Shown: one piece after another, positions 1 through 64,000 of the stretch | Layout of the letters: every line of letters begins with the position of its first letter | Position numbering within the stretch: position 1 is the stretch's first letter | Origin: a virus | Taxonomy: Duplodnaviria; Caudoviricetes | IMG/VR virus record: IMGVR_UViG_3300031760_000034 | Location: 10,980-74,979 of that record | DNA length: 64,000 nucleotides | Strand: one strand, 5' to 3' | The notes under the pieces: model-generated | Told to the model about the DNA's origin: nothing | What the model saw: the letters and a program-made list of their open reading frames with translations, nothing else | Database searches by the model: none | Program-made: the position numbers and the translations under genes

Positions 1-438
1 TCCAATTATTTGAGCCCGTATGTTGAAGCGGGTATTTTGCAAGACGTGGACCAAACAAAGCCTAGTAATGTGTACGCTCAGCTGAGTATCGCATACAATC
101 AAGGCTCAGTTGGTGTTCAAAACACTACAAGACTGTTTGTTCCGCACTACGATGAACAGGATTTAGATGAATTTGATGAGAAGCTTTTGTATACTATCTG
201 GTCAAATGAGCATCTACAAGGATTGATAAAATGGTTTAATTCTAAGATTATTCCAGAATTTACTGAAATTTCTTATCAGACTATAAATGTCAGAGTAAGG
301 ATATTTATCAGTAAATTAAACAAACTTGTAAATGACGGACTAGTGGATAAAGAGACTGCAATTCGATTACATTTGAATCTTGTTGACACAATTAAGGAAG
401 AGCATGTAGCCCTCATAAATGAGGACTTGCCCTTCTAG
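1..438 (+). CDS. Hypothetical protein, 5'-truncated by the window edge, ending in an acidic DLPF tail
   Basis: Frame is open from base 1. Ends NEDLPF then TAG (436-438), the only + strand gene here that stops at TAG. Confidence 0.75.
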   Translation, partial: SNYLSPYVEAGILQDVDQTKPSNVYAQLSIAYNQGSVGVQNTTRLFVPHYDEQDLDEFDEKLLYTIWSNEHLQGLIKWFNSKIIPEFTEISYQTINVRVRIFISKLNKLVNDGLVDKETAIRLHLNLVDTIKEEHVALINEDLPF

Positions 439-566
439 GGCTGTCCCACCCATCCCAGGTATTTATACGCTGCATATGGGTACATAAAAGAGGTGGTCTT
501 TGATGACAACAGCCCACTAAGCGTTTTCGGTTTACGCCAACAGGAGTGACACCTTAATAAAACCGA
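438..566 (+). promoter_or_regulatory. Structured leader upstream of the sigma-factor gene (nested stems plus a pseudoknot)
   Basis: GGGCTGT(438-444)/ACAGCCC(509-515), CCACC(446-450)/GGTGG(492-496), CCCA/TGGG. GCGT(521-524)/ACGC(534-537) hairpin whose loop TCGGTTT(527-533) pairs with AAACCGA(560-566). Folded by eye. Confidence 0.45.
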
Positions 567-573
567 CTAAATT

Positions 574-1137
574 GTGTTTGATATGAAAGCTAATACTCCA
601 CGCATAACTGAAGAGGAGATAGCTCTTATCAAAAGTGCTCAAGCAGGTAATATATCTGCTTATAATAAACTTTACCATCTATATAGTGGATTTACTACAA
701 ATCTATTGTATCAGTTCATCAAAGATTATGATGAGGCTAGAGATATAAATAATCTAGTATGGCTAAAAGTTTATAATAAACTCTCGAAGTTCACAGACTA
801 TTCGTCATTCGGCGGATGGCTGAGAATATTAACTAATCGCACAGCTATTGATTATCTACGTAAGCTAAAACCTTCAATTTATATTCCTGATGACTTGAGT
901 TGTAATCAAGATCAGAATATGACTAGTGAGGAATCACAGACTGATTTAACTTCTTATAATCAAGTATTGGAGGTTATTAGACAATTCCCAGAAGACATTC
1001 GTAGGATCTTTGAATTGCATTATATAGAGCATCTTAGCGTAAGTGAGATTAGTGAAGTTACCAAGATTCCTACCGGTACGATTAAATCGCATCTTAGTAG
1101 GAAGCGTAAATTAATTAAAAAACTCTTAAAATTATGA
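574..1137 (+). CDS. ECF-type (sigma-70 family, regions 2 and 4) RNA polymerase sigma factor
   Basis: Region-2-like 'AYNKLYHLY...DEARDI...VWLKVY...SFGGWLRILTNRTAIDYLRK' and region-4 HTH 'RIFELHYIEHLSVSEISEVTKIPTGTIKSHLSR'. Start is GTG 574 or ATG 583. Confidence 0.9.
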   Translation: MFDMKANTPRITEEEIALIKSAQAGNISAYNKLYHLYSGFTTNLLYQFIKDYDEARDINNLVWLKVYNKLSKFTDYSSFGGWLRILTNRTAIDYLRKLKPSIYIPDDLSCNQDQNMTSEESQTDLTSYNQVLEVIRQFPEDIRRIFELHYIEHLSVSEISEVTKIPTGTIKSHLSRKRKLIKKLLKL

Positions 1138-1520
1138 TGACTTTATTAGCTTTTGTCTCCGTTATTGCTGCCATCACTGCAATTGCTCGTTACAATGAAA
1201 GTGAGAAGCTATTCTGGAGCCTGCTCGTATCTTTTGTAGGTGCGTATGCAGCAGTCAACGTAGCAGTTAATCTGCTCAACGATGACAAGAAGAGTGATAA
1301 GGTTGTTATGATTGAAAAGTCCCCCATGCAGGTGCAGGAGAGTGTACCACTCCTTACTGGAGTTTTGGCAGATATATCTCTTTCTGCAACCATGCGGGAG
1401 AAATCCCCAAAGCCTGCAGGTAAGGATATGCTTTTCAATCAGGACAATATTATCACAAGTGAAGTCCATCGCAAGGCGCGTGGACAACCACAATGGTATA
1501 TGTACTTTAGTGATAGTTGA
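1134..1520 (+). CDS. Hypothetical membrane protein
   Basis: 128 aa with two N-terminal hydrophobic segments; ATGA overlap with the sigma gene. Confidence 0.75.
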   Translation: MMTLLAFVSVIAAITAIARYNESEKLFWSLLVSFVGAYAAVNVAVNLLNDDKKSDKVVMIEKSPMQVQESVPLLTGVLADISLSATMREKSPKPAGKDMLFNQDNIITSEVHRKARGQPQWYMYFSDS

Positions 1521-1616
1521 CTAATGTCAAATCACCCAAAGACTATACCCAAAAAGATTGACTTAGAACGAGCCTAGTCAGCTCATAGTAATTAACAATT
1601 TAGACATTTATCAAAA

Positions 1617-3008
1617 ATGGCAAAAGATAAGAAAAAGAATCCTACGGTTGAAGCTCCTGTAGTGGAGAAGCCGGAGGAAAAAGCTCCTGAGACGAAAGTT
1701 GAGGAGACTAAGGTTATTAACGTAGCCACAAATAAGAAGGGCCTGTCGCAGAGCGATAAAGTTACTTACCTGAAAGAGCTCCGTCATCGTAGCGATGAGC
1801 TCAAGCAGGAAGATAATCCTCCTATGGAGATGATTAAGGGTTATGATATGATTCGTGACGCTGTCATCATAGACATTGCTGTAGGAGAGATTGCGTGCGG
1901 TGAGAGTGCAACTGGTCATATCCTGATTGCTAATGAGAATAACTATAAAGCTTTGCAGCTTGCAGCTATAACTCGTGGCGTCAAGATTCCCGAGTTTAAG
2001 GCTCTTCCTCGTCCTACAAAGTCTCAGCTTGAGGCTGTAGGTATCGCTGAAATTGGCGAGATTCGTGCACTGCCTATGAAGGACATTAAGCCTTCTAAGG
2101 AAGCTGTCGAGAAGAAGAAGGAAGAGAACAAGCTCAATGCCGAGGCAGAATCTGGTAAGAAAGAGTATCTGAACGATCACACTAAAATTGAGACTGACGA
2201 TCAGCTGAAGGAGGCCCTTGGGTTTCAACTCGCTAACAATAAAATCGCTAGTCCGCTTGATCGTATTATCACAGCAGCTCAGTTCTACCGTGCCTATCGT
2301 GAGGCTCTCGCCGAAAAGTCAGACAATCCGCAGGTTGAACTTGCTAAGATCCATGAGCTCACTCTCTCTGATCTCCTTCAGGAGATTAGCACTATGGTGC
2401 CCCCCAGCTTCACCGCTGAAGGATTCGGCCGCCTATTATGTAAGCGCATTGCCGATACTAAGAGCGTGGTACCAGCCTTTGAGATGCTCAAGCGTTGTGG
2501 CAAGAAGCGTAACGACAAGGAGTTCAAGTTCTCTGATGAGGAGATTGCAGCTCTGGTTCGCGTTCTCGTGGTTTGGAAGGCTTCTGCTGAAATAGCTAAT
2601 CATGGTGCAACAATCAAGCGTCTGTCTAAGGATGCTAAGAAGAATGCTGACGCCATAGATAAGGCTAACAACGATATCAAGGCAGAGCAAGAGTTGATGA
2701 ACTATGTTACCAATCCTTCTTATGATCTCGCGGATAATTTCATTGCTGCTTATAACAATAAGGAGAATGAGATGCACAACTCTGCAACTGAGATCTATAA
2801 GAGTATTGTTGAGACCTATTATAAGGACGTTAACGTTCCTGAGCTCGAATTCGAGACTATGTTGTTGAACGTTCAGCAGCATGTAGGTATCGACCTGAAT
2901 CTCTTCAATGAGGAGATGCTGAAACGTAGTGAGTATGACTCTAAGAATCTCATTGAGATTACTTCTGAGACTGACGAAGAACCTGAAGGTGAGTCAAAAA
3001 ACGCATAA
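1617..3008 (+). CDS. Hypothetical protein (463 aa, K/E-rich, high-expression codon bias)
   Basis: Long ORF, A-rich Bacteroidota-type initiation region, many C-ending codons. No motif recognised. Confidence 0.85.
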   Translation: MAKDKKKNPTVEAPVVEKPEEKAPETKVEETKVINVATNKKGLSQSDKVTYLKELRHRSDELKQEDNPPMEMIKGYDMIRDAVIIDIAVGEIACGESATGHILIANENNYKALQLAAITRGVKIPEFKALPRPTKSQLEAVGIAEIGEIRALPMKDIKPSKEAVEKKKEENKLNAEAESGKKEYLNDHTKIETDDQLKEALGFQLANNKIASPLDRIITAAQFYRAYREALAEKSDNPQVELAKIHELTLSDLLQEISTMVPPSFTAEGFGRLLCKRIADTKSVVPAFEMLKRCGKKRNDKEFKFSDEEIAALVRVLVVWKASAEIANHGATIKRLSKDAKKNADAIDKANNDIKAEQELMNYVTNPSYDLADNFIAAYNNKENEMHNSATEIYKSIVETYYKDVNVPELEFETMLLNVQQHVGIDLNLFNEEMLKRSEYDSKNLIEITSETDEEPEGESKNA

Positions 3009-3086
3009 CGGCTGCTAAGGAAACTGTTAGAAACTTAGTACGCCGAGTTTGCGGATATATTTTCGCATAATCTAACAATCAATGTT

Positions 3087-3587
3087 ATGAAGCGTTTTAC
3101 TACCTTTATGTGCTGTATTGCATTAATGATCGCAGGTGCTGGTCTTGCTATCAGTAATCTAAAGTCATTGCCACAAAATACAATTGCAGCGGCTACGCCC
3201 TATTACAGACCAACTTTGCCTGTAGTAGGTAATATATTACCTCCCGCATACCGGTGTGAACTGGGCGAGAAGGACTCTCATGCACGAGCAACTTCCTCCA
3301 AAGACTCTGTCAACATTATAGACAGTGTACGTTGGGTTACAAAGACAAAATGGAAGACTCGTTATCGTGATGTTGATCGTATCGCAACTCACGATACAGG
3401 AACTGACACAACGGCTACCACTCCAGATAGTTTGTTGCTAAGTCCTGAGTGTACTGATATGTTGGGTCGTGAGGAGTATCCCAAGGATGGTGTTGAGTCT
3501 TCTAAAGGCTCATCTATACAATTAACTGTCGACGGTGAAGTTGTATATTCCAAAAACGACAATCACTCCGCGGAGGGATGCCAGTGA
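3087..3587 (+). CDS. Hypothetical membrane-anchored or secreted protein
   Basis: N-terminal MKR followed by a hydrophobic helix. Its TGA lies inside the first hairpin of the structured island. Confidence 0.7.
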   Translation: MKRFTTFMCCIALMIAGAGLAISNLKSLPQNTIAAATPYYRPTLPVVGNILPPAYRCELGEKDSHARATSSKDSVNIIDSVRWVTKTKWKTRYRDVDRIATHDTGTDTTATTPDSLLLSPECTDMLGREEYPKDGVESSKGSSIQLTVDGEVVYSKNDNHSAEGCQ

Positions 3588-4690
3588 GGAATCACTGGCT
3601 TCCCAGCCTTGTGGCAATCCGGTCAGCGCATGTAAACAGTCTCATTAGCTGGCGCGAAATAGTACAACTTGATCCGAGAATATGTTAGCCTGCTCAACAG
3701 GTGAGAAACCCAAAAGGTAGGATGAAATGCTATGATGTTGTACGTACTATACAACTGAAAAGTTCATAGTAAGTGGGGAGAGCGTATGTATCAGACCCCA
3801 ACACATATATAAACCAGACAGGTTCTTTATGCCTGATCCAGACTTATGAAGTGTGGGATATATGTAAGGAAGACGCACAGAGTAAACCGAAAAAGAAATG
3901 CTACTGCTTGTTCATGCAATTCTTAAGTAGCTCTAAACTGAACCGTATCGATAAATCTACTATAAGCGATACATAATAGTAGAATCACGTTACACGAGTT
4001 GAACATACAGACAAGATGCCAAACCCTGTATGATGTATCGATTCACTATAGCTGTAGTCCAGTGTCACAGGTCTCCAAAACCTGCATTGAGGGACGAGTC
4101 TGAGTATATTAGCCTAGCAGAAGGCTTGACTGTCTGCGCTGTACCGTAACTACGGTCCTTGAAGAAATCCTTTCAGTTTCGATTACTGAATGACCACCTT
4201 TGAGGCTACGGTCCCACTGGGTCACTAGGGATGGGGTGCTGAGGAAAATATGATGAAGACAACCGATGAGCTTTTGGTCGTTTATTCGGTATATAAAAGA
4301 GAAAATGACCGCTAGGTAGATGGCGCTACCTATGGCGAAGTAGGGCATAGATGCTTGAAGGCCACGCGAGTGAAGTCCGCGAGTAAGACTATTCTAAAGT
4401 TACAAAAGACTATGGTAAGCGATAGTTAAGTAGTATAGATTGGAGATGTACCAGAGGAAATGCTGGAGTCGAAGGATGACAACCTGACAGTCAAATCCAA
4501 ATTCTTTCTTATAGTGAGATGGGTCGATTCGAAGCCTGTACAGCCAGTACAGAGAGAGATCGCTCACATTTTAATAAGGATAGTATATGCAATAAAATAG
4601 CACTGTTATACTATATCAGCGAGAGTAGTAAACTCGTGTGCGGTATAACTTGACTATGCACGGAAAATATACGAAAGTAGTTGAAATGTA
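3575..4690 (+). ncRNA. Candidate large structured non-coding RNA, module A
   Basis: No credible ORF in either code. Dense stems, e.g. GCCAGTGA-GGAA-TCACTGGC (3580-3599), pseudoknot 3945-3983, ACCGT/ACGGT (4143-4156), TTCAGT-TTCGATT-ACTGAA (4172-4190), TAGGTAG/CTACCTA (4313-4332), CTGTAC/GTACAG (4536-4552) inside GTGAG/CTCAC (4514-4567). GNRA and T-loop motifs read on the + strand. Confidence 0.6.
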
Positions 4691-4696
4691 ATTAAT

Positions 4697-4819
4697 ATGT
4701 TTAACAAAAAATTAGTGTCCCTCTATGAAATCTATTACGTTATGTTCAACGCCTTAGAAAAGTGTCCTTCTGTTGTATTGAAGAAACATGACCATTTTAG
4801 ACGTATGATAGAGAACTGA
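4697..4819 (+). CDS. Possible 40-aa small ORF (MFNKKLVSLYEIYYVMFNALEKCPSVVLKKHDHFRRMIEN)
   Basis: ATG-to-TGA ORF in the only AT-rich, weakly structured patch of the island. Below the ORF-track cutoff. Confidence 0.3.
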   Translation: MFNKKLVSLYEIYYVMFNALEKCPSVVLKKHDHFRRMIEN

Positions 4820-5365
4820 GTGCCAACCGTTCCTGAGAAGCAAATTTAGGACAAGATAGAAGGCCAGAAGCTTAGATCAGCAAGTCTAAGTGGTGCGTCC
4901 TGTCTATGAAGTCGATATACACGACAAACGGAGAAATCCAGATATAAGGCAGCATACTGTAAAGCGAAACCACTCCCTTGTCTCGGGTTGGGTAAAGCGA
5001 CCCACATGAACCCTATGTAGTGTAGGTAGTACTGTGGGAAACCGGCGAAGCAGCGCTTTATGTGGGTGACAAATCTAGGTGTATGAGGTGAAATTCCTCC
5101 AGTATTCGCGCACTATAAACAGAAGACAGCAGCAAAGCTGAATGTACAACAAAAAGCCGTTGGTCCACGATAGAGTTTTGGAGCTCTTAGACCGATTCGA
5201 TAATAAACAGGTTAGATTTAGCCTGAGAGGCCATAAGCTGATAAATTAAACGGCCAGATAATATTGATTGTTCTGACTGGCAAAACAAATAGAACTGGGG
5301 CAGCTGTGCCTAACTTGGTATCGCAAGACCGAGATACAACAGCAACGTAGTTGTCTTTTTATTTG
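4820..5365 (+). ncRNA. Candidate large structured non-coding RNA, module B
   Basis: CTTAGA/TCTAAG (4871-4890), GGGTTG/CGACCC (4985-5003), ACCCACAT/ATGTGGGT (5000-5067), GAGG-TGAAATT-CCTC (5085-5099), GCCGTT/AACGGC (5156-5254) enclosing further hairpins, GCAA-capped stem at about 5315-5332. Ends in a hairpin plus T-run (about 5335-5360). Confidence 0.6.
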
Positions 5366-5508
5366 GAAAATACGGAGATATACTACACTTTATTGATTTA
5401 TATTTCTTGGATCCATGAGCACTAGGCCGTGACCGTCGCAAGACGTAGCTACTCTGCCAACGAGCCCAAGTTATATTGTACAAAACTCAATATTGTGTTT
5501 CGTGTTTG

Positions 5509-5544
5509 GTGCTTGATTGCACAATGTGGCAATTAGCGCTTTTT
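5509..5544 (+). terminator. Putative intrinsic terminator closing the structured island
   Basis: GTGCT(T)GATTGC...GCAATTAGCGC stem of about 11 bp followed by TTTTT. Confidence 0.5.
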
Positions 5545-5856
5545 GAACCTTTATTATAAATGGGTATATATGTCCTACCGTTGGACTCCCGTTGTATTGA
5601 TTGAGCTTCACAACAGTTTACTCGGAGAGGAATATAAAGATACAACTATATAATGAAGAAAACGCGCTTCCCATAAGCATAGCACAACCAGAAAAGAAAC
5701 AAGATAGAAACACTATAAAACTTCCGATAATGCGGCACCTTTTCAAACAGGGATGCTAGCGTATCAAACTTTTTATGGCAACGTCCGAGCCGAGAGGACA
5801 TATGTGTAACCTTATGTCGTTGGTCAATCACTGACGATATCAAAAAGGACATAAGA

Positions 5857-6486
5857 ATGGCAGAAATTAATGTAAACAGTGCCGTAGATATGGGCACCGT
5901 GGCTCAGCATATGAGTCAAATTTCAAAACTTGGCGGCCTTTTGGGCGCTAAGTATTTTATGCTGGAAGGCAAAGACACGTGGACAGACTTTGATAAGAAG
6001 CAGCGTGAGCTCCAGCTCAACCCCAAATCACCGGAACTTATTCTCAATAAGTCTCCGCGTAAGTATGAGATTCGTGATTTTGATGTAATCGCACAGTCCA
6101 TTAAGACTAATCCCCTTACTGGCGTTACGTCTGTCGTATTTAACCCTGGTACCTCAACAGAGGCTGAAGCTTCGATTGTAGCTGGCAATGCTTTCGCTCC
6201 TATATCTGACGATGCTCTCGCAGCAGCGCTCACTCCTGGTGCAGCTAAGCATATCTTCGCTAACGGTCGTTCGCTGTTGAACAAGGTCAACATTGCTAAC
6301 CAGCAGAATGTTGATATGATCACAGCCCTGATCAAGATCTTGCAGGCTCAGAAGGATTCTATCATCTCTACGATGAAGGCCAATGAGAAGAAGGTCAATG
6401 ACTATGAGGAGAACTTGCTGAAGAGCAAGAAGGAGCTCGAGAATGCCGATAACGGCTCAGTTGAGGTTATTATAGGTCAGTCTTAA
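5857..6486 (+). CDS. Hypothetical protein with C-terminal coiled coil
   Basis: 209 aa, high-expression codon bias, TAA stop 2 nt before the next ATG. Confidence 0.85.
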   Translation: MAEINVNSAVDMGTVAQHMSQISKLGGLLGAKYFMLEGKDTWTDFDKKQRELQLNPKSPELILNKSPRKYEIRDFDVIAQSIKTNPLTGVTSVVFNPGTSTEAEASIVAGNAFAPISDDALAAALTPGAAKHIFANGRSLLNKVNIANQQNVDMITALIKILQAQKDSIISTMKANEKKVNDYEENLLKSKKELENADNGSVEVIIGQS

Positions 6487-6488
6487 TC

Positions 6489-7103
6489 ATGGCACAGTTT
6501 GACGATAAGCAAAAAGAGCGTATCGTCCACTTGATTGAGACCTTGCTTGTAGAACCAAAAATACGAGAGAGTGTAACACGCGACTTTGTTCCTCATAAGA
6601 AGGAATATAAGCACGTTCTCATAGTAATAGAACGTTCCAAGATATACTTCGCAAAATACAGTTGGGGAGGTTTTGGAACATTCATGAATAATCTAATCAA
6701 GTGCTATGAGGAAGTTAGTTTCTCTGACTTCTTCATTAAGACGTGGGACGCACTTGTTGACATGACAGTCGGAATGCCTGCGCACAAGGCTGTTCTTGAG
6801 GGGCTTTCGCGGGAGACCTTACTCAAGGGCATCCACAATAAGGAATATGACTGGATTGTAGATCGATTTTTCGACGTATGTCGACACTTAACGAACGATG
6901 GATATTGGAAGACCATAGGGACGAAAACTAATCTTGATGATCAAGAGAAGGATTCCCACCATGTTAAAGGTTGTCCTTTCTCCAACGGCGTAGAAATACA
7001 GGTAGGCACCCCAAAGGCGCCTCCTACAATTTGGCGAGTCGTAGACTCACTTGGACAAACATTCGAAGTGCTTAGTGCTCGATGGGTTGGTGGCGTAGAA
7101 TAA
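6489..7103 (+). CDS. Hypothetical protein
   Basis: 204-aa ORF coupled to the previous gene. Confidence 0.8.
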   Translation: MAQFDDKQKERIVHLIETLLVEPKIRESVTRDFVPHKKEYKHVLIVIERSKIYFAKYSWGGFGTFMNNLIKCYEEVSFSDFFIKTWDALVDMTVGMPAHKAVLEGLSRETLLKGIHNKEYDWIVDRFFDVCRHLTNDGYWKTIGTKTNLDDQEKDSHHVKGCPFSNGVEIQVGTPKAPPTIWRVVDSLGQTFEVLSARWVGGVE

Positions 7104-7191
7104 TTAGTGGCTCTGCGGGGTACACATTATGGTTATTCTTACATTAACTATCATGTACTAAATATTAGAATGTAGTTCAACGAACTATATT

Positions 7192-7251
7192 GATGTGAGA
7201 ATATGTATACAACTTCTGAGGGAGATTGATTAATATACATATTTTCACATC
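7192..7251. other. Long intergenic hairpin (18-bp outer stem)
   Basis: GATGTGAGAATATGTATA (7192-7209) pairs fully with TATACATATTTTCACATC (7234-7251), with one G-U; an inner CAA-CTTC/GGAG-ATTG stem extends it. Confidence 0.65.
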
Positions 7252-7351
7252 ATCTTTAGGTTTGTGGGGGTTTGTTCCGCCACAGATTACAAGGTAAATG
7301 ATGCTCGAATTCAACTAATTAACATGTTTAACAAATTAAATCAATTTGCCT

Positions 7352-7897
7352 ATGACAAAATCAATTAAGTTGAATGCAGCTAACACTCTTAGTATCAAGA
7401 AGAAGATTGACAATGATATTACTAAATTTAGTCATATCATCCGTGATGAGAATGTGATGTCAAAGAAGGCTAAGGCAGCAGGTCAGGGTTCTGGTCTCGA
7501 CCTTAAGTCTCTGTATAATACTATTCAGCAGCTTCGTGCTAAACGAATTATGTTGAAGGGTATGATTCAGTATCTCAATATGGGTACTACAACATTCAAT
7601 TACGAGGATTTTAAGAAAACCAATTATTTTGCTATTTTCTCTGCCTGTGAGGCTAAGGAGGACATCACTCTGTTGAAGATGATTAAGACTCTGAACCCGC
7701 AGCTTAAGGCTCAGAAGGGTAAGAAGAACATCGGTTCTACTGAGACTTTCTCTAAGGAGAAGATTGCACAGCTGATACATGATCAGCAGCTTGAGGCTAA
7801 TAAGTTTGATGCTATGTTGGAGAAGTTTAATACTTCTGCTACTATCGAGATTTCAGAGGAGAATTCTGATGATTTCAAGGAGTATCTTACTACATAA
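7352..7897 (+). CDS. Hypothetical helical/coiled-coil protein
   Basis: ATG 7352 follows the AT-rich TTTAACAAATTAAATC leader (the track starts at TTG 7346). Pattern loosely resembles DIP1984-like helical proteins (from memory, unverified). Confidence 0.8.
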   Translation: MTKSIKLNAANTLSIKKKIDNDITKFSHIIRDENVMSKKAKAAGQGSGLDLKSLYNTIQQLRAKRIMLKGMIQYLNMGTTTFNYEDFKKTNYFAIFSACEAKEDITLLKMIKTLNPQLKAQKGKKNIGSTETFSKEKIAQLIHDQQLEANKFDAMLEKFNTSATIEISEENSDDFKEYLTT

Positions 7898-7903
7898 TAT
7901 AAT

Positions 7904-7975
7904 TGGTTAGATTAGATGAACGACGTGTAAAGAAACGTTAGGCAATATGAGGTTCGAATCCTCAACTAATCGCAA
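7904..7975 (+). ncRNA. tRNA-like element 1 (acceptor plus T-arm, no D-arm)
   Basis: TGAGG-TTCGAAT-CCTCA T-arm (7948-7964). GGTTAG(7905-7910)/CTAATC(7966-7971) acceptor-like helix. Single central hairpin GACGT-GTAAAGAA-ACGTT. No canonical anticodon arm, no encoded CCA. Confidence 0.5.
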
Positions 7976-8026
7976 GTTTATCCCGCAAAGTAAACTTTAG
8001 TATTAACAATTTAAATCATTATCAAA

Positions 8027-8797
8027 ATGAGTAGAAAGAATTTTACAGTGGCAACGACCGAAGATGGTAAGACCACATTGACAAAGATAGATAAGACTCC
8101 CACAGGTAAAGTAAAGACAATGAAGAATAAGGAAGAGCTTCAGAAAGCCCGTGAGGAACAGTATAAAAACTTCCGCATTAACGCTTTGAAGCGCCGTGCT
8201 AAGCGCATGGGATTGACTGATGAGCAAATAGCAGTTAAGGTTAAGGAGTTGGAGAAGCAAATGGCTTCTACTAATGATTATGATATACTTATCATGTATA
8301 ACCCCAACGACTTCAACCTGGTAAAGCAAGCCCTATTGAATGACAACATAGCATGGAAGATGCTTGTATCGTCATATGGATTCATTGAGGGTGATGATGA
8401 ACTGCTAGCAGACCTGCGAAAACTACTTCCGCCGTCTGCAAAAATCTATCCGCATGTGAAGCGCAAGCCGCCAATCTTGCCCTCACAGCAGCCTTCTGGA
8501 CGTAGTAAGAAGACTCGTACGAAGGCTGAGAAGAAGAATCTCGCAGCAGCAGCTAAGAAAGCGCGCAAGGCTGCAAAGAGCCTAAAGACTAAAGAAGCGC
8601 GACGACAGCAGGTTATTGCTAAGCATAAAGAGGAGAAAAATAAGACTTCTCGTAAGGCAGCAAAGGCTAAAATGCTGTTCGATAAACGCTGTCAGAAGGC
8701 TCAAAAAGCTAAGGGTGGTACGACTATACAGACGAAGGCTAAAAAGCCGTCAGTGAGCCCGAAAAAGGCCTCTACGAGCCTAAAACAGGCCGCTTAA
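8027..8797 (+). CDS. Basic Lys/Ala-rich protein with a histone-H1-like tail
   Basis: C-terminal third rich in K/A/R (AAAAKKARKAAK, SPKKAS); ends ...LKQAA. Confidence 0.8.
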   Translation: MSRKNFTVATTEDGKTTLTKIDKTPTGKVKTMKNKEELQKAREEQYKNFRINALKRRAKRMGLTDEQIAVKVKELEKQMASTNDYDILIMYNPNDFNLVKQALLNDNIAWKMLVSSYGFIEGDDELLADLRKLLPPSAKIYPHVKRKPPILPSQQPSGRSKKTRTKAEKKNLAAAAKKARKAAKSLKTKEARRQQVIAKHKEEKNKTSRKAAKAKMLFDKRCQKAQKAKGGTTIQTKAKKPSVSPKKASTSLKQAA

Positions 8798-8826
8798 CCT
8801 ATGTGTAACTTAACTATTATGTAATT

Positions 8827-9666
8827 ATGGGACACAATAGAGTACGAGCAAAAGTGCGTCAAAGAAAAGTAGCCGCACTTGCAGCCTATAGCCGTCAGTT
8901 TACCGTTAGAAACACGAAGAAAGGTATATCTGAAAAGATAGATCATAAGCGTGTTGGAGGTGATATTCCTAAGGATATGATTATAACAAATCCTCTAACT
9001 GGTAATAAGTTTGTAATGGTTAATCCTCATACCATAACTGGCAATTATGGAGTAACTATAACAAGTCACGACTGGATTCCTATAGAGGAATATAAGTCTG
9101 AACATGGCTTATTATGGGAGCACAAAAAGTATCCACAGTCTAAGAATCTTCGAAAGAAGGTATCTCACTGGTATACTACAAAAGATGGTGTGAAACATTA
9201 TGTATCACATAAGTCTGAGTATCCAGACTATACTCCTCATAAGATAAATCGGGTAGAGTATAATGAGAAACTTGTTGAGCATAAACTCAAGAAGTGGGAA
9301 CGTAAGAACCCAGCTCCAGCCGATATGTTCACTGAGGATGTAGAGAAGTGGAAACAACTGCGAGAAACAATGAAAGAACGATTTAGAGACTTCGTCGTCT
9401 CTATCTACGACCCTCTACCCTTGACTGGACGATTTGTCGTAGCCAAGGAAGGCTCTGCAAAATATACTGAAGAGAAAGTTGCAGAGATTAAGGATATCAA
9501 TGGTGATGGACACCGCGTAAATGAAGTCACCAAAGATTCCAAATTAATTAAGAAAGCTCAGAAGATTACCAATGAGACAAAAGCAAAGCGCAAGAATCTC
9601 ATTGCAACTAATCTGAAAGACCATAAGCGACAGAAAGGTAGGATAATCTTACCTGAAGCCGCATAA
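8827..9666 (+). CDS. Hypothetical basic protein
   Basis: 279 aa, K-rich, ends ...LPEAA. Confidence 0.8.
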   Translation: MGHNRVRAKVRQRKVAALAAYSRQFTVRNTKKGISEKIDHKRVGGDIPKDMIITNPLTGNKFVMVNPHTITGNYGVTITSHDWIPIEEYKSEHGLLWEHKKYPQSKNLRKKVSHWYTTKDGVKHYVSHKSEYPDYTPHKINRVEYNEKLVEHKLKKWERKNPAPADMFTEDVEKWKQLRETMKERFRDFVVSIYDPLPLTGRFVVAKEGSAKYTEEKVAEIKDINGDGHRVNEVTKDSKLIKKAQKITNETKAKRKNLIATNLKDHKRQKGRIILPEAA

Positions 9667-9710
9667 ATACACATTACACACACTCTTCGCAACGGTAGTT
9701 GTGTAATGTG

Positions 9711-9797
9711 GGGTGTGCTACCAGAGTCCATACACGGACGTTAGGATGGTTCTTCGTCAGCGAAACGGAGAGTGGTTCGATTCCACCGCACATACTA
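9711..9797 (+). ncRNA. tRNA-like element 2
   Basis: GTGTGC(9713-9718)/GCACAT(9788-9793) acceptor followed by U8A9. GTGG-TTCGATT-CCAC T-arm (9772-9786). Enlarged D-side arm (ACCA..GTCC/GGAC..TGGT) and a 7-bp stem with loop CAGCGAA. No variable loop, no U33. Confidence 0.55.
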
Positions 9798-9813
9798 ACT
9801 AAATAGTAGAAGC

Positions 9814-11679
9814 ATGATAATTAAGAACCTATGTGTCCATACTTATGACATAGAGGTATTTCCAAACTGCTTCCACTGTTGTTGCAAGAATACTGAGACT
9901 AATCAAGTCATTAAATTCGAGATAAGCGAGAGAAGGAATCAGCTGGCAGAGCTAGTTGATTTCTTCTTTTATAGTCTTGACAACAAAATGTTTTGTGGGT
10001 ATAATAACCATCATTATGATGATGTTATTATCAACTATATGATTGATTTGTTTTACAAACTCAACCAATTACCATATTGGAAGATATGTAGATCGCTGTA
10101 TAACCTTTCAACAACTATAGTAAATTCAGAAGATGGAAACATCGAAAAGTTTAAAAAGTGGAAGTATGCGAAGTACTTCTATTCAATGGATTTACTAACG
10201 ATGCAATTCAGTCGTAAATTGCGCGTAGGTCTTAAAACCATGCAATGCACTATGCACTATAGAAACGTGCAAGAATACGATGGTGACTTTAATGCACCTA
10301 TCCCAGTCAGTAAGATTGACGATATGATTGCATATAATGTCAATGATGTTGACTCAACTACAGAACTTCTTAATAGATTAGCAGATCAAGTCGAGCTTAG
10401 ACTTTTTATTGAGAAAGAGCACGGCATAGACTGTTTATCTATGGATTCTGTTAAGATGGCAGAGACTTTTCTACTCGAAAAATACTCCGAGAAGTCAGGT
10501 ATTCCTAAAAATGTTATAAAGGAAATGAGATCTCCGATGGATTATATTCCATTGAAAGATATTATACTGCCATTTATAAAATACAAAAACCCAAAGTTAC
10601 AGAGCATCTTAGAGGAAATGAAGGAACAGGTAGTTTACTCTAAGGAGCGAAAAGGCTACGAGAAGAAGTTTGTTCTCTCGAATGTGGTATATTCTATAGG
10701 AGTTGGAGGTATCCATACTATTCATACTCCTAAAATATTCCTCCCAAAAGATGATGAGGTGATTGGGCACGCTGATGTGGCGTCAATGTACCCGTCCTTG
10801 CTCATTGAATATCAATGGGGTCCTCGTCATTTGGGAAAATTATTTTGCGAATTGTTTGCCCAATTGAAAGTCGAAAGACTAGAAGCAAAACATACAGGTC
10901 AGAAAGTTAAGAACATGTTCCTTAAGATTGTGCTTAATTCACCTACAGGCAAAATGCAACAAGAGGTTAGTTGGATGTACGATCCATTTAATGTGTTTAA
11001 AATACGCATTAATGGCCAATTGATACTTCTTTTGCTCGTAGACAGGCTTTTAGCACTTGGATGTGAAATTATTCAGTGCAATACAGATGGAGTCGTCTAC
11101 AAGGCTAAAAAGGGCCTTAAACAGGCTATTTCAGATGCTATTAAGGAGGTGGAAGACCTTACTAGACTGGAATTTGAATCTGACGAGTATGAAGCATTCT
11201 ATCAGTACGCTATTAATGACTACTTTGGTGTCTTAAAAGATGGTGAGATAGAAGAAAAAGGTATGTTTATTACTAAACACAAGTTAGGCAAAGGACTTGC
11301 TCCGGTAGTAATACCGAAGGCTGTAATAAACTACTTCGTGAAAGGAGAACCAATTGAAGAATTTATTAAATCTGATGGAGACATCAGGGACTTCCTTATG
11401 AGCCAACAGGTTGATAAGAAGTTTGAAGTGTGGCACGCGGAAAATCAAGTGCAACGCATTAATAGATTCTACGCATCTACTGATGGAGCATATTTATTTA
11501 AATATGACCCAAATAGTGGACGTGATAAAGAAAATATGCTAACTAAATCAGGAGTAACAATCTTGAATCAGTTATACGATACTACTGTAGAAGGTCGAAA
11601 GATTAACTACAGGTACTATATCAGCGAAGCCAAGAAGATTATTTCTGACTTTACTGAACAACAACTAGAACTATTTTAA
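9814..11679 (+). CDS. polB: DNA polymerase, family B
   Basis: Exonuclease motifs YDIEVF and GYNNHHYDD; polymerase motifs DVASMYPS, KIVLNSPTGK and NTDG. No intein-sized insertion. Confidence 0.93.
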   Translation: MIIKNLCVHTYDIEVFPNCFHCCCKNTETNQVIKFEISERRNQLAELVDFFFYSLDNKMFCGYNNHHYDDVIINYMIDLFYKLNQLPYWKICRSLYNLSTTIVNSEDGNIEKFKKWKYAKYFYSMDLLTMQFSRKLRVGLKTMQCTMHYRNVQEYDGDFNAPIPVSKIDDMIAYNVNDVDSTTELLNRLADQVELRLFIEKEHGIDCLSMDSVKMAETFLLEKYSEKSGIPKNVIKEMRSPMDYIPLKDIILPFIKYKNPKLQSILEEMKEQVVYSKERKGYEKKFVLSNVVYSIGVGGIHTIHTPKIFLPKDDEVIGHADVASMYPSLLIEYQWGPRHLGKLFCELFAQLKVERLEAKHTGQKVKNMFLKIVLNSPTGKMQQEVSWMYDPFNVFKIRINGQLILLLLVDRLLALGCEIIQCNTDGVVYKAKKGLKQAISDAIKEVEDLTRLEFESDEYEAFYQYAINDYFGVLKDGEIEEKGMFITKHKLGKGLAPVVIPKAVINYFVKGEPIEEFIKSDGDIRDFLMSQQVDKKFEVWHAENQVQRINRFYASTDGAYLFKYDPNSGRDKENMLTKSGVTILNQLYDTTVEGRKINYRYYISEAKKIISDFTEQQLELF

Positions 11680-11680
11680 T

Positions 11681-12247
11681 ATGATTATTGAAGTAGATAC
11701 TAAAATCCTGGACGCGTTTCCAGGTCTCAATTCAAATCAGTTAATATTCCTAAGTATGATATTGGGTAAGAATCAACCAAAATATCAAGACGTCCGCAAA
11801 ATTGTCAGCCTTATAAGCGACGAAGACATATCATACTTAGTTTCTCAAGAACTAGTAACTGCGATAGAGAGCAGTGAGTCAATTACATATCAGCCAACGG
11901 ATAAACTTATATCCTCGGTTAAACCAGAGAAAGATTATTTCGATGTGTTTTATGATATGTACCCAGTGTATGTTATGCGAGCAGATGGGAGTAAATCTTA
12001 TCTACGAGCTAATGTTAACAAGTGCCGTCATTTCTTCAACAGTAAATGTGGGAGAAGTTCTGCAATGGCGGAGCATTTAATTAAATGTCTAGATTATGAA
12101 GTTTCAAAGCGTATGCGAGAGGGTTCTCTAGGCTATATGATGACAATGTGGAACTGGTTAACACGTTCACAGTGGGAAGCGATTGAGGAAGAAATGCAGG
12201 ATACAACTAAACAAGCTGTAAACTCTTATGGAACAGAACTTATCTAA
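11681..12247 (+). CDS. Putative replication initiator or helicase-loader-like protein
   Basis: Lies between polB and the helicase. N-terminal HTH-like region and a C-terminal 'FDVFYDMYP...WNWL' pattern typical of phage replisome organisers (inference). Confidence 0.55.
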   Translation: MIIEVDTKILDAFPGLNSNQLIFLSMILGKNQPKYQDVRKIVSLISDEDISYLVSQELVTAIESSESITYQPTDKLISSVKPEKDYFDVFYDMYPVYVMRADGSKSYLRANVNKCRHFFNSKCGRSSAMAEHLIKCLDYEVSKRMREGSLGYMMTMWNWLTRSQWEAIEEEMQDTTKQAVNSYGTELI

Positions 12248-13154
12248 TCTTGTAAGACCTATGCGAGTTGTAGCCCAAGAGGCTATAAACTATGTAGAAG
12301 GTCGAAAGAATCACGATGTGGTATCTTTACAGACTAGGTGGAAGAAGTTCAATAAGCAATGTATGGGTGGTATTGAACCTAATACTATTTATACATTTGG
12401 AGGCATTTCTGGAACAGGAAAGAGTTCACTTGTGAACACAATCCAAACTGATTTGATAGAGCTAAATCCTTCTAGGGATATAATAATTCTGAACTTCTCA
12501 TTAGAGATGGTAGCATTTAGGCAAGTTGGAAGGACGCTTTCTAATAAGCTCAGGAAAACGACTTCGACTTTGTATAGCTCGGAAACGAGCCTTGATGACA
12601 GCACTTTTGCTCAGGTCATTAAAGTATGTAACCAGCTAAAGGAGTATCCTATCTATTTTGTAGATAGTCCTACTACTCCCATGCAAGTTCAAGAGATTGT
12701 ATTTAATTTCTATAATACGTATGTAAAAGGTACAGGAAAGCATTTCGTCATACTATATGACCATGCTCTCTTAACCAAACCGATCGGGACCGTACTGGAA
12801 ACGATTGCAGAGTTACAACGTGTTTTCATTCAGGTCAAGAAATTGCCTATGACATCTGTTATACAGATTGCTCAGATGAATCGAAATATAGAAGCTCCTG
12901 AAAGGATTAATAATCCGCTGTCGCATTATCCTATGCGTAGCGATTTTTCATCGTCTGATGCAATTTTCCAAGGCAGTGATTATGTCATGGCTCTACATCG
13001 ACCAGAGATTTTGAACATCTTAGAATATGGTCCAAATCATTTACCTACTCAAAACAAGGTATACGTGCACATCCTAAAGAATAGAGATGCTGGTAAGCCT
13101 TGCATACTCGAATTCGAGAACGACCTAATGTTCAACAACCTCATTGAATGTTAA
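12228..13154 (+). CDS. dnaB: Replicative SF4 (DnaB-like) helicase
   Basis: Walker A GGISGTGKS, 'FSLEM', 'VILYDH', 'QMNR', 'SSSDAIFQGSD', 'HILKNRDAG'. Confidence 0.92.
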   Translation: MEQNLSNLVRPMRVVAQEAINYVEGRKNHDVVSLQTRWKKFNKQCMGGIEPNTIYTFGGISGTGKSSLVNTIQTDLIELNPSRDIIILNFSLEMVAFRQVGRTLSNKLRKTTSTLYSSETSLDDSTFAQVIKVCNQLKEYPIYFVDSPTTPMQVQEIVFNFYNTYVKGTGKHFVILYDHALLTKPIGTVLETIAELQRVFIQVKKLPMTSVIQIAQMNRNIEAPERINNPLSHYPMRSDFSSSDAIFQGSDYVMALHRPEILNILEYGPNHLPTQNKVYVHILKNRDAGKPCILEFENDLMFNNLIEC

Positions 13155-13196
13155 TGCATCAGACTAGTATTAACGTTTTAAAAGAAAGGCTGAATT

Positions 13197-13655
13197 ATGA
13201 CAAAGTATACTTTTTCTCTTAAGGATAATAACAAGATTAACAATACCTTTTGTGGCAATACCAGTACAAACTATTCTAAGATTCTTGATGATCTTATCAA
13301 TGCTGATATAAAGGAGAAGAACCCGTGGTTGTTTACTAATAGTACTCCTAAGACGGAGACCATTAAGATTAAGATTAATGGTAAGACTACAAATACGTTC
13401 GATATGAGCGATATTTATAAGTTCTTCAATGGTTATAAGTTTACTAACAACTGCCCCTTTATTAAGGATAAGATTTATTATCTCGCAGATGGTACTCCTT
13501 TCTACCTGACTGATGATTATATCACGATTGGTTTTAATACGTATTACTTCTACGAGTTCGGTAACCCCATTTTTATTAATGGCATGACCGATAGTTTCAA
13601 GAAGACTATTGCTACGATTTATATTGATGGTCTGAAGATTACAATTAAGAAATAA
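13197..13655 (+). CDS. Hypothetical protein
   Basis: 152-aa ORF preceded by the TAGTATTAAC motif. Confidence 0.8.
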   Translation: MTKYTFSLKDNNKINNTFCGNTSTNYSKILDDLINADIKEKNPWLFTNSTPKTETIKIKINGKTTNTFDMSDIYKFFNGYKFTNNCPFIKDKIYYLADGTPFYLTDDYITIGFNTYYFYEFGNPIFINGMTDSFKKTIATIYIDGLKITIKK

Positions 13656-13667
13656 TTTAGTATAATT

Positions 13668-14414
13668 ATGAGCTTAGTACTACCAACACAACCAGTTCCT
13701 GCGACTTCGGTTAATCCTCAGTATCTCATACTGTATGGACTGCCGAAATCAGGAAAGACCAGCTGTGTTGCTCAGATACCTAACAATTTGATTATAGACC
13801 TCGAAGGAGGTTCTACTTTTATTGATGCTATGGCTGTACAAGCACGCACGATAGAAGATCTTGGTCAAATTGCTCAGGCGATTCGAGCAAAGAACGAAGA
13901 AGTTGGTCATAAATTTTATAAACATATTACAATTGATAATGCAACTCGTCTAGAGGACATTTGCATGGGTTACGCTTGCACGTTGTATCGTCAAACTGAA
14001 CTAGGTAAAAACTGGAAAGGTAATGATGTTACAACACTTGCTCGTGGTGCTGGATATGGTTATCTTCGAACAGCAGTAAAGAAGGTAATTGACATGTTCA
14101 AAGAACTCTGTGATGAGTTTATACTTATAGGACATGTCAAAGACAGCATTACAGATAAAGATGGCCAAGAGGTCAATGCCAAAGAGATTGACCTTGTCGG
14201 GAAACTCGGCAAGATTGTATGCGGCATGGCCGACGCAGTTGGCTACGTGTATCGCAAAGACAATGAAACCCATATTAGCTTTAAGTCCGGAGGAGACGGC
14301 ACTATTATGGAAGCACGTGCTCGTCATATCGCGGGCAAAGATATCGTCATTGCGACAGGCAACGAAGATGGAAGCATAACAACATATTGGGATAAAGTTT
14401 ATAAACCTGAATAA
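13668..14414 (+). CDS. AAA-family ATPase (AAA_24/Sak4-like recombination protein)
   Basis: Walker A YGLPKSGKT, 'IIDLEGGS', Walker B 'ITIDNAT', 'ILIGH', 'ADAVGY'. Adjacent to the SSB gene. Confidence 0.85.
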   Translation: MSLVLPTQPVPATSVNPQYLILYGLPKSGKTSCVAQIPNNLIIDLEGGSTFIDAMAVQARTIEDLGQIAQAIRAKNEEVGHKFYKHITIDNATRLEDICMGYACTLYRQTELGKNWKGNDVTTLARGAGYGYLRTAVKKVIDMFKELCDEFILIGHVKDSITDKDGQEVNAKEIDLVGKLGKIVCGMADAVGYVYRKDNETHISFKSGGDGTIMEARARHIAGKDIVIATGNEDGSITTYWDKVYKPE

Positions 14415-14427
14415 AATCTAAGGAACT

Positions 14428-15039
14428 ATGTATAGTACAAAAACAGCAACAACAAATAATACGGAGTTTAATAGCTCGTATATGCCTACTGGCATCAATG
14501 AAAATATAACCTTGAAAGAGGTTAACGTAAATAAGACACCTAACGGTCGTGATTTCTTGGAGATAATCTTTGAGAATGAAAACGGTCAGACAGCAACTAT
14601 GACTGAGTGGAAGAACGAGAAGAATATGTGGATTAAGACCGACGAGGATTTACAGCGTCGCGATAATCAGCAGTTTGGTCGTATTCTGCAGGTAATAGAT
14701 GCAGTTAAAGGTGGTCATAATGACTTTGAGGGTTCCTCATTCATCGAAATGATTACTTGGGCTAAGACTTGTCTTAGTGATGGTGAGAGTAGTTCTGTTC
14801 GTCTTAAGGTGACTTATGACAAGAATGGATATACTCAGGTGTCTAAGAACGGTATTTTTATTGAAGCCATGAGTGTTGCAAAAGAAGAGTCGCAGATTAA
14901 GCTTTGGAAGAACGATCTTCTGGAGCGTCCCGTACAGGCTGACGTTGAGAAGCCTAACGATCCGCTCGGATCACCTAATATTGGTGTAACCGCTCCGGTG
15001 ACTGCAGACTCTACAGGTGCTGACGACCTTCCTTTCTGA
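14428..15039 (+). CDS. ssb: Single-stranded DNA-binding protein (phage type)
   Basis: Follows the Sak4-like ATPase; beta-rich core, flexible tail and terminal DDLPF. Confidence 0.75.
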   Translation: MYSTKTATTNNTEFNSSYMPTGINENITLKEVNVNKTPNGRDFLEIIFENENGQTATMTEWKNEKNMWIKTDEDLQRRDNQQFGRILQVIDAVKGGHNDFEGSSFIEMITWAKTCLSDGESSSVRLKVTYDKNGYTQVSKNGIFIEAMSVAKEESQIKLWKNDLLERPVQADVEKPNDPLGSPNIGVTAPVTADSTGADDLPF

Positions 15040-15093
15040 GGATAATGGTCAGTGGTGGAGGACTGGAGGATTAATCCTTCAGCCCCTTACTAA

Positions 15094-15184
15094 GGGTTTA
15101 TATGCAACGGCAGTCGGGCGGCTGGTGGGATGGTAAACCACGTAAATGCAGTCCGTTTGGGGTTCAACTCCCCGTAAACCCACA
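15094..15184 (+). ncRNA. tRNA-like element 3 (perfect acceptor stem, rearranged core, possible GGU anticodon)
   Basis: GGGTTTA(15094-15100)/TAAACCC 7-bp acceptor with A73 and U8A9. TGGGG-TTCAACT-CCCCG T-arm. 55-nt core with AACGG/CCGTT, CAGTC/GGCTG and GTGG-GATGGTAAA-CCAC. Confidence 0.6.
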
Positions 15185-15219
15185 CATTATCTTGACTTAA
15201 TTATGACGAAAGAAGAGAT

Positions 15220-15405
15220 ATGAAAGTTTATGTAAAATGGTATAATGATATAAAAGAAGGAGATCTACTTGAAGAAGAATATCTTATTGATAAATTTAAA
15301 TATAGACAAGTAGTAATAAATATTGATGGTCATACAATAACAGCATTATATACTCCTGAACACATATACTATGACGAAAGAAGAGAGAAAAGTTTGGTAT
15401 CATGA
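15220..15405 (+). CDS. Small hypothetical protein
   Basis: 61-aa ORF with an A-rich leader, between tRNA-like elements 3 and 4. Confidence 0.6.
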   Translation: MKVYVKWYNDIKEGDLLEEEYLIDKFKYRQVVINIDGHTITALYTPEHIYYDERREKSLVS

Positions 15406-15495
15406 TTGGTGGTGGAATCGTGGTGGTAGAGAACAGACTCTACAACGACGAAGAGAAAGAGGTCCTCTAAAATGGGGTACCAAACTAAACAATGG

Positions 15496-15576
15496 AAATC
15501 AGTAGCCTAGAGGTTATGGCGGTCATCTACGAGATAGGTGACGGATTGTGGGGTTCGATTCCTCACCTGGTTACAA
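15496..15576 (+). ncRNA. tRNA-like element 4 (6/6 acceptor/T fold, extended anticodon arm)
   Basis: AATCAG/CTGGTT acceptor, U8A9, GCC-TAGAGGTTAT-GGC D-arm, GTCATCTA-CGAGA-TAGGTGAC arm, GGATT variable loop, GTGGGG-TTCGATT-CCTCAC T-arm. Ends ACAA one base before the HicA ATG. Confidence 0.65.
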
Positions 15577-15577
15577 T

Positions 15578-15802
15578 ATGAAAGGAAAGAAAGCATTAAA
15601 AACTTATTCCTACAAAGAATTTAAAGAACTTCTTGGTACTCTTGGGTTCTTTGAGCATCATAAGAATAGTACACATATGGTATTTGCAAATGCAAAGCGT
15701 CGATATGTTACTGTACCTTTTTCTAATAAGAAAGAGATAAATCCTATGATGACTACAGTAACTCTACAGAGGATTAAGAATCATCAATGTAGGACATTGT
15801 AA
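15578..15802 (+). CDS. hicA: HicA-family (dsRBD-fold) RNase-like protein with no adjacent HicB
   Basis: 'KEFKELLGTLGFFEHHKNSTHMVF...VTVPF...KEINP' matches the HicA pattern (GF..xSH..F..VTVP). ATG 15578 is preferred to the track's GTG 15548, which lies inside the T-arm. Confidence 0.7.
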   Translation: MKGKKALKTYSYKEFKELLGTLGFFEHHKNSTHMVFANAKRRYVTVPFSNKKEINPMMTTVTLQRIKNHQCRTL

Positions 15803-15803
15803 T

Positions 15804-16850
15804 ATGTATAGTACTAAAACAGCTATTACAATGACAATGAGTCTCAAAGACTTGTTGGAGAAGCTGAGCGATTATGACATTTATAGCTATTATCTAGGTT
15901 CATTTAAACCTGGAAAGCTTATAAATAGTCCTTTGAGACCAGATGATAAGATACCTAGTTTTGCTATATTTCCTAGTAAGACTGGAGATCTGTTATTTAA
16001 GGATCATGGGACAGGAGAAGCAGGTAATGCTTTGAAATTTATAAAACTATACAAAGGAATTAATACACGAGAAGAGCTTGAACAAGAGCTGTTACGCATC
16101 GTCCGAAAAATGAACCCAATGGGCGGTAAGGCGAGAGCTACAGCCGTAAAAACGGTGGGTTTGGGGCTGACAGATATTGGAATAGTTCGTCAACCATTTA
16201 CTGAAGTAGATAAGCAATACTGGAAGCAATTCCATATTTCTATAGATACTCTAAAAAGGTTTAATGTGTTTAGCATAAAGTATTTCTTGTGCAATAGTAT
16301 TGTACGAGGAGTATATAAAGAAGACAATCCAATGTATGCTTATAAAGTGTATGATAAATTTAAGATTTATCGTCCTTTAGCAAGTAAGTATACTAAATGG
16401 AGAACTAATCTCACAGTAAGACATGTGCAGGGATTAGAGCAGCTTCAGCCTGATGGAGGAGATTTGCTTATAATAACTAAGTCGTTGAAAGACGTAATGT
16501 GTCTACATGAGATGGGATTCCATGCAATTGCTTCTGCAAGTGAAACTACATTTATACCTGAGGATATACTAAATGATTTAAAGAGTAAGTGGGATAATAT
16601 TATCATTCTATATGATAGAGATACTGCAGGAATGCAGAATGCTCGTCAGTATAGTAAACAATATAGCTTAGATGCTATCTTCGTTCATAAGAAGTTTAAG
16701 GCAAAGGACGTATCCGATGCTGTTAAAGCTAACGGATTCGTTGTTGTCAAGAATTGGTTAACTAAAACAGTAGAAAGATATGATAAATTGTATAATAGGA
16801 TCCCTGTTGGGGACATTGATTGGCCTAGTAGGAAGTCTCTGTATTCTTGA
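15804..16850 (+). CDS. dnaG: DNA primase (DnaG/TOPRIM type)
   Basis: N-terminal 'SPLRPDDKIPSF...FKDHG' domain; TOPRIM 'IITKSLKDVM' and 'ILYDRDTAG'. Confidence 0.88.
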   Translation: MYSTKTAITMTMSLKDLLEKLSDYDIYSYYLGSFKPGKLINSPLRPDDKIPSFAIFPSKTGDLLFKDHGTGEAGNALKFIKLYKGINTREELEQELLRIVRKMNPMGGKARATAVKTVGLGLTDIGIVRQPFTEVDKQYWKQFHISIDTLKRFNVFSIKYFLCNSIVRGVYKEDNPMYAYKVYDKFKIYRPLASKYTKWRTNLTVRHVQGLEQLQPDGGDLLIITKSLKDVMCLHEMGFHAIASASETTFIPEDILNDLKSKWDNIIILYDRDTAGMQNARQYSKQYSLDAIFVHKKFKAKDVSDAVKANGFVVVKNWLTKTVERYDKLYNRIPVGDIDWPSRKSLYS

Positions 16851-16927
16851 TTATATGTATAATAAGAATATAAAGAAAATCAAACAGCTGATTGAGGACG
16901 CAAACACTTTTAAGATAACACTTAAAA

Positions 16928-17302
16928 ATGAAATCTAAAGGCAGAGTAAAGAATGCGACGAAGGTCGATGCGTATGGACTACATTTCCGTAGTAAACTCG
17001 AACTCTATACGTATGAAGCTTTTATGAAAGCAGGGATACCTGTTAAATATGAGCCAAAGCATTTTACTCTTCTACCAAAGTTCGAATTTTTAGGCGAAAA
17101 AATAAGACCTATCACATATCTACCAGACTTCGTTGGACGAGGTTTTATAGTAGAATGCAAAGGTCTTATGGGGGATTCGTTCCCTCTACGCTGGAAACTC
17201 TTTAAGTATTATTTACACAAACATCACGCTAAAACAAAACTGTATCTGGTACGTAACCAGAAACAGGTTAACGAGATGATTGAAGAACTTAAGAACAGAT
17301 GA
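16928..17302 (+). CDS. Small PD-(D/E)xK endonuclease (resolvase-like)
   Basis: 'FRSKLE...YEP...YLPDFVGRGFIVECKG'. Confidence 0.8.
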   Translation: MKSKGRVKNATKVDAYGLHFRSKLELYTYEAFMKAGIPVKYEPKHFTLLPKFEFLGEKIRPITYLPDFVGRGFIVECKGLMGDSFPLRWKLFKYYLHKHHAKTKLYLVRNQKQVNEMIEELKNR

Positions 17303-17547
17303 GTTTAGAAGAAGCAAACAAGATAGTAACCATGAGTATATCTTATGATCCTAACGGATGGTATTGGGTAATAGATACTCATACTCCATATGGTAAGATT
17401 ATAGGATATAATAAGCACGATGACCCAAGTGTTGCAGAATTGGAACTCGAAGGGTTTCTTAGATATTTTACTAAGAACGTGCTTAAGAATGGTGATACTA
17501 TACGAGCATATGTTGAGAAACATAAACCAAAGAAAGATGGAGATTAA
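17299..17547 (+). CDS. Small hypothetical protein
   Basis: 82 aa, overlapping both neighbours at their junctions. Confidence 0.6.
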   Translation: MSLEEANKIVTMSISYDPNGWYWVIDTHTPYGKIIGYNKHDDPSVAELELEGFLRYFTKNVLKNGDTIRAYVEKHKPKKDGD

Positions 17548-18526
17548 AATTCCATATTACGAGGACTTAACTCGTATTTCAAACAGTAACATAGGCTGGT
17601 TTCTACAGAAGGGACCAGCCTATTTACATAAGATGTTAACTAACCCTCCTCCAGAGGAGAAGAATTATGTTCTAGAGCGTGGAACCTTAATCCATGAATA
17701 CTTACTTCAGCCTGAAGAGTTCCAAAAAGACTATGTAGTCTGGGACAAAAGTAGACCTACTTCTGCACAGCAGGAGAAGTTCTGTCAGGCACTAGCATCC
17801 ACGCTTGAAATAGAGCCTAATAGAGCCATTCTAAGCGCCTATAAAGAAGCGTATAGTATAGCAGGAAAGTCGGAAGACAAAATGCTGTCAGAAGGCCTTA
17901 AAATAGCCTCTACGTTGAAGGATTACATAGACTTCCTGAAAGCAAATGATGGGAGAACTATGATTAGTCCTTATGAGTACCAAATGCTTGAGAAAATTAA
18001 GCAGAACGTACAGTCCCACAAGCTTGCTTGGCATATAATAGATGCACCGTTAAGAGCAGCTGAACTGTGTGATTACGAAGCACATCATGAATTCCATATA
18101 AACTGGGAATGGAGAGGTGTACAATGTAAATCTCTACTCGATGGTCTTACTCTTGATTTTAAGAATAAGAAAGCTATTATCTATGACTTAAAGACTACAC
18201 AAAAGTTGTGGCACTTTGAGGATAGTATAGACCAGTATGACTACTTAAGACAGCTGTGTTATTATGAACAAGCTGTTGTATGGTATTTAGAGAATGAATG
18301 CGGAGAAAATCCTATAACATGGGACTTTGAATTCTACATTATTGGTATAGATACTACAGGTAGTTATGAGATTCGTACATTTTATATTGATAAACATATG
18401 GTTATTTCTAGATTAGCTATTATCCAGGATACTCTAGATGCTATTAAATGGCATCAGGCTAACAACAAATGGGAACATAGTAGAGAGTACTATGAAGGTG
18501 ATGGCTCAGAAACCTTAAACCTATGA
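17537..18526 (+). CDS. RecB-family (PD-(D/E)xK, RecE/ExoVIII-like) exonuclease
   Basis: 'YYEDLTRISNSNI', 'GTLIHEYLLQP', 'CKSLLD...IYDLKTT', 'YLRQLCYY'. Likely start is ATG 17537. Confidence 0.85.
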   Translation: MEIKIPYYEDLTRISNSNIGWFLQKGPAYLHKMLTNPPPEEKNYVLERGTLIHEYLLQPEEFQKDYVVWDKSRPTSAQQEKFCQALASTLEIEPNRAILSAYKEAYSIAGKSEDKMLSEGLKIASTLKDYIDFLKANDGRTMISPYEYQMLEKIKQNVQSHKLAWHIIDAPLRAAELCDYEAHHEFHINWEWRGVQCKSLLDGLTLDFKNKKAIIYDLKTTQKLWHFEDSIDQYDYLRQLCYYEQAVVWYLENECGENPITWDFEFYIIGIDTTGSYEIRTFYIDKHMVISRLAIIQDTLDAIKWHQANNKWEHSREYYEGDGSETLNL

Positions 18527-19008
18527 ATTTTATACACAAATTTATTTTACCACTGTTAAGTGATAAACTTACTCTCGACGATATTTCTATAGATGCAGGT
18601 TTTTGTGGATTAGCTACTAAGGATATAAACAGACCTTATCTAGATAATCATATATTTCTTATATACAGTATAGAAATGAATAATAAAGCCATTGCTGTAC
18701 GCAAGAAGCTTGCATCTTTAGATATATATAATAAAATAGACTGTAAGATAAAGGGGAAGTCTTATAGGATATTCTGTTTTCCTATAATAGGAAAAACAAT
18801 ACCAACCTTAATGTCAAATATCATTGGATTGACAGACCATGAGACATTACAGGTTTATAAGTTTTGGAAGTTCACAGATGATGATATAAACAAGAAGATG
18901 ATAGATATTACATATTGTCCTCAAATGTTCAAAGAGTCTATGGTTCCAGAATTTGATTATTCCCCAAATATTAAGTTTGACAAAGAAGGGCGAGCACTCA
19001 TTTGTTGA
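18523..19008 (+). CDS. Hypothetical protein, last gene of the early arm
   Basis: 161 aa; ATGA overlap with the exonuclease gene. Confidence 0.75.
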   Translation: MNFIHKFILPLLSDKLTLDDISIDAGFCGLATKDINRPYLDNHIFLIYSIEMNNKAIAVRKKLASLDIYNKIDCKIKGKSYRIFCFPIIGKTIPTLMSNIIGLTDHETLQVYKFWKFTDDDINKKMIDITYCPQMFKESMVPEFDYSPNIKFDKEGRALIC

Positions 19009-19031
19009 GTGTCCGCCCTTTGTTTGTTTTT
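18986..19031 (+). terminator. Intrinsic terminator at the convergence of the two arms
   Basis: AAGGGCG-AGCACTCA-TTTGT-TGAGTGT-CCGCCCTT hairpin followed by TGTTTGTTTTT. Confidence 0.75.
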
Positions 19032-19064
19032 GTATTAACATGACCAATTCAGATAGAATCATTT

Positions 19065-22000
19065 TCAATACATAGATGAACCTGTTTTCTTTGAGCTTTT
19101 CTTACTTGATGAAGATGAGCTTGAAGAATTGGTTTTTCTGTCTGGTTTTGCCGAAAGTGTGCTTGTAGGAGCAACCTTATTGATATAATAGTTAGAGCTG
19201 CTTATATTGCCATAAGGTTCTGTATTTCTAACTATATTATCCATACCCCATTCAGGCTTGATTACGCCCATGGTCTTCATGAAATCTCTGAACATAACCG
19301 ATTTACCTTTATAACTCCCGCTCTAAACTGGTTGCTCATAAGGTGGAGCTTCCTAACTATCCAAACCAAGGACATCCTACTTGAATACATTTATCATATC
19401 TCCGAAGAAATCTATTGAATAACCTAAGTTATCAATGAATGATTTAGAAATAGCAACACTGTTGACTATATCAAGTGCTGTTAACGGAGATAAGAACGGG
19501 ATTTGCGCAGAACGTTCAGAAATAGCAGCTACATTGATGGCATATAAGAATTCAGATGCCCATTCTTTAGGATATTTAGTAACAAGCATTGACGTGAATA
19601 TTGTCATAAGACTTGTTAAAGCAAGCATACCTACAGCAACTGATAATCTACGCAAAGCATATACTTCATTTGTAGTAAACTTTCTACCTTTTATTCCATG
19701 AGTATTATAGTCATACTCTACTCCACGCATTTTACATTTTAAATGCTTCCAGCAGTTCAAAAGATTACGTATTACAGGAAGTGTACCTAAAGCTGACAAC
19801 ATTCTCCATTGACCACGTTCAATAGTACCAGTCTCGAAATTATACTATCCTTCAAATTCTTTGTCTTCTGAAGTAAGATATACTCCGCTCTTCTTAGGTT
19901 TAGATTTATAATACCTAATAGCCTATTTATATTTACCTGGTTGCGATTCTCTAGCGTACTCATTAGAAGGTTGCGCTTGATCTATAGCTTTAGAATATTC
20001 TGCAAAGTCATGACCAGCTTTTAAGTTATCGAAGTTCTATGTCAAGAACCAACCACGCATCTAAAGTACAAGAGCTCCTAAATAGTTTTGGCTAAACGCC
20101 GAACCACTAGTAGAATCAAGGATACCGTTTACAACAGCACTTCTTTCACGAATAATACCATGCACACGAGTCTCTATTTTACGAGATTCACGTTCTCCTT
20201 GTTCGTTTTCGTAACCAACATTAGTTGAAACTTTAGGTCTTACCTTATCTCTATACTGATCTACTATTTTAATATTCCCGTCTGGTCCTATTTCGTACGC
20301 GTCGTATAAAGTAGTTTTTGCCTTCTTCCATGCGCGTTTACCTTCCTTCATAGACTGCCCAGCTTTATGATACGCATACATAGCTTGATCTTTAGTCATA
20401 AATTTCTCTTCGCCAGTATTAGGATCTACTACGAGTCTTGTAGCATGATATGTCATTGCAGTAATCCACCCTTTAAATGTGAAATCTACAAGCGTATATT
20501 CTCCCATATGGAAGAAACGACCAAATACACGTCTTAACCAAGTCTCATTATGTCTACTAAATATTTCAGATATACTATTAGTAGCACCGTTGTATTGCAT
20601 AAGAGCTACCAGCTTAGATTTAGCTTTGGTTTTACCTACACTAGCAATAGCTTTGAAGATCTCTCCTCCTACTATCTTATTTCCCCACAAAGCATCTTGT
20701 ACAGTAAAGTACTTTCCAGCAAGTATTTCTTGAGTAAGAGTAGATGCGGAATCGTATGCGTTTTTAAGTACTGCTCGCCAGTTATGGCTCATAAGCATAG
20801 AGTGAGCTTTAGATGCTAATTTATCTGTAATAGCTGCCAGTCTACGCTCTGTTTGATTCATTTTACCTCCCTTAAATCCAGTTCTAGTACGCCCATATAC
20901 ATACATCTAAATAAACTTTTTAAGTCTGTATGCCTGATGCATAAAGTTACCACTCTTGTTTCCTTCTACACCACCTTCTAGTTGAAGTTGAAGAGCTTGG
21001 AACATAGGAGCAAGTTTAGATTTATTTTGGAAGTTGCAAGCCATTTCGTAGAACATTGCTACAGTACCTATGACATCAGTACACGTCATAGAAGGATCGT
21101 CTAAAGGCTGTACCCATCTCTAAGGAACTGTTTCCACAATAGTGCCATCGGGACGAGTAGTCATTTCCTCATTATACCTAGTATCTCTTTCAGTAAAGTT
21201 GAATGTATCAAATCCAAATGTAGCGGCTACAATACCGTTTCCTATACCGTGACGGAATAGCATATGAGCATCTCTATCGCGCATTTGAGGAAGTCTATAT
21301 TTATTATTTGGATTAAGATTCGGCATCATCTTATAAGCTTCTTCCATAGTGTCTATTAGAAGTTTATAAACTTTACCAAGTTCTTTATCAGCTTTACTTG
21401 TACCATTTACAAGTTTGTCATATTGAGGATTTTTATATTTGTCTTTAAGCTATAGAGATTCTCCACCTTGTACAAAGTTTCTATTGACCCAAGCAGAATT
21501 TAAGTCTATGTCTGTAAACGGAGAGTTTAACATATCGACAATAGGAGCAATACCGTACTTGTTCTATACGCCTCCAACAGGTCTTATATATTTAAATACA
21601 CTTAAAGGAACTCTATGACCTTTTTCGTCTGTATAGTAGTAATCGTCGTAGAATTTTGTAAGTGCGGAAGGATCTGTTTGAGATTGTATAAGAGCTTTAT
21701 TATATAGAGTACGGAGATATGTCTCGTTTGTAAGCTATCCGCCTGCGTAAGCCATTACATCGGCACTCTCAAATACATCCTACCATTTCTCTGGACCAGC
21801 AATATAATTAGGTTTGCCATAAGATCTCCAGAAGTCTGCTATTTCTTGATCTATACGTTGTAATTCTTTCCAAGCATCTTTGTTTAATAATTCAAGATGT
21901 GGAGTATAGAATCCTTTTTTGTTCACTGCAGACATTATCTTACGTTTTCTGTTCTGTAGTTCTCTTACTTCTTCTGGCAAATCTTTATGCGGTACTAAAT

Positions 22001-24710
22001 CCTAAAGTTCTGGATTTACTGCTTTATACTAATATTGATTATTAAAGTCAATATGTTGAGGACTATTCTAACCGTATTTGTTTATTATATACTACTCGGC
22101 TTGATTAAACTTCTGTCTATTTTGTTTAGTTTTTATAAACTAGCTTTGGAAGTAGTACCAAGCTGACAATTCATTGGCAATATCGAGAGCGTCTCCACTC
22201 TTTTCAACTACACTAGTAACGTTGCCTTGATTATCTTTAGTTATAATATACGGATTAGATAGATCCTGTCGTTCTTGTTGTAACTATTTTAATTGTAACT
22301 ATTCAAGTCTCGAAAGATCAGCTACAATAGGAACACCGATATTTGGATCCGTGCATTTATCCAGCAAGGTATGAATTTGCTCGTCTAGTCGCTATACAAC
22401 AGTTATTGTAGGCTTAGAAAGGAACTGTAATCTATTTATATAGTAATCTACAGTATATCTCATATTAGCCTCTCCATCCAACCATTTATAGTAATCAGTA
22501 TAGAAATCTATATACTGTTGTTTAGTATCAAATACAAACTCTTGGCTTTCTGGATCTATTTTAACATTATGTTTATCTACCAGTTGAGCAAGCTTCTTAT
22601 CTCTGTTTTTGTTAAACTAACCTTTATTATATTCGTTTACAAAGTATCCAGTTGGGAGCCCTTCGTCATCTAACTCACAGAATTGGCGCATAAAGTTCTT
22701 TGGTGATAATTTAGTACCAAGAGAATTCTCTTGCGCGTTTAGAGCCGATTTATAAGCGTCTACGAGGCTATTTCCTTTTACCAAAGCTCTTTGGAATACA
22801 TCTCTATTTGCTTCTGTAGTAATATATTCAACAAGACGGATTATAGGACTAGAAGCAGATACGGCAGGACCGAAGAACTATTCCATAGGATTAGCTTCAC
22901 CGTTGTTTATTTGGTTCTTTGCCCACAACATTGCATTAGCTTTAAATCTCTCCTTATCACCTACATCTACAAGATAGTCTGAATATATATCTATCACATG
23001 CCTTGTATATTCTTCCAAGATGGAATTAAATGCTCCAGATGCAGTTTCTATAGCGCCATCAAGATATCTTAAAAGCTGTGGCAAATTATTATTGTACTGA
23101 TTAATTTCATTTTTATTACTGTATAACAAAGGTCTAACATACTGACGCATCACATTGCCGTAATAACCTATTATATCAGTCTTAATATGCATAAAATCAG
23201 CAACATCGAGTGACTCTATAGCAGTTTGTCCACCAGAAAGAATACCATTCAGCTTACTAATGGCTATATTCATATCTTGAGAAGCCCTGTTTACAAAGTC
23301 TCCAATGACGCTAATTACATCAGCTTCCTGATCAGCATTCTTCTTACGAAGATTCTATAGCTAGATCTGAATATTATATATTTCCTAGTTATCTGGTACA
23401 GGTCTAGCCTTCTCAGATGCTAATTTAGCCTCAAGAGTTTCTTCAATCTTGTAGAATGCATCTTTTAGATTTATATCAGACTGAAATACTGTACCACTAT
23501 ATTTTTCGTAATACAATATCTCTTGTTTGGTATTACTAAGGTCTTCGTTTAATGAGAAATACGTAGATATAAGGTCGAGCATGTTCTGAGAATTATTTCT
23601 ATTCTCATTCAAAGGCTTACCTATAACCTCTCGTATCATATTGTTAAACTTATGCCAGAATGATTTAAATGTATCTTTAAGCTTATCTGATAAAGTCCAT
23701 TTACCATCTACGCTTTGTACAATATGATCTACCAATGCTTCTTCTACAGTTCTAGAGTCGCTCTTCTTACCGAACTTCTTCCAACGCTAGTCTACAGCAA
23801 GTAGTGCTTCCTATACTACTTCGCTATCCCAGAACATTCTTATATATCTGTGAGCAAGTTCGTGTATGATAGTAGTAGCATCACCATCCTACATGGATAT
23901 GTAGATTATACTACACAATGCGTTAGCTTGACCCTATTCTACAAATGCGCCAGGATGTTTTACTCCGTTTTCATCAGTCCAATCATGCTCACTAAGAGAG
24001 TTTACAAAATGTACTCGAAGCTGCTAGTTCTTATCAGTGCCGTCGTATTTATAGTAATATGTCCCGTCACTAAGATTTACACGCTTTAACTTGAATACTT
24101 TAGCTAGATGCTTTTGAGCAGCGGACATGCATTCGCGTACTTTATTCTCATCCCAAGTCTTTCTAGCGTCGATCTTCATTCCATATATCTCTAGAGCTGA
24201 ATAATTATGCTCTGCAGTTAATACTTCTGCAATATACGAGTTGATGAAATCTTGCCTAGCATCGTGAATAGCAGAATCAATAGCCTGCTGTCTCCAAGGT
24301 ATATTTTGCTTCTCGAAATCAGCTAACACCTTAGATACATTAGAATCATTACCAAGTAATTCTTGTATAGAAGAACTGTCACAAGACCCTACAATCATAG
24401 AAGCGCTCGGTTCTCCATTACGATCTAATGTGCCTGTAGTAAGACCGTCCATAGTCCAGTCACCATTTGCTTCTATAAATTGCGGCATATAAGCAAGAGC
24501 CTTTTTTAATACGGCTTGCTTTTCATTACCACCAGCCTATTGAAGCAGTGTCAAATATAAGTCAGACGTATCTCCTTGCGGAGTGGCGTCTAACGGAAAG
24601 CCATTATTCATAGCGAGAAGATAGTAGGCAGCATCTTCACTGCCTACTAAATCCGCATATTTTTTTAATAAGGCTTTGTTTTCTTTATCTTTTAAATTTA
24701 AACAAACCAT
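19065..24710 (-). CDS. Large virion cargo/ejection protein (1881 aa with TAG=Gln) containing a zincin HExxH motif
   Basis: All nine track fragments are in one frame. I read the gaps and found only TAG, never TAA or TGA, from ATG 24710 to TGA 19065. HELAH at 23850-23864. Confidence 0.85.
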
Positions 24711-24711
24711 A

Positions 24712-27700
24712 TTATTTACATTGATTTTCTCTTAAGTTTTTACCAAGATTAGCTAATTCCGTTATCTAGTTTTCCTGAGAACCAAATAATTCTAACTATT
24801 TAGGTTCGTTTGGATCTTCAGACAACTTAAGCTTATTATACTCATTTGTATTATTTAATAACTACCAAACACCATTCTTCCTAAATGCCCTGAAATTAGT
24901 TCCATATAATTTGTTAACCTTTTTTACGTGAGATAATTTTTCTTTACTAGAATACCCAGTACTTTCTACTACGTAAGAATATAAGTGATTATATATACTC
25001 TATACAGACCAGCCGTAATAATTTCCGTTTATATCTGGTTTATAGTTTTTCTAGTCTTCAAACAAAGGTGTTACTTTTGATACGTAATCTATTCCATTTT
25101 CTCCATTAGATATTTCAAATACATTATTTTGTAATCCTTGTTTAGAATATATTCTTATGGGAACATTTACAAATTCGTCGTCTATAGTAACGTTTCCGTT
25201 GAGAGTAAAGAAGAAAGATTTTTCAAACACAAACACAGCACCTTTATTGGATTGTGTAAGAGGATGATGCGCTCCTTGTGGAACCTGCAAGCTATCTTCC
25301 GCTACATCTTTAGGAAGTTTCATAACGGTATCAAAATATTCATCGTCTGTATCTTCAGGAAGTTCTTTTACTATTTCTCCGATAACTCTTCTGTTTTCAA
25401 AGTTTACATGGTTACAATCATTTAAGGCTTTATGATTCACTTTTATATTATCATTCTCCTTTGCATATCTATCCATCAGTTCCTTATTTGGATTAGTAAG
25501 CAAAACAACCAACGCATCTTTAATAGTTTTCTCTAACGATTTATATTCTTTTGTTATACCAAACAATTGAGCAATTGCAGAAATTAATCGCTGGAATACG
25601 TTTTCTCCTTTATGTCTACGGTCAAAATCTTTTATATGCTCTACAAAAGAAGGTTTTCCAAGTTCTGCGACCATTTCTGCTGGACTAGTATATCCGTATG
25701 TATCGTTGTCCTATGTCCAGAATGAAAAAGCAGCTTCAATATCTACACCAACCTTTGGCTATCCGTTTTCATAGAAGTGTTGTTTTATAAAATCTTCTTT
25801 TAATAGACGATAACACTCTTCTATTTCTTCAATAGCTATTCTAATCTCCTGTGGTAGTTTATCTCTGTTTGCTGTTTCAAGATAATAAGATGTAGCAGCA
25901 TGAATGGCTTCGTGTAGCAAAGTGTTTGTCTACATATATTCTGGATTAGAATTATATAATATTTTATTTTCACTAGCTATAAATCTGCCACTTACGTCCT
26001 CATCTAATGTTGCTGCCTCAAATACTATATCAGAATTACGTAGAGCATTGAACACAATATCTGTAAGTTTAGATTCAGATGAACCTTCTGGGTATTTAGA
26101 CTTTAACAAATTGTAAACTTCGTCTATAGAAGAAGTGTTATTATAATTTAATGTCTCTTTAAACACATTTCTTATAGCTTCTTTACCGGTATCTGTTATT
26201 TCTCTAGTACCAATTACAGCTGCGTGCTGAGTAAGTCTAGGAGTATCTATTGATTTAAATGTAATCAAATCTAACCATTTGTTTGAATTCTAATCAAAGA
26301 AATATACAGGAATTCCTCTTTGTAATGCCCTTTGTACAGCGTATGCAGTTCCGCCATTTACTTGTGGTTTATAAGAATGAACTGATTTTGTAGGATCTGT
26401 TGTATTATCTGGTTTAGAATAATCTCTAACCATAGTATACGTACCTATAGCAAACACAGCGTCCGCTTTATCTGCCTACATCATATCTCTACGAACGAGT
26501 TTTCCTGCGTATGTGTCTTCAGACAATACATTTCTGTTAATTTCTGCAGCTACTTGTTCATATTCAGCGTTCAATCTATCTTTCCATTCATCAGACAAAG
26601 AATCGTAATCGTTTGTAGTATACTCTTTTACCTTTATACCAAACTACCTCGCCATTATAGCCCATTCTGTGTCAGAACCTATCGCACCGCCAGAATAGAA
26701 TTCAGCAGTAGATGTGTCAAATATAAGGTTATCGTTTTGTGCTTCTACAGAAGGTTCATAAGTTCTAGCACCAATCTCTTCAGCTTCTTGTTTATTTTTA
26801 GCAGGTTGTTCGATTTCAACAACTCCATCTTCTGCTAAATGCACACCGGCTGCGTCTTTCATAAGTTCTGCTAATACTGGGTCTTTTGTAAATGCATTTA
26901 TCATAGCCATTTCTGTACCTACGTTATTAGCAGCACTTAATTTGCCCAAGAATGCCGTCATGATATCAGAAACGCTTCCTCCTTGTATACCCATAGCTTG
27001 TTTAGCTATCATCATTGACTCTGTAAATTGAGCGCTGATTCCAGCTATAGCAGTAGATTCCTATATACTAGCATCGCTTCTACGCATCTCATATACTGTA
27101 TCGTGCGGGAACTTATTACCTTTAGGATCAACCATAACGTATATAAGTTTTCCGTTTGTTGTATACGAAAGCTTCTTATATATAGTGTAATTTCTAGGAG
27201 AATGAGGATCTGAACAATTTCTCTTTATCTTGATATATTCCTCGTCTGAGAACTGCTCTATATCTGCATTTTCTTTTATTAACATAATAGGAATTGATAC
27301 TTCTGGAGCATTTCTACCTTCGTAGTAATACCTACCAGTATAATATCCTTTTGCCTCAAAGAATACGCCATCTGCTTTTATAGTAGGAATAAACTTATCG
27401 TCAAACCAGTTGTTAAGTATAATCTCCTCTACGTTTATAGGAAGTTCATCAGTACTGTTTTGATACAACTCAAGCTGATCTTGCATATATTGAGCATAAC
27501 TATCTTTTGTTGTATCGTTATCATAAGAATTAAGCTTCCATGAGTTAGGTATATACTTAAATAAGTTGTTGCCAGAATTACCTCCAGATGTTATATATGC
27601 ATACATAATAAGGTCTCTTGCAAACATTCTTATTTCTGGGTGCAACGTATCGTTTAACAATTCATCCCAGGCTTCTGCCATATCATCTTCGTTGACATGA

Positions 27701-30700
27701 TCAGAGTCCATGAAATTAAGAGTTTTTACAAACTTAACATCTTGGTATGTGCCTGGTTGTGTACCAGCATTATAAGCATTATATCTGAGCTCTTCGTGAT
27801 GTTGGAATCCTTGAACAAGAGAAGCAAGTAAGTAATTTTTAATAGAGCCATCTACAGAACGCATATCAGAATATGCAGGATCTGTCATTATCTTTATACG
27901 AATATCTTCAAGTCTGTCGGAAATAGTATTATTACCGCTAACAAGGCCTTTGATATTTATATTCATATTCTAAGCCCACGTATTAAAGAATCCAGCTCGT
28001 ATATAGTTCATTATCTGTTTACTTACAGCCTTTCTCATGTCAGCAGAAGCATTCTTCTCACCAATTTGGTTAAGAATTCTGTCTACTTGTACCTAGAATT
28101 GGTTTGTAGACTCTATGGTAAACGATCCCATTATATCCATAAACAGATCTAGCGCGTTGTTAGTTTTGTCTTTAATATAACTATCGTTATAGTAATCTGA
28201 CAAATCTTCAAACAACCCGTAATCATTGCCTGGAAGATTGAATAGTCTATCAACGCCTTCTCTGTACGCCATTTGTTCAGTCACGTTCTTACCCTGTTTT
28301 CTAGTATCAATTTTACTATATTTTACAAGATCAGAAAGCTGTTGTTCATATGGCTAAAATTTATCCTTTGCCCTATATACCAAATACTGAATTTCTGCAG
28401 CTGAAAGGTTTACATTATCTTGCACTTTATACATCCTAGCATGCCCATTCATCGGAATGTGTTTCTTTGATATTTGATGTAAAATATCATTATTTTTACT
28501 AAGAAGTATTTGAATAGCGTCGTCTACAGAAATTCCTCTAACTTTTTCGAAGTATCCGTCAAGCACTTTATTCGCTTGTTTTAGAGTACCGACATTCTTA
28601 GGAAGACTAAAATTACTCTTTACAAAGTTATATACAACTTCTTCTACAGCTTCATTTTGTCTACGAGATTTACTTCTACTCGATTCAGAACCGTATTGAC
28701 TTGCAGCGTTATTGTATGCATTAGCCATTTCTACCATAATAGGTTGAGTTGTAAAGTAGAATGTATCTTTACCGAATCCAGTTCTAATCATAAGATTTAC
28801 TAGATTATAAGTATAACTGTTTACATTCAACCTTGCGATATATGGATCTTTGGCTACGTCTACGTGTGCATTTATAAGTCCAGATATCCAAGAAAGTATA
28901 GAGTTTCCGTATCTATCAGAAGACTGGTCGAGCCTATACATTCCTAATTGACCTAAGAACCCATCTTGCTTAAACTTAACGCCATACAACATAGTAAGAA
29001 TGTGGCTGTTGTTGTTAAGAGCAAATGGTCCAATACCGAACTTACCTGTAATAAATTCTGTCTTAGTAGATGCGTTTGCCCATAATGAATATGGAGTAAA
29101 CGGATCAAGCGGCTTTTCAGCTTGTCCTTCTTCTATGTCTTTAATTATGTCTTTAAGAAGTTTAGTGTCACCGTCAATAGACGCATGATTAGAATGTGCA
29201 GTTCTATTTACGTTCTACTCGTTTTCAGACTTAGAATCTTTAAGAAGAGCAATATAGTCGCTAAGAAGTCTATTTGCATAATACTCATGAGAACCTTCTT
29301 TAAAGCTTGTATTAGCTTTTCCGTTCTTTACATCATAGTAGAACCTAGATAAGAAGAGTTTATCGATATCGAAGTCAGCACCTGTAATCTTAGTAAATTC
29401 TTTAGGAAGTACAATAGTATCTCTCACTACAGGAAGAACATCTACACAACGTAATGCGTGTATTGATGATTGCGCCTGAGTAGGAATACGAGATCCAACT
29501 ACATTTGCAGTAGCGTTACTCCACTCTCCATTCTTCTTTCTTCCGCTTATTATGCCGTTTTCTATAAGCCATTGTTTGGCATCTTCAAACGACTTTTTAC
29601 GTTTCTTAGGAACTCTTTTACGTATTTCAGAACCGTTTTCATCTGTAGTTGTTGTATAGAGATATTGACCTTGATCATCCATCTCATATACAATATGACC
29701 TTCATCATCTCTTACAACATCGTCTGGTATAATATCGTCAAAGAAATCAATAGAAAGAACACAGTCCATGGATCCTTCCTCATTTATCATTTGAAGTTCT
29801 CGTCCTTCATAAATAGATGCGGGCAGGTCTTCTTCATTTTGTACTGTAGTCGCCCCTTCCATAGCCCAAGCAGAACGCTGAATAAACGCAGCTCCAGGAG
29901 TATTTATATCGATTACATTCTTATTGATCATAGATGTAACAATACTCTGTATCCACTCAAGACTATTTTGAGCTACAGGAGGAATATACATGGCAGGCTC
30001 GCCGTTAGCATCGAGAGTAATACTTACAGCATCGATTGCTTCTTGACTAGCTCCTCTAGATGCGAGTTCTTCTTTAAGGAATTTAGACAGCTCTTCTATC
30101 TTTATTTCTTTAGTGGTAATCTCCTCGCCATTCTCTCCAGTAGTTTTAGTTTCTTTTATAAACCTTTCACGTACTTTCTGTTCTCCAATATTAGAAATCT
30201 GATTTATACAATTCATAATATCATTTCTAACATCAAGAGCAGATGCTGTACGGAACGTTCTGTTACCATTTTCGTCTACGCTTTCAAGAATAGTATAATC
30301 GCGTCCTGGTATAATACTAGCCATTACAACTTTGGTCATCTGTGTACCCATTTTGTTTGTAAGGCTTCCATGAGGATCTGTATTGAACTGTTTACGAATA
30401 TATTTGAAATCTTGTTCGTACTTGTTGAATGTAAACTAGCTGAATGGAGGTTGAGGCTTCCAATTCTAATTACCAACGTCACCGTCTATAAAGTTGTTTT
30501 CGTTTGTCGGATCGTAGTCTTCTTTGAATTCAGACATTACCATTGGTTTACTTCCTTGAGATCCAACTTTCACAGCAGAGTTGATCATAAGCATGTGCAC
30601 GCCTTCTTTCTTCATCTTATCAAAGATTTTGGCAGTAGCACCTGTAGATATACATTTGAACATTGGGAATATAGCCATCTTATCATAATAAGGAGCTGCT

Positions 30701-33700
30701 ATTCCGTTAGCAAATCTAAATCCGTATGCAGTATACTTTTGATTACCTATTACTGTGGTAAGCACATCCTAATAAGCCTTCTATAATGTAAGAATGTCTT
30801 TGGTTGTATAAACCTTACCGTCTACTTCCTAACCTCTAAGAATCTTAAAAGCTCTCTCTATCTTAGAGTCCCATGAACCAACCATACGTAGTAACCATTC
30901 AGCCATTTCATCGGTAACATATGCTGCACCGTCAGCTACATCTATATCAGACATGAAATCAGAAGACTTCTTCTTGGCATTCTTAGTAAGCATGTCGTAT
31001 ATATCAGCATTTTCATTCTAAAGAGCCTGTTTTATCTCATCGATAGACATATTTTCTATTTTCTGAGAAAGTTGTTTAGCCTCTTCAGAATTACTATTTG
31101 CAAATGTAATACCTGCCTTATCAAGTTGGCTTCTCATATATGCAGAACGCAACTCTCCGTCTTCGATCATCTTCGATAAATCATCTTGAAGAGCAGATCC
31201 AATCATCTCATTGTCTACTTCTGCACATGTATATTTAGTAGGAATGCCAGGTATATCAAGAACATTATTTTGTCCTGTAGATATAAGTCCACCAAGTCGC
31301 TTATGTTGATCTATACTTCTATCAATAAGTTCTCCATTCGAACCATATTTCCATTTAAAGAACGCAGGATGACCGGCATACAGTCTTTCTACTTCTTGTA
31401 TAGAAATATTAGAAGCGGCAGATACTCTGCTTAGGAACGCGGCGATAGCCATAGATTCCCTTTGTTGTTTATTAGATATGTGCTTATAATTTTCAGAAAT
31501 AAGTTTGATTTGCTAAGCATCTAATAATTTGTTTTCATATCTGAGTATAATAGGGATCTTCTCGTCGTTTGATACTTTCTTTATAAGTCCTAAGTCTTCT
31601 GCGTACTTAAGCTCGTTTTCTACCTGTTTGTTCAGAGATCTAGTAAGAAGTTTAAATTGATGTTCCTTTAATTGTTGTTCATTTACATGGATCAAACTAG
31701 ACCAATTAGAATCGCCTTTTTTTGTTTTGAGATAATACATGCCAGGTTTATCTGGGTCTGGTATTCCAAAGAAGTATGCTTGAGCTGTTTTCCAGTTAGC
31801 AATCTCATCTTTATATTTTGTACTACCTTCTTCGTGAACTCTATTAAAAGACACCCAGTTGCCATTCTCATCATATATACCAGTAAGTACGCCAAATCTA
31901 CCACCTTGAACGATTGTGTGTCCGTCGTATTCGTTTCCTTTGTGATAATTCATCACTTTCTACGAATCATCGAGAGGTGGATGTTTTGTACCTTCTTCGT
32001 CAGTATACCCTCTTACTTGTTTTATACATTCTTCAACGGCTTTCTTCTCGCAAAGAGCATATTGCAGTAATTGTTCAAGTACTTGCCTATCTTGAGACAT
32101 GGTATATTTACCATTTCCAAGATCTGTAAATGTATTTATGTGTGTAAGTCCTGGGATAGTAATACCAGTCAAATATGTCCATGTCTTCTTATCGGACATT
32201 GTTGGGAATATAAGACCTCCTTCTTGTGTCAGAATCTGGCATTTAGTAATATAATCTTCAGCTGGAGATATTTCGGCATAATCCTAACCCATGTCGCCCT
32301 TCTGGTCTGTTCTAAATCCAGCAACAGTAACTACCTTTAATTTACTTCCATCTTCAACTTGCTTTATTACTATAGAACCAATTTTTCTTGAGCCTTGTTC
32401 CATGTAATTGTAACTGAAAGATTTCAGATCGTTGATTGGACCTTCATCCCCAGTTAAAGAAGCGTTTATATCATCTGTAACGTCTGTAATAAGACTATTC
32501 TCAGATATTACATAATAACGGTTTCCTTTTGTAGCAAGTACACTAAGCTGATCATGGTCGTGTGTATATTTATACTTTGCGTTAGCAAGCATTCCTATAA
32601 AACCAAATGAGGCGAGAGCTGTATCGATAGACTTTCCGTTAAGAGTACCATTGGGAGTGATATTTAAAGATTTTGTAACTTTATTATAACATCCTCTCAA
32701 CCAATCTAAGAACGGAGTAATGCTAGATGGACCAGTTGACTCAAACATTTTCATCAACGCAGTGTGATCAGAAGAACCATACTTAAGTCTAAGTGTATAG
32801 TTGAGTTCATCTTTACTAAATTGTATACCAAGTTTTTGTAATGTGTTACAGAACTCGTCTTTTACATAATCAAACTGATCTTCCTTTGTTACATCAAGTT
32901 GTGTAGCTCTTACTTTACCATCTTCTCCTTTAAAATTAACTGTAACAGTCCCTCCAGAAGAAACGGCCTTCTTTACGTCAGTGAAGAAATCATATATATG
33001 CTGGAATACTTCTGGCGAGTATCTTCTATCAGTTCCTTTTCTAAACTTCATTTGATATCCAGAAGTAGTTTTCTCGAGATATTCACTTCCATTCGCAAAC
33101 AACTACGACCACACAATTTTATACTCCTTAGCGTTATAATCACTATCTGTGTTCTAGATAGTAACATTCCAAGTTCCATCTTGAGATCTGTTAGCTTTAC
33201 CTATTACATATTCTCCTTTAGCTGCATGCAAAGCTACTAGAAGCTGACTAAATGAGGCTTCTGCATCTGCGTCTCCCTGCTGTGCTTTATCATATAAAAC
33301 TTGTACAACGTTTCTATGTATATAGTCGAACATTGCGTTGTCTTTACCAAGTTTCGCAAGCCTATTAAGAAGTTCTTTAGAATTTCGACAATCGTGGCAT
33401 TGGTTTACAAGAGTATTAAATACATACTTAACGTCAAAATATTCAACTAGACCTTCGTCGTTCAATATATTCTTTGTAACCCTCTTACCTGCTTTATAAC
33501 CAAAACGTTTCTTTGGTATTCTAGCAAGTATAAACTTAACCTTAGCTCCAGTTCTGCTAAACTGAGAAGACTCATGAGAATATTTGAGTTGATCGAACGA
33601 AGCCTCTAATACACCCTCTCCAGATTCTATATCCTAAACATTTTCAGCCTCGTCGTCTTCATTTCTATTTATTTCAAACGTGTTGGCTAAATATGTACGT

Positions 33701-36700
33701 AAGTCGTTTTCAACTACATCTATATTCTCTACCAATTCTTGAAGGGCTAACGCACCATGAGCTCTACTATTAATCATTCTTTGATAGTTCTGATCACGCT
33801 CAATAGCAGCCTTGCTTATACGTAAGTTCTCAAGACCCTCTCCAGTTATACTCACATCGTTGGTCCTAAACACAAGATATACAAGAGTATTGCGTAGTAC
33901 TCTATACTGATATCTATTGAGAATGTGTTTAAATTCGTGACCACCAATAGAGAATGGTGCAAACGCTCCATGAGACTATAAGAATCTTTGTACTTTCTCT
34001 GCATTCTAGCTCCATAAATGTTTTGTAGCGCCCATTCTAGTCATAACATAGAAAGTATACAGTCTAAAGTCTCCTATCTTACCCATAATCTTAGCTACCT
34101 ACGATATAAACTTAAACGGGTTTCTTATCGCTCCGAGATTAAAAGTAGGTCTATTCTCCATGTAGTATCTGAACTCTTCAGCAAGACCTTCTCTGATTTG
34201 CTTATTGCTTAACAAATCTGCATCGTCTTTATATTTAATATGCATCTTTCTAGCATAAGCCTTATAGAGCATCTTTCTTGTCTTATCACCAAGAAGTAGT
34301 TCTACTATCTTGTGGAATGCCTCGTGGTATACGGTACCCTGCGGTGCATATGGGTCAAACAACATTTTACCACTGAAATGACATAAGCCTAACACAGAAG
34401 CATTTGTTCTAGATATTTCTGCAAGTTTGTCTGTGACGTTCTTATCTGTAATTTCTTCGCCAAGAACTTTGCTTAAGAACTCGTTTGCCTTTTCTACGCT
34501 AAACTTATCTTTGGCTTTTTGACCAGTCATTAGATCCATATCTTCAAGGCTGTCGTCTATACCAAGATCGTCAGTAGTAGGAATATCGTCAACGAGATCT
34601 ACTGCTGGGTTTTTAGCCGGTTGTTCTGGCTGTTGTGGAGTGTCGTCAAATACTAAAGGAATGTCTTCGTTGAAGTTAAGAAGCGGATTTGTAAATCCTG
34701 TAAATTTAGTTTGAACAAATCCTCTACGCATAGCCCAAGCAAGACCGCTTAATCCTTCTGGGTGTTCAAAATCTCCAAAGTCTTTCTCATCAAACACTAT
34801 AGTACTCTGTCCAAATGTGAGTTTTCCTCCATTTCTGAACACTTCTTTACCCATTTCACTCTCTTTGAACTCAGTAAGTCCATGTAAAGGATGAGAGAAA
34901 TTATCGTTTCCCTTATTTACTCTACATTCTAAGAATTCATTGTATGTGAACGTCTTGTTGTGGTGTGCAAGTAAGAAATCCTTTAATGTCTTCTAATCTT
35001 GTTCATCGAGTATGTTAAATCTACCATTATTTGGTATCTCCACACCTTCTCCAAAGTTTCCGTGCAGTATTACATAACGCTGATCATTCTTATCGTACTC
35101 AATATATCTAAGAGACTACTGGTATGGGTTATATCGCTCGTCTAATGCTTTATATCGTATAAGCATTCTGAGAACCTGCATTCTAGTAAGTCCTTTATAT
35201 ATTCCATCTTCAAAGAACACTTGGTTCTCCATTGCATGAGCTCCATAGTCTCCATTATCCGCCATATACTTACCAGAAAGCAGATCGATGATAAGCTGAG
35301 CGTCTCCTTCTGTAACTGGAGAATAATGTACGTTTACTGGAACTTTCTGGTCTTTATCTATTTCAGGATAAGGAGGGTGTACCATCATTACCATACCACC
35401 ATCTGCAGGCATTATCTTATCTGGTCTAGTTCTAGAGTATTCGTAAACTTCATGGTGACCACCAGCCTAACCTGGAACATATGCTATTGGGGTTCCATCT
35501 TGTCTATATTGAACTATGCAGAATGTATCTTGAGAAGAGCTAAACTCTATGTCATACATAGTATCATCGGCAAACAGTCCCATTTGCTCAAACGTACGCA
35601 ATGTATTTCCTTCTATAATACCGTTACTTCTACTAATTGCAGACTTTTGCGGCATTACAAGTCTACCACCAGCTTCGCCAAGCATTCTGAGTACTTGAGA
35701 ATAGAACAGTTTTCCTTTTCCATTTGTACTATCTGAAGTATGTATGTCAATAGGAGAGAATTGATGTCCTCCATACATAACGTTCAACTGTATTTTAGGA
35801 GTCCTCGTGCTCGTTCTTGTGGTGAACCAGAATACTCCATTCTCTAAGAAGTCTGGGTTGGCACTAACATCGGAAAGTCTTACTCCAGATCCATCAGTAG
35901 CAACAGAATCTTCTATATTATAGCCGCGACTAGCTTCCATTCCTGTATGAGTAGTAGTATACTATGCCCATGGCCTTTCGTATCTTACAGAAGGAGCTTC
36001 TATTGTAGGAGGCACTGTAGGAGGTTCCTAAATATTCTCGTAGAGTTTGTTGTATTCGTCAATATCTCCCTTAACGCGTATATAATTATCAAGAGATCCT
36101 AAATTCAGCTGCACATCGTTGTCCTCTGCAGCATTTAACAGCATTTGTACGTTTGAGAGGGCTTCAGAGTATAACCTTGCGTTGGTGTCAGTTTTAGCAC
36201 TAATGAAATGATCCCACCTCATTTGAAGTTCAAGAACCCACTTTTCGAAGTCTTCGTATAACTCTTTTTCGAACAACTCTCTAGAATGTAGGTTTTCCCA
36301 CAACTGATCATCAGTAGGATTAAGATGTTCTGGTACAGTCTGATTCTATTGATCTTCAAACTGCTGAATATCTCGCTTCACCCTTTCTTTAAGAGCATCA
36401 AACTCATTCTAGAATCTTATAGCAGCTCCATTTACTCCAGCATACTGTTGTTTAGATAATACTTTACCATTCCATTTAGATGTAAACCTATTCCATCTGG
36501 ACATAAAGTTATCAACAAGCTGTTTTGTCGCATCCGTTACTTTATCCCAGTCTTCTTTAGCAGTTTCAAAATCAGTGTTGACATCGTTTGAAGTAAATAT
36601 AGTATTACTAGAAGGAGAATACTCAGCTTCTATTTGAGCAACTTGTTCATCATAATCTTCGTAATCTTCTACCTACGGAGTTTCTTCTTTTACTTCTCCT

Positions 36701-39700
36701 TCAGGCTCTTGTATCTAAGGTTCAGATGTACTTGTAGCAGCCGTTTCTGTGGCTTCTGAGGCGTTTTCTGCAGGCTCCTGTACAGTTGTTCCAGGAGTAC
36801 TCGGTTCGGGCTCTGTAGGCGTTTCTACGGGCTCTGGAGACGGTTGTTCCGATGAGCTTTCTGATGATTCAGGAGCAGCTTCTTCGACTGGCTGCGTTTC
36901 TGTCTCCATGTCTTCTACAGACTGTTCTTCTTCTGATGTAGTGGCTTCAAATGTATCGTGTATCTGTTGTCTAAGCTCTTCATCAGACTTTACAGATGCT
37001 AAATACTTATCTATAAGGTCTAATGCTGACTTCTTTCTATCAGTAAAATCAGTCTGAGCATTCTTATAAGCTTCCTACATTTCAGGACTTGTGAGGAACT
37101 CCATACCAGAAACTTTACCACCAAGCAGCAAATATTGTATCGCGGTAGCCTCTTCTATATCTGTTATATAGTTTGCAGAATCGCGATACAGATCACGAAG
37201 TACATCATGTAATTTTTGATTTGGAATAGTCTTAAAATCATCTACAGTGGACGCATTCTTTATTGCCTTAAATCTTGATAACGACTGAAGTCTTTTGATC
37301 TGTCTGTTTACAGAACGAAGACGTCTCTTATCTGCAGTAGTAGGCTCTGCCGTCATCTCAAGTTGATCTCTAAGAGTAAATAATGCGTCAAGGGATGCTA
37401 TTTCTTTTATATAACTTACAAGATTTGGTATAGCTGCACGTATACCTTGCATATTATACAACGTTTCGCCTCCGAGGCCGCCTTTGATGGCACCGTCCCC
37501 TTCATGCTATACTTCAGTATCAATGAGATCAAACTCGTCATTAATCTTCAGAAGATCTCCGTAAGTCATTGTACCGAGAATCTCCTATATTCCTCTGCTC
37601 TCTTCTTGATTACCACTTACAAGACCGTTTACAAGAGAATTGGCACTCTTCTCAAGCTCATTCAAACCAGTAATACCTTGTTTAGCAAGATCTTTGGCCC
37701 ACATTATAAGGCCTACGTAGTTACCAAACTTCTTTGTACCTGGTTTTATATCAAGTTGCTTTGCGCCATCTTGAACATTCTTAGAATTTGCAGTATCAAA
37801 CACATCTTGATATGCCTTTCTCTGCTCTTGCACGTCTTCTGCAGTGAAGTTTAGCCCATCGGTACCACCATTTCGCTGTTCTGCAGTAGTTGCAACATTC
37901 TCCATAGCATCAAATGCCTTCATAATACGCTCATATTGCGTAGGAGACGTCTATGTTGCAAGATAAGAATTATTGGCAATAGTAGTTCTATCAGCCATCT
38001 TGTGCGCAAGCACATTGTTTACAACAAAGTTACTAGCTTTGAGATCTTGATATGCTCCAGTAATGGCATTGAACCCTTGTATAGTGGCAGTATGGCCAAA
38101 TCCACCCAAGAATCCGCCTTTCATGTTGGCTATAAGCTCTTTATCTGAAGTAGCGCCAAACATATCGCCAACGAAAGAATACGCAGCTCTAGAACCACCA
38201 GCAATATCGTTTATAATAGAGTCCATAAGAGTATCACTCTCACCAGAATAAGCACCATCTGCGTATTGCTTTCCGTTTAAATACTGCTTACCTTCTTCAA
38301 TTGCCTCAGACCAACCTGCTCCAAATACTTTAGATGCAAAATCTACAACATTTTTACCTATTGCTTTGGCTCCAAGAAGTTTCTTAGGCATTTGCTCTAT
38401 GATATCGGCTGCAAATCCTAAGCGCTTAGTAATACCTCTAACAGCACTTTTTGGTAATGCACGACCAACCGTCTTTAATCCAGCCTGCACAGCTTTTCCA
38501 GCAAGTACCAACGGGAATGCTACAGAACTAGCTACAGCTCCTCCTAAATCAGATTCTGCAAAGTCTTTGGCGAAGTTCTTAGTAGCCATCAATACTTTTC
38601 CGGCAGTAGGATGCTCGTGCATAAAGTTGTACATTCTCTTAAACCTAGAGGCCTTTGCTCCAGGAGTAATCATACTAGCTTTAGCCAATTTAGTGACAGG
38701 ACCTAAGAAGTTCAATCCTGCTTCGAATATCTCACTGCCTATTACAGCAGTCATATCATTCTTATACAGGTTGTTCAAACCATATGTAGCTACTTCTGCA
38801 ATGTCTTTGATCTTTTCTTTTGGTTCATAAATACCTGCTGCCATAGCATACATAAGTTCGTCGTCGGTAGCGTCCTTCTTACCAAGAGCTTTTCTACCCT
38901 CCTTCTGCCAGCGCTCGTATTCTCCGGCTTTGTTTAGCCTATCTATGAATAACTGCTGATAATTATCTCCAACTTCAGTGTCATTCTCATAATGACCTCC
39001 TATAACACCAAGACCTGTAGAAGCTAAGCCAGCTGCAGCTAAACCAGCAGCACCGCCTGTGCCCGCAGTAGCAGCCGCCATCGCAGCAAGACTAACAGCA
39101 GTAGAAGCAAGTTGATATCCTCCAAAAGACATAGAGGATCCTATAAGACCAGGCATCCCGTATATATACGTATCAGGATCAGTAAAGTTAAATTCCGTTA
39201 CAGCATCCGCCTTCTTTTTAAATTCTTCTGAAGGGTTATATCCACTAGACTTCCAACTCTTTAGCTCCCTTATGTTGTCTGCCATCCTATTTAATAGTTC
39301 CGGACGTTTTTTATCGAATTCCTCGCGTATTTGTCCAACAGCTCCGTCTATATTCTGCGAATATTGTTTAATCTAAGACTTTATTTCTAAAGGGAGATTA
39401 TTATATCCGTGTTTCGCTATAATTGCATCCAATGCTTCTAGGTTATACTTAGCATCTTTTTTACCTTGAGGAGCCCATCCGGTACCAGAATACATGGCCG
39501 CTTCATCAGTATTGCCAAAATAACTAGAAGCGTCACTAACTATCTTCTGTGTATTTTGGTTTTCAACCTACAATTTTTTTATCTCTTGAGATGTTTGATT
39601 AATTAAATCTTGCACATCTTTTGTTTTCTAGAGTTTATTAAGTTGTACAAGCTTATCAGATAAATCTATAATACGATTTATATTGCTTGTGTATCGTTGT

Positions 39701-40569
39701 AGGTCTGCACCTCTGCGCATTAACTCTTTGTATCTATTTATCTCACCAACATCAGATTTAATCTCCGATTCGTTTTTAAGAATAGCTCCTTGACCTAATG
39801 CATCTTTAGACCAGTTTGATTTTTGCTAAACTTGGGATTTAGCAATAAATGGGTCGTATGTAATGGCAGGTCTATTTCCAGCTATTGAAATGTTTTCAAA
39901 TAGTTTACCGGCCTCTGTAAGCATTCGCCCCCAAAAGTTAGCATGTTCTGGGTCTCCTTTTTCAAGCATTGCGTCTTTTACGTTATTTTGAGCAGACTCC
40001 AATTCGTCGTACTTTGCTATACTTAACGCAGACTCAATACCGTCTATCATTGTCCCAGTAGAGGATAGATCTAACTCGGTTTTCTCTATACCGTTTGGAT
40101 TAAATATAGTAAATTTAGTAGAGTCGTCTATTTTTCCAGTATCTGCCACAGACGTTTTCCCAGTAGGAGTAAACGATGGCTGTCTCTTCAACATGTTGGT
40201 AAGATACGACGGTTTTGCCTATTCGTAATCATCCTATCGTTTTAAGAACTATGGAGGTTCTGGCCCATCTAATTTTACTACAGGTTTATTATTAGTAGCC
40301 TTAACACTCTACTCAGTTTTATACTAATCATATCCTTCTCCACCAAACGGCTTAGGCCGGTACTCTTCTTTTTTTAGAGTATCGGCCAAGCGTTTATCGA
40401 GTTCTGCTTCCTCGTCGCGTCTCTTCTCGTCGGCTAGATCTCTTTCTCGACGCTGTCTAGCTGACTCTTCTTCATCGCGCTAAATCTGGTTTTGTATTAA
40501 TCTATTATATAACTGGGTAGATTCGTACACTCTTTGATTATTGCGCTGTATTAGTTTTTTTATATCCAT
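24712..40569 (-). CDS. Giant virion RNA polymerase polyprotein (5285 aa with TAG=Gln)
   Basis: The 23 track fragments share one frame and are joined by more than 50 in-frame TAGs with no TAA or TGA. Catalytic GADFDIDK (DFDID 29362-29376), DVADGAAY (30919-30942), FGIGPFALN; two HExxH motifs; SLOG-like domain at about 26280-26700. Confidence 0.92.
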
Positions 40570-40570
40570 A

Positions 40571-42220
40571 TTACCAGTCGTTTAAACTGTCTAATAAAAT
40601 TCCTTGTCCGGATCTAGTTTGTTCTGAAGCAAGTCCGGCTGCTTTATTTAAATATGAATCCATAATTGTCCACTGATTCATTGTTTCTGCACTAGGAATA
40701 GTACTATATCCATCAGGAGCAATTATAATATTTTGCTTATCTTTCTACTAAGATTTCATTTTTTCCGTTTCGGTAACCTTATACCAGTATGTATTATGGT
40801 TGGCACCTTCTCCGACTTCTACTTCTACAAATTGTTGATATTGTCCACTACTCATAGGAGCTGTATAAACTCTTCCTGTAGGAACCATACTTATTATAGC
40901 ACCTTCGCCGGATGGTTTTATCGTCTTTGGTTTATGTAAAGTCTTACTATTGCTATACAAAGTATTTGACGTCATTTCATCCTAGGTGTACAATTTATAT
41001 TTATCGTGTAACGGAACATATTGAACTCCTCCAGTAGCTGCGTTCTTAGCTCTAGAATGATCTCCGCCAAATCTAGATATCCAAGCGGACGTGGTTTCAG
41101 CATTATTCATACTGTAGAAATCGACAAATGCGTTAGAACGACTCTTTCTATCTAAGTCTTTATTTTTTGAAGCAAACCTTTTAGCAATTGTTAATCCCTC
41201 TCTTCCTGGGTCAGGAGATCCAGCCCATGATTGTATACCTCTACCGAGCAAAGTCAATCCGTAACTAGTAGCTTCTTTAGGACTACTTCCAGATCCACCT
41301 TTTCCGGCATTCTTCAAGCTCTGTAAAGCCATATCGTTCTTATGTCTGAGATTCTCTAATGCTACAGCATTTCTATGTTGCTGGTCAAGCTTAGCAAAAT
41401 CATCAGCATCTCTCTTAATAGATTTATATTCTCTATTTGCAGTAGCTATATCCTATTGCAACTGACGTTCAACATCATCTTTTGTATAAGGTAATCCTTT
41501 AGCAGCTACTTTTTGTTCTGCAAGATCTCTGTAATAATCTGCATATAAAGAACCTCTCCATCCAGGAGTTTCTCCAGCAGCTATATCAAGCAAATGTCTA
41601 TCTGCGAATCCTGTGTAATTATATCTTGGATCGTATTTCATATTAAAAGATTCGACATCAGCCTAATTAAGTATTTCTGGAGTTCTGTTATTATACCAAG
41701 ACTCTGTAGCTTCTTTAAGCGTTTTAGCTTCTGTAGGAGAAACTCTGTCCCAGATTTTACCTCCTCCTAACGTGTCCCAGTTAGCTAGGTTATAACCAAG
41801 ATATCTCTCTTCTAAGTCAGGATTATATAAACCTGCAGCTTCAAGCTTACCTCTATTCTTTAAATACTCTTCAGCATTCTTAGCACTACTCCTAAGTTTA
41901 GCTACTTGTCCAACAGGTATGTTATTAACCAACTATGCAACAATAGCTCTACCTTCAGCACTACGTAAAGGATCAATACCTCTAGCATATAGATTATTTA
42001 TAGTATCTCTTACTTTACCTGTAACATTCTAGTTATACCAATCTTGATCAGCTTGTATAGGTGTTACAAAATCTCCATATGCTGTATTGAAATCCTTTAT
42101 ACGCTACTCTCCTTTCTCGTACATATCTTTCGCAGCATTTATAGCCATCGCCATAATCTGCGTATCATATAGATCCCTAGTAGGAAGCTATATCCAATTA
42201 TCGTATGCGTATGTTGTCAT
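40571..42220 (-). CDS. Virion internal/cargo protein (549 aa with TAG=Gln)
   Basis: ATG 42220 (MTTYAYDNWIQLP...) to TAA 40571, one base from the RNAP start; only TAG interruptions. Confidence 0.8.
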
Positions 42221-44519
42221 AAGGCTTTATATATTTATACGCTGTATAAGATGTGGGAAATACAGGGGCTGTCAACGAATAATTATTGCCCCAAAACAAT
42301 TCTGGGTTTTTTAGTCTAGAATTGGCTTTGATTCCCCAATCTTTTTTCAGATTATAATTTCCAGAATACGTTGGACTTATAGAACTTGTAGTAGACTTCT
42401 TCTTAGTTTTATTAGTATCTGTAGTTTTTACCATAGACTAAATTTCATCTTTTTTTAAGTCCATATCCTACTGATACAAATTCATCATTCTATCAAATTG
42501 ATTCTACTTAAACGCATTCTGCCAATAACTACCAACAGAGTCGATCATATTACGCATACCCATTTGCATACCTTGCTGTCTGGCAGCATGTGCTTTAGCA
42601 TACATATCCTCATCCCATTGGTAAGCTGCCATCTAAGCTTGTCTATCAGCCTAACCTGCATTTAGTGCAGCTGTTGCATACGCAGATTTATATTGATTTC
42701 TTTGATTCTACAAACTCGCTAACATGTTTGCAATATTCTATTGTGTATTGTGCAAAGCCGCAAGTCTGGATAATGTTCTCTGACCAGTACTAAGACCTCC
42801 AGACATATCAATAGCTTTATTACTTCTAGCCTCTGCGTTTCTGAGTTGTGTTGTTATAGGATATGGATTTATATCCAGCGAAGCTAATGTAGTAAGAGCC
42901 TCTTGCTCATACGGGTTAGCTCTATATGAATTTGTCTTTTTTGGAGTACTATTCTTAGCTTCTAGCCACTAAGACAGTCCTCCAAGAGCACCAATTCCGG
43001 ACGTTATTGCATTTCCTAACCATCCGTTATCAAATTTTGGCAATCTTCCATTTTTTGCCGTTTCAAGTCTATTCTTTAACATTTCTCTAGTTCCTTCATA
43101 GTCTCCTGTCATAGCATAATAATCAGAAAGACCGTCTTTATTTGTTACTACCATATCTCCAGGATTCAGATATGCGTATTCTGTATCCTTATTATTCTTT
43201 TTACCAGGAATTCTGTATGCAGATCCTGTGTTGACGTTTACTATTTCCTCACCACTTGATACTTTTGCGTTTGGTTTAATATTTATAGGTCCAAATGCAC
43301 TGAATGTGGGTTTGCCTGTCTGTGAATATACAGGTAATTTTATAAACGGTGTATCAACTCCATTGTTATAGCGAGGTAATTTACCTTCTTTAGCGCCATA
43401 TAAATACTAAGATTCAGAATCACCATACTCTTTTGCGTTCTGAATTTGTATAGCTTTAGTTTGGGCGCTAAATCTAGAAGAATCCTGCAACGCATTGATT
43501 TTAGCATTTTGTTTAGCAAGCATTTCCCTGTACCTACGTTTTCTAGATGCACCACCAAATAATCCAACTCCAAGTCCAACAATAGCTCCAATTGCAGTTC
43601 CCCATCCTGGCAATATAGCTGTACCAAGAGCAGCACCGCTACCTACGGCCTTAAGGGTATTTCCTGTATTCTCCTTCTTAACTTTGTCCAACTCGTCGCC
43701 TACATTAATCGTATTGGGAGACTCATAACCAACCCCTCCAATAGACATGTTAGACGTACCTTGTCTATTTGCAATTTCATCCCCAGTTTCATTTACAGAG
43801 AATGAGTTGATGGCATCTCCTGCGAACTAAACGCCACTTGTTACAACACTTCCAATGCCAGACCAATTAAATCCTTTTCCACCAGCAGCCCCAGACCCGA
43901 GTCTTTTTGCACCTCCTGAAGTAGACCCTATAGAATTCTACAATATCTAATTACTTTTATTCAAATCCATAGGTTTGCCACTGCCGATTGAATTTGCAAG
44001 AGCTCCTATCTGACCAATAGCTGCGGCTCGCTATGAACCACTGCTCCAATCTATTGTTGGAGTAAACGTTGGTTGTTTGTAATTACTTCCTCCAAATCCA
44101 TTCTGATCAAGTAACTACGACCCGTTAGGAGAAGTAAGAGAGCTTTTTATTGTACTAAGTGATGTATTAAAAGACGGACTAGATGAAGATTGTATAAAGC
44201 TCGGCGCTGTAGTAAGACTGGGGCCAGAAGAAATATTAGTTACAGATGGCATGGATGTACTACCTATACTAGTTGTTTCCGGCGTTGTTACTGAGTTATT
44301 AAACTACTAATTGCCCCATCCTCCGTAGCTATCTGCTAAAGATGTATTACTAGTACTGGACGACGTTGATGACTGCTACTATCCAGGTATACCGTTCTCA
44401 AATTTTGGCAGATTGTTTATCTATTTATATCCTACAGTTTTGCTACTATCAGAAGATCCTATAGAAGAATATACACTTCCTCCAGCATTTTTAAAACTTT
44501 TTAATCCAGTTAACTCCAT
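42198..44519 (-). CDS. Virion internal/cargo protein (773 aa with TAG=Gln), S/T/G-rich, with three LP[KR][FY]xxG motifs and glycine-rich hydrophobic segments
   Basis: ATG 44519 to TAA 42198 with only TAG interruptions. GAALGTAILPGWGTAIGAIVGLG is a membrane-like segment. Confidence 0.8.
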
Positions 44520-47500
44520 GACATTCTATATTTAGTTACTACATATTGCAATGAGAAGTCAGTAGAGTTACTGTTAGAAGATATTTCACATTGCATTGTT
44601 TTACCTCGCATTCTATCACCATAAGAACTATCTGCGTTCCTTGGGATATCTAAGCGGAAATCGTATTCTCTATTTGTTATTTGATTACCGTGAGCAGTAC
44701 TATGTTGCTTAAGGGGGGTATAGAAATCAAATGTTATGTTATTAAGATTATCTCCTCCGTAGAACCTACCACCAAACGTAGATATGTCAAACACCTTTGG
44801 ATATTGTACATTATTGTTCACAACATATCGTATAGAAGGAGTGGCATTTGAATCAAACAACTTAGCATTACCTGGTTGAACAACTGACATTCTGTATATA
44901 TAATCCCCACTATTGTAGTATAATCTATCATCTACTACAGCTCTGTATGTAGGATTGAACGTATATATCGATGTAAAACACTATGTTTGCTCATTATATA
45001 CTATAGAACCATTGTTGACAACACTGGCTATCATCTCGTTGAATTTATTATCGTAACTTAAGCTTGGGTGAGATACTGATGAATTGTCGTTTATATACTT
45101 TCTTACATTCTTTATCTTTGTAAGAGGCCCTAACTCCATTCCTCCAGTATATGATAATATCTCTCTATTATGGCCATCCCAGAAATATTGAGTGCTGTTG
45201 GACTATGTCTCTGCTTCATATTGGTTCGGCAGCATTCCATATAACGTAGATATATAATCATAGCGCTGTAATACATCTCCGGTACCAAGTATAATTTGGT
45301 TGTCTGACGCATCATTTAATACAGTACGCTCATTAATACTAAGTATACCGGTGGCATTATTCTACCAGAATAACATAGTATCTTTAAACAACCTCATATT
45401 AGTAATACACCCAAATCTACTATCTACATCGAGGAAATCCATGGCCTTAAAATTCAGCCAATTATCTATATGTTCGCCGTTTGTTTTAGGTTGAGAATAG
45501 TGTACTCTAGTATCACAGTTTGCAGTGTCTATACTGGTATATTTTATAGCGCTGTACATCATTGCGTTTGTTGGAGCACTGTAAGCAGTATTATATAAAT
45601 ATGAGTCAAGATTTTGTGTAAAGCCGTTTGTTATAGCAGCCGCTTTATCTTGTATATAATATCTATACTAACTGTCTATTTTATTGTATGTGTCACCCCA
45701 AGTAGCAGAAAGATCTATATCAGATTCAACAGGTATCATATATACACCAGCCTGTCTTACTCCAGCTGGCATGTTTGGTTCATACCAAGCATGAGATGCA
45801 TTGTATACAAAAAGGCCTGGATAGCAGTCTCCGTCGAATACTTGTATAACATCACCCTCTTTAGCAATGTTACCAGCAGACATATAAGAACTGGTTTTTA
45901 TACTACCTTCTCCACCATACGGAACCATTCCCTTCTTTCTAAGTCTCAACAAAGGATACGTCATAGTAGGCATTGTGGCATCAGAATTTGCTGTAAAACC
46001 TACACCACTACTAGATGTATTATAAGCCCACGATGATATAACCATTGACTTATCGAGATGCATGATCATACACTTTCCTGTACTGCCAGTAGGATAAAAC
46101 ACAGGATATCTTTTTCTAATACCTCTACTCTCTCCGCCTGTTCTAGGTGGAATAGAATCTTCGTTCTTCATATGTCCTACAGGATCTGCTACTCCTAATA
46201 ATAACGGAGAACTCCAGCATGAATATGTTGTACCAGATCCAACAGGAACCACATCGTTTGCCCAGTTTGTTTTATTTTCGTCAGATCCAACAAAATTGTC
46301 AAACGCGGGTACATTAGAATATCCTACATCTTTTATAGAAAACTTTCGATCGTCTACACTTTCTTGATTAATAAATGCAGCCAACCCTACATAAGCGGAT
46401 ATTGTATCTCTAGTTGCGTTTAATGATTCTTCTCCTATTAAACCAAACTGATCATTTATCAAAGGAGAATCATGTAAACTTAAATTTATCCACGCACTAG
46501 CTAATGTAAAGCACCATACATCCTAAACGTTCTATAATGAATCTTGGTCTAGTTTATCGCTTATAAACGGAGGCATGAATTTTAAATCAATAAAAAATCC
46601 TCCATTTGTTAAGTCAGCTCCTTGTGTACCTATACTCAATGCAGCATACGGTGGTTCAACTGTAGATCCTGTAAGAGCTACCGGTTTATTATTATCTACC
46701 CAGCTTCTTACCCCGTAACGATCACCGTTTATTACATACTTCATAGCAATGTGACTATGCATGTTGTATTTTACGTCTAAGAATAGGTTGTTTTTATCGG
46801 ACTTTATTATATTCTTAATATCGTCAGATTGATATACGTACTCCGGAGTAGAGAACATTAAGTAATCATTGTCACTTATTGCCCTATTGGACATAATCCA
46901 TTCATCGTCTTCTTCAGCCTCACTACTATCCGCATATAGCAATGTAGTAGTCATATATCCAGTTGGGCATATATATTGTGTCTTCTCGTATTCCTAATCA
47001 CTAGATTGCTTCTTATGATATATACGATATGGGAACCCTCCGATACCTTCCGTGATAGTTATTCTATCAGATTGTGTTCTTGGTACACGAACTATTTCAA
47101 CAGCCACAACACCTTCTGGTAACGACTTTATTTTAAAGTCTATACCTATTTGGTGTGTCATATAGAAGAATGGAGACTGTACTCCAGTATAGTTTCTTTC
47201 TACTGTTGAGAATGTTGGATATAACACACGTCCTCTAGCAAATTGATATCTGTATAAAAGACTGCTGTTTGTAGTATGTAGGACAGGACTCATAATATCG
47301 GCTATCCATTTTACAGACGACTTATTTCCACGCTCATCATAAAATACAGCACCGTATCTATATACTTCTCCTTGTCTTAATGAACATAATTGCTCAGTAG
47401 TCTGTTGTAATTCTGTAGAAGAATTAAATATATACTTGCGATTTTCTCTATCTATTCCTACGGGGCGTACATTATATGTCCACTCTAGATATCTACCAGA

Positions 47501-48661
47501 ACCTCCAAGCGTATTTGGATCTGTGGCTTGTCCAGTAGAATTACACATTAACCAATAGTCTTTATCAAAGGTTAGTATGTGTTCTGAATCTAATTGTTTA
47601 TTATAGCTAAGCAACTAACCATTCTCGTAGTCTCCAGTAGATACGCATCGTACATCAGAATCTTTTATTAATTCATCTATTTCGCTTTGTAAGTATGTTA
47701 TATTTCCTGCGAATAAATAGTTGTTTTTTGATTCTATTACTTTTGGCTTGAATGCAAATTTTACAGTAGACAAGAATTCAGCAGCGTCTAAAGATTCTAT
47801 ATTAACTCCGGTATCTATAAAATCACCTTCAGATATCAACGTATCGTCATATACTAAGTTTACTGCTGGCAATTGTCCAACCTGAACATAAGATATTCTG
47901 AATATCTACATCATATCTATAGAACCTTCAGGTGATTTAGGCAACACTACCCTTACTGCCTTAGAACTATGTTTGTCTGTTTCTGTATACCCTTCATTAG
48001 GAGATTTGTACAATGTAACTACATTGCTCATAGTAGATATCTGAGTGGCAGCACCACCAAGTTTATAATATCTATACGCATATTGTACTTTTACTCCTGG
48101 TATTTGACCTGCAGTTTCTGTAAGTTGAGCTTTTGCAGGCGCCATAAATTCTTCGACAGTTATAATAATACTATCAATACCTAAAAGTGGTTCTGGAGCA
48201 GATCCTGTGAAATTGATATATGGAGAAAGATTTATGTACATAAGTTGGTTTACTCCGTCTGCTATATACAGTTTTATGAGTTTCTCGTTCTCATATCTCG
48301 TAACCAAGCTTAAATATTCTCCAAAAATCTCATCTTTCTTTGATTCGTATGCACAAATCCAACCAGTATTACCAGTTGTTGTGTGCACATATATGTAATT
48401 TCTATTATTTTTATAGCTAACGACGATTATATTATCTCTTATAGACGTCATAGCTTTGATAGTACCTCCAGTAAACTGGTCCCAGTTTAACTATTCTGTA
48501 CCATCTGTGACTCTTAATTCGCCACTATTTTCATCTGTATTAGTAACAAGCCTTACGTTTTTAGCACTCCTATACTGACTATTATCCATCAACATGTCAG
48601 ACACATCAGTATTCATGCCTTTGGTAAAAGTATTTATCTGTTGGTTATTATTAACATCCAT
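44510..48661 (-). CDS. Tail stabilisation/muzzle protein (P22 gp10-like; 1383 aa with TAG=Gln)
   Basis: N-terminus 'QINTFTKGMNTDVSD...QYRSAKNVR' is typical of this crAss family. Six track fragments plus gaps are in one frame. Confidence 0.82.
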
Positions 48662-49589
48662 GATAATAGTCGTTATAGGTTATTTCTTCTTTATTCAGAT
48701 CTTTAAAGAACATATCATCGGCTTCATAATCTGGTATCAATCTATGCCAGTCTCTCTTTATATTCTTCATATCATCTGCAGTAGGCATCATAGCTTCTGC
48801 ATACGCCTGACTTCTATAGAAGTTCCATTGTTGTTGAATATAAAAATATGTATCTCTAGAGAACTTTGCAGCATACTTAGAACTAGCTCCACTTAGCGTG
48901 CCAGACATAAACTTAGGGAATGCGAGTTTCATTACAACATACCAATAGATTGCCTCCTAGTATGAAGTAAGGTCTGGAATTAGTGGATAGCCACGTTCGT
49001 CTGTAGCTATTGCCTTATACACAATCTTTATAAATCCTTTATTTTTGTTTGTTACAATCCATCCAGGTTTAATGAAGTATTCAGGAGTATCATTCAATAT
49101 TCCTTTTGAGACCATTCTATCTACATACTTCATTGTATTCATTGTGTACATTTGTGATTGTGACGTAATTCCTCTTTTTGGAATAGGATTTTCTAACACC
49201 ACGTTTTGTTCGACCGCTTTATTCTCAAAGTCGTGTTCTGGAACAAAGTGCTATGCAAACTATGGTCTTTGTGGCTTTTTATAAGATTTTATTAAAGATG
49301 TACTCTTCATCATTGGTATCCACGGACCATCTTGTTTAGTAGAATATGCTAGCCCATCCAATACGACAAGGTCTGCTGGAATAGGTATTTGATTATCCTA
49401 AATTGAAAATATAGGGGTGCCATCTACCCCAGATTCTTTACTGATATACTACATCGGCGCACCAATCTTGTCTACGGCTTCAAATATCCATTCTCTGATG
49501 TCTGAGGTCCTATGCCTTACTTCAGTAGAATCTAAATCAGCCATAATTTTAGCAATGACTGATTCACACTTTATATAATTGTATATCAT
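48651..49589 (-). CDS. Tail tubular/ring protein (P22 gp4-like; 312 aa with TAG=Gln)
   Basis: 'MIYNYIKCESVIAKIMADL...IREWIFEAVDKIG', 'FIKPGWIVTN', 'DERGYPLIPD'. Overlaps both neighbours. Confidence 0.78.
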
Positions 49590-50007
49590 TTATATCCAAA
49601 TAGTCTTGTTTGTTAAATATAAGTTGCGCTAGTCTACGCTTGTTCTATCTTACGAAACATAGTTGGTATTTATATCTGTCTGGGAATGTGCGAGGTATTT
49701 TAGACCAGTATAATCTATACTTATACCCATTCGAATGTTCATTCAAATGATATATTCGTTTGTCATATTCTCGACTAGCTTTATAATCTATAGATAAGGA
49801 CTTGTCATTAAGCGCTTTAGGTAAGTATTTACCTACTTGTATAAAACCTAGCCCAAATGGCATTTTAAAGCCATCTGAGCTGTTTAATATAGCGTCTAGT
49901 ATAATTCTGCACATTTCTTCTAATATGCGCTTATATAGCCCGTAATCTATCTTTATCGGCATTGTATTATACAGGTCCCTAAATGTTATAGATTTTTTAT
50001 TCTTCAT
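49564..50007 (-). CDS. IHF/HU-like DNA-binding protein (147 aa with TAG=Gln)
   Basis: 'FKMPFGLGFIQV' HU-like beta arm. Read-through gives 'FVRQNKRRLAQLI' and a TGA stop at 49564. Confidence 0.7.
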
Positions 50008-50731
50008 CGTCTTGTGGACCGTGTGGCTTTACACTAGCAAGCGTAGCATTATTACTATCGTCGCTAGGTCTGTTAAGCATAAATGCCAATTCGTTCTTCA
50101 TTATCAATTCTTTGATTGGTGGTACCATCCACCCAGGGATCATAACATCATCTTCGTCAGGTGCATCTGGATCATCTCCATCCTCTATTTCGAATGGGAT
50201 CTCTTTCAAATATAACACATATACGTATTCCAACTGCCCTTGATCTACTAATCCCTGTACATAAATATGACCGTCATTCTTATAATGAGCAGTCATCTCT
50301 CCGAACGTATACTTTCTCCAGTAAGCATAATGTCTACGTACATGATTCATATACTGTATATTCTCACCTAACATGTCGTGTACAGCGAGAATACTACCTT
50401 CGTTGTTGTCAAGTACGTTCTCAAGCGGTTCTTCAGTACGCTTTGTATACGTAGGAACCCCATCGTCTTGAGGTTCTACTTCCACAAGCTTCAGGGGTCC
50501 TACTTCTACACGAGAGATAAACTCATTATCTTCTGCAGTCTCATCATCCAATGCACCTTGTTTTCTAGCAAGTTTGCGCTTATCTAATTCGTCTTTCCAG
50601 ATCTTTGCGCCATACTAGTTAATCCAAGCGTGAATATGAGCCCTTGAGAAGTCTTCACTCTCGCTAATATTATTATTTCTTACCATGAGAAGAATATCAT
50701 CTGTAATCGTCTTTAGTGAAATCTTCGCCAT
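49997..50731 (-). CDS. Tail ring/neck protein (244 aa with TAG=Gln)
   Basis: ATG 50731 'MAKISLKTITDDILL...HAWINQY'; a single TAG. Confidence 0.7.
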
Positions 50732-50732
50732 G

Positions 50733-51386
50733 TTATTTCGTTGTTACTTCAATTACTTTAACGTCATCGGTTTGTATGATGTCGTTAGTATTCTTTATTT
50801 CGTACCTAGTAGTTTTAACTTTCTTAAAATCTAAGGTAAATAGTCTCTTAAAGAAGCTTTTCTTATTCTTGTAGTGCTTTTCAGTATACACATACAAGTA
50901 CTAAGTATTCTTAATATTTAATTTTATACTAACAGTATCTTTGCTTATAGCATAATATACTGAAGTAAGATCATTGAACTGTATACTATCTTTGTATACA
51001 CTATCTTTTATTGCAGTAGTTATATCCTACTTTGTTGCTTTACTACCAATAACGTTTATACTCTAGGTTTGCGTTGCAGCTGTTTTTACATGTTTTGCCT
51101 TTATCTTCAACTTATCCCTAACGCTATCTAACTGGTGTACGAGCTTATCATTATATTGTTGTAACTCATTTATGTCAAGCTATAGAACATTATTGGCCTA
51201 CTAGGATCCCTCTAAGGAACCCTAATAGGCCTCAATGTTGTTCTAAGCCCTTTCTAGGCTTTCTGACAGCTTTTTATTCTCACAGCTAAGAGTTATACCC
51301 CAAGCCATTAAAAGTGCCACAGAGAGGCCTAAAATGGCCCGTATAAGCTTATTCTTTTGAGTCACTAGGTAACCTAGTATTCCCAT
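50733..51386 (-). CDS. Spanin-like membrane-anchored coiled-coil protein (217 aa, 8 TAG codons; absent from the ORF track)
   Basis: ATG 51386, TM helix 'IRAILGLSVALLMAWGITLSC', coiled coil, beta-rich C-terminus 'KKSFFKRLF', TAA 50733. Directly downstream of the holin-like gene. Confidence 0.7.
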
Positions 51387-51600
51387 TTTTCACAATCTAT
51401 TTTAATTCGCTATATTTTCCGTTCCAATACATAGTAACTCCGAAGATGCTGGCCGCATAGATCAGCGTCTGAGCTACATAACCAAGCACTCCATGTGAAA
51501 TATCCCCTGAATCAAAATACTGGATGAATGTAAGAACCATGCCGCTAGTAAGCGAAGCTACGGCGGTGGTGTATTGTACAATGTCTTTCCAGTTTTTCAT
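51349..51600 (-). CDS. Holin-like two-TM protein (83 aa with TAG=Gln)
   Basis: Two hydrophobic helices and a charged C-tail; one TAG at 51397, TAA at 51349. Confidence 0.7.
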
Positions 51601-51602
51601 AA

Positions 51603-52361
51603 TTAATCTCCTTCATACCATCCGGCAATGCTGTCCATGTCGATTGATACAGGAACATCATCGGTTCTGTTAAGAATCATGTTGTTTCCAACAAGAAGAC
51701 CTCCGTTAACATAAACGTCATCAAATATGATATCTTGAAGATCTTCCGCGTTAGCGGTTCCTTCTGCCGGTGATTCTACATTTGTAAACATTGTTACTCC
51801 AGTATCAATACCTTCTTCAGTAGTAGATACTAACTGAAACACGTCCGGCATGTCTACTTGTAACGTTTTCATGTTTTCCACATTGTAACCAGGAGCATAT
51901 ACATTGGCCACTACAACCAATTTATATACGCCGGTTGCAAGTTGATGTTTCGCAGGGAAATAAACACTAATTAAATTCTGAGCTCCAGTAGCCTAGCATG
52001 CTGCTTTATATTGAATACAGCTAGCTATACTAGCGAGTTCTTTATTTTGCTTGTCGAAAGGTGTTACACCAAAACCACTATAAACACCACATGCGTTTAC
52101 TGGGTACGCATTATATGTTGGTGTGCCACATCCACTCAAACACCACGGAGTAGTATTGTAGTCGTGTGAGAATGGCTCCCTCGGGAATCTACCTACAAAT
52201 TTTGCACGCTCTTTGAGCTTTGCTTCGTACTCAGCAAGTTTAGTAGTATTTACAAGATATGCGGTGACTTGTCTTACGGCAAGTGTGTCATCTCCATTAA
52301 GAACTTGTTTACGAAGATCTACAGCAAGACGAATGTCGTTTCCTATTCTAATTTTCTTCAT
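51603..52361 (-). CDS. Putative virion protein (252 aa with TAG=Gln)
   Basis: Starts 'MKKIRIGNDIRLAVDLR'; track fragments 51993-52421 and 51603-51920 are joined by one TAG. Confidence 0.7.
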
Positions 52362-52375
52362 AATGCTGTATTTAT

Positions 52376-52413
52376 GAAAAAAGCTAGAGACGGGCAGAAG
52401 CCCTACCCTAGCT
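52376..52413 (-). terminator. Intrinsic terminator after the auxiliary capsid gene
   Basis: Minus strand reads AGCTAGGG-TA-GGGC-TTCT-GCCC-GT-CTCTAGCT followed by TTTTC. Confidence 0.7.
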
Positions 52414-52427
52414 AAATTCAATTAATA

Positions 52428-53516
52428 TTAAGGATTAGATGGTGTGTTAGAGCCTGAGCTAGGAACAACACCATTTGCGAATGCGTCGAGAACAGCCTCG
52501 AGAGCAGCGGTCTTTACGGCATAAACCTCCAGAACCTGCTTGGTCTTACGCTGAATATCATCAGCAGCACGATACATGTTCTCGAACTCGAGAGTCAGAG
52601 CATTGTACTCCTTATCGAGCTGAGTCTCCATGTCAGGCTTAATGATAGGCCATGTGCCCTCGCCGCGATTCAGGATACCCAGGTAACCCATAGCCCATGC
52701 CTCACGGTCACGAACCAGCTTAGCAGAAGCAGCATAAGCTTTACCAGGAGTCTTAGTGATTACAACACCTGCAGGGAAGTTCTTGTTCTTAGAAGCCCAA
52801 CCATCAGCGTGAGGATCAGTCCAGTAGATGTTAGCGTTGAAACGAACCTTGTTGGCTACATTCAGCGTATCTACTGCGTCGTCATCGTCATAAGGAAGTG
52901 CTACGAGAGTCAGTACACCGTTAGAAGCAGAAGCCTGTACGCGAGCGCGCTTCCACTCCTTGTTAATCATGTTAGCGAAACCAGCTGCCATTGTCTCAGC
53001 AGTCTCACCATCATGAGTTGTGTACTCATAGCTCTCAGTCCACTTACGATAGCGGTGAGGCATATCCTTGTAAGTAAGACGAACGATTACGCGCTTGTCA
53101 GGATCAGACAAGATACGACCAGAACCAATCTCCTCGCAATTAGAGAAGTCAATAACTACTGTATCTTCGGTATCATCGAAGTATGTCATAGCGTTGAAGC
53201 TCTTAACATCAGCAGCCTTGATCTCATTTGACCACTTAACGATCGGCTGATAAACAGTTGTGCCGTCTGGCATACGAAGAGCCAGATTCTTCTTAGTTAC
53301 AATACCAATCTTAATGGTATTGATACTTGCAGCATTAGCAGCAGTAACTTCGTACAGCTTGTTAATAGCTACATCAGGATCACAGTTCATAATAATGAAC
53401 TTACCGGCATCAGCCGATGGAGTGTTGAGCTTGCTAGCATTTGCAGGAGCTGCACTAAGCAGGTTGCTTGCGTTATCCAGGTTGCTAACGAGCACAGTTG
53501 TTACGTAATTTAACAT
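52428..53516 (-). CDS. Auxiliary (decoration) capsid protein
   Basis: 362 aa with no TAG, high-expression codons, its own terminator, and position in the head cluster. Confidence 0.7.
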   Translation of the reverse strand: MLNYVTTVLVSNLDNASNLLSAAPANASKLNTPSADAGKFIIMNCDPDVAINKLYEVTAANAASINTIKIGIVTKKNLALRMPDGTTVYQPIVKWSNEIKAADVKSFNAMTYFDDTEDTVVIDFSNCEEIGSGRILSDPDKRVIVRLTYKDMPHRYRKWTESYEYTTHDGETAETMAAGFANMINKEWKRARVQASASNGVLTLVALPYDDDDAVDTLNVANKVRFNANIYWTDPHADGWASKNKNFPAGVVITKTPGKAYAASAKLVRDREAWAMGYLGILNRGEGTWPIIKPDMETQLDKEYNALTLEFENMYRAADDIQRKTKQVLEVYAVKTAALEAVLDAFANGVVPSSGSNTPSNP

Positions 53517-53599
53517 AATTTAATTGTTTAATTTTTTTCTACTCCCCCTATATTTCAATGTCTAGACCTAACTAGCTGGGGTTTCCACGTTAAAAATTC

Positions 53600-54289
53600 T
53601 TATTCTTGAGTTAGAACTTCATTTGTAATAGTCTTGTATCTTGGATCTGATTGGTTCTCAATATACATCTAAGCGGCTATTTTAATGATTTCCAACCATA
53701 TATGATCTGAAAAATCGTTGTATTCCTACATCGGATCTTCAGATGTAAGTTCAGTAGGCACCTTTAAGTAACCTATACTGTATGAGTCTATTTTATAGTT
53801 TTTGTCCGTCAGAAGTTTAAAACCATCTGCAGTACGTATTCTAAGCGGTCTTGCCCGATGAAACTTATAATGAAAGTCAGTGAGTTTGTTATTTATCCTG
53901 TACATAAAACTATCTGCAGTACATTCAAACACACACGTATCCATTTGATGCTCCCCATTCATATCTGATATAACAACGTCTTCATTAAGAACGAACATCA
54001 TATCTGTTGGATAATCGTAGTCATACTCATCATAATCAACATGAGCTACTGGATCGTCATTAGGTTCTATCGTAGTATTTATAAGTAGTTTTACAAGATC
54101 TCTAGTTCTCTTTTCATTCTACTCATAAGACGTCCTCTTCGGAATATTCCCGTTAAATCGGTCTTTGACAAATTTAACAACTGCTTGATTTATCCAGTAT
54201 AAAGAATCATCGGTAAGAGGCTTCTACATTATTGCATCTAACTTGTTTATCTCAAGTTCAAATGCTGCTAATATATCAACACATCTCAT
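53600..54289 (-). CDS. Tail ring protein (229 aa with TAG=Gln)
   Basis: 'YWINQAVVKFVK...SYEQNEKRTRDLVKL'; the EQ glutamine is a TAG (54119-54121). C-terminus 'EIIKIAAQMYIEN'. Confidence 0.78.
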
Positions 54290-54291
54290 AA

Positions 54292-55104
54292 TTATTCTTC
54301 ATCTTCGTTATCACGCTTTCTCCTTCTATCTTGCTATTGCTGCGCTTGCCTTTGCATTTGCTTCTTTCTCGCTTCTGCGCCAGCAACATATTGTACATAT
54401 AAATCCACAGCGCCTGTAACAAGATCGTCAAAGGCATCAATAGGAAGTTCGCATGGAGTAGACGTCATTAAATCAAAATGTTGAGGTTGCTTATAATACA
54501 ATACCTTTATACCCTCTACAGTAGTATATCTATCATAGATAACGCTGAGCGTAGGATTACCACTTTTATAAGTGTTTAAAACTGCTGCAGGATATCTCAG
54601 TATACGCAAACTGTCGTGAGGGGTCTCTATAAGTTTCCATACATCGTTCTGTGATGAAAGCATATTTGGAATAACCCGTATTGCACTACTTGCTGCTGAA
54701 GATGTAGACTTAAAACTGTACGTAGATGAAACTTTTGATACACTCCTAAGATATAAATAGAAATCGCTAGGTAATGTGTATGTTATTGATCTAGCAGTAT
54801 CAACGATAGAAATTCCATTAGGATCTGTAACGCCGGTAGTGTTATCTTGTGCTTCACTTACAGGTATCTCTTTAGACACAAGCATGCTTTGTAAAATACT
54901 TTCTACGTGAGCGGATGCTTTTGATCCTGCTGGTATATTATCCAAATTTCTATAAATATCGTGTATATACTTATCCTGATATTGATTTAAGAATGAATAT
55001 ATAGTATCGGTATCTAGTTTATCAATAAACTCTGTCTCTGGAATCATGGTCTGAACTCGTCTTTCGAATTCAATACCTAATTGTCGTGTTTCTGCTAATG
55101 TCAT
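54292..55104 (-). CDS. Tail ring protein (270 aa with TAG=Gln)
   Basis: 'LGIEFERR...IYSFLNQYQ', 'YYKQP', 'DDLVTGAVDLY'. TAG at 54334, TAA at 54292. Confidence 0.75.
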
Positions 55105-56045
55105 GCTTCAAGTCCTCTCATATTAAGTTTAGAATTAAGTCTCTGAGATTCCACATTCTCAAGAGCAAACGAAACGGCCAATGATATAAGTTCCTCTGCA
55201 ACAGTATCATTACACTCAAACTGATATATATCTTTTATACTTTGTGCATTTTGACTAGGACAGTCAAAGAAACTTACATCTACAGGATTGTTTCCTACAA
55301 ATGGGGCAGAGTTAAAGTCTTTAACAAACGTATTTGGCTTCTTAACAAATACCATGTGTGCAGCTGCACCTACTGATACGTAAGGCGGGTTTATTAAATC
55401 GTACACAACATTCACTTTGCCATTTTCAATATAACATACTGGAATTTTTATCCAGGGTACATTATAAGATGTAGCAAAAAACTTTTCAGCTGTCTAATGC
55501 GAAACAAGCCTTACAGGAATTCTCCTATACTTCTTAGAATCTATTGGAGTAAGTTCCGATTGTGCTGCAGGCGGTTCATAAGTATGTCCTGTAGTAACTT
55601 GAGCCTGAGGCATTTCGTAATCAGGATACCTGTGTTCAAAGTCTGTATTAGGACCTTCATAAACAGCATCTTCGTTTACATTCAGTCCAGTAGAATCTGA
55701 GCTCTTGGTCTTCTGTATAAGGTACATCTGTACAAAATACAAAAAGTTTTGTGGCAAATTCAATGTTGCGATGTTTATAGCAACCTCATCTCCACTAGCA
55801 TCAAAGTCTTGGAATACTGGATGAGCGTGTGCGATAAGTGGCTGTAAATCTGAAATAGACTTAATGTCTGTTTCTAATGCAGAACGCCTAACGTTATTAC
55901 CAGTAATTTTCTGAGCAATTAGAGCATTATATGCTTTATCTAAGACGGTAGCAACTTCATATTCGGTCAACGATGGATATGACGAAGTAACATTAGCCTT
56001 GTCATATTCTATCATGAATTTAGTATATATGTCTTTATGCGTCAT
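55101..56045 (-). CDS. Tail ring protein (314 aa with TAG=Gln)
   Basis: 'FMIEYDK...EYEVATVLDKAY', 'FVKKP', 'ELISLAV'; two fragments joined by one TAG. Confidence 0.75.
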
Positions 56046-56067
56046 ATCTCATGTTTTGATCGTTAGA

Positions 56068-56820
56068 TCACTTATTTTTTGTCTCGTTTATGATTGTAAG
56101 CTTCAAGTCTTGATTCTTCTTACTATCCAAATATGCGATTGCATCAGCAAGGCTGTCAGCAAACATATCAGTACCGTAGAAGTAATGTGTCTTATCTTTC
56201 CTAATTACACCCTTAGCAATAGCCTGCTCAAGCAAGAATTCCGTATCCTTAGCTTTATTATTTACCCACTTATCAAAGAACTTCTTTGGGTTCTTATCTA
56301 CCATATTAAACAAAGTGGATTCAACAAGCTCATTGGACATACGATCAGCAGACATGCCAAACAAACGCAGACACTGACGCATTTGGTCAAGTGAAAGATT
56401 ATCAAACTCCTTAATAGCGTCTCTACGAAGTTTGTTCTGCTTATTCTGCTCAATAGCTTCTGCCTCACGGTTAATCAGTAAGTAATCTTTGCCTGCATCA
56501 AGTTTATCAAGTGAAGTAGCCACTCTTTTATGACCACTAAGGAACTTAATCATCATAGCTTGACGAGGGATAGAATCATCGAGGAGCATTGTGCGGGCAC
56601 CTACTTTTATACAAAACGTTGTCCAAAAGTCAGATGACTTTGCAAGATGACCCTCTTCATAACCTAAAGCTTTCTCAAAATATTTCTCATCTTCTGGGGT
56701 GAGACCCGTATAAATCGACCCGGAGCGTGTGAAGTAAGGAGCAATATAATCAAAACAGTTTCTGTACTTTATAAAATTACCCCAGGGATTCTTCTTCTTA
56801 ATTTTTAATTCAACTACCAT
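56068..56820 (-). CDS. Conserved crAss-like protein downstream of the major capsid gene
   Basis: 250 aa, intact, no TAG. Confidence 0.8.
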   Translation of the reverse strand: MVVELKIKKKNPWGNFIKYRNCFDYIAPYFTRSGSIYTGLTPEDEKYFEKALGYEEGHLAKSSDFWTTFCIKVGARTMLLDDSIPRQAMMIKFLSGHKRVATSLDKLDAGKDYLLINREAEAIEQNKQNKLRRDAIKEFDNLSLDQMRQCLRLFGMSADRMSNELVESTLFNMVDKNPKKFFDKWVNNKAKDTEFLLEQAIAKGVIRKDKTHYFYGTDMFADSLADAIAYLDSKKNQDLKLTIINETKNK

Positions 56821-56839
56821 AATTTACATTAGTTGTTGA

Positions 56840-56876
56840 GTATCGAACAGGGGGTCTTTCGACCCCCGTCGAATAC
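56840..56876 (-). other. Strong GAAA-capped hairpin after the capsid gene, without a U-tract
   Basis: Minus strand GTATTCGAC-GGGGGTC-GAAA-GACCCCC-TGTTCGATAC. Confidence 0.6.
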
Positions 56877-56892
56877 TTATAGTTTATTAATA

Positions 56893-58416
56893 TCACGCAC
56901 CGATGGCGAATGCACCCTCATTAGAGATTTCTGTATCCTCTGCATCGCAGTACAGAATACCACAAGACAGCGGGTTACGAACCATAATACCAACCTCACC
57001 GAGGAAGTGTACCTGGTAACCATCACGGCTGTTAGAACGCAGCGTATTGATGCTGTTAGCGTAACCGTTAGGAGCTACAGAACCACCAGTATACCACTGA
57101 ACGAACTCACGACCCTTACGACATACCTTAACGATATTAGCCTGACCGTCGAAGTTGCTGATGTTTACGAACAGGAATGTGTAAGACATCAGTGGTTTAC
57201 CAGTCAGCGGATGCAGCTGACGGAAGAGCTCCATGTTATCAAACATAGGACAGCGCTTCATTGACAGCGTAATACCGTTGGTCATGTTATAAGTAGTGAA
57301 CTGACCACCCAGAGTCAGGTTCTGACCAGAACCGCTAACAAAGATGTTGTCAGTCAGGTTGAAGCTAGCTACCTTCTCCTTCAGGATACGGTCGAACTCG
57401 CGAATACCCATCTCACCAGTCAGAGCAACGAAACGACGCTCGTTAGTACCCAGAACATTGTAGCAGAGGTCAAACAGATAATCCTCGAACAACTCAGCTG
57501 TAAGAGTTGTGTAGTAACGGATGTTAGCCGGAGAAATCTGCTCGAACAGACCACTCATCGTGGGAACAGGACGACCATTCGTACCCTTGTTGATGTATGT
57601 ACCATCAGCCAGACGGTTGCTCTTAGCGAACAGGAGAGCAGTCTCCTCACGCTTCTTCCACTCACGGAGAGCCTTCCAGTACTGATAATCAGACCACAGA
57701 TAAGACTTCTTACCGGTCTCGGGATCGGTCAAAGCGATCGTCAGAACGGTGCTGTAAGCATCACCAGTAATATCGTAAGTCAAACGAAGATTCTGGAGGT
57801 GGTTACGCATCTTAAACGGAGTCTGATAGTTGATGATATCAGCCTCATCGCTGTACTCCTCGTAAGCAGAACCGATACGGCTTACCTGACGACCAGGAAG
57901 CAGGAACTCACCAGGAATGTATGAAGCCTGTGAACCATCTACTACATAGCACTCGTATACCCACTCGTTACCATCCTGATAAGGAAGACCGGTTGTACGA
58001 ACCTGGAAGTGGAAATCGTCGAAGCTAAGAATAGCACCAGGACCAAACCAACGCTCCTCAAGAGCAAGGTAAATAGTGCTGTTGTTCAGACCAGGAGTGA
58101 TTGTGTTATAGTTGCTAGTGGTGATCTCCTGACCATTCCACTTAGCCCAGCGAATGTTAACAGCGTGATCGCCATCAACTTGTACTGCCCACTCGAACTC
58201 GCGGTTCTCGATGATCATAGTCTTACCCAGACCGCCAGTGATCAGGTCGATAGTAGTTGAAATACCATCATCCTTTGTACCGAAAATCAGTGAAAGCAAA
58301 CCTGATACCTTGTGAGGCTCGGTCAGCAGTGCATTAGAAATCATGTTCTCATCTACCAAGTCGCTAAAACGCTTACCGCGATACAACTGGAGATTATTAA
58401 GTAAAGTATTATTCAT
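56893..58416 (-). CDS. Major capsid protein (HK97 fold, crAss type)
   Basis: 507 aa, 'IENREFEW', 'FKMRNHL', 'PTMSGLFEQI', 'FVALTGEMG', 'FLGEVGI'. Strong codon bias, no TAG. Confidence 0.92.
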   Translation of the reverse strand: MNNTLLNNLQLYRGKRFSDLVDENMISNALLTEPHKVSGLLSLIFGTKDDGISTTIDLITGGLGKTMIIENREFEWAVQVDGDHAVNIRWAKWNGQEITTSNYNTITPGLNNSTIYLALEERWFGPGAILSFDDFHFQVRTTGLPYQDGNEWVYECYVVDGSQASYIPGEFLLPGRQVSRIGSAYEEYSDEADIINYQTPFKMRNHLQNLRLTYDITGDAYSTVLTIALTDPETGKKSYLWSDYQYWKALREWKKREETALLFAKSNRLADGTYINKGTNGRPVPTMSGLFEQISPANIRYYTTLTAELFEDYLFDLCYNVLGTNERRFVALTGEMGIREFDRILKEKVASFNLTDNIFVSGSGQNLTLGGQFTTYNMTNGITLSMKRCPMFDNMELFRQLHPLTGKPLMSYTFLFVNISNFDGQANIVKVCRKGREFVQWYTGGSVAPNGYANSINTLRSNSRDGYQVHFLGEVGIMVRNPLSCGILYCDAEDTEISNEGAFAIGA

Positions 58417-58440
58417 ATATGTTTAAATCTTTATTAAACG

Positions 58441-59610
58441 TCAGAACAACCCATTGAGCAGGTCTGTTGCTGACTTTTGTTTTTCGTCGGCATTAAACGT
58501 GCTATGATTCTTAGCACTGTGCCTCAGCATATTCCTAAGTTTATCAGCAGCGGATGACTCTCCAGTCTTCTTGGCAGTTGAAATAAGACTATCAGCCTTC
58601 ATTGTAAAGTATGCCGATTCGATCAGGTTCTTTGACAGATTTTTGTTAAAGTCTTTTGTATATTGAGACTGTCCGTTCTGATCTACCTTGAAGATATAAT
58701 CAAACAAAGCTCTACGATCTTCTTTAGGTACTGCAATACCGCGTATGTTAGTAAGACTATTGATGTCTTTAGTTACGGTATCAAAGAAGGCTTTTGATTG
58801 CTCTTCTTGTTGTCTTGCAGCTTCCTCTTGCTGACGTGCAGCTTCTTCTACTTCTTGCTGTCTAATCTACTTCAATCTGTCAAGTGCATCCTCCGCTTCA
58901 TCATACAGTACATCGCTATCCTCATATCTAGTTATCTTCTTATTTATTTGTTCGTCTGAATAGCCTGCACGCTGCATGAATTCACGTACTACTGCTTTTT
59001 GATTTGTCTCGTCTTCGAGATCAATGTTGTCTAAAGATAAAGCTTCTTGCTGTTTACGATAGTAATCTTCGAACTTGCCTCCGTTTCTTACATACTCGTC
59101 GAGCGCCTGTATACGATCGTCCGCGTACTCAGGCTTAGAGTTCTGTTCTACTACATCACTGAAATACTTAGTAAGCTCGTCTACAGTAACAGGCTTATCT
59201 TTATCATCAATCTCGTCCATGTTCCAACCAAGAGAATTACCAATAGCCTCAAACAAGAGATTTACTTGCTGGGCTTCGATAACATCAGCTTCTGTAGGAT
59301 CCTCTGTAGTCTCTTCATGTTGTTCAGGATCCTCTACAGGAGGTACTTCTGTTGGTGGTACTTGGTTATCGATATGCTCAGGGATTTCTGTAGTATCCTC
59401 ATGAGCGTTTGGATCATCTGATCCGCTGTTCTTGCCGTCCTCAGGATTATTCACTGGCGGCTCATTCTTAATAAGTTCTTCTACGTCTGGTTGATCTTCC
59501 TGTATCATATGGTCAATATCGGTAATACCGCCTCCTTCTTCTGGGTTATTATAACCAATATTACCAAGCAGGTCATCAAAGCCAGTCGGAATGTTATTCT
59601 TTTTCTTCAT
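58441..59610 (-). CDS. Capsid scaffolding-like acidic protein (389 aa with TAG=Gln)
   Basis: Very acidic N-half, coiled-coil C-half, immediately upstream of the MCP; one TAG at 58867. Confidence 0.75.
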
Positions 59611-59663
59611 ATAATATTATATGTTGTTAATTTGTTACAGTTTATTCTGTTATTTGTTTTGTA

Positions 59664-60458
59664 TTAAGCAAAAGCAGTACCTTGCCTCGGCCTAATTTGT
59701 GTACTAGCTATATTTTTAAGAGCCCATCGAAAAGCATCTTCGATCTACGGATTCCATCCACTAGTGTTTGCTTCGCTACTATTCAATCTAGAATAGTGAA
59801 ACTTTGCTTCTTTTGATGACATTTTATCAACAGCATCGTCAAGCTTCTTTCCAGTTGCTCCAGTCTATATATTTAGATTGCCTCGAGCTTCTCTAATTCT
59901 AGCAGCTCTCTCATTATCGTCGATTGCGTCAGGTATAGCAAGCCTCAAATACTTCGATTCTTCATCTGTATACTTACCTCCAAATAGCGTGTCTCTAAAT
60001 AGATGATGAGATTCATGGAATATATTACTCTTTATCCTATCCTCAAGATTAAAATCTGGGCCATCTGGACGCATACGTCTAGGGTATATAGTAATCCCTC
60101 TGCCGTAGCCATCGTCTTCTCCATGTCTATACAATCCAAGGGTACTACCTCTACTAGAATCAGATGCTACATACGGAGTGTTGTTATATACGTTCATCAC
60201 CTACTCTTTTGTTATTTCAGGATGAAGCTTTTTAGCTACATACACATAATCGTCAACATTAAAAGCAGCGGTTTGTTGCTTTAATTTATTTACTGTAGAC
60301 TAATACGTGTCGCTTACTATAGGAGCATATTCTTCAGTAATATTATTTTCAACTCCACCTGTACCTTCTGCAAACTTTGGCAGTCCTGCGTCATAAGGCA
60401 TCTTGCCGTTTTTATAGGCGTTAAACCTAGCTCTAAATTCAGTAGGGTCTCTTCTCAT
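59664..60458 (-). CDS. Putative zincin metallopeptidase with a basic leader (264 aa with TAG=Gln)
   Basis: 'MRRDPTEFRARFNAYKNGKMPYDAGLPKFAEG' leader; HESHH (60003-60017) followed by 'DNERAARIRE'. Confidence 0.65.
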
Positions 60459-60724
60459 ATCTCTTCCTCCTTATGTATTGGGTTACCGTTAGAGTCGTAC
60501 TTCTAAGTAAACTGAGATAACGCTACTAAACCAGTAGAGAAACCAATTATATAAGGAGTAGTGGCATTCCACCAAGTAGGCATTATGAATCCATATTCAG
60601 CCTGCTCAGTATTTACAGCTATAGCAACTGCACTTATTGCGCCAGCTATGTACTGTACTTTACGAAAGACTGCTGGAGTCTTGGCCTTAAATCTAGCTAT
60701 AGCTTGTTTAATCCATTTAAGCAT
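60455..60724 (-). CDS. Small membrane (holin-like) protein (89 aa with TAG=Gln)
   Basis: Two hydrophobic segments. Read-through yields a TGA forming an ATGA overlap with the next gene. Confidence 0.65.
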
Positions 60725-60881
60725 TTTTATATCCGTCTATTCTATTACTAAGTAGATTAGCAACGACGTTGGTCATGAAATCATTTCCTTCGTCGTGCTA
60801 AACTAATCTTAGTATAAGTTTTAATAATTGATTGTTCTCTCTAGTAAGCTATAGAAGTTCTTGTTCTTCAGCGTACGTCAT
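60717..60881 (-). CDS. Small hypothetical protein (54 aa with TAG=Gln; not in the track)
   Basis: MTYAEEQELLQLTRENNQLLKLILRLVQHDEGNDFMTNVVANLLSNRIDGYKNA. ATGA overlap with the portal stop; fills the gap exactly. Confidence 0.65.
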
Positions 60882-63364
60882 TTCTCACCAGATACTTTAT
60901 TACGAATAGCTGCGCGAGCCTTTACACGTTCACGTTCGAGAGCCGCGTCATCTTTCTGCTTCTGCAACTCCATCTCATGCTTCATACGCTGTTTTTCGAG
61001 ATCAATCTTCTTATCTTCAATCTCCTTCTTCTAGCGCGCTTCGTAACGTTTAGTATATTCATCTGATGCAATCTTACGCTGCTGTGTAGCATCCTTAGCA
61101 ATCTCCATAGGATCAGGTATACCATTGTTATTAGCATCCTTCTCTTCTGTACCGCGATATGCACTAATCTCAGCTACTGCAATCTTAGTCTGGTTATCAG
61201 CATCAATCTTGTAACGCTCAAGCTCCATCTTAGCTTCCTCAAGCATAAGCTCTTGTTCACGTTGTTCGTTCTGCATTTGCTGCAGTTGCATAGCTTGTTG
61301 CTGTTCAGCTTCTTGAGCTTGTTGTTGCATCTGTTCCTGACGCTCTTGCATCTCCTTAAGCTTCTGTTTAATGATGTTGAAGTTATCGTTTGTAAGTACC
61401 TCAGCGGCCTCTAAGAGGCTGGCTCCATTCTGCATAGCCGGCTGAATAAGCTGCTGCAACTTCTAAATGTTCTCCATATCTTTAGAAGTGTCGCTTACAA
61501 ACACATCCATATCTTCGTAGAAGAACTTATCTTGTATATCTATATAAGCTCTTTCTCCGTTGTCGAAGATATAGCTAAGCTTCTTCTTACCTGTCTATTG
61601 CCAAGCACCTTTAGCTGTGTCTAACAGCATATTTAATGCGTGACGTTTGCATTGATTGTGTACCCAGAATAAAGGCTCTGTAATATGTGATGATTGTACA
61701 ACAGAACGTTCTACATTTCCTACAAGTTCATTAGTACTAATAGCGCCTTCACGTTGTTCTGTAATACCAGATATAGTACCAGCAAGTTGTTCAATCTTAT
61801 CCATAAGCTGAATATACTCAGCTATTACGTTCGACATAGTAAGATCGAGAGCAGTGATTTGATTAAACGTAGCAGGCTTTCCGCCTTCTCTACCTGGTAC
61901 ATTCCAACCTTCTTCATACGGGTTAATAAAGTTTACACCTACAGAAGATAGATAATGCATCCATCTCTCAGGAGTAATATTCATAGACTTAGGTATCTGT
62001 GTGATATCCATATTCACAACCTTACCTTTATCTCTAGCAATAGCCATCTCAAGTCTATACCATAATACAATATACATATATTGTAGTGGTCTAAGTATAC
62101 TTACCAGACTACGAGGTTTACTATTTCTATTACTGTATATAGCTCCTGTATATGGAAGTTTCTGACTATTAGGATTGTCTATACTTACGTGCTGATACTC
62201 TATTGGTTGTATACCAAAGTATAAATCTGTACCAGCTCTATAGCCTTCCCACACTTCCACTATCCAGTCTGGAGTAACATCAAGTTCCATGCCAGTCTTC
62301 TTATATGTTTCGTCAGCTATCTCAACTTGTGGAGTGCCTGTCTCATCCATATAAGTAACATAGTATATCTTCTTAAATGACTTCCAGCAACAGTGATATA
62401 CATTAATAGAACTACGGGATTTCCAATCCATCATAGGATTGTCGTATATGTGCATCTGTATGCCACCACCGAAATCATCTACAGGTCCTCTATCTCCAAG
62501 ATCATTAGAAGGACGACCTGTAAGCATTTCTGTAAGCTTATTTAAATCTTTCTCCTCAAGCTTATTATAATATCTATCATATAAAGTAGCGAGAGGAAGT
62601 TTCATTCGTCTGCAGCACCAACTAGCATCTTCTACGAACTCCAAGTCAGGTGCTTCTTCGAATGAGAACTCTACTGGGTTTACACACTCCATATAAGGCT
62701 CATCGTTAAGTACTCCTATATAGTAGTATTCTCTACCTGCAATAAGAGCATCTTTCCAGCCTTTGATAAATTCATTATCTAAACCAAGCTTCTCTCTTAG
62801 ATATGTGAGTGTGTGATATGCGGTATTTTCTATAACGTCTTTATAATCCTTAGACATATATTTAGCAATAGCCTCTGGAGGCATTATCTCTCCGGACTAC
62901 AACTATTGTTGGAACTGAGCAGCTTCTTCTTCGCTCATCTTAGATGTTATTGATGCCATTATATAGTTCATCAACATCTCTTTCTCAGTATCCATAAGTT
63001 CTGATGTGGCTTCTTGTGACGTTCTCACTACTCGGAAGTTCATCGGCCTCTTTGTCTCTTCACCTATAAGGAGGTCTACCTTAGGCCTAATTATATTGAA
63101 GTCTTGCGGAGTAGCTGGGAAACCGTCATCAACTTTAAATGGATTCGTAATCCTTTTGAAGTCTTTTTCATCAAATATTGAATTATAAAGGTTATAATAG
63201 CTCTATACTTCTCCAAATCTGGTATTTGCACCGCCAGAAGTAATGTTACCCTCTCCAATAATATAGTTAACACAATCGTGCTACCACTTCTCGTCCTTCT
63301 TTTTTAAAGGAAGTTTCTATTGAGGGAAACTTGAATTGTATAAATTATCTTCTATTCTAACCAT
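60878..63364 (-). CDS. Portal protein (828 aa with TAG=Gln)
   Basis: 'FPQQKLP...KWQHDCVNY', 'FNIIRPKVDLLIGEE', 'WIVEVWEG', 'GITEQREG', Gln-rich C-terminal coiled coil. Confidence 0.92.
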
Positions 63365-63378
63365 TGTGTTAACTTATA

Positions 63379-64000
63379 TTAAGATTCTACATAATCTACT
63401 ACAGTCCAACCTGCTTGTATACCATTATTACCCTGAAGCCAATCATTTTTTAATGGGGACTTATAGAATGTACCTGTATCGGCACCAGCATTTTTTACCC
63501 AATCTGTTGTGCCGCCAGTACTTGATGTTAACAAACAAGTAATCTCATTAAGATTACCATTTCCTTTGAACATTTCTTTATAACAATCTGTTGCAGCTGT
63601 ATTACATTTTAGTATTGGAGATTTTGTCATTTTAGGCGTTGTTATCCTAGAATTTCTATCCATAAGGAACATACGCATACAACAATGTTGAGATAATGTT
63701 GTGAAGTTGATTTCAATTGGTTCTTCAAGATTTATGCAGCCTTCAAACATAGAAGAGCAACATTCTGTGCCTGTAGGTGTTGTTGCTAACATCTGTGGGC
63801 CATGCTGTAAATCAGTAGCACCTCTGAACATGCCATTGTAAGAACTACTGTATAATGTTAAAGCAGGAAGAATCAAATTACTTGCATCAACAAGATATGT
63901 TGTTCTAAATAATCCAGCACAGTGATGAGTTGTACTACTATTGAATTCGTAATTTGTCTTGAAGTCATCTCCATTCAATAATGACATTATATTACCATAT
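63379..64000 (-). CDS. BspA/leucine-rich-repeat-like putative receptor-binding protein, N-terminus outside the window
   Basis: 'YGNIMSLL' and repeats of 'L(I)LPA.TL...Y..MF.G(C/A)'. The frame stays open to the window edge. Confidence 0.7.
   Translation of the reverse strand, partial: YGNIMSLLNGDDFKTNYEFNSSTTHHCAGLFRTTYLVDASNLILPALTLYSSSYNGMFRGATDLQHGPQMLATTPTGTECCSSMFEGCINLEEPIEINFTTLSQHCCMRMFLMDRNSRITTPKMTKSPILKCNTAATDCYKEMFKGNGNLNEITCLLTSSTGGTTDWVKNAGADTGTFYKSPLKNDWLQGNNGIQAGWTVVDYVES

Follow-up and report, generated by a model that had tools for sequence, protein, structure and literature searches.

The region lies on the + strand of the window, by which we mean the whole 64,000-nucleotide stretch of viral DNA analysed, between a gene for a 166-aa protein (3087-3587) and a gene for a 209-aa protein (5857-6486, with its AUG at 5857). 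Both were recognized as open reading frames with counterparts in the same slot in relatives, and the upstream gene has its stop codon within the region's first hairpin. The 166-aa protein matched nothing in Pfam or PHROG, and the neighbouring proteins gave no usable match in Pfam, PHROGs, the ESM Atlas, Foldseek/PDB or VIA-align. The 209-aa protein is predicted to form a small beta domain followed by a long C-terminal helix, with no known fold.

A non-coding gap in a conserved gene order

The segment between these genes (3588-5856) is non-coding. Its longest table-11 ORF has about 94 codons, and the ORF lists for four genetic codes (table 11 and those with TAG=Q, TGA=W or TAA=Q) held no convincing ORF, which agrees with the sequence-only reading that there is no credible protein gene here even with TAG read as Gln. 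Codon periodicity was absent from the gap (p 0.53-0.76) and mostly present in the flanking genes (p down to 2e-18); for the 166-aa gene it was not significant in the two closest relatives. Such a long conserved stretch without coding signal is a feature of large structured non-coding RNAs. Minus-strand frames open for at least 70 codons over 4050-4350 and 4950-5250 are found in 50-80% of sequences, and the GenBank records of three relatives carry a minus-strand CDS, as would be expected if small ORFs, antisense ORFs or heavily recoded or frameshifted genes were hidden here. However, no 150-nt window across the gap showed codon periodicity, neither did an annotated antisense ORF (p 0.17-0.8), one annotated ORF contains in-frame stops, and similarity tracks nucleotide islands, so that hidden coding is extremely improbable. 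The antisense strand is poor in stop codons because the + strand is purine-rich. Standard annotation either assigns nothing to the region or places spurious ORFs there on the antisense strand, and recognizing it corrects gene calls in RefSeq records.

The gap, 1.85-2.5 kb long, occupies a fixed syntenic slot, preceded by genes for a sigma factor and for proteins of 128, 463 and 166 aa and followed by the gene for the 209-aa protein, in more than 100 crAss-like contigs. These represent four subfamilies of the Suoliviridae, namely Oafivirinae, Loutivirinae, Boorivirinae and Uncouvirinae, and the synteny is family-wide. A 20-nt motif from the region retrieved 95 viral contigs. A model of the 5' domain (R1, 3612-3812) matched once per locus, always co-oriented with the operon, indicating a single copy per genome; one match in the Uncouvirinae genome cr125_1 (18.5 bits, E 0.024), lying partly over an annotated CDS, was not counted. 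Among 44 non-redundant sequences, 46-87% identical to the window, the length of the gap keeps within 2.05-2.34 kb and conservation is unbroken over 2.2 kb. In most comparisons the mismatch rate of the gap is lower than that of the flanking genes (for instance 0.129 against 0.287, 0.159 and 0.380 in the flanks for the relative L012), a sign of slower evolution, and sequence comparison shows it to be under purifying selection. The structured, conserved region had been taken to end at 5545; it reaches 5856. About 2% of each genome is devoted to this conserved RNA-like region, which makes a sensitive nucleotide marker for the Suoliviridae, a family of phages abundant in gut and rumen, with none in culture as of a 2023 review (PMC10136315).

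Conserved secondary structure on the + strand

Alignment of the relatives revealed conserved secondary structure in the region. In the four segments tested, about 86-91% of cells were paired, compared with 32-50% in slid controls, and the observed number of compensatory changes was reached by 0 of 500 shuffles in every segment. The 44-sequence alignment yielded 84 local helices against 1-6 in column-permuted controls. Independent folds of clades A and B, which are about 51% identical, had 137 of 337 base pairs in common (null about 13), and 26 hairpins were predicted independently in both. The region is therefore indeed filled with helices, as had been read by eye, and conservation and covariation, proposed as a check, are both present in syntenic relatives. 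Compensatory changes beyond controls are likewise a feature of the large structured RNA class. Single-sequence folding energies were unremarkable (z of -1.6, -0.9 and -3.4, with -1.8 for a coding control), so the case for structure rests on covariation and not on thermodynamics. A global RNAalifold model on the MAFFT alignment was patchy and was discarded.

The first element is a 13-bp hairpin with a GGAA loop at 3588-3591 (3575-3604; inverted repeat I8, 92% complementary), which spans the stop codon of the 166-aa gene. Its stem changes from CAGUGA/UCACUG to GUAUGA/UCAUAC in L009 and covaries within the window's clade, bearing out the GGAA tetraloop noted at this position; it is possibly a 5' boundary or processing element. 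The 5' domain (3612-3812) follows, with covarying helices 3626-3629/3652-3655, 3637-3640/3648-3651, 3672-3675/3720-3723, 3689-3692/3698-3701, 3728-3735/3764-3771 and 3774-3778/3796-3800, and near-invariant loops and joiners (CYCAUUA, GAGAAUAUGUUAG, CAAAAGGUAGGAUGAAAU and AGCGUUGUAUCA). Here 90.8% of cells are paired (32-44% in slid controls), both sides have changed in 26 of 29 pairs, and compensated cells number 222 against 64+-8 (0/500 shuffles). The alignment then passes through a variable expansion segment (3800-3935), where conservation falls to about 0.34; it is found in the window and a few close relatives and is about 100 nt shorter in most others. A hairpin cluster at 3943-4190, common to both clades, comprises helices 3964-3978/4029-4043, 4068-4072/4080-4084 (loop CUCCAAAA), 4118-4121/4133-4136 and 4172-4176/4186-4190 (loop UUCGAUU), with 52 and 62 compensated cells and a conserved complementarity of 7.8 (4.8 in controls). 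The middle domain (4262-4570) consists of helices 4275-4283/4303-4311, 4313-4318/4326-4331, 4365-4368/4378-4381, 4389-4392/4412-4415, 4477-4480/4490-4493, 4519-4530/4556-4567 and 4536-4541/4547-4552; 85.5% of its cells are paired (37-45% in slid controls), and 137 are compensated against 51.5+-6.4 (0/500).

The most conserved core (4690-5135) contains helices 4721-4726/4808-4813, 4870-4874/4887-4891, 5061-5069/5106-5114 and 5085-5088/5096-5099, and the invariant stretches GUGCCAACCGUU (4823-4834) and CCAGUAUUCGYGCACUAUAAA (5099-5119). Its cells are 90.3% paired (36-50% in slid controls), with 78 compensated against 29+-4 (0/500). A candidate closing helix, 4698-4703/5116-5121, keeps its pairing mainly via one-sided changes, and support for the core's long-range helices comes mostly from invariant pairs or one-sided G-C/G-U changes. 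The T-loop-like loops TTCGATT and TGAAATT of the sequence-only reading correspond to conserved hairpins with loops UUCGAUU (4172-4190) and UGAAAUU (5084-5099). Downstream of the core, a hairpin at 5173-5192 (inverted repeat I2) exposes the loop UUUUGGAG, which is complementary to the loop CUCCAAAA at 4072-4080. This complementarity is 3.93 within a genome and 3.68 between genomes (4/2000 permutations), which tentatively suggests a loop-loop contact, a weak candidate; the pseudoknots proposed earlier, at least two, were not confirmed. An extended hairpin at 5410-5465, common to the folds of clades A and B, is capped by GCAA at 5438-5441, where that tetraloop had been placed; it is followed by hairpin 5509-5512/5519-5522, which has 74 compensated cells. 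The 3' domain (5555-5800) is formed by covarying helices 5562-5564/5588-5590, 5572-5575/5583-5586 (loop UACCGUU), 5591-5597/5640-5646, 5666-5668/5681-5683 and 5783-5786/5796-5799. Counted jointly with the structure at 5811-5856, it has 86.3% paired cells (35-48% in slid controls) and 157 compensated cells against 51.5+-6.2 (0/500).

All helices common to the clade A and B folds are local, with a span of at most 55 nt. Since the supported helices are nearly all local and the long-range ones rely on invariant pairs or one-sided changes, a single global fold is only a candidate. Several long-range inverted repeats of the window (I1, I3, I5, I6, I9-I14, I19, I20 and I22-I25), and among such repeats the CCCACA/TGTGGG pair at 5000-5010/5057-5067, are not conserved in relatives, and I21 (4085-4095/4717-4727) was inconsistent when inspected.

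The + orientation assigned earlier is upheld by the helix counts, more and better covarying helices being found on the + than on the - strand, and by the 5' domain, where G-U pairs exceed A-C pairs (105 to 34) and include conserved internal G-U pairs, pointing to a + strand RNA. Over the whole region a strand-symmetric count gave no clear excess (136 to 107, p 0.07), and a looser helix definition gave 685 to 781. These indecisive counts, together with the position upstream of the replication module, leave some room for a DNA-level element, such as a replication origin or a packaging or recombination site, with hairpins formed in DNA. We consider this very unlikely, because the conserved internal G-U pairs of the 5' domain would read as A-C mismatches in the opposite strand, the strand bias in covarying helices favours RNA, and origins do not typically have dozens of different covarying hairpins whose loops are conserved. 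Moreover, the region has no iterons, direct repeats or repeat families beyond chance-size pairs, no AT-rich tract or unwinding element, and no GC-skew turn (GC 0.34-0.48, cumulative skew monotonic).

Comparison with known RNAs

The proposed search of Rfam by cmscan was run. Rfam 15 gave 0 matches in the whole window at the gathering score and 0 matches at E<=10 over 3300-6100, and in five diverse relatives nothing within the syntenic gap at E<=1. By covariance model the region belongs to none of the Rfam 15 families, GOLLD, ROOL, OLE, HEARO and raiA among them, and a literature search found no description of any crAss-like non-coding RNA region; the region is previously undescribed. The likeness to GOLLD, ROOL and OLE that had been proposed thus stands for the class, large structured phage RNA, and fails for family membership. 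Like GOLLD (RF01998), ROOL and OLE, the region is long and ORF-free with many covarying helices and conserved loops, its function is unknown, and it is phage-borne, as are many GOLLD and ROOL copies. It differs in size, about 2.2 kb compared with roughly 600-800 nt, and is several times larger than GOLLD or ROOL; tRNA genes were not found nearby in the window; and a global multi-branch fold and multimers are only candidates here.

Among the common RNAs of bacteria and those associated with phages, only 16S and 23S rRNA are of this size and likewise combine many short helices with conserved single-stranded motifs, but the region has no Rfam rRNA match at any threshold and is confined to one phage family. 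Group I and group II introns, structured RNAs of 0.3-2.5 kb, are frequent in Suoliviridae genes (PMC7886860). An intron was rejected here: we found no Rfam intron match, no intron ORF and no split host gene, and in contrast to introns the region has complete, conserved flanking ORFs and a fixed position in every genome in place of sporadic insertion. The early region of relatives also carries a Hatchet ribozyme, RAGATH-22 and a permuted tmRNA. These share genomes, strand and early region with the structured gap, but they are 100-350 nt long, lie upstream of the sigma gene and have zero overlap with it.

Transcription and possible modes of action

Contigs from four bovine gut metatranscriptome libraries cover the region, and the flanking genes as well. 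Because these data are contigs only, giving no ends, strand or level and with DNA carry-over possible, transcription of the region is something we infer. Contig depth is maximal at 4801-5200 in X2 and X16 and peaks in the flanks in X18 and X19; the 4801-5200 peak is no expression measure, as this is the most conserved bin, where reads of related strains pile up. A scan of 3000-6300 for sigma-70 promoters and intrinsic terminators found no promoter enrichment and 0 terminators, and no Bacteroidetes -7 box, T5 run or hairpin plus U-tract is conserved across the 44 sequences, contrary to the earlier description of a region ending in hairpin plus U-tract elements. Most likely, the region would be transcribed within the regulatory/replication operon of the + strand, where the 166-aa and 209-aa genes flank it.

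We favour the view, with a probability of about 0.6, that 3575-5856 is an undescribed structured non-coding RNA region of about 2.2 kb, on the + strand and conserved across the Suoliviridae, the bulk of which acts as RNA itself. It would fold into several domains built from dozens of short helices, its invariant loops and junctions would probably be tertiary contacts or protein-binding sites, and the bulk, made during infection, would serve as a stable scaffold or as a component of an RNP. What stands of the sequence-only reading is a non-coding, conserved, + strand structured RNA outside Rfam, on the strength of its synteny and purifying selection, of covariation tested against controls and of the Rfam search. 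That the region is transcribed, that it makes a single molecule and not several, and that it acts in trans or has protein partners, we only infer; production of one or two large RNAs early in infection, as proposed, is plausible, and the proposal of a scaffold, decoy or ribozyme is speculation.

The last part of the region may act differently. Over the start region of the 209-aa gene (5811-5856), an outer helix (5811-5818/5848-5855) and an inner hairpin (5823-5826/5832-5835) have changes on both sides in 7 of 8 and 4 of 4 pairs, respectively; the internal loop contains a conserved AUCAAAAAGGA, and repeated GAUAU segments allow alternative pairings. These last ~50 nt, predicted to fold over the ribosome-binding region, probably tune translation of the 209-aa gene. 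That this covarying structure over ribosome-binding region and start codon is contiguous with the rest, in a co-oriented, operon-embedded region without transcription signals of its own, would also suit a giant cis-acting leader (5' UTR) of the 209-aa and replication genes, working by antitermination, through the stability of the transcript or by control of translation, and having no function in trans. We regard a leader of this kind as improbable, since known leaders need far less than a 2.2-kb array of invariant loops and conserved helices by the dozen, and more than 700 nt separate the most conserved core from the start codon.

The local span of the helices common to both clade folds also fits a polycistronic transcript that carries a string of separate structured elements (small RNAs, processing sites, stability or protein-binding hairpins), each local. 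The splitting of the conserved blocks by the variable segment at 3800-3935 and by clade-specific insertions, and the many small structured RNAs in the early region of relatives, point the same way. Nevertheless, such a string seems rather unlikely, as total length is tightly kept, conservation is continuous, internal promoters or terminators are not conserved, and no block matches a known small RNA; in addition, the candidate closing helix encloses the 420-nt core with pairing via G-C, G-U and A-U.

In the strongest form of the reading we favour, the whole of 3575-5856 would be one ~2.2-kb RNA with a single rRNA-sized fold, and every member of the Suoliviridae would depend on it in infection as a catalytic or scaffolding RNP; we hold this form to be possible but doubtful. 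If true, no phage-encoded, non-ribosomal structured RNA of greater size would be known. Large RNAs that are structured but have no known function are seldom found, and time and again they have opened up new biochemistry; with more than 100 natural sequence variants on hand for covariation modelling, this region could be transcribed in vitro, probed chemically and examined by cryo-EM straight away. Such an RNP would, for example, take over host translation or RNA metabolism; this would fit the other translation-related RNAs of Suoliviridae genomes, such as tmRNA and suppressor tRNAs.

A gap without protein genes in the early operon

The viral record containing the window is 74,979 bp long (74% complete by estimate) and the gene order of the window is that of Suoliviridae crAss-like phages, the nearest named relatives being Buhlduvirus, Chuhaivirus, Cacepaovirus, Bohxovirus, Burzaovirus and Buchavirus. 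An ECF-type sigma factor gene (574-1137, + strand, Pfam Sigma70_r2/r4) is followed, all on the + strand, by genes encoding proteins of 128, 463 and 166 aa, a gap, and genes encoding proteins of 209, 204 and 183 aa. From the stop codon at 3587 to the ATG at 5857 no ORF exceeds ~94 codons under table 11, and no convincing frame opens when TAG, TGA or TAA is read as sense. This agrees with the sequence-only reading, which saw no credible protein gene here even with TAG as Gln. To compare codon positions, the window was aligned gene by gene with four close relatives. The flanking genes mostly had the expected surplus of changes at third positions (p as low as 2e-18); for the 166-aa gene it did not reach significance against the two closest relatives. 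In the gap, which offered more aligned positions than the flanking genes, no such surplus was seen (p 0.53-0.76), and codon periodicity was found in none of its 150-nt windows. In most comparisons the gap diverges less than the neighbouring genes; for the related locus L012 the mismatch rate was 0.129 in the gap versus 0.287, 0.159 and 0.380 in three flanking genes.

Open frames are frequent on the minus strand over 4050-4350 and 4950-5250, and in three related loci GenBank places "hypothetical proteins" on this strand within the syntenic gap (L006:4760-5266, L117:4207-4689 and L122:11832-12269). When these were considered as genes, one of the three contained in-frame stops, that of L006 lacked codon periodicity, and protein similarity merely tracked islands of nucleotide similarity. 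The minus-strand frames are a by-product of the purine-rich + strand and the annotated CDS look like annotation artefacts. The 463-aa neighbour (1617-3008) is predicted to be all-alpha (pLDDT 79) and the 209-aa neighbour (5857-6486) to form a small beta domain with a ~55-residue helix (pLDDT 82); both proteins are conserved and their folds are predicted with confidence, yet PDB searches with the two structures gave no match, and the neighbouring proteins yielded no functional clue.

Conservation of the gap in related phages

An unannotated gap of 1.85-2.5 kb was present at the same location in every relative examined; these belong to the Oafivirinae, Loutivirinae, Boorivirinae (cr1_1) and Uncouvirinae (cr125_1). 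A degenerate 20-nt motif, built on the stretch with the highest conservation (window 5100), matched 95 IMG/VR contigs and nine contigs of the genome collection. Forty-four full-length non-redundant copies, 2.05-2.34 kb long and 46-87% identical to the window, were aligned. Conservation extends across the entire 2.2 kb and is strongest at 3700-3800, 3920-4010, 4280-4310, 4820-4850, 5060-5120 and 5840-5856. R1, a covariance model built for the 5' domain (3612-3812), matched exactly once in each genome, in every case in the direction of the operon, and recovered all syntenic loci, including those of Burzaovirus, Buchavirus and Bohxovirus; its score was 63.7 bits in the Boorivirinae genome and only 18.5 bits, which is not significant, in the Uncouvirinae genome. 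Some motif-bearing phage contigs, several of them ~100 kb long, lie in MAG bins assigned to Segatella copri (L108, L116), Prevotellaceae (L112), Bacteroidaceae (L115) and Sphaerochaeta (L113), which is either a hint of a Prevotella/Segatella host or a binning error.

Covariation, strand and ends of the structured region

The sequence-only reading described the gap as densely structured. Folding energies of this one sequence are not exceptional (z-scores of -1.6, -0.9 and -3.4 for three pieces of the gap versus -1.8 for a coding control), and a claim of structure therefore needs comparative data. The 44-sequence alignment contains 84 helices (4 bp or longer, 85% or more canonical, spanning no more than 120 nt) versus 1-6 in ten column-permuted controls, and 13 helices with at least 20 doubly compensated cells versus 0-1. 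Separate RNAalifold runs on 15 sequences from the clade of the window and on 16 from another clade, which is ~51% identical to the first, gave folds with 26 hairpins in common. Of 337 pairs, 137 coincide to within 2 nt, where circular shifts give an expectation of 13 and a maximum of 34. Pairing was kept in 90.8% of cells at 3612-3812 (slid controls 32-44%), 85.5% at 4262-4570 (37-45%), 90.3% at 4690-5135 (36-50%) and 86.3% at 5555-5860 (35-48%), percentages that are inflated because the alignments themselves supplied all or part of three of the four structures. The compensated counts, which are free of this inflation, were 222, 137, 78 and 157, respectively, versus 64 ± 8, 51.5 ± 6.4, 29 ± 4 and 51.5 ± 6.2 (mean ± SD) in shuffles, and none of 500 shuffles attained the observed count in any segment. 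Covariation is thus strong in all four segments. Typically, short helices of variable sequence carry near-invariant loops and joining strands, such as CYCAUUA, CAAAAGGUAGGAUGAAAU, UACCGUU, GUGCCAACCGUU and CCAGUAUUCGYGCACUAUAAA. Clade-specific insertions occur within the gap, for example at 3800-3935. A subset of one clade (L022, L032, L034, L042, L056 and L094) has an extra ~45-nt segment between two conserved helices of the 5' domain (alignment A2 columns 57-106), which looks like an expansion segment.

A scan of the reverse complement found 70 helices versus 84 on the + strand, with 7 versus 13 strongly covarying. The 5' domain contains 105 G-U versus 34 A-C cells, among them internal G-U pairs kept in 33-34 of 42 sequences, so that a + strand RNA is well supported there. 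Over the whole region the strand-neutral G-U versus A-C count is not decisive; the + orientation, claimed earlier for every element, is likely for the rest and agrees with the operon direction.

The region opens with a GGAA-capped 13-bp hairpin (3575-3604) straddling the stop codon of the gene before it. Its final element, a covarying helix with an inner hairpin (5811-5855), contains AUCAAAAAGGA, which is conserved, along with the start codon of the 209-aa gene and is best read as a putative translation-control structure. A candidate closing helix for a 420-nt core (4698-4703/5116-5121) keeps its pairing through G-C, G-U and A-U, most pairs being invariant. Complementarity between the loops at 4072-4080 and 5177-5185 hints weakly at a loop-loop contact, and most long inverted repeats of the window are not conserved in relatives. 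The hairpin and U-tract elements said to end the region were not borne out: no promoter box, T-run or terminator is conserved inside it or at its ends, so that transcription probably enters from upstream and runs through it. A separate RNA, if it exists, would need to be excised by processing. Sequence of the region is present in six metatranscriptome runs from bovine gut or rumen, and contigs from four studies span the gap and flanking genes, indicating presence in RNA libraries only, without strand, ends or abundance.

Known RNAs and overall reading

Rfam 15 gave no match in the whole window at gathering thresholds, nor in 3300-6100 at E<=10, so the direct match that would have made this a known RNA was not found. 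ARAGORN detected neither tRNA nor tmRNA in the window. A full-text literature search found no description of the region; neither the principal comparative study of crAss-like genomes (PMC7886860) nor a 2023 review (PMC10136315), according to which no Suoliviridae are in culture, mentions it, and a large survey of structured RNAs in human microbiomes (PMC8040213) showed no link to it, crAss-like phages being absent from its text. We conclude that the gap is a real, family-wide, strongly selected, structured non-coding region of ~2.2 kb on the + strand without known homologue. The structured, non-coding part of the earlier proposal of one or two large RNAs is upheld; most likely the region makes up one very large non-coding RNA, or a few RNA domains, with a 3' end that also serves as translational operator for the following gene.

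The catalogued RNAs of relatives (Hatchet ribozyme, RAGATH-22 and permuted tmRNA) lie 5' of the sigma gene and none is inside the syntenic gap. Upstream of this gene, Culoivirus cr1_1 (L121, NC_055873) has Rfam matches to the Hatchet ribozyme (77.5 bits) and RAGATH-22 (124.8 bits); the Rfam RNA intervals of its early region are 1231-1330, 2128-2262 and 3515-3728, and RAGATH-9 and RAGATH-20 score under threshold there. The permuted tmRNA occurs at L013:12532-12871 (-) and L026:9431-9611 (-) and a tmRNA is annotated in L002, L005 and L120. Such phages carry many small structured RNAs beside the 2-kb region. In the minus-strand late region of the window (39285-45668 and other stretches) large inter-ORF gaps appear under table 11, which would fit the stop-codon reassignment that has been reported for Suoliviridae.

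Follow-up and report, generated by a model that had tools for sequence, protein, structure and literature searches.

tRNA-like elements that cannot decode occupy intergenic gaps among the replication genes of a rumen crAss-like phage

In animal mitochondria, tRNA units standing between genes set the positions at which the transcript is cut, and the mRNAs are left almost leaderless. The C4 antisense RNA of phages P1 and P7 is matured by RNase P. The mascRNA of MALAT1 and the tRNA-like parts of the murid herpesvirus 68 TMERs are not aminoacylated, are cut by RNase P and RNase Z, are given CCA and have altered anticodon arms. The tRNA cluster of phage T4 also yields 'species 1 and 2', small stable RNAs with tRNA-like features which are made with the tRNAs and whose function is unknown. 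In plant mitochondria, t-elements with the T-arm consensus direct RNase P and RNase Z cuts at mRNA ends, and the freed RNAs can gain CCA-type additions (Forner et al. 2007, PMC1920247).

Here we describe four tRNA-like elements, named E1 to E4, of a crAss-like phage from the cattle rumen. The window analysed is a stretch of 64,000 nucleotides (positions 10,980 to 74,979 of the 75-kb IMG/VR record IMGVR_UViG_3300031760_000034, which is ~74% complete). Few viruses of the gut are more abundant than crAss-like phages, yet their handling of long transcripts is barely understood. Like the t-elements (PMC1920247), the four are non-canonical cloverleaves or acceptor-like stem-loops which carry the T-arm consensus; t-elements serve, beside genuine tRNAs, as RNase P and RNase Z signals inside transcripts at mRNA ends, and here such cleavage is proposed. 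Unlike the organellar t-elements, whose cleavage was mapped experimentally, the phage elements are viral, are described from sequence alone, fall into several sequence families and have strong covariation and extra conserved cores. As in animal mitochondrial punctuation, cleavage after E4 or E2 would leave almost no leader, but the mitochondrial units are working tRNAs whereas the four in the window cannot decode. With C4 they share a phage transcript with a tRNA-like fold and the recruitment of host RNase P, established for C4 and proposed here; however, C4 is a single regulatory antisense RNA with neither a T-loop cloverleaf nor gap-specific families. The altered anticodon arms are reminiscent of mascRNA and the TMERs, which in contrast are eukaryotic, unrelated in sequence and tied to 3'-end formation or miRNA biogenesis. 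Compared by description, T4 species 1 and 2 are clustered with tRNAs whereas the elements here are spread between protein genes. Searches of one literature collection found no account of such elements in Crassvirales or in other phages.

Detection of the elements and their neighbours

The first-pass annotation of this DNA had proposed four tRNA-like elements, and all of them are present where it placed them, on the sense strand, in intergenic gaps among the replication genes and far above chance expectation. The window contains no tRNA gene by either the default threshold of ARAGORN or the gathering score of Rfam. When the ARAGORN threshold was lowered to 80% over the whole 75-kb record, E1-E4 were four of the five best sub-threshold matches.

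E1: 7901-7973, score 94.1
E2: 9711-9796, score 91.2
E3: 15094-15183, score 90.0
E4: 15497-15574, score 95.2

The intron mode of ARAGORN gave only two canonical tRNAs at the default threshold, both upstream of the window, and more than 130 plainly spurious calls at the 80% threshold. A census based on motif plus pairing found eight combinations of T-arm and acceptor on the coding strand and one on the opposite strand, as compared to a mean of 1.46 for both strands summed in shuffled sequence. The eight are E1-E4, two true tRNAs, a tmRNA-like tRNA domain and one weak match. Among the ARAGORN matches scoring at least 90 in 80 related loci (designated by L numbers below), 54 of 60 are intergenic on the coding strand and only 3 + 3 are intragenic. 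At E <= 10, Rfam families over E1-E4 are limited to weak matches of the tRNA clan, with the tmRNA domain and YrlA unmatched, and at the gathering score nine related loci have no matches other than tRNA. Individually, E4 reaches 25.5 bits with the Rfam tRNA model (curated cut-off 29), E3 is matched in its T-arm only and E1 has no match at all, while E2 is matched weakly by tRNA-Sec (18.6 bits). The intergenic content of crAss-like phages is under-reported by tRNA finders.

Each element lies between genes of the same strand. The labels of polB, of a RecA/Sak4-like gene, of the HicA-like gene and of the primase gene are confirmed, but the 'SSB' label of the gene at 14428-15039 has no support in Pfam or PHROGs. 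The HicA-like gene is always immediately preceded by some tRNA or tRNA look-alike in the relatives.

15578..15802, + strand: HicA-like toxin gene (Pfam HicA_toxin, 27.1 bits, cut-off 27; PHROGs 'toxin')

Structure and conservation of the four elements

The gene upstream of E1 ends at 7897, and E1 begins 12 nt beyond its stop codon.

7910..7971, + strand: E1, three-way-junction RNA; 17 distinct family members
7910-7915 with 7966-7971, + strand: closing helix, covarying in relatives
7922-7926/7935-7939, + strand: stem of the middle hairpin, with a conserved 8-nt loop at 7927-7934
7948-7964, + strand: T-arm, with a canonical 7-nt T-loop at 7953-7959

An acceptor starting from ~7902, as drawn in the first-pass annotation and also by ARAGORN, does not hold in the relatives; the covarying helix is 7910-7915/7966-7971, and E1 is therefore a three-way junction without a D-arm. 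This closing helix is Watson-Crick in 17/17 members, with matched changes at five of its six positions. Since MAFFT misplaced the long-insert E2 members and merged two E1 subfamilies, pairs of E1 and E2 were counted on parsed segments and, for E1, in the closer subfamily. In this subfamily, 100% of the cells are paired and 8 of the 15 pairs are changed on both sides; none of 500 shuffles reached its paired-cell, changed-cell or covariation values, and one of 500 reached its count of double-changed pairs. The loop at 7927-7934 is kept across two otherwise divergent subfamilies and, together with the preceding base, presumably resembles the anticodon loop of tRNA-Tyr. The stacking of the closing helix on the T-arm is broken at one or two bases that are left unpaired.

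E2 ends ~17 nt before the start codon of polB (9814).

9712..9794, + strand: E2, cloverleaf-like RNA; 11 distinct members
9712-9718/9788-9794, + strand: acceptor, whose outermost pair is never formed
9719-9720, + strand: U8A9
9721-9723/9747-9749, + strand: D-like stem, enclosing a small hairpin
9751-9756/9766-9771, + strand: long anticodon-like stem with a 9-nt loop
9772-9786, + strand: T-arm, T-loop at 9776-9782

Acceptor pairs 2-7 are formed in every one of the 11 members with several matched changes, and the D-stem, the anticodon-like stem and the T-stem covary likewise. Inserts of 5 to ~95 nt are accommodated in the D and anticodon loops, and the junction bases are conserved.

E3 and E4 share one gap, which opens after the gene that ends at 15039 and extends to the primase gene; only 4-5 nt separate the end of E4 from the HicA-like start codon (15578).

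15094..15183, + strand: E3, tRNA-like RNA (ARAGORN 90.0)
15094-15100/15175-15181, + strand: E3 acceptor, a perfect 7 bp, with U8A9 and a shortened D region
15158-15174, + strand: E3 T-arm
15497..15574, + strand: E4, nearly complete tRNA body; 14 distinct members
15497-15502/15567-15572, + strand: E4 acceptor
15505-15520, + strand: E4 D-arm with the usual A14 and GG
15522-15529/15535-15542, + strand: E4 anticodon arm, an 8-bp stem with a 5-nt loop at 15530-15534
15548-15566, + strand: E4 T-arm; the variable loop is 5 nt

In the E4 family, 97.8% of the cells are paired and six pairs are changed on both sides (n = 14); none of 500 shuffles reached the paired or double-change values, and the signal collapses in slid controls. 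Columns are on average 92% identical, and U8, A14, the GG of the D-loop, the 5-nt variable loop and the T-loop are all kept. For E3, only two other versions are known (L260 and L023/L021), with inserts of ~10 and ~125 nt at the same point. A hairpin is inserted within its anticodon-like stem, which also encloses a conserved heptamer that is single-stranded. Between the versions, matched changes are seen at one acceptor pair and in the T-stem, and the D-arm of E3 has fewer bases than in L260 and L023 and looks partly degraded on this comparison. A loose E3 pattern gave 116+ matches in a viral collection, approximately the chance expectation and none related, while a tighter pattern gave 47 matches in a metagenome collection, one of which is a true relative (L260). 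BLAST against the 80 loci did not find E3 itself. What this search did find is a conserved motif with a hairpin, located just upstream of E3 at 15041-15103.

Matched (compensatory) base changes keep every helix of the E1, E2 and E4 families, whose members come from related rumen crAss-like phages. G-U pairs are common in these helices (pair counts on the E2 and E4 alignments), which places the fold on the sense strand and hence in the RNA. The pattern of substitutions thus indicates that E1, E2 and E4 are under selection on structure and are not decaying pseudogenes. These families supply annotation models for sequences that are now unlabelled or mislabelled as tRNA pseudogenes.

None of E1-E4 is able to decode, as had been proposed. 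None of them has the standard arm, in which a 5-bp stem bears a 7-nt loop containing U33 and a conserved anticodon; in its place is a long stem whose loop has 5 or 8 nt, or an arm interrupted by inserted hairpins of 5 to ~125 nt. The arm of E4 is an 8-bp stem with a 5-nt loop, that of E1 has an 8-nt loop (a tetraloop in relatives), that of E2 a 6-7-bp stem whose loop measures 5-29 nt, and that of E3 an inserted hairpin of 10 to ~125 nt. It is true of all four that CCA is not encoded, but this is not distinctive because the canonical tRNA-Gln of the same phage does not encode it either. A search of the ~74% complete record for a CCA-adding enzyme or an RtcB ligase yielded neither, and host enzymes would therefore have to act. 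A suggested role in the TAG code switch is unsupported: a CUA anticodon in a loop is absent in every plausible register of all elements, and the CUA of E4 is paired inside the extended stem in 14/14 members.

A shared acceptor/T-arm stack as a putative processing signal

The same gaps are filled in related phages by genuine tRNAs (Gln, Met, Ile, Leu, His, Phe), by look-alikes, by a bare 12-bp hairpin with a T-loop cap, or by a cloverleaf in which a GNRA-type loop replaces the T-loop. After the gene that ends at 7897 there is tRNA-Gln(UUG) in some phages and an E1-type element in others, and no scanned gap contains the two together. Before polB there is a tRNA (Met, Ile, Leu or His) or cloverleaves of the E2 type, or, in L016/L018, nothing but an unbroken 12-bp hairpin with a 7-nt T-loop at its tip (z = -5). 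The third gap, before the primase gene, holds tRNA-Leu, tRNA-Phe or diverse look-alikes. Canonical tRNAs in relatives, with random decay here, had been named as the mark of plain pseudogenes; relatives do have canonical tRNAs at these sites, but the elements of the window belong to conserved, covarying non-canonical families. As the earlier reading held, the acceptor/T-arm half is the part kept in common. The common denominator is a stack of ~12 layers made of the acceptor and T-arm helices: counting T-stem, spacer and acceptor, E2 has 11-12 layers and each of the other three has 12. Some variants in the E2 position have the T-loop swapped for a GNRA-type loop and still have a stack of 12, so recognition of the T-loop cannot be universal.

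The reading that we favour, at a little under an even chance, is that E1-E4 are tRNA-derived, non-decoding RNAs embedded in a long early/replication message which is cut by the tRNA end-processing enzymes of the host. A stack of ~12 layers is what bacterial RNase P measures in a tRNA and what RNase Z and the CCA-adding enzyme recognise, and it is on this ground that host enzymes are proposed to cut the transcript at both borders of each element. Such cuts would part the gene modules, ending the upstream mRNA soon after its stop codon and leaving the downstream mRNA with a very short leader, and the element itself would be set free as a small, stable RNA that mimics a tRNA. In relatives, the genuine tRNAs at these sites would serve the same purpose in addition to decoding. 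We infer the cleavage and the enzymes responsible from the fold, its conservation and the sharing of gaps. The missing outermost pair of E2 and the interruptions of the E1 stack could lower the efficiency of RNase P.

Assembled metatranscriptome contigs from four bovine rumen runs, which carry no end, strand or level information, cover the replication genes. One contig identical to the window spans E2 unbroken (9358-9997); it could represent a precursor or contaminating DNA and so speaks neither for nor against cleavage. Contig cover is interrupted at 15126-15727 and contigs end near 9691 and 9812, although RNA ends are not readable from assembled contigs.

If RNase P and RNase Z are indeed recruited, tRNA punctuation of the mitochondrial style would also be a phage strategy, and genuine tRNAs of phages at such sites may also play a structural part, so that the presence of phage tRNAs that seem unneeded would be easier to explain. 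The families also supply clean substrates for the study of RNase P and RNase Z requirements in Bacteroidales.

Alternative functions and origins

Since a bare 12-bp hairpin suffices in some relatives, processing alone does not explain the full D-arm and elbow of E4 or the conserved junctions and loops of E1 and E2, and a further role is likely. It is possible, though on balance rather unlikely, that the elements are mainly trans-acting tRNA mimics, processing being only their route of maturation. Once freed, the RNAs would attach to proteins that read the body of a tRNA (for example anticodon nucleases, other tRNA-sensing defences or tRNA-modifying enzymes) and act as decoys or sponges, uncleavable because the anticodon loop is replaced by a stem or by other loops. 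Such a role would suit E4, which keeps the whole tertiary core with only the anticodon arm rebuilt, the E2a subtype, whose conserved D-loop-like segment with GG and T-loop are kept together and are lost together in subtype 2b, and the tRNA-Tyr-like loop of E1 with its conservation across subfamilies. However, that loop is swapped for a GNRA tetraloop or other loops in some E1 relatives, and a bare minihelix is enough at the polB gap in relatives. A more specific form, which we consider improbable, is a repertoire of trans-acting decoys or sponges, one family per gap, for host proteins that read both the body and the anticodon loop of tRNAs, such as anticodon-nuclease defences or guanine-exchanging modification enzymes: E4 would have its anticodon loop sealed in a stem, the E1 loop and the E3 heptamer would imitate an anticodon loop of the tRNA-Tyr type, and cutting would be a by-product. 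Freed decoy RNAs would constitute a new class of anti-defence RNA.

It is decidedly improbable that the elements act uncleaved in cis, as a 3' stability barrier or as a protein- or ligand-binding regulator of translation of the next gene (polB or the HicA-like gene). Their placement close to start codons (E2, E4) or just past a stop codon (E1) would fit such a leader or trailer, and conserved junction bases with hairpins of variable length, as in E2, are a riboswitch-like trait. Against this, the next gene lies anywhere from ~50 to >600 nt downstream of E1, and the gaps are filled in relatives by ordinary tRNAs, which are not regulators of this kind. E2-type elements are also found hundreds of bases from the start of polB within arrays of true tRNAs and look-alikes (L062, L068, L261), so they behave as tRNA-type genes and not as the leader of one gene.

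That the elements are plain, functionless tRNA pseudogenes decaying at old tRNA sites is very unlikely. The canonical tRNAs in equivalent gaps would agree with such an origin, as would the scarcity of E3 relatives and the bases lost from the E3 D-arm. One E1 subfamily has a short stretch in common with the 5' part of tRNA-Gln, which suggests its descent from that tRNA. But covariation and near-perfect pairing in E1, E2 and E4 (11-17 members) would not outlast neutral decay, which already contradicts this origin for these three, and E4 is 86-91% identical across phages, exceeding the 70-85% identity of the neighbouring proteins.

Unusual working tRNAs, whether E4 were to read Leu CUN from a 7-nt loop that caps a 7-bp stem or one element were the missing TAG suppressor, are scarcely credible: opening the innermost pair of E4 does give GAG or AAG (Leu) as the middle loop bases in 14/14 members, ARAGORN calls several E4 relatives tRNA-Leu(AAG) (94-99), and recoded Crassvirales, often without a detectable suppressor, may carry unrecognised ones (preprint 10.64898/2026.08.21.746148), but E4 has no U33 and, by the usual anticodon-to-acceptor distance, its stem is 2-3 bp too long, the E1-E3 loops vary in length, hold inserts of up to ~125 nt or become tetraloops, and CUA is in no loop in any register.

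A further hairpin lies directly 5' of E2; by inspection, its stem varies between relatives while its loop is unchanged.

9673..9709, + strand: hairpin with a loop conserved in the closest relatives

The phage and its four tRNA-like elements

The IMG/VR virus record, of which the window represents bases 10980-74979, is 74,979 bases in length and is estimated to be ~74% complete. Among named phages it is closest to crAss-like members of the Suoliviridae found in pig and human faeces, with ~75% identity over the polymerase-helicase block, and the sequencing runs containing the stretch are bovine gut/rumen samples. The genes surrounding the four tRNA-like elements (E1-E4) are all located on the + strand.

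Elements, genes and gaps in the window
7910-7971, +, E1
9712-9794, +, E2
9814-11679, +, DNA polymerase gene (polB; PHROGs E = 8e-141)
13668-14414, +, RecA/Sak4-like protein gene
15094-15183, +, E3
15497-15574, +, E4
15578-15802, +, HicA-like toxin gene, just at the Pfam cut-off, directly 5' of the primase gene
15804-16850, +, Toprim primase gene
Gap S1, 3' of the gene ending at 7897
Gap S2, 5' of polB
Gap S3, between the gene ending at 15039 and the primase gene

The gene at 14428-15039, labelled 'SSB' in the first-pass annotation, has no family match. No obvious HicB partner is present alongside the HicA-like gene, which in relatives is always preceded by either a tRNA or a look-alike.

At default ARAGORN settings and Rfam gathering scores, nothing was reported in the window. 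At 80% of the ARAGORN threshold, the elements score 94.1 (E1), 91.2 (E2), 90.0 (E3) and 95.2 (E4) and are among the five best sub-threshold matches of the entire record. A census of T-arms (5-bp stem and 7-nt T-loop) having a 3' acceptor strand whose partner lies upstream gave eight cases on the coding strand and one on the opposite strand; shuffled sequence yielded 1.46 on average over the two strands together. The eight are E1-E4, the canonical tRNA-Met and tRNA-Gln, the tRNA-like domain of a tmRNA-like gene just 5' of the window and one weak match. With short stretches, E4 reached 25.5 bits against the Rfam tRNA model (cut-off 29), E3 was matched in its T-arm alone and E1 was not matched, while E2 is a weak match to tRNA-Sec (18.6 bits). 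On these scores and the census, the elements noted in the first-pass annotation are real, more frequent than expected by chance and tRNA-shaped to a differing degree (E4 most, then E2, E3 and E1). A further sub-threshold match (93.9; 4583-4664, minus strand), which has no proper T-loop and lies inside a ~2.2-kb stretch without long ORFs, is probably due to chance.

Occupants of the three gaps in related phages

Gene order is conserved across 80 related loci collected via the helicase gene. True tRNAs (ARAGORN default) are present in exactly the gaps S1, S2 and S3 in 22 loci, namely tRNA-Gln(UUG) in S1, tRNA-Met, -Ile, -Leu(UAA) and -His in S2 and tRNA-Leu(UAA), -Phe and -Gln in S3. Among tRNA-like matches scoring at least 90 in the 80 loci, 54 are intergenic on the coding strand and only 6 lie within genes; sub-threshold matches (90-100) number 35 on the coding strand versus 7 on the other. 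The first-pass annotation had considered that canonical tRNAs at the same sites in relatives, decayed randomly here, would speak against its proposal of punctuation signals or decoys. Canonical tRNAs do sit at these sites, but the window elements belong to conserved, covarying families and are not random wrecks of them.

Architecture of the elements

Scanning of the S1 gaps by structure alone, without a sequence motif, showed that almost every gap has one occupant, either tRNA-Gln or an E1-type element, and none of the gaps examined for both had both. The covarying helix of E1 is formed by 7910-7915 with 7966-7971, Watson-Crick in 17/17 members with matched changes at 5/6 positions; the acceptor drawn farther upstream in the first-pass annotation, and by ARAGORN, is not this helix. 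In the closer subfamily all cells are paired and both sides have changed in 8/15 pairs. In 500 shuffles, the values for paired cells, changed cells and covariation were never attained, and the count of double-changed pairs was attained once. E1 is thus a three-way junction of closing helix, hairpin and T-arm, with 1-2 bases between the T-arm and the closing helix. The 8-nt loop of the hairpin is kept in both subfamilies, with a tetraloop or other loops instead in some members.

For the E4 family (14 distinct versions), pairs were counted on a cloverleaf drawn up for the family, with 500 shuffles and a slid-partner control. In this cloverleaf 97.8% of cells pair and six pairs, in the D-stem, anticodon-like stem and T-stem, have changed on both sides; 0/500 shuffles reached the pairing and double-change values and sliding the partners abolished the signal. 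The D-loop, 5-nt variable loop and T-loop are almost invariant. The anticodon arm consists of an 8-bp stem, with a mid-stem bulge or mismatch in some members, and a 5-nt loop; opening of the innermost pair would present GAG or AAG. Since U is absent from position 33 and the stem exceeds the proper length by 2-3 bp, decoding by E4 is unlikely.

E2 is represented by 11 distinct versions of the window's subtype. Acceptor pairs 2-7 are always formed, several with matched changes, and the outermost pair is never formed; the three-pair D-like stem alternates between two matched forms, and covariation extends to the T-stem and to the long anticodon-like stem. The size of the hairpin in the D-like loop varies between 9 and ~95 nt and that of the anticodon-like loop between 5 and 29 nt, the latter holding a hairpin of its own in some members; sequence conservation is confined to the junctions. 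E2 is not an adaptor. At this site, within the same flanks, other cassettes are present in close relatives: subtype 2b is a cloverleaf with a GNRA-type loop in place of the T-loop and with the GG-bearing D segment also gone, subtype 2c has a simpler D hairpin, and the loci L016 and L018 have solely an uninterrupted 12-bp hairpin that ends in a 7-nt T-loop (z = -5). Elements of the E2 type are also present at a distance from polB, within arrays of tRNA-His and other look-alikes.

Many relatives, though not the window, have another structured conserved module 5' of the E2-type element (L016 4357-4391; same place in L014, L028, L029, L047, L055, L070, L071, L073, L082 and L266). Covariation is seen in both its outer helix and its inner hairpin, two sequences at the junctions do not vary, inserts reach ~100 nt in some members, and the loci tested gave no Rfam match at gathering score.

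For E3, just two further versions were found, in L023/L021 and in the metagenome contig L260. Acceptor, T-arm and two conserved stretches bordering an inserted hairpin (~10, 17 or 125 nt) are common to all three; a conserved single-stranded heptamer lies 3' of the hairpin. Matched differences occur in the T-stem and in one acceptor pair. Both relatives have a canonical D-arm, and that of the window is shortened. Of the four, E3 makes the weakest case and may be decaying. The 125-nt structured insert (L023 ~10480-10605) also stands alone in L016 (~9905-10020) and in L010, which suggests a movable RNA module.

Just 5' of E3, a ~60-nt stretch with a short hairpin (15041-15103) is conserved in dozens of relatives, often as 2-3 copies in the gap 5' of the primase gene beside a second repeated short hairpin motif, and may serve as a promoter, a terminator or a signal of another kind. 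Between E3 and E4 (15204-15505) lie two short ORFs, 15220-15405 and 15371-15505, each begun or preceded by the same 16-nt stretch; the latter is tryptophan- and glycine-rich and a similar small ORF is present in L016.

G-U pairs are common in the elements' helices, and the fold is therefore that of the sense RNA. The stack of T-stem, spacer and acceptor comprises 12 layers in E1, E3, E4, subtype 2b and the bare L016 hairpin, and 11-12 in E2.

Possible transcript punctuation

Bacterial RNase P uses the acceptor/T-arm stack to place its cut and can act on hairpins as substrates, while RNase Z and the CCA-adding enzyme recognise the acceptor/T-arm half of tRNA. In plant mitochondria, non-canonical 't-elements' and ordinary tRNAs both direct RNase P/Z-type cuts at mRNA ends (PMC1920247). 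The phage elements have the same T-arm consensus as these t-elements. Because the gaps are fixed, their occupants (tRNAs, look-alikes and a bare minihelix) interchangeable and only the 12-layer stack common to them, which matches the t-element pattern, we tentatively regard transcript punctuation as the most likely function. Host tRNA-processing enzymes would cut the transcript at elements, true tRNAs and minihelix alike. The full tertiary core of E4 and the conserved cores of E1 and E2 are not explained by punctuation alone. That the released RNAs additionally serve as tRNA mimics is less probable than punctuation itself, yet a serious rival or addition to it. Uncleaved leader or trailer structures seem improbable. 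Pseudogenes, an explanation that concerns mainly E3 with its shortened D-arm, are a still poorer account of these covarying families, and odd decoding tRNAs are the least probable of all. Contigs assembled from rumen metatranscriptomes span the region, among them one that is identical to the window and crosses E2 unbroken; as contigs carry no end information and the library may contain DNA, this speaks neither for nor against cleavage.

We found no description of such elements for Crassvirales or other phages in the literature searched, and a 2026 preprint remarks only that recoded Crassvirales may hide unrecognised tRNAs (10.64898/2026.08.21.746148).

The phage's own tRNA-Gln likewise has no encoded CCA and the ~74% complete record encodes neither a CCA-adding enzyme nor RtcB, so that maturation would depend on host enzymes. 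Upstream of the window, at record bases 9892-10243 (1096-1447 of locus L001), ARAGORN predicts a tmRNA that it flags as permuted and whose 15-residue tag has two alanines at its end; the prediction lies directly 5' of the phage's only two canonical tRNAs, tRNA-Met (10297-10371) and tRNA-Gln (10386-10457). A two-piece tmRNA carried by a phage would be unusual. In the related locus L017, a 156-nt stretch (10405-10560) scores 39.6 bits over the whole of the Rfam tRNA model and is a tRNA gene with an insertion of ~85 nt.
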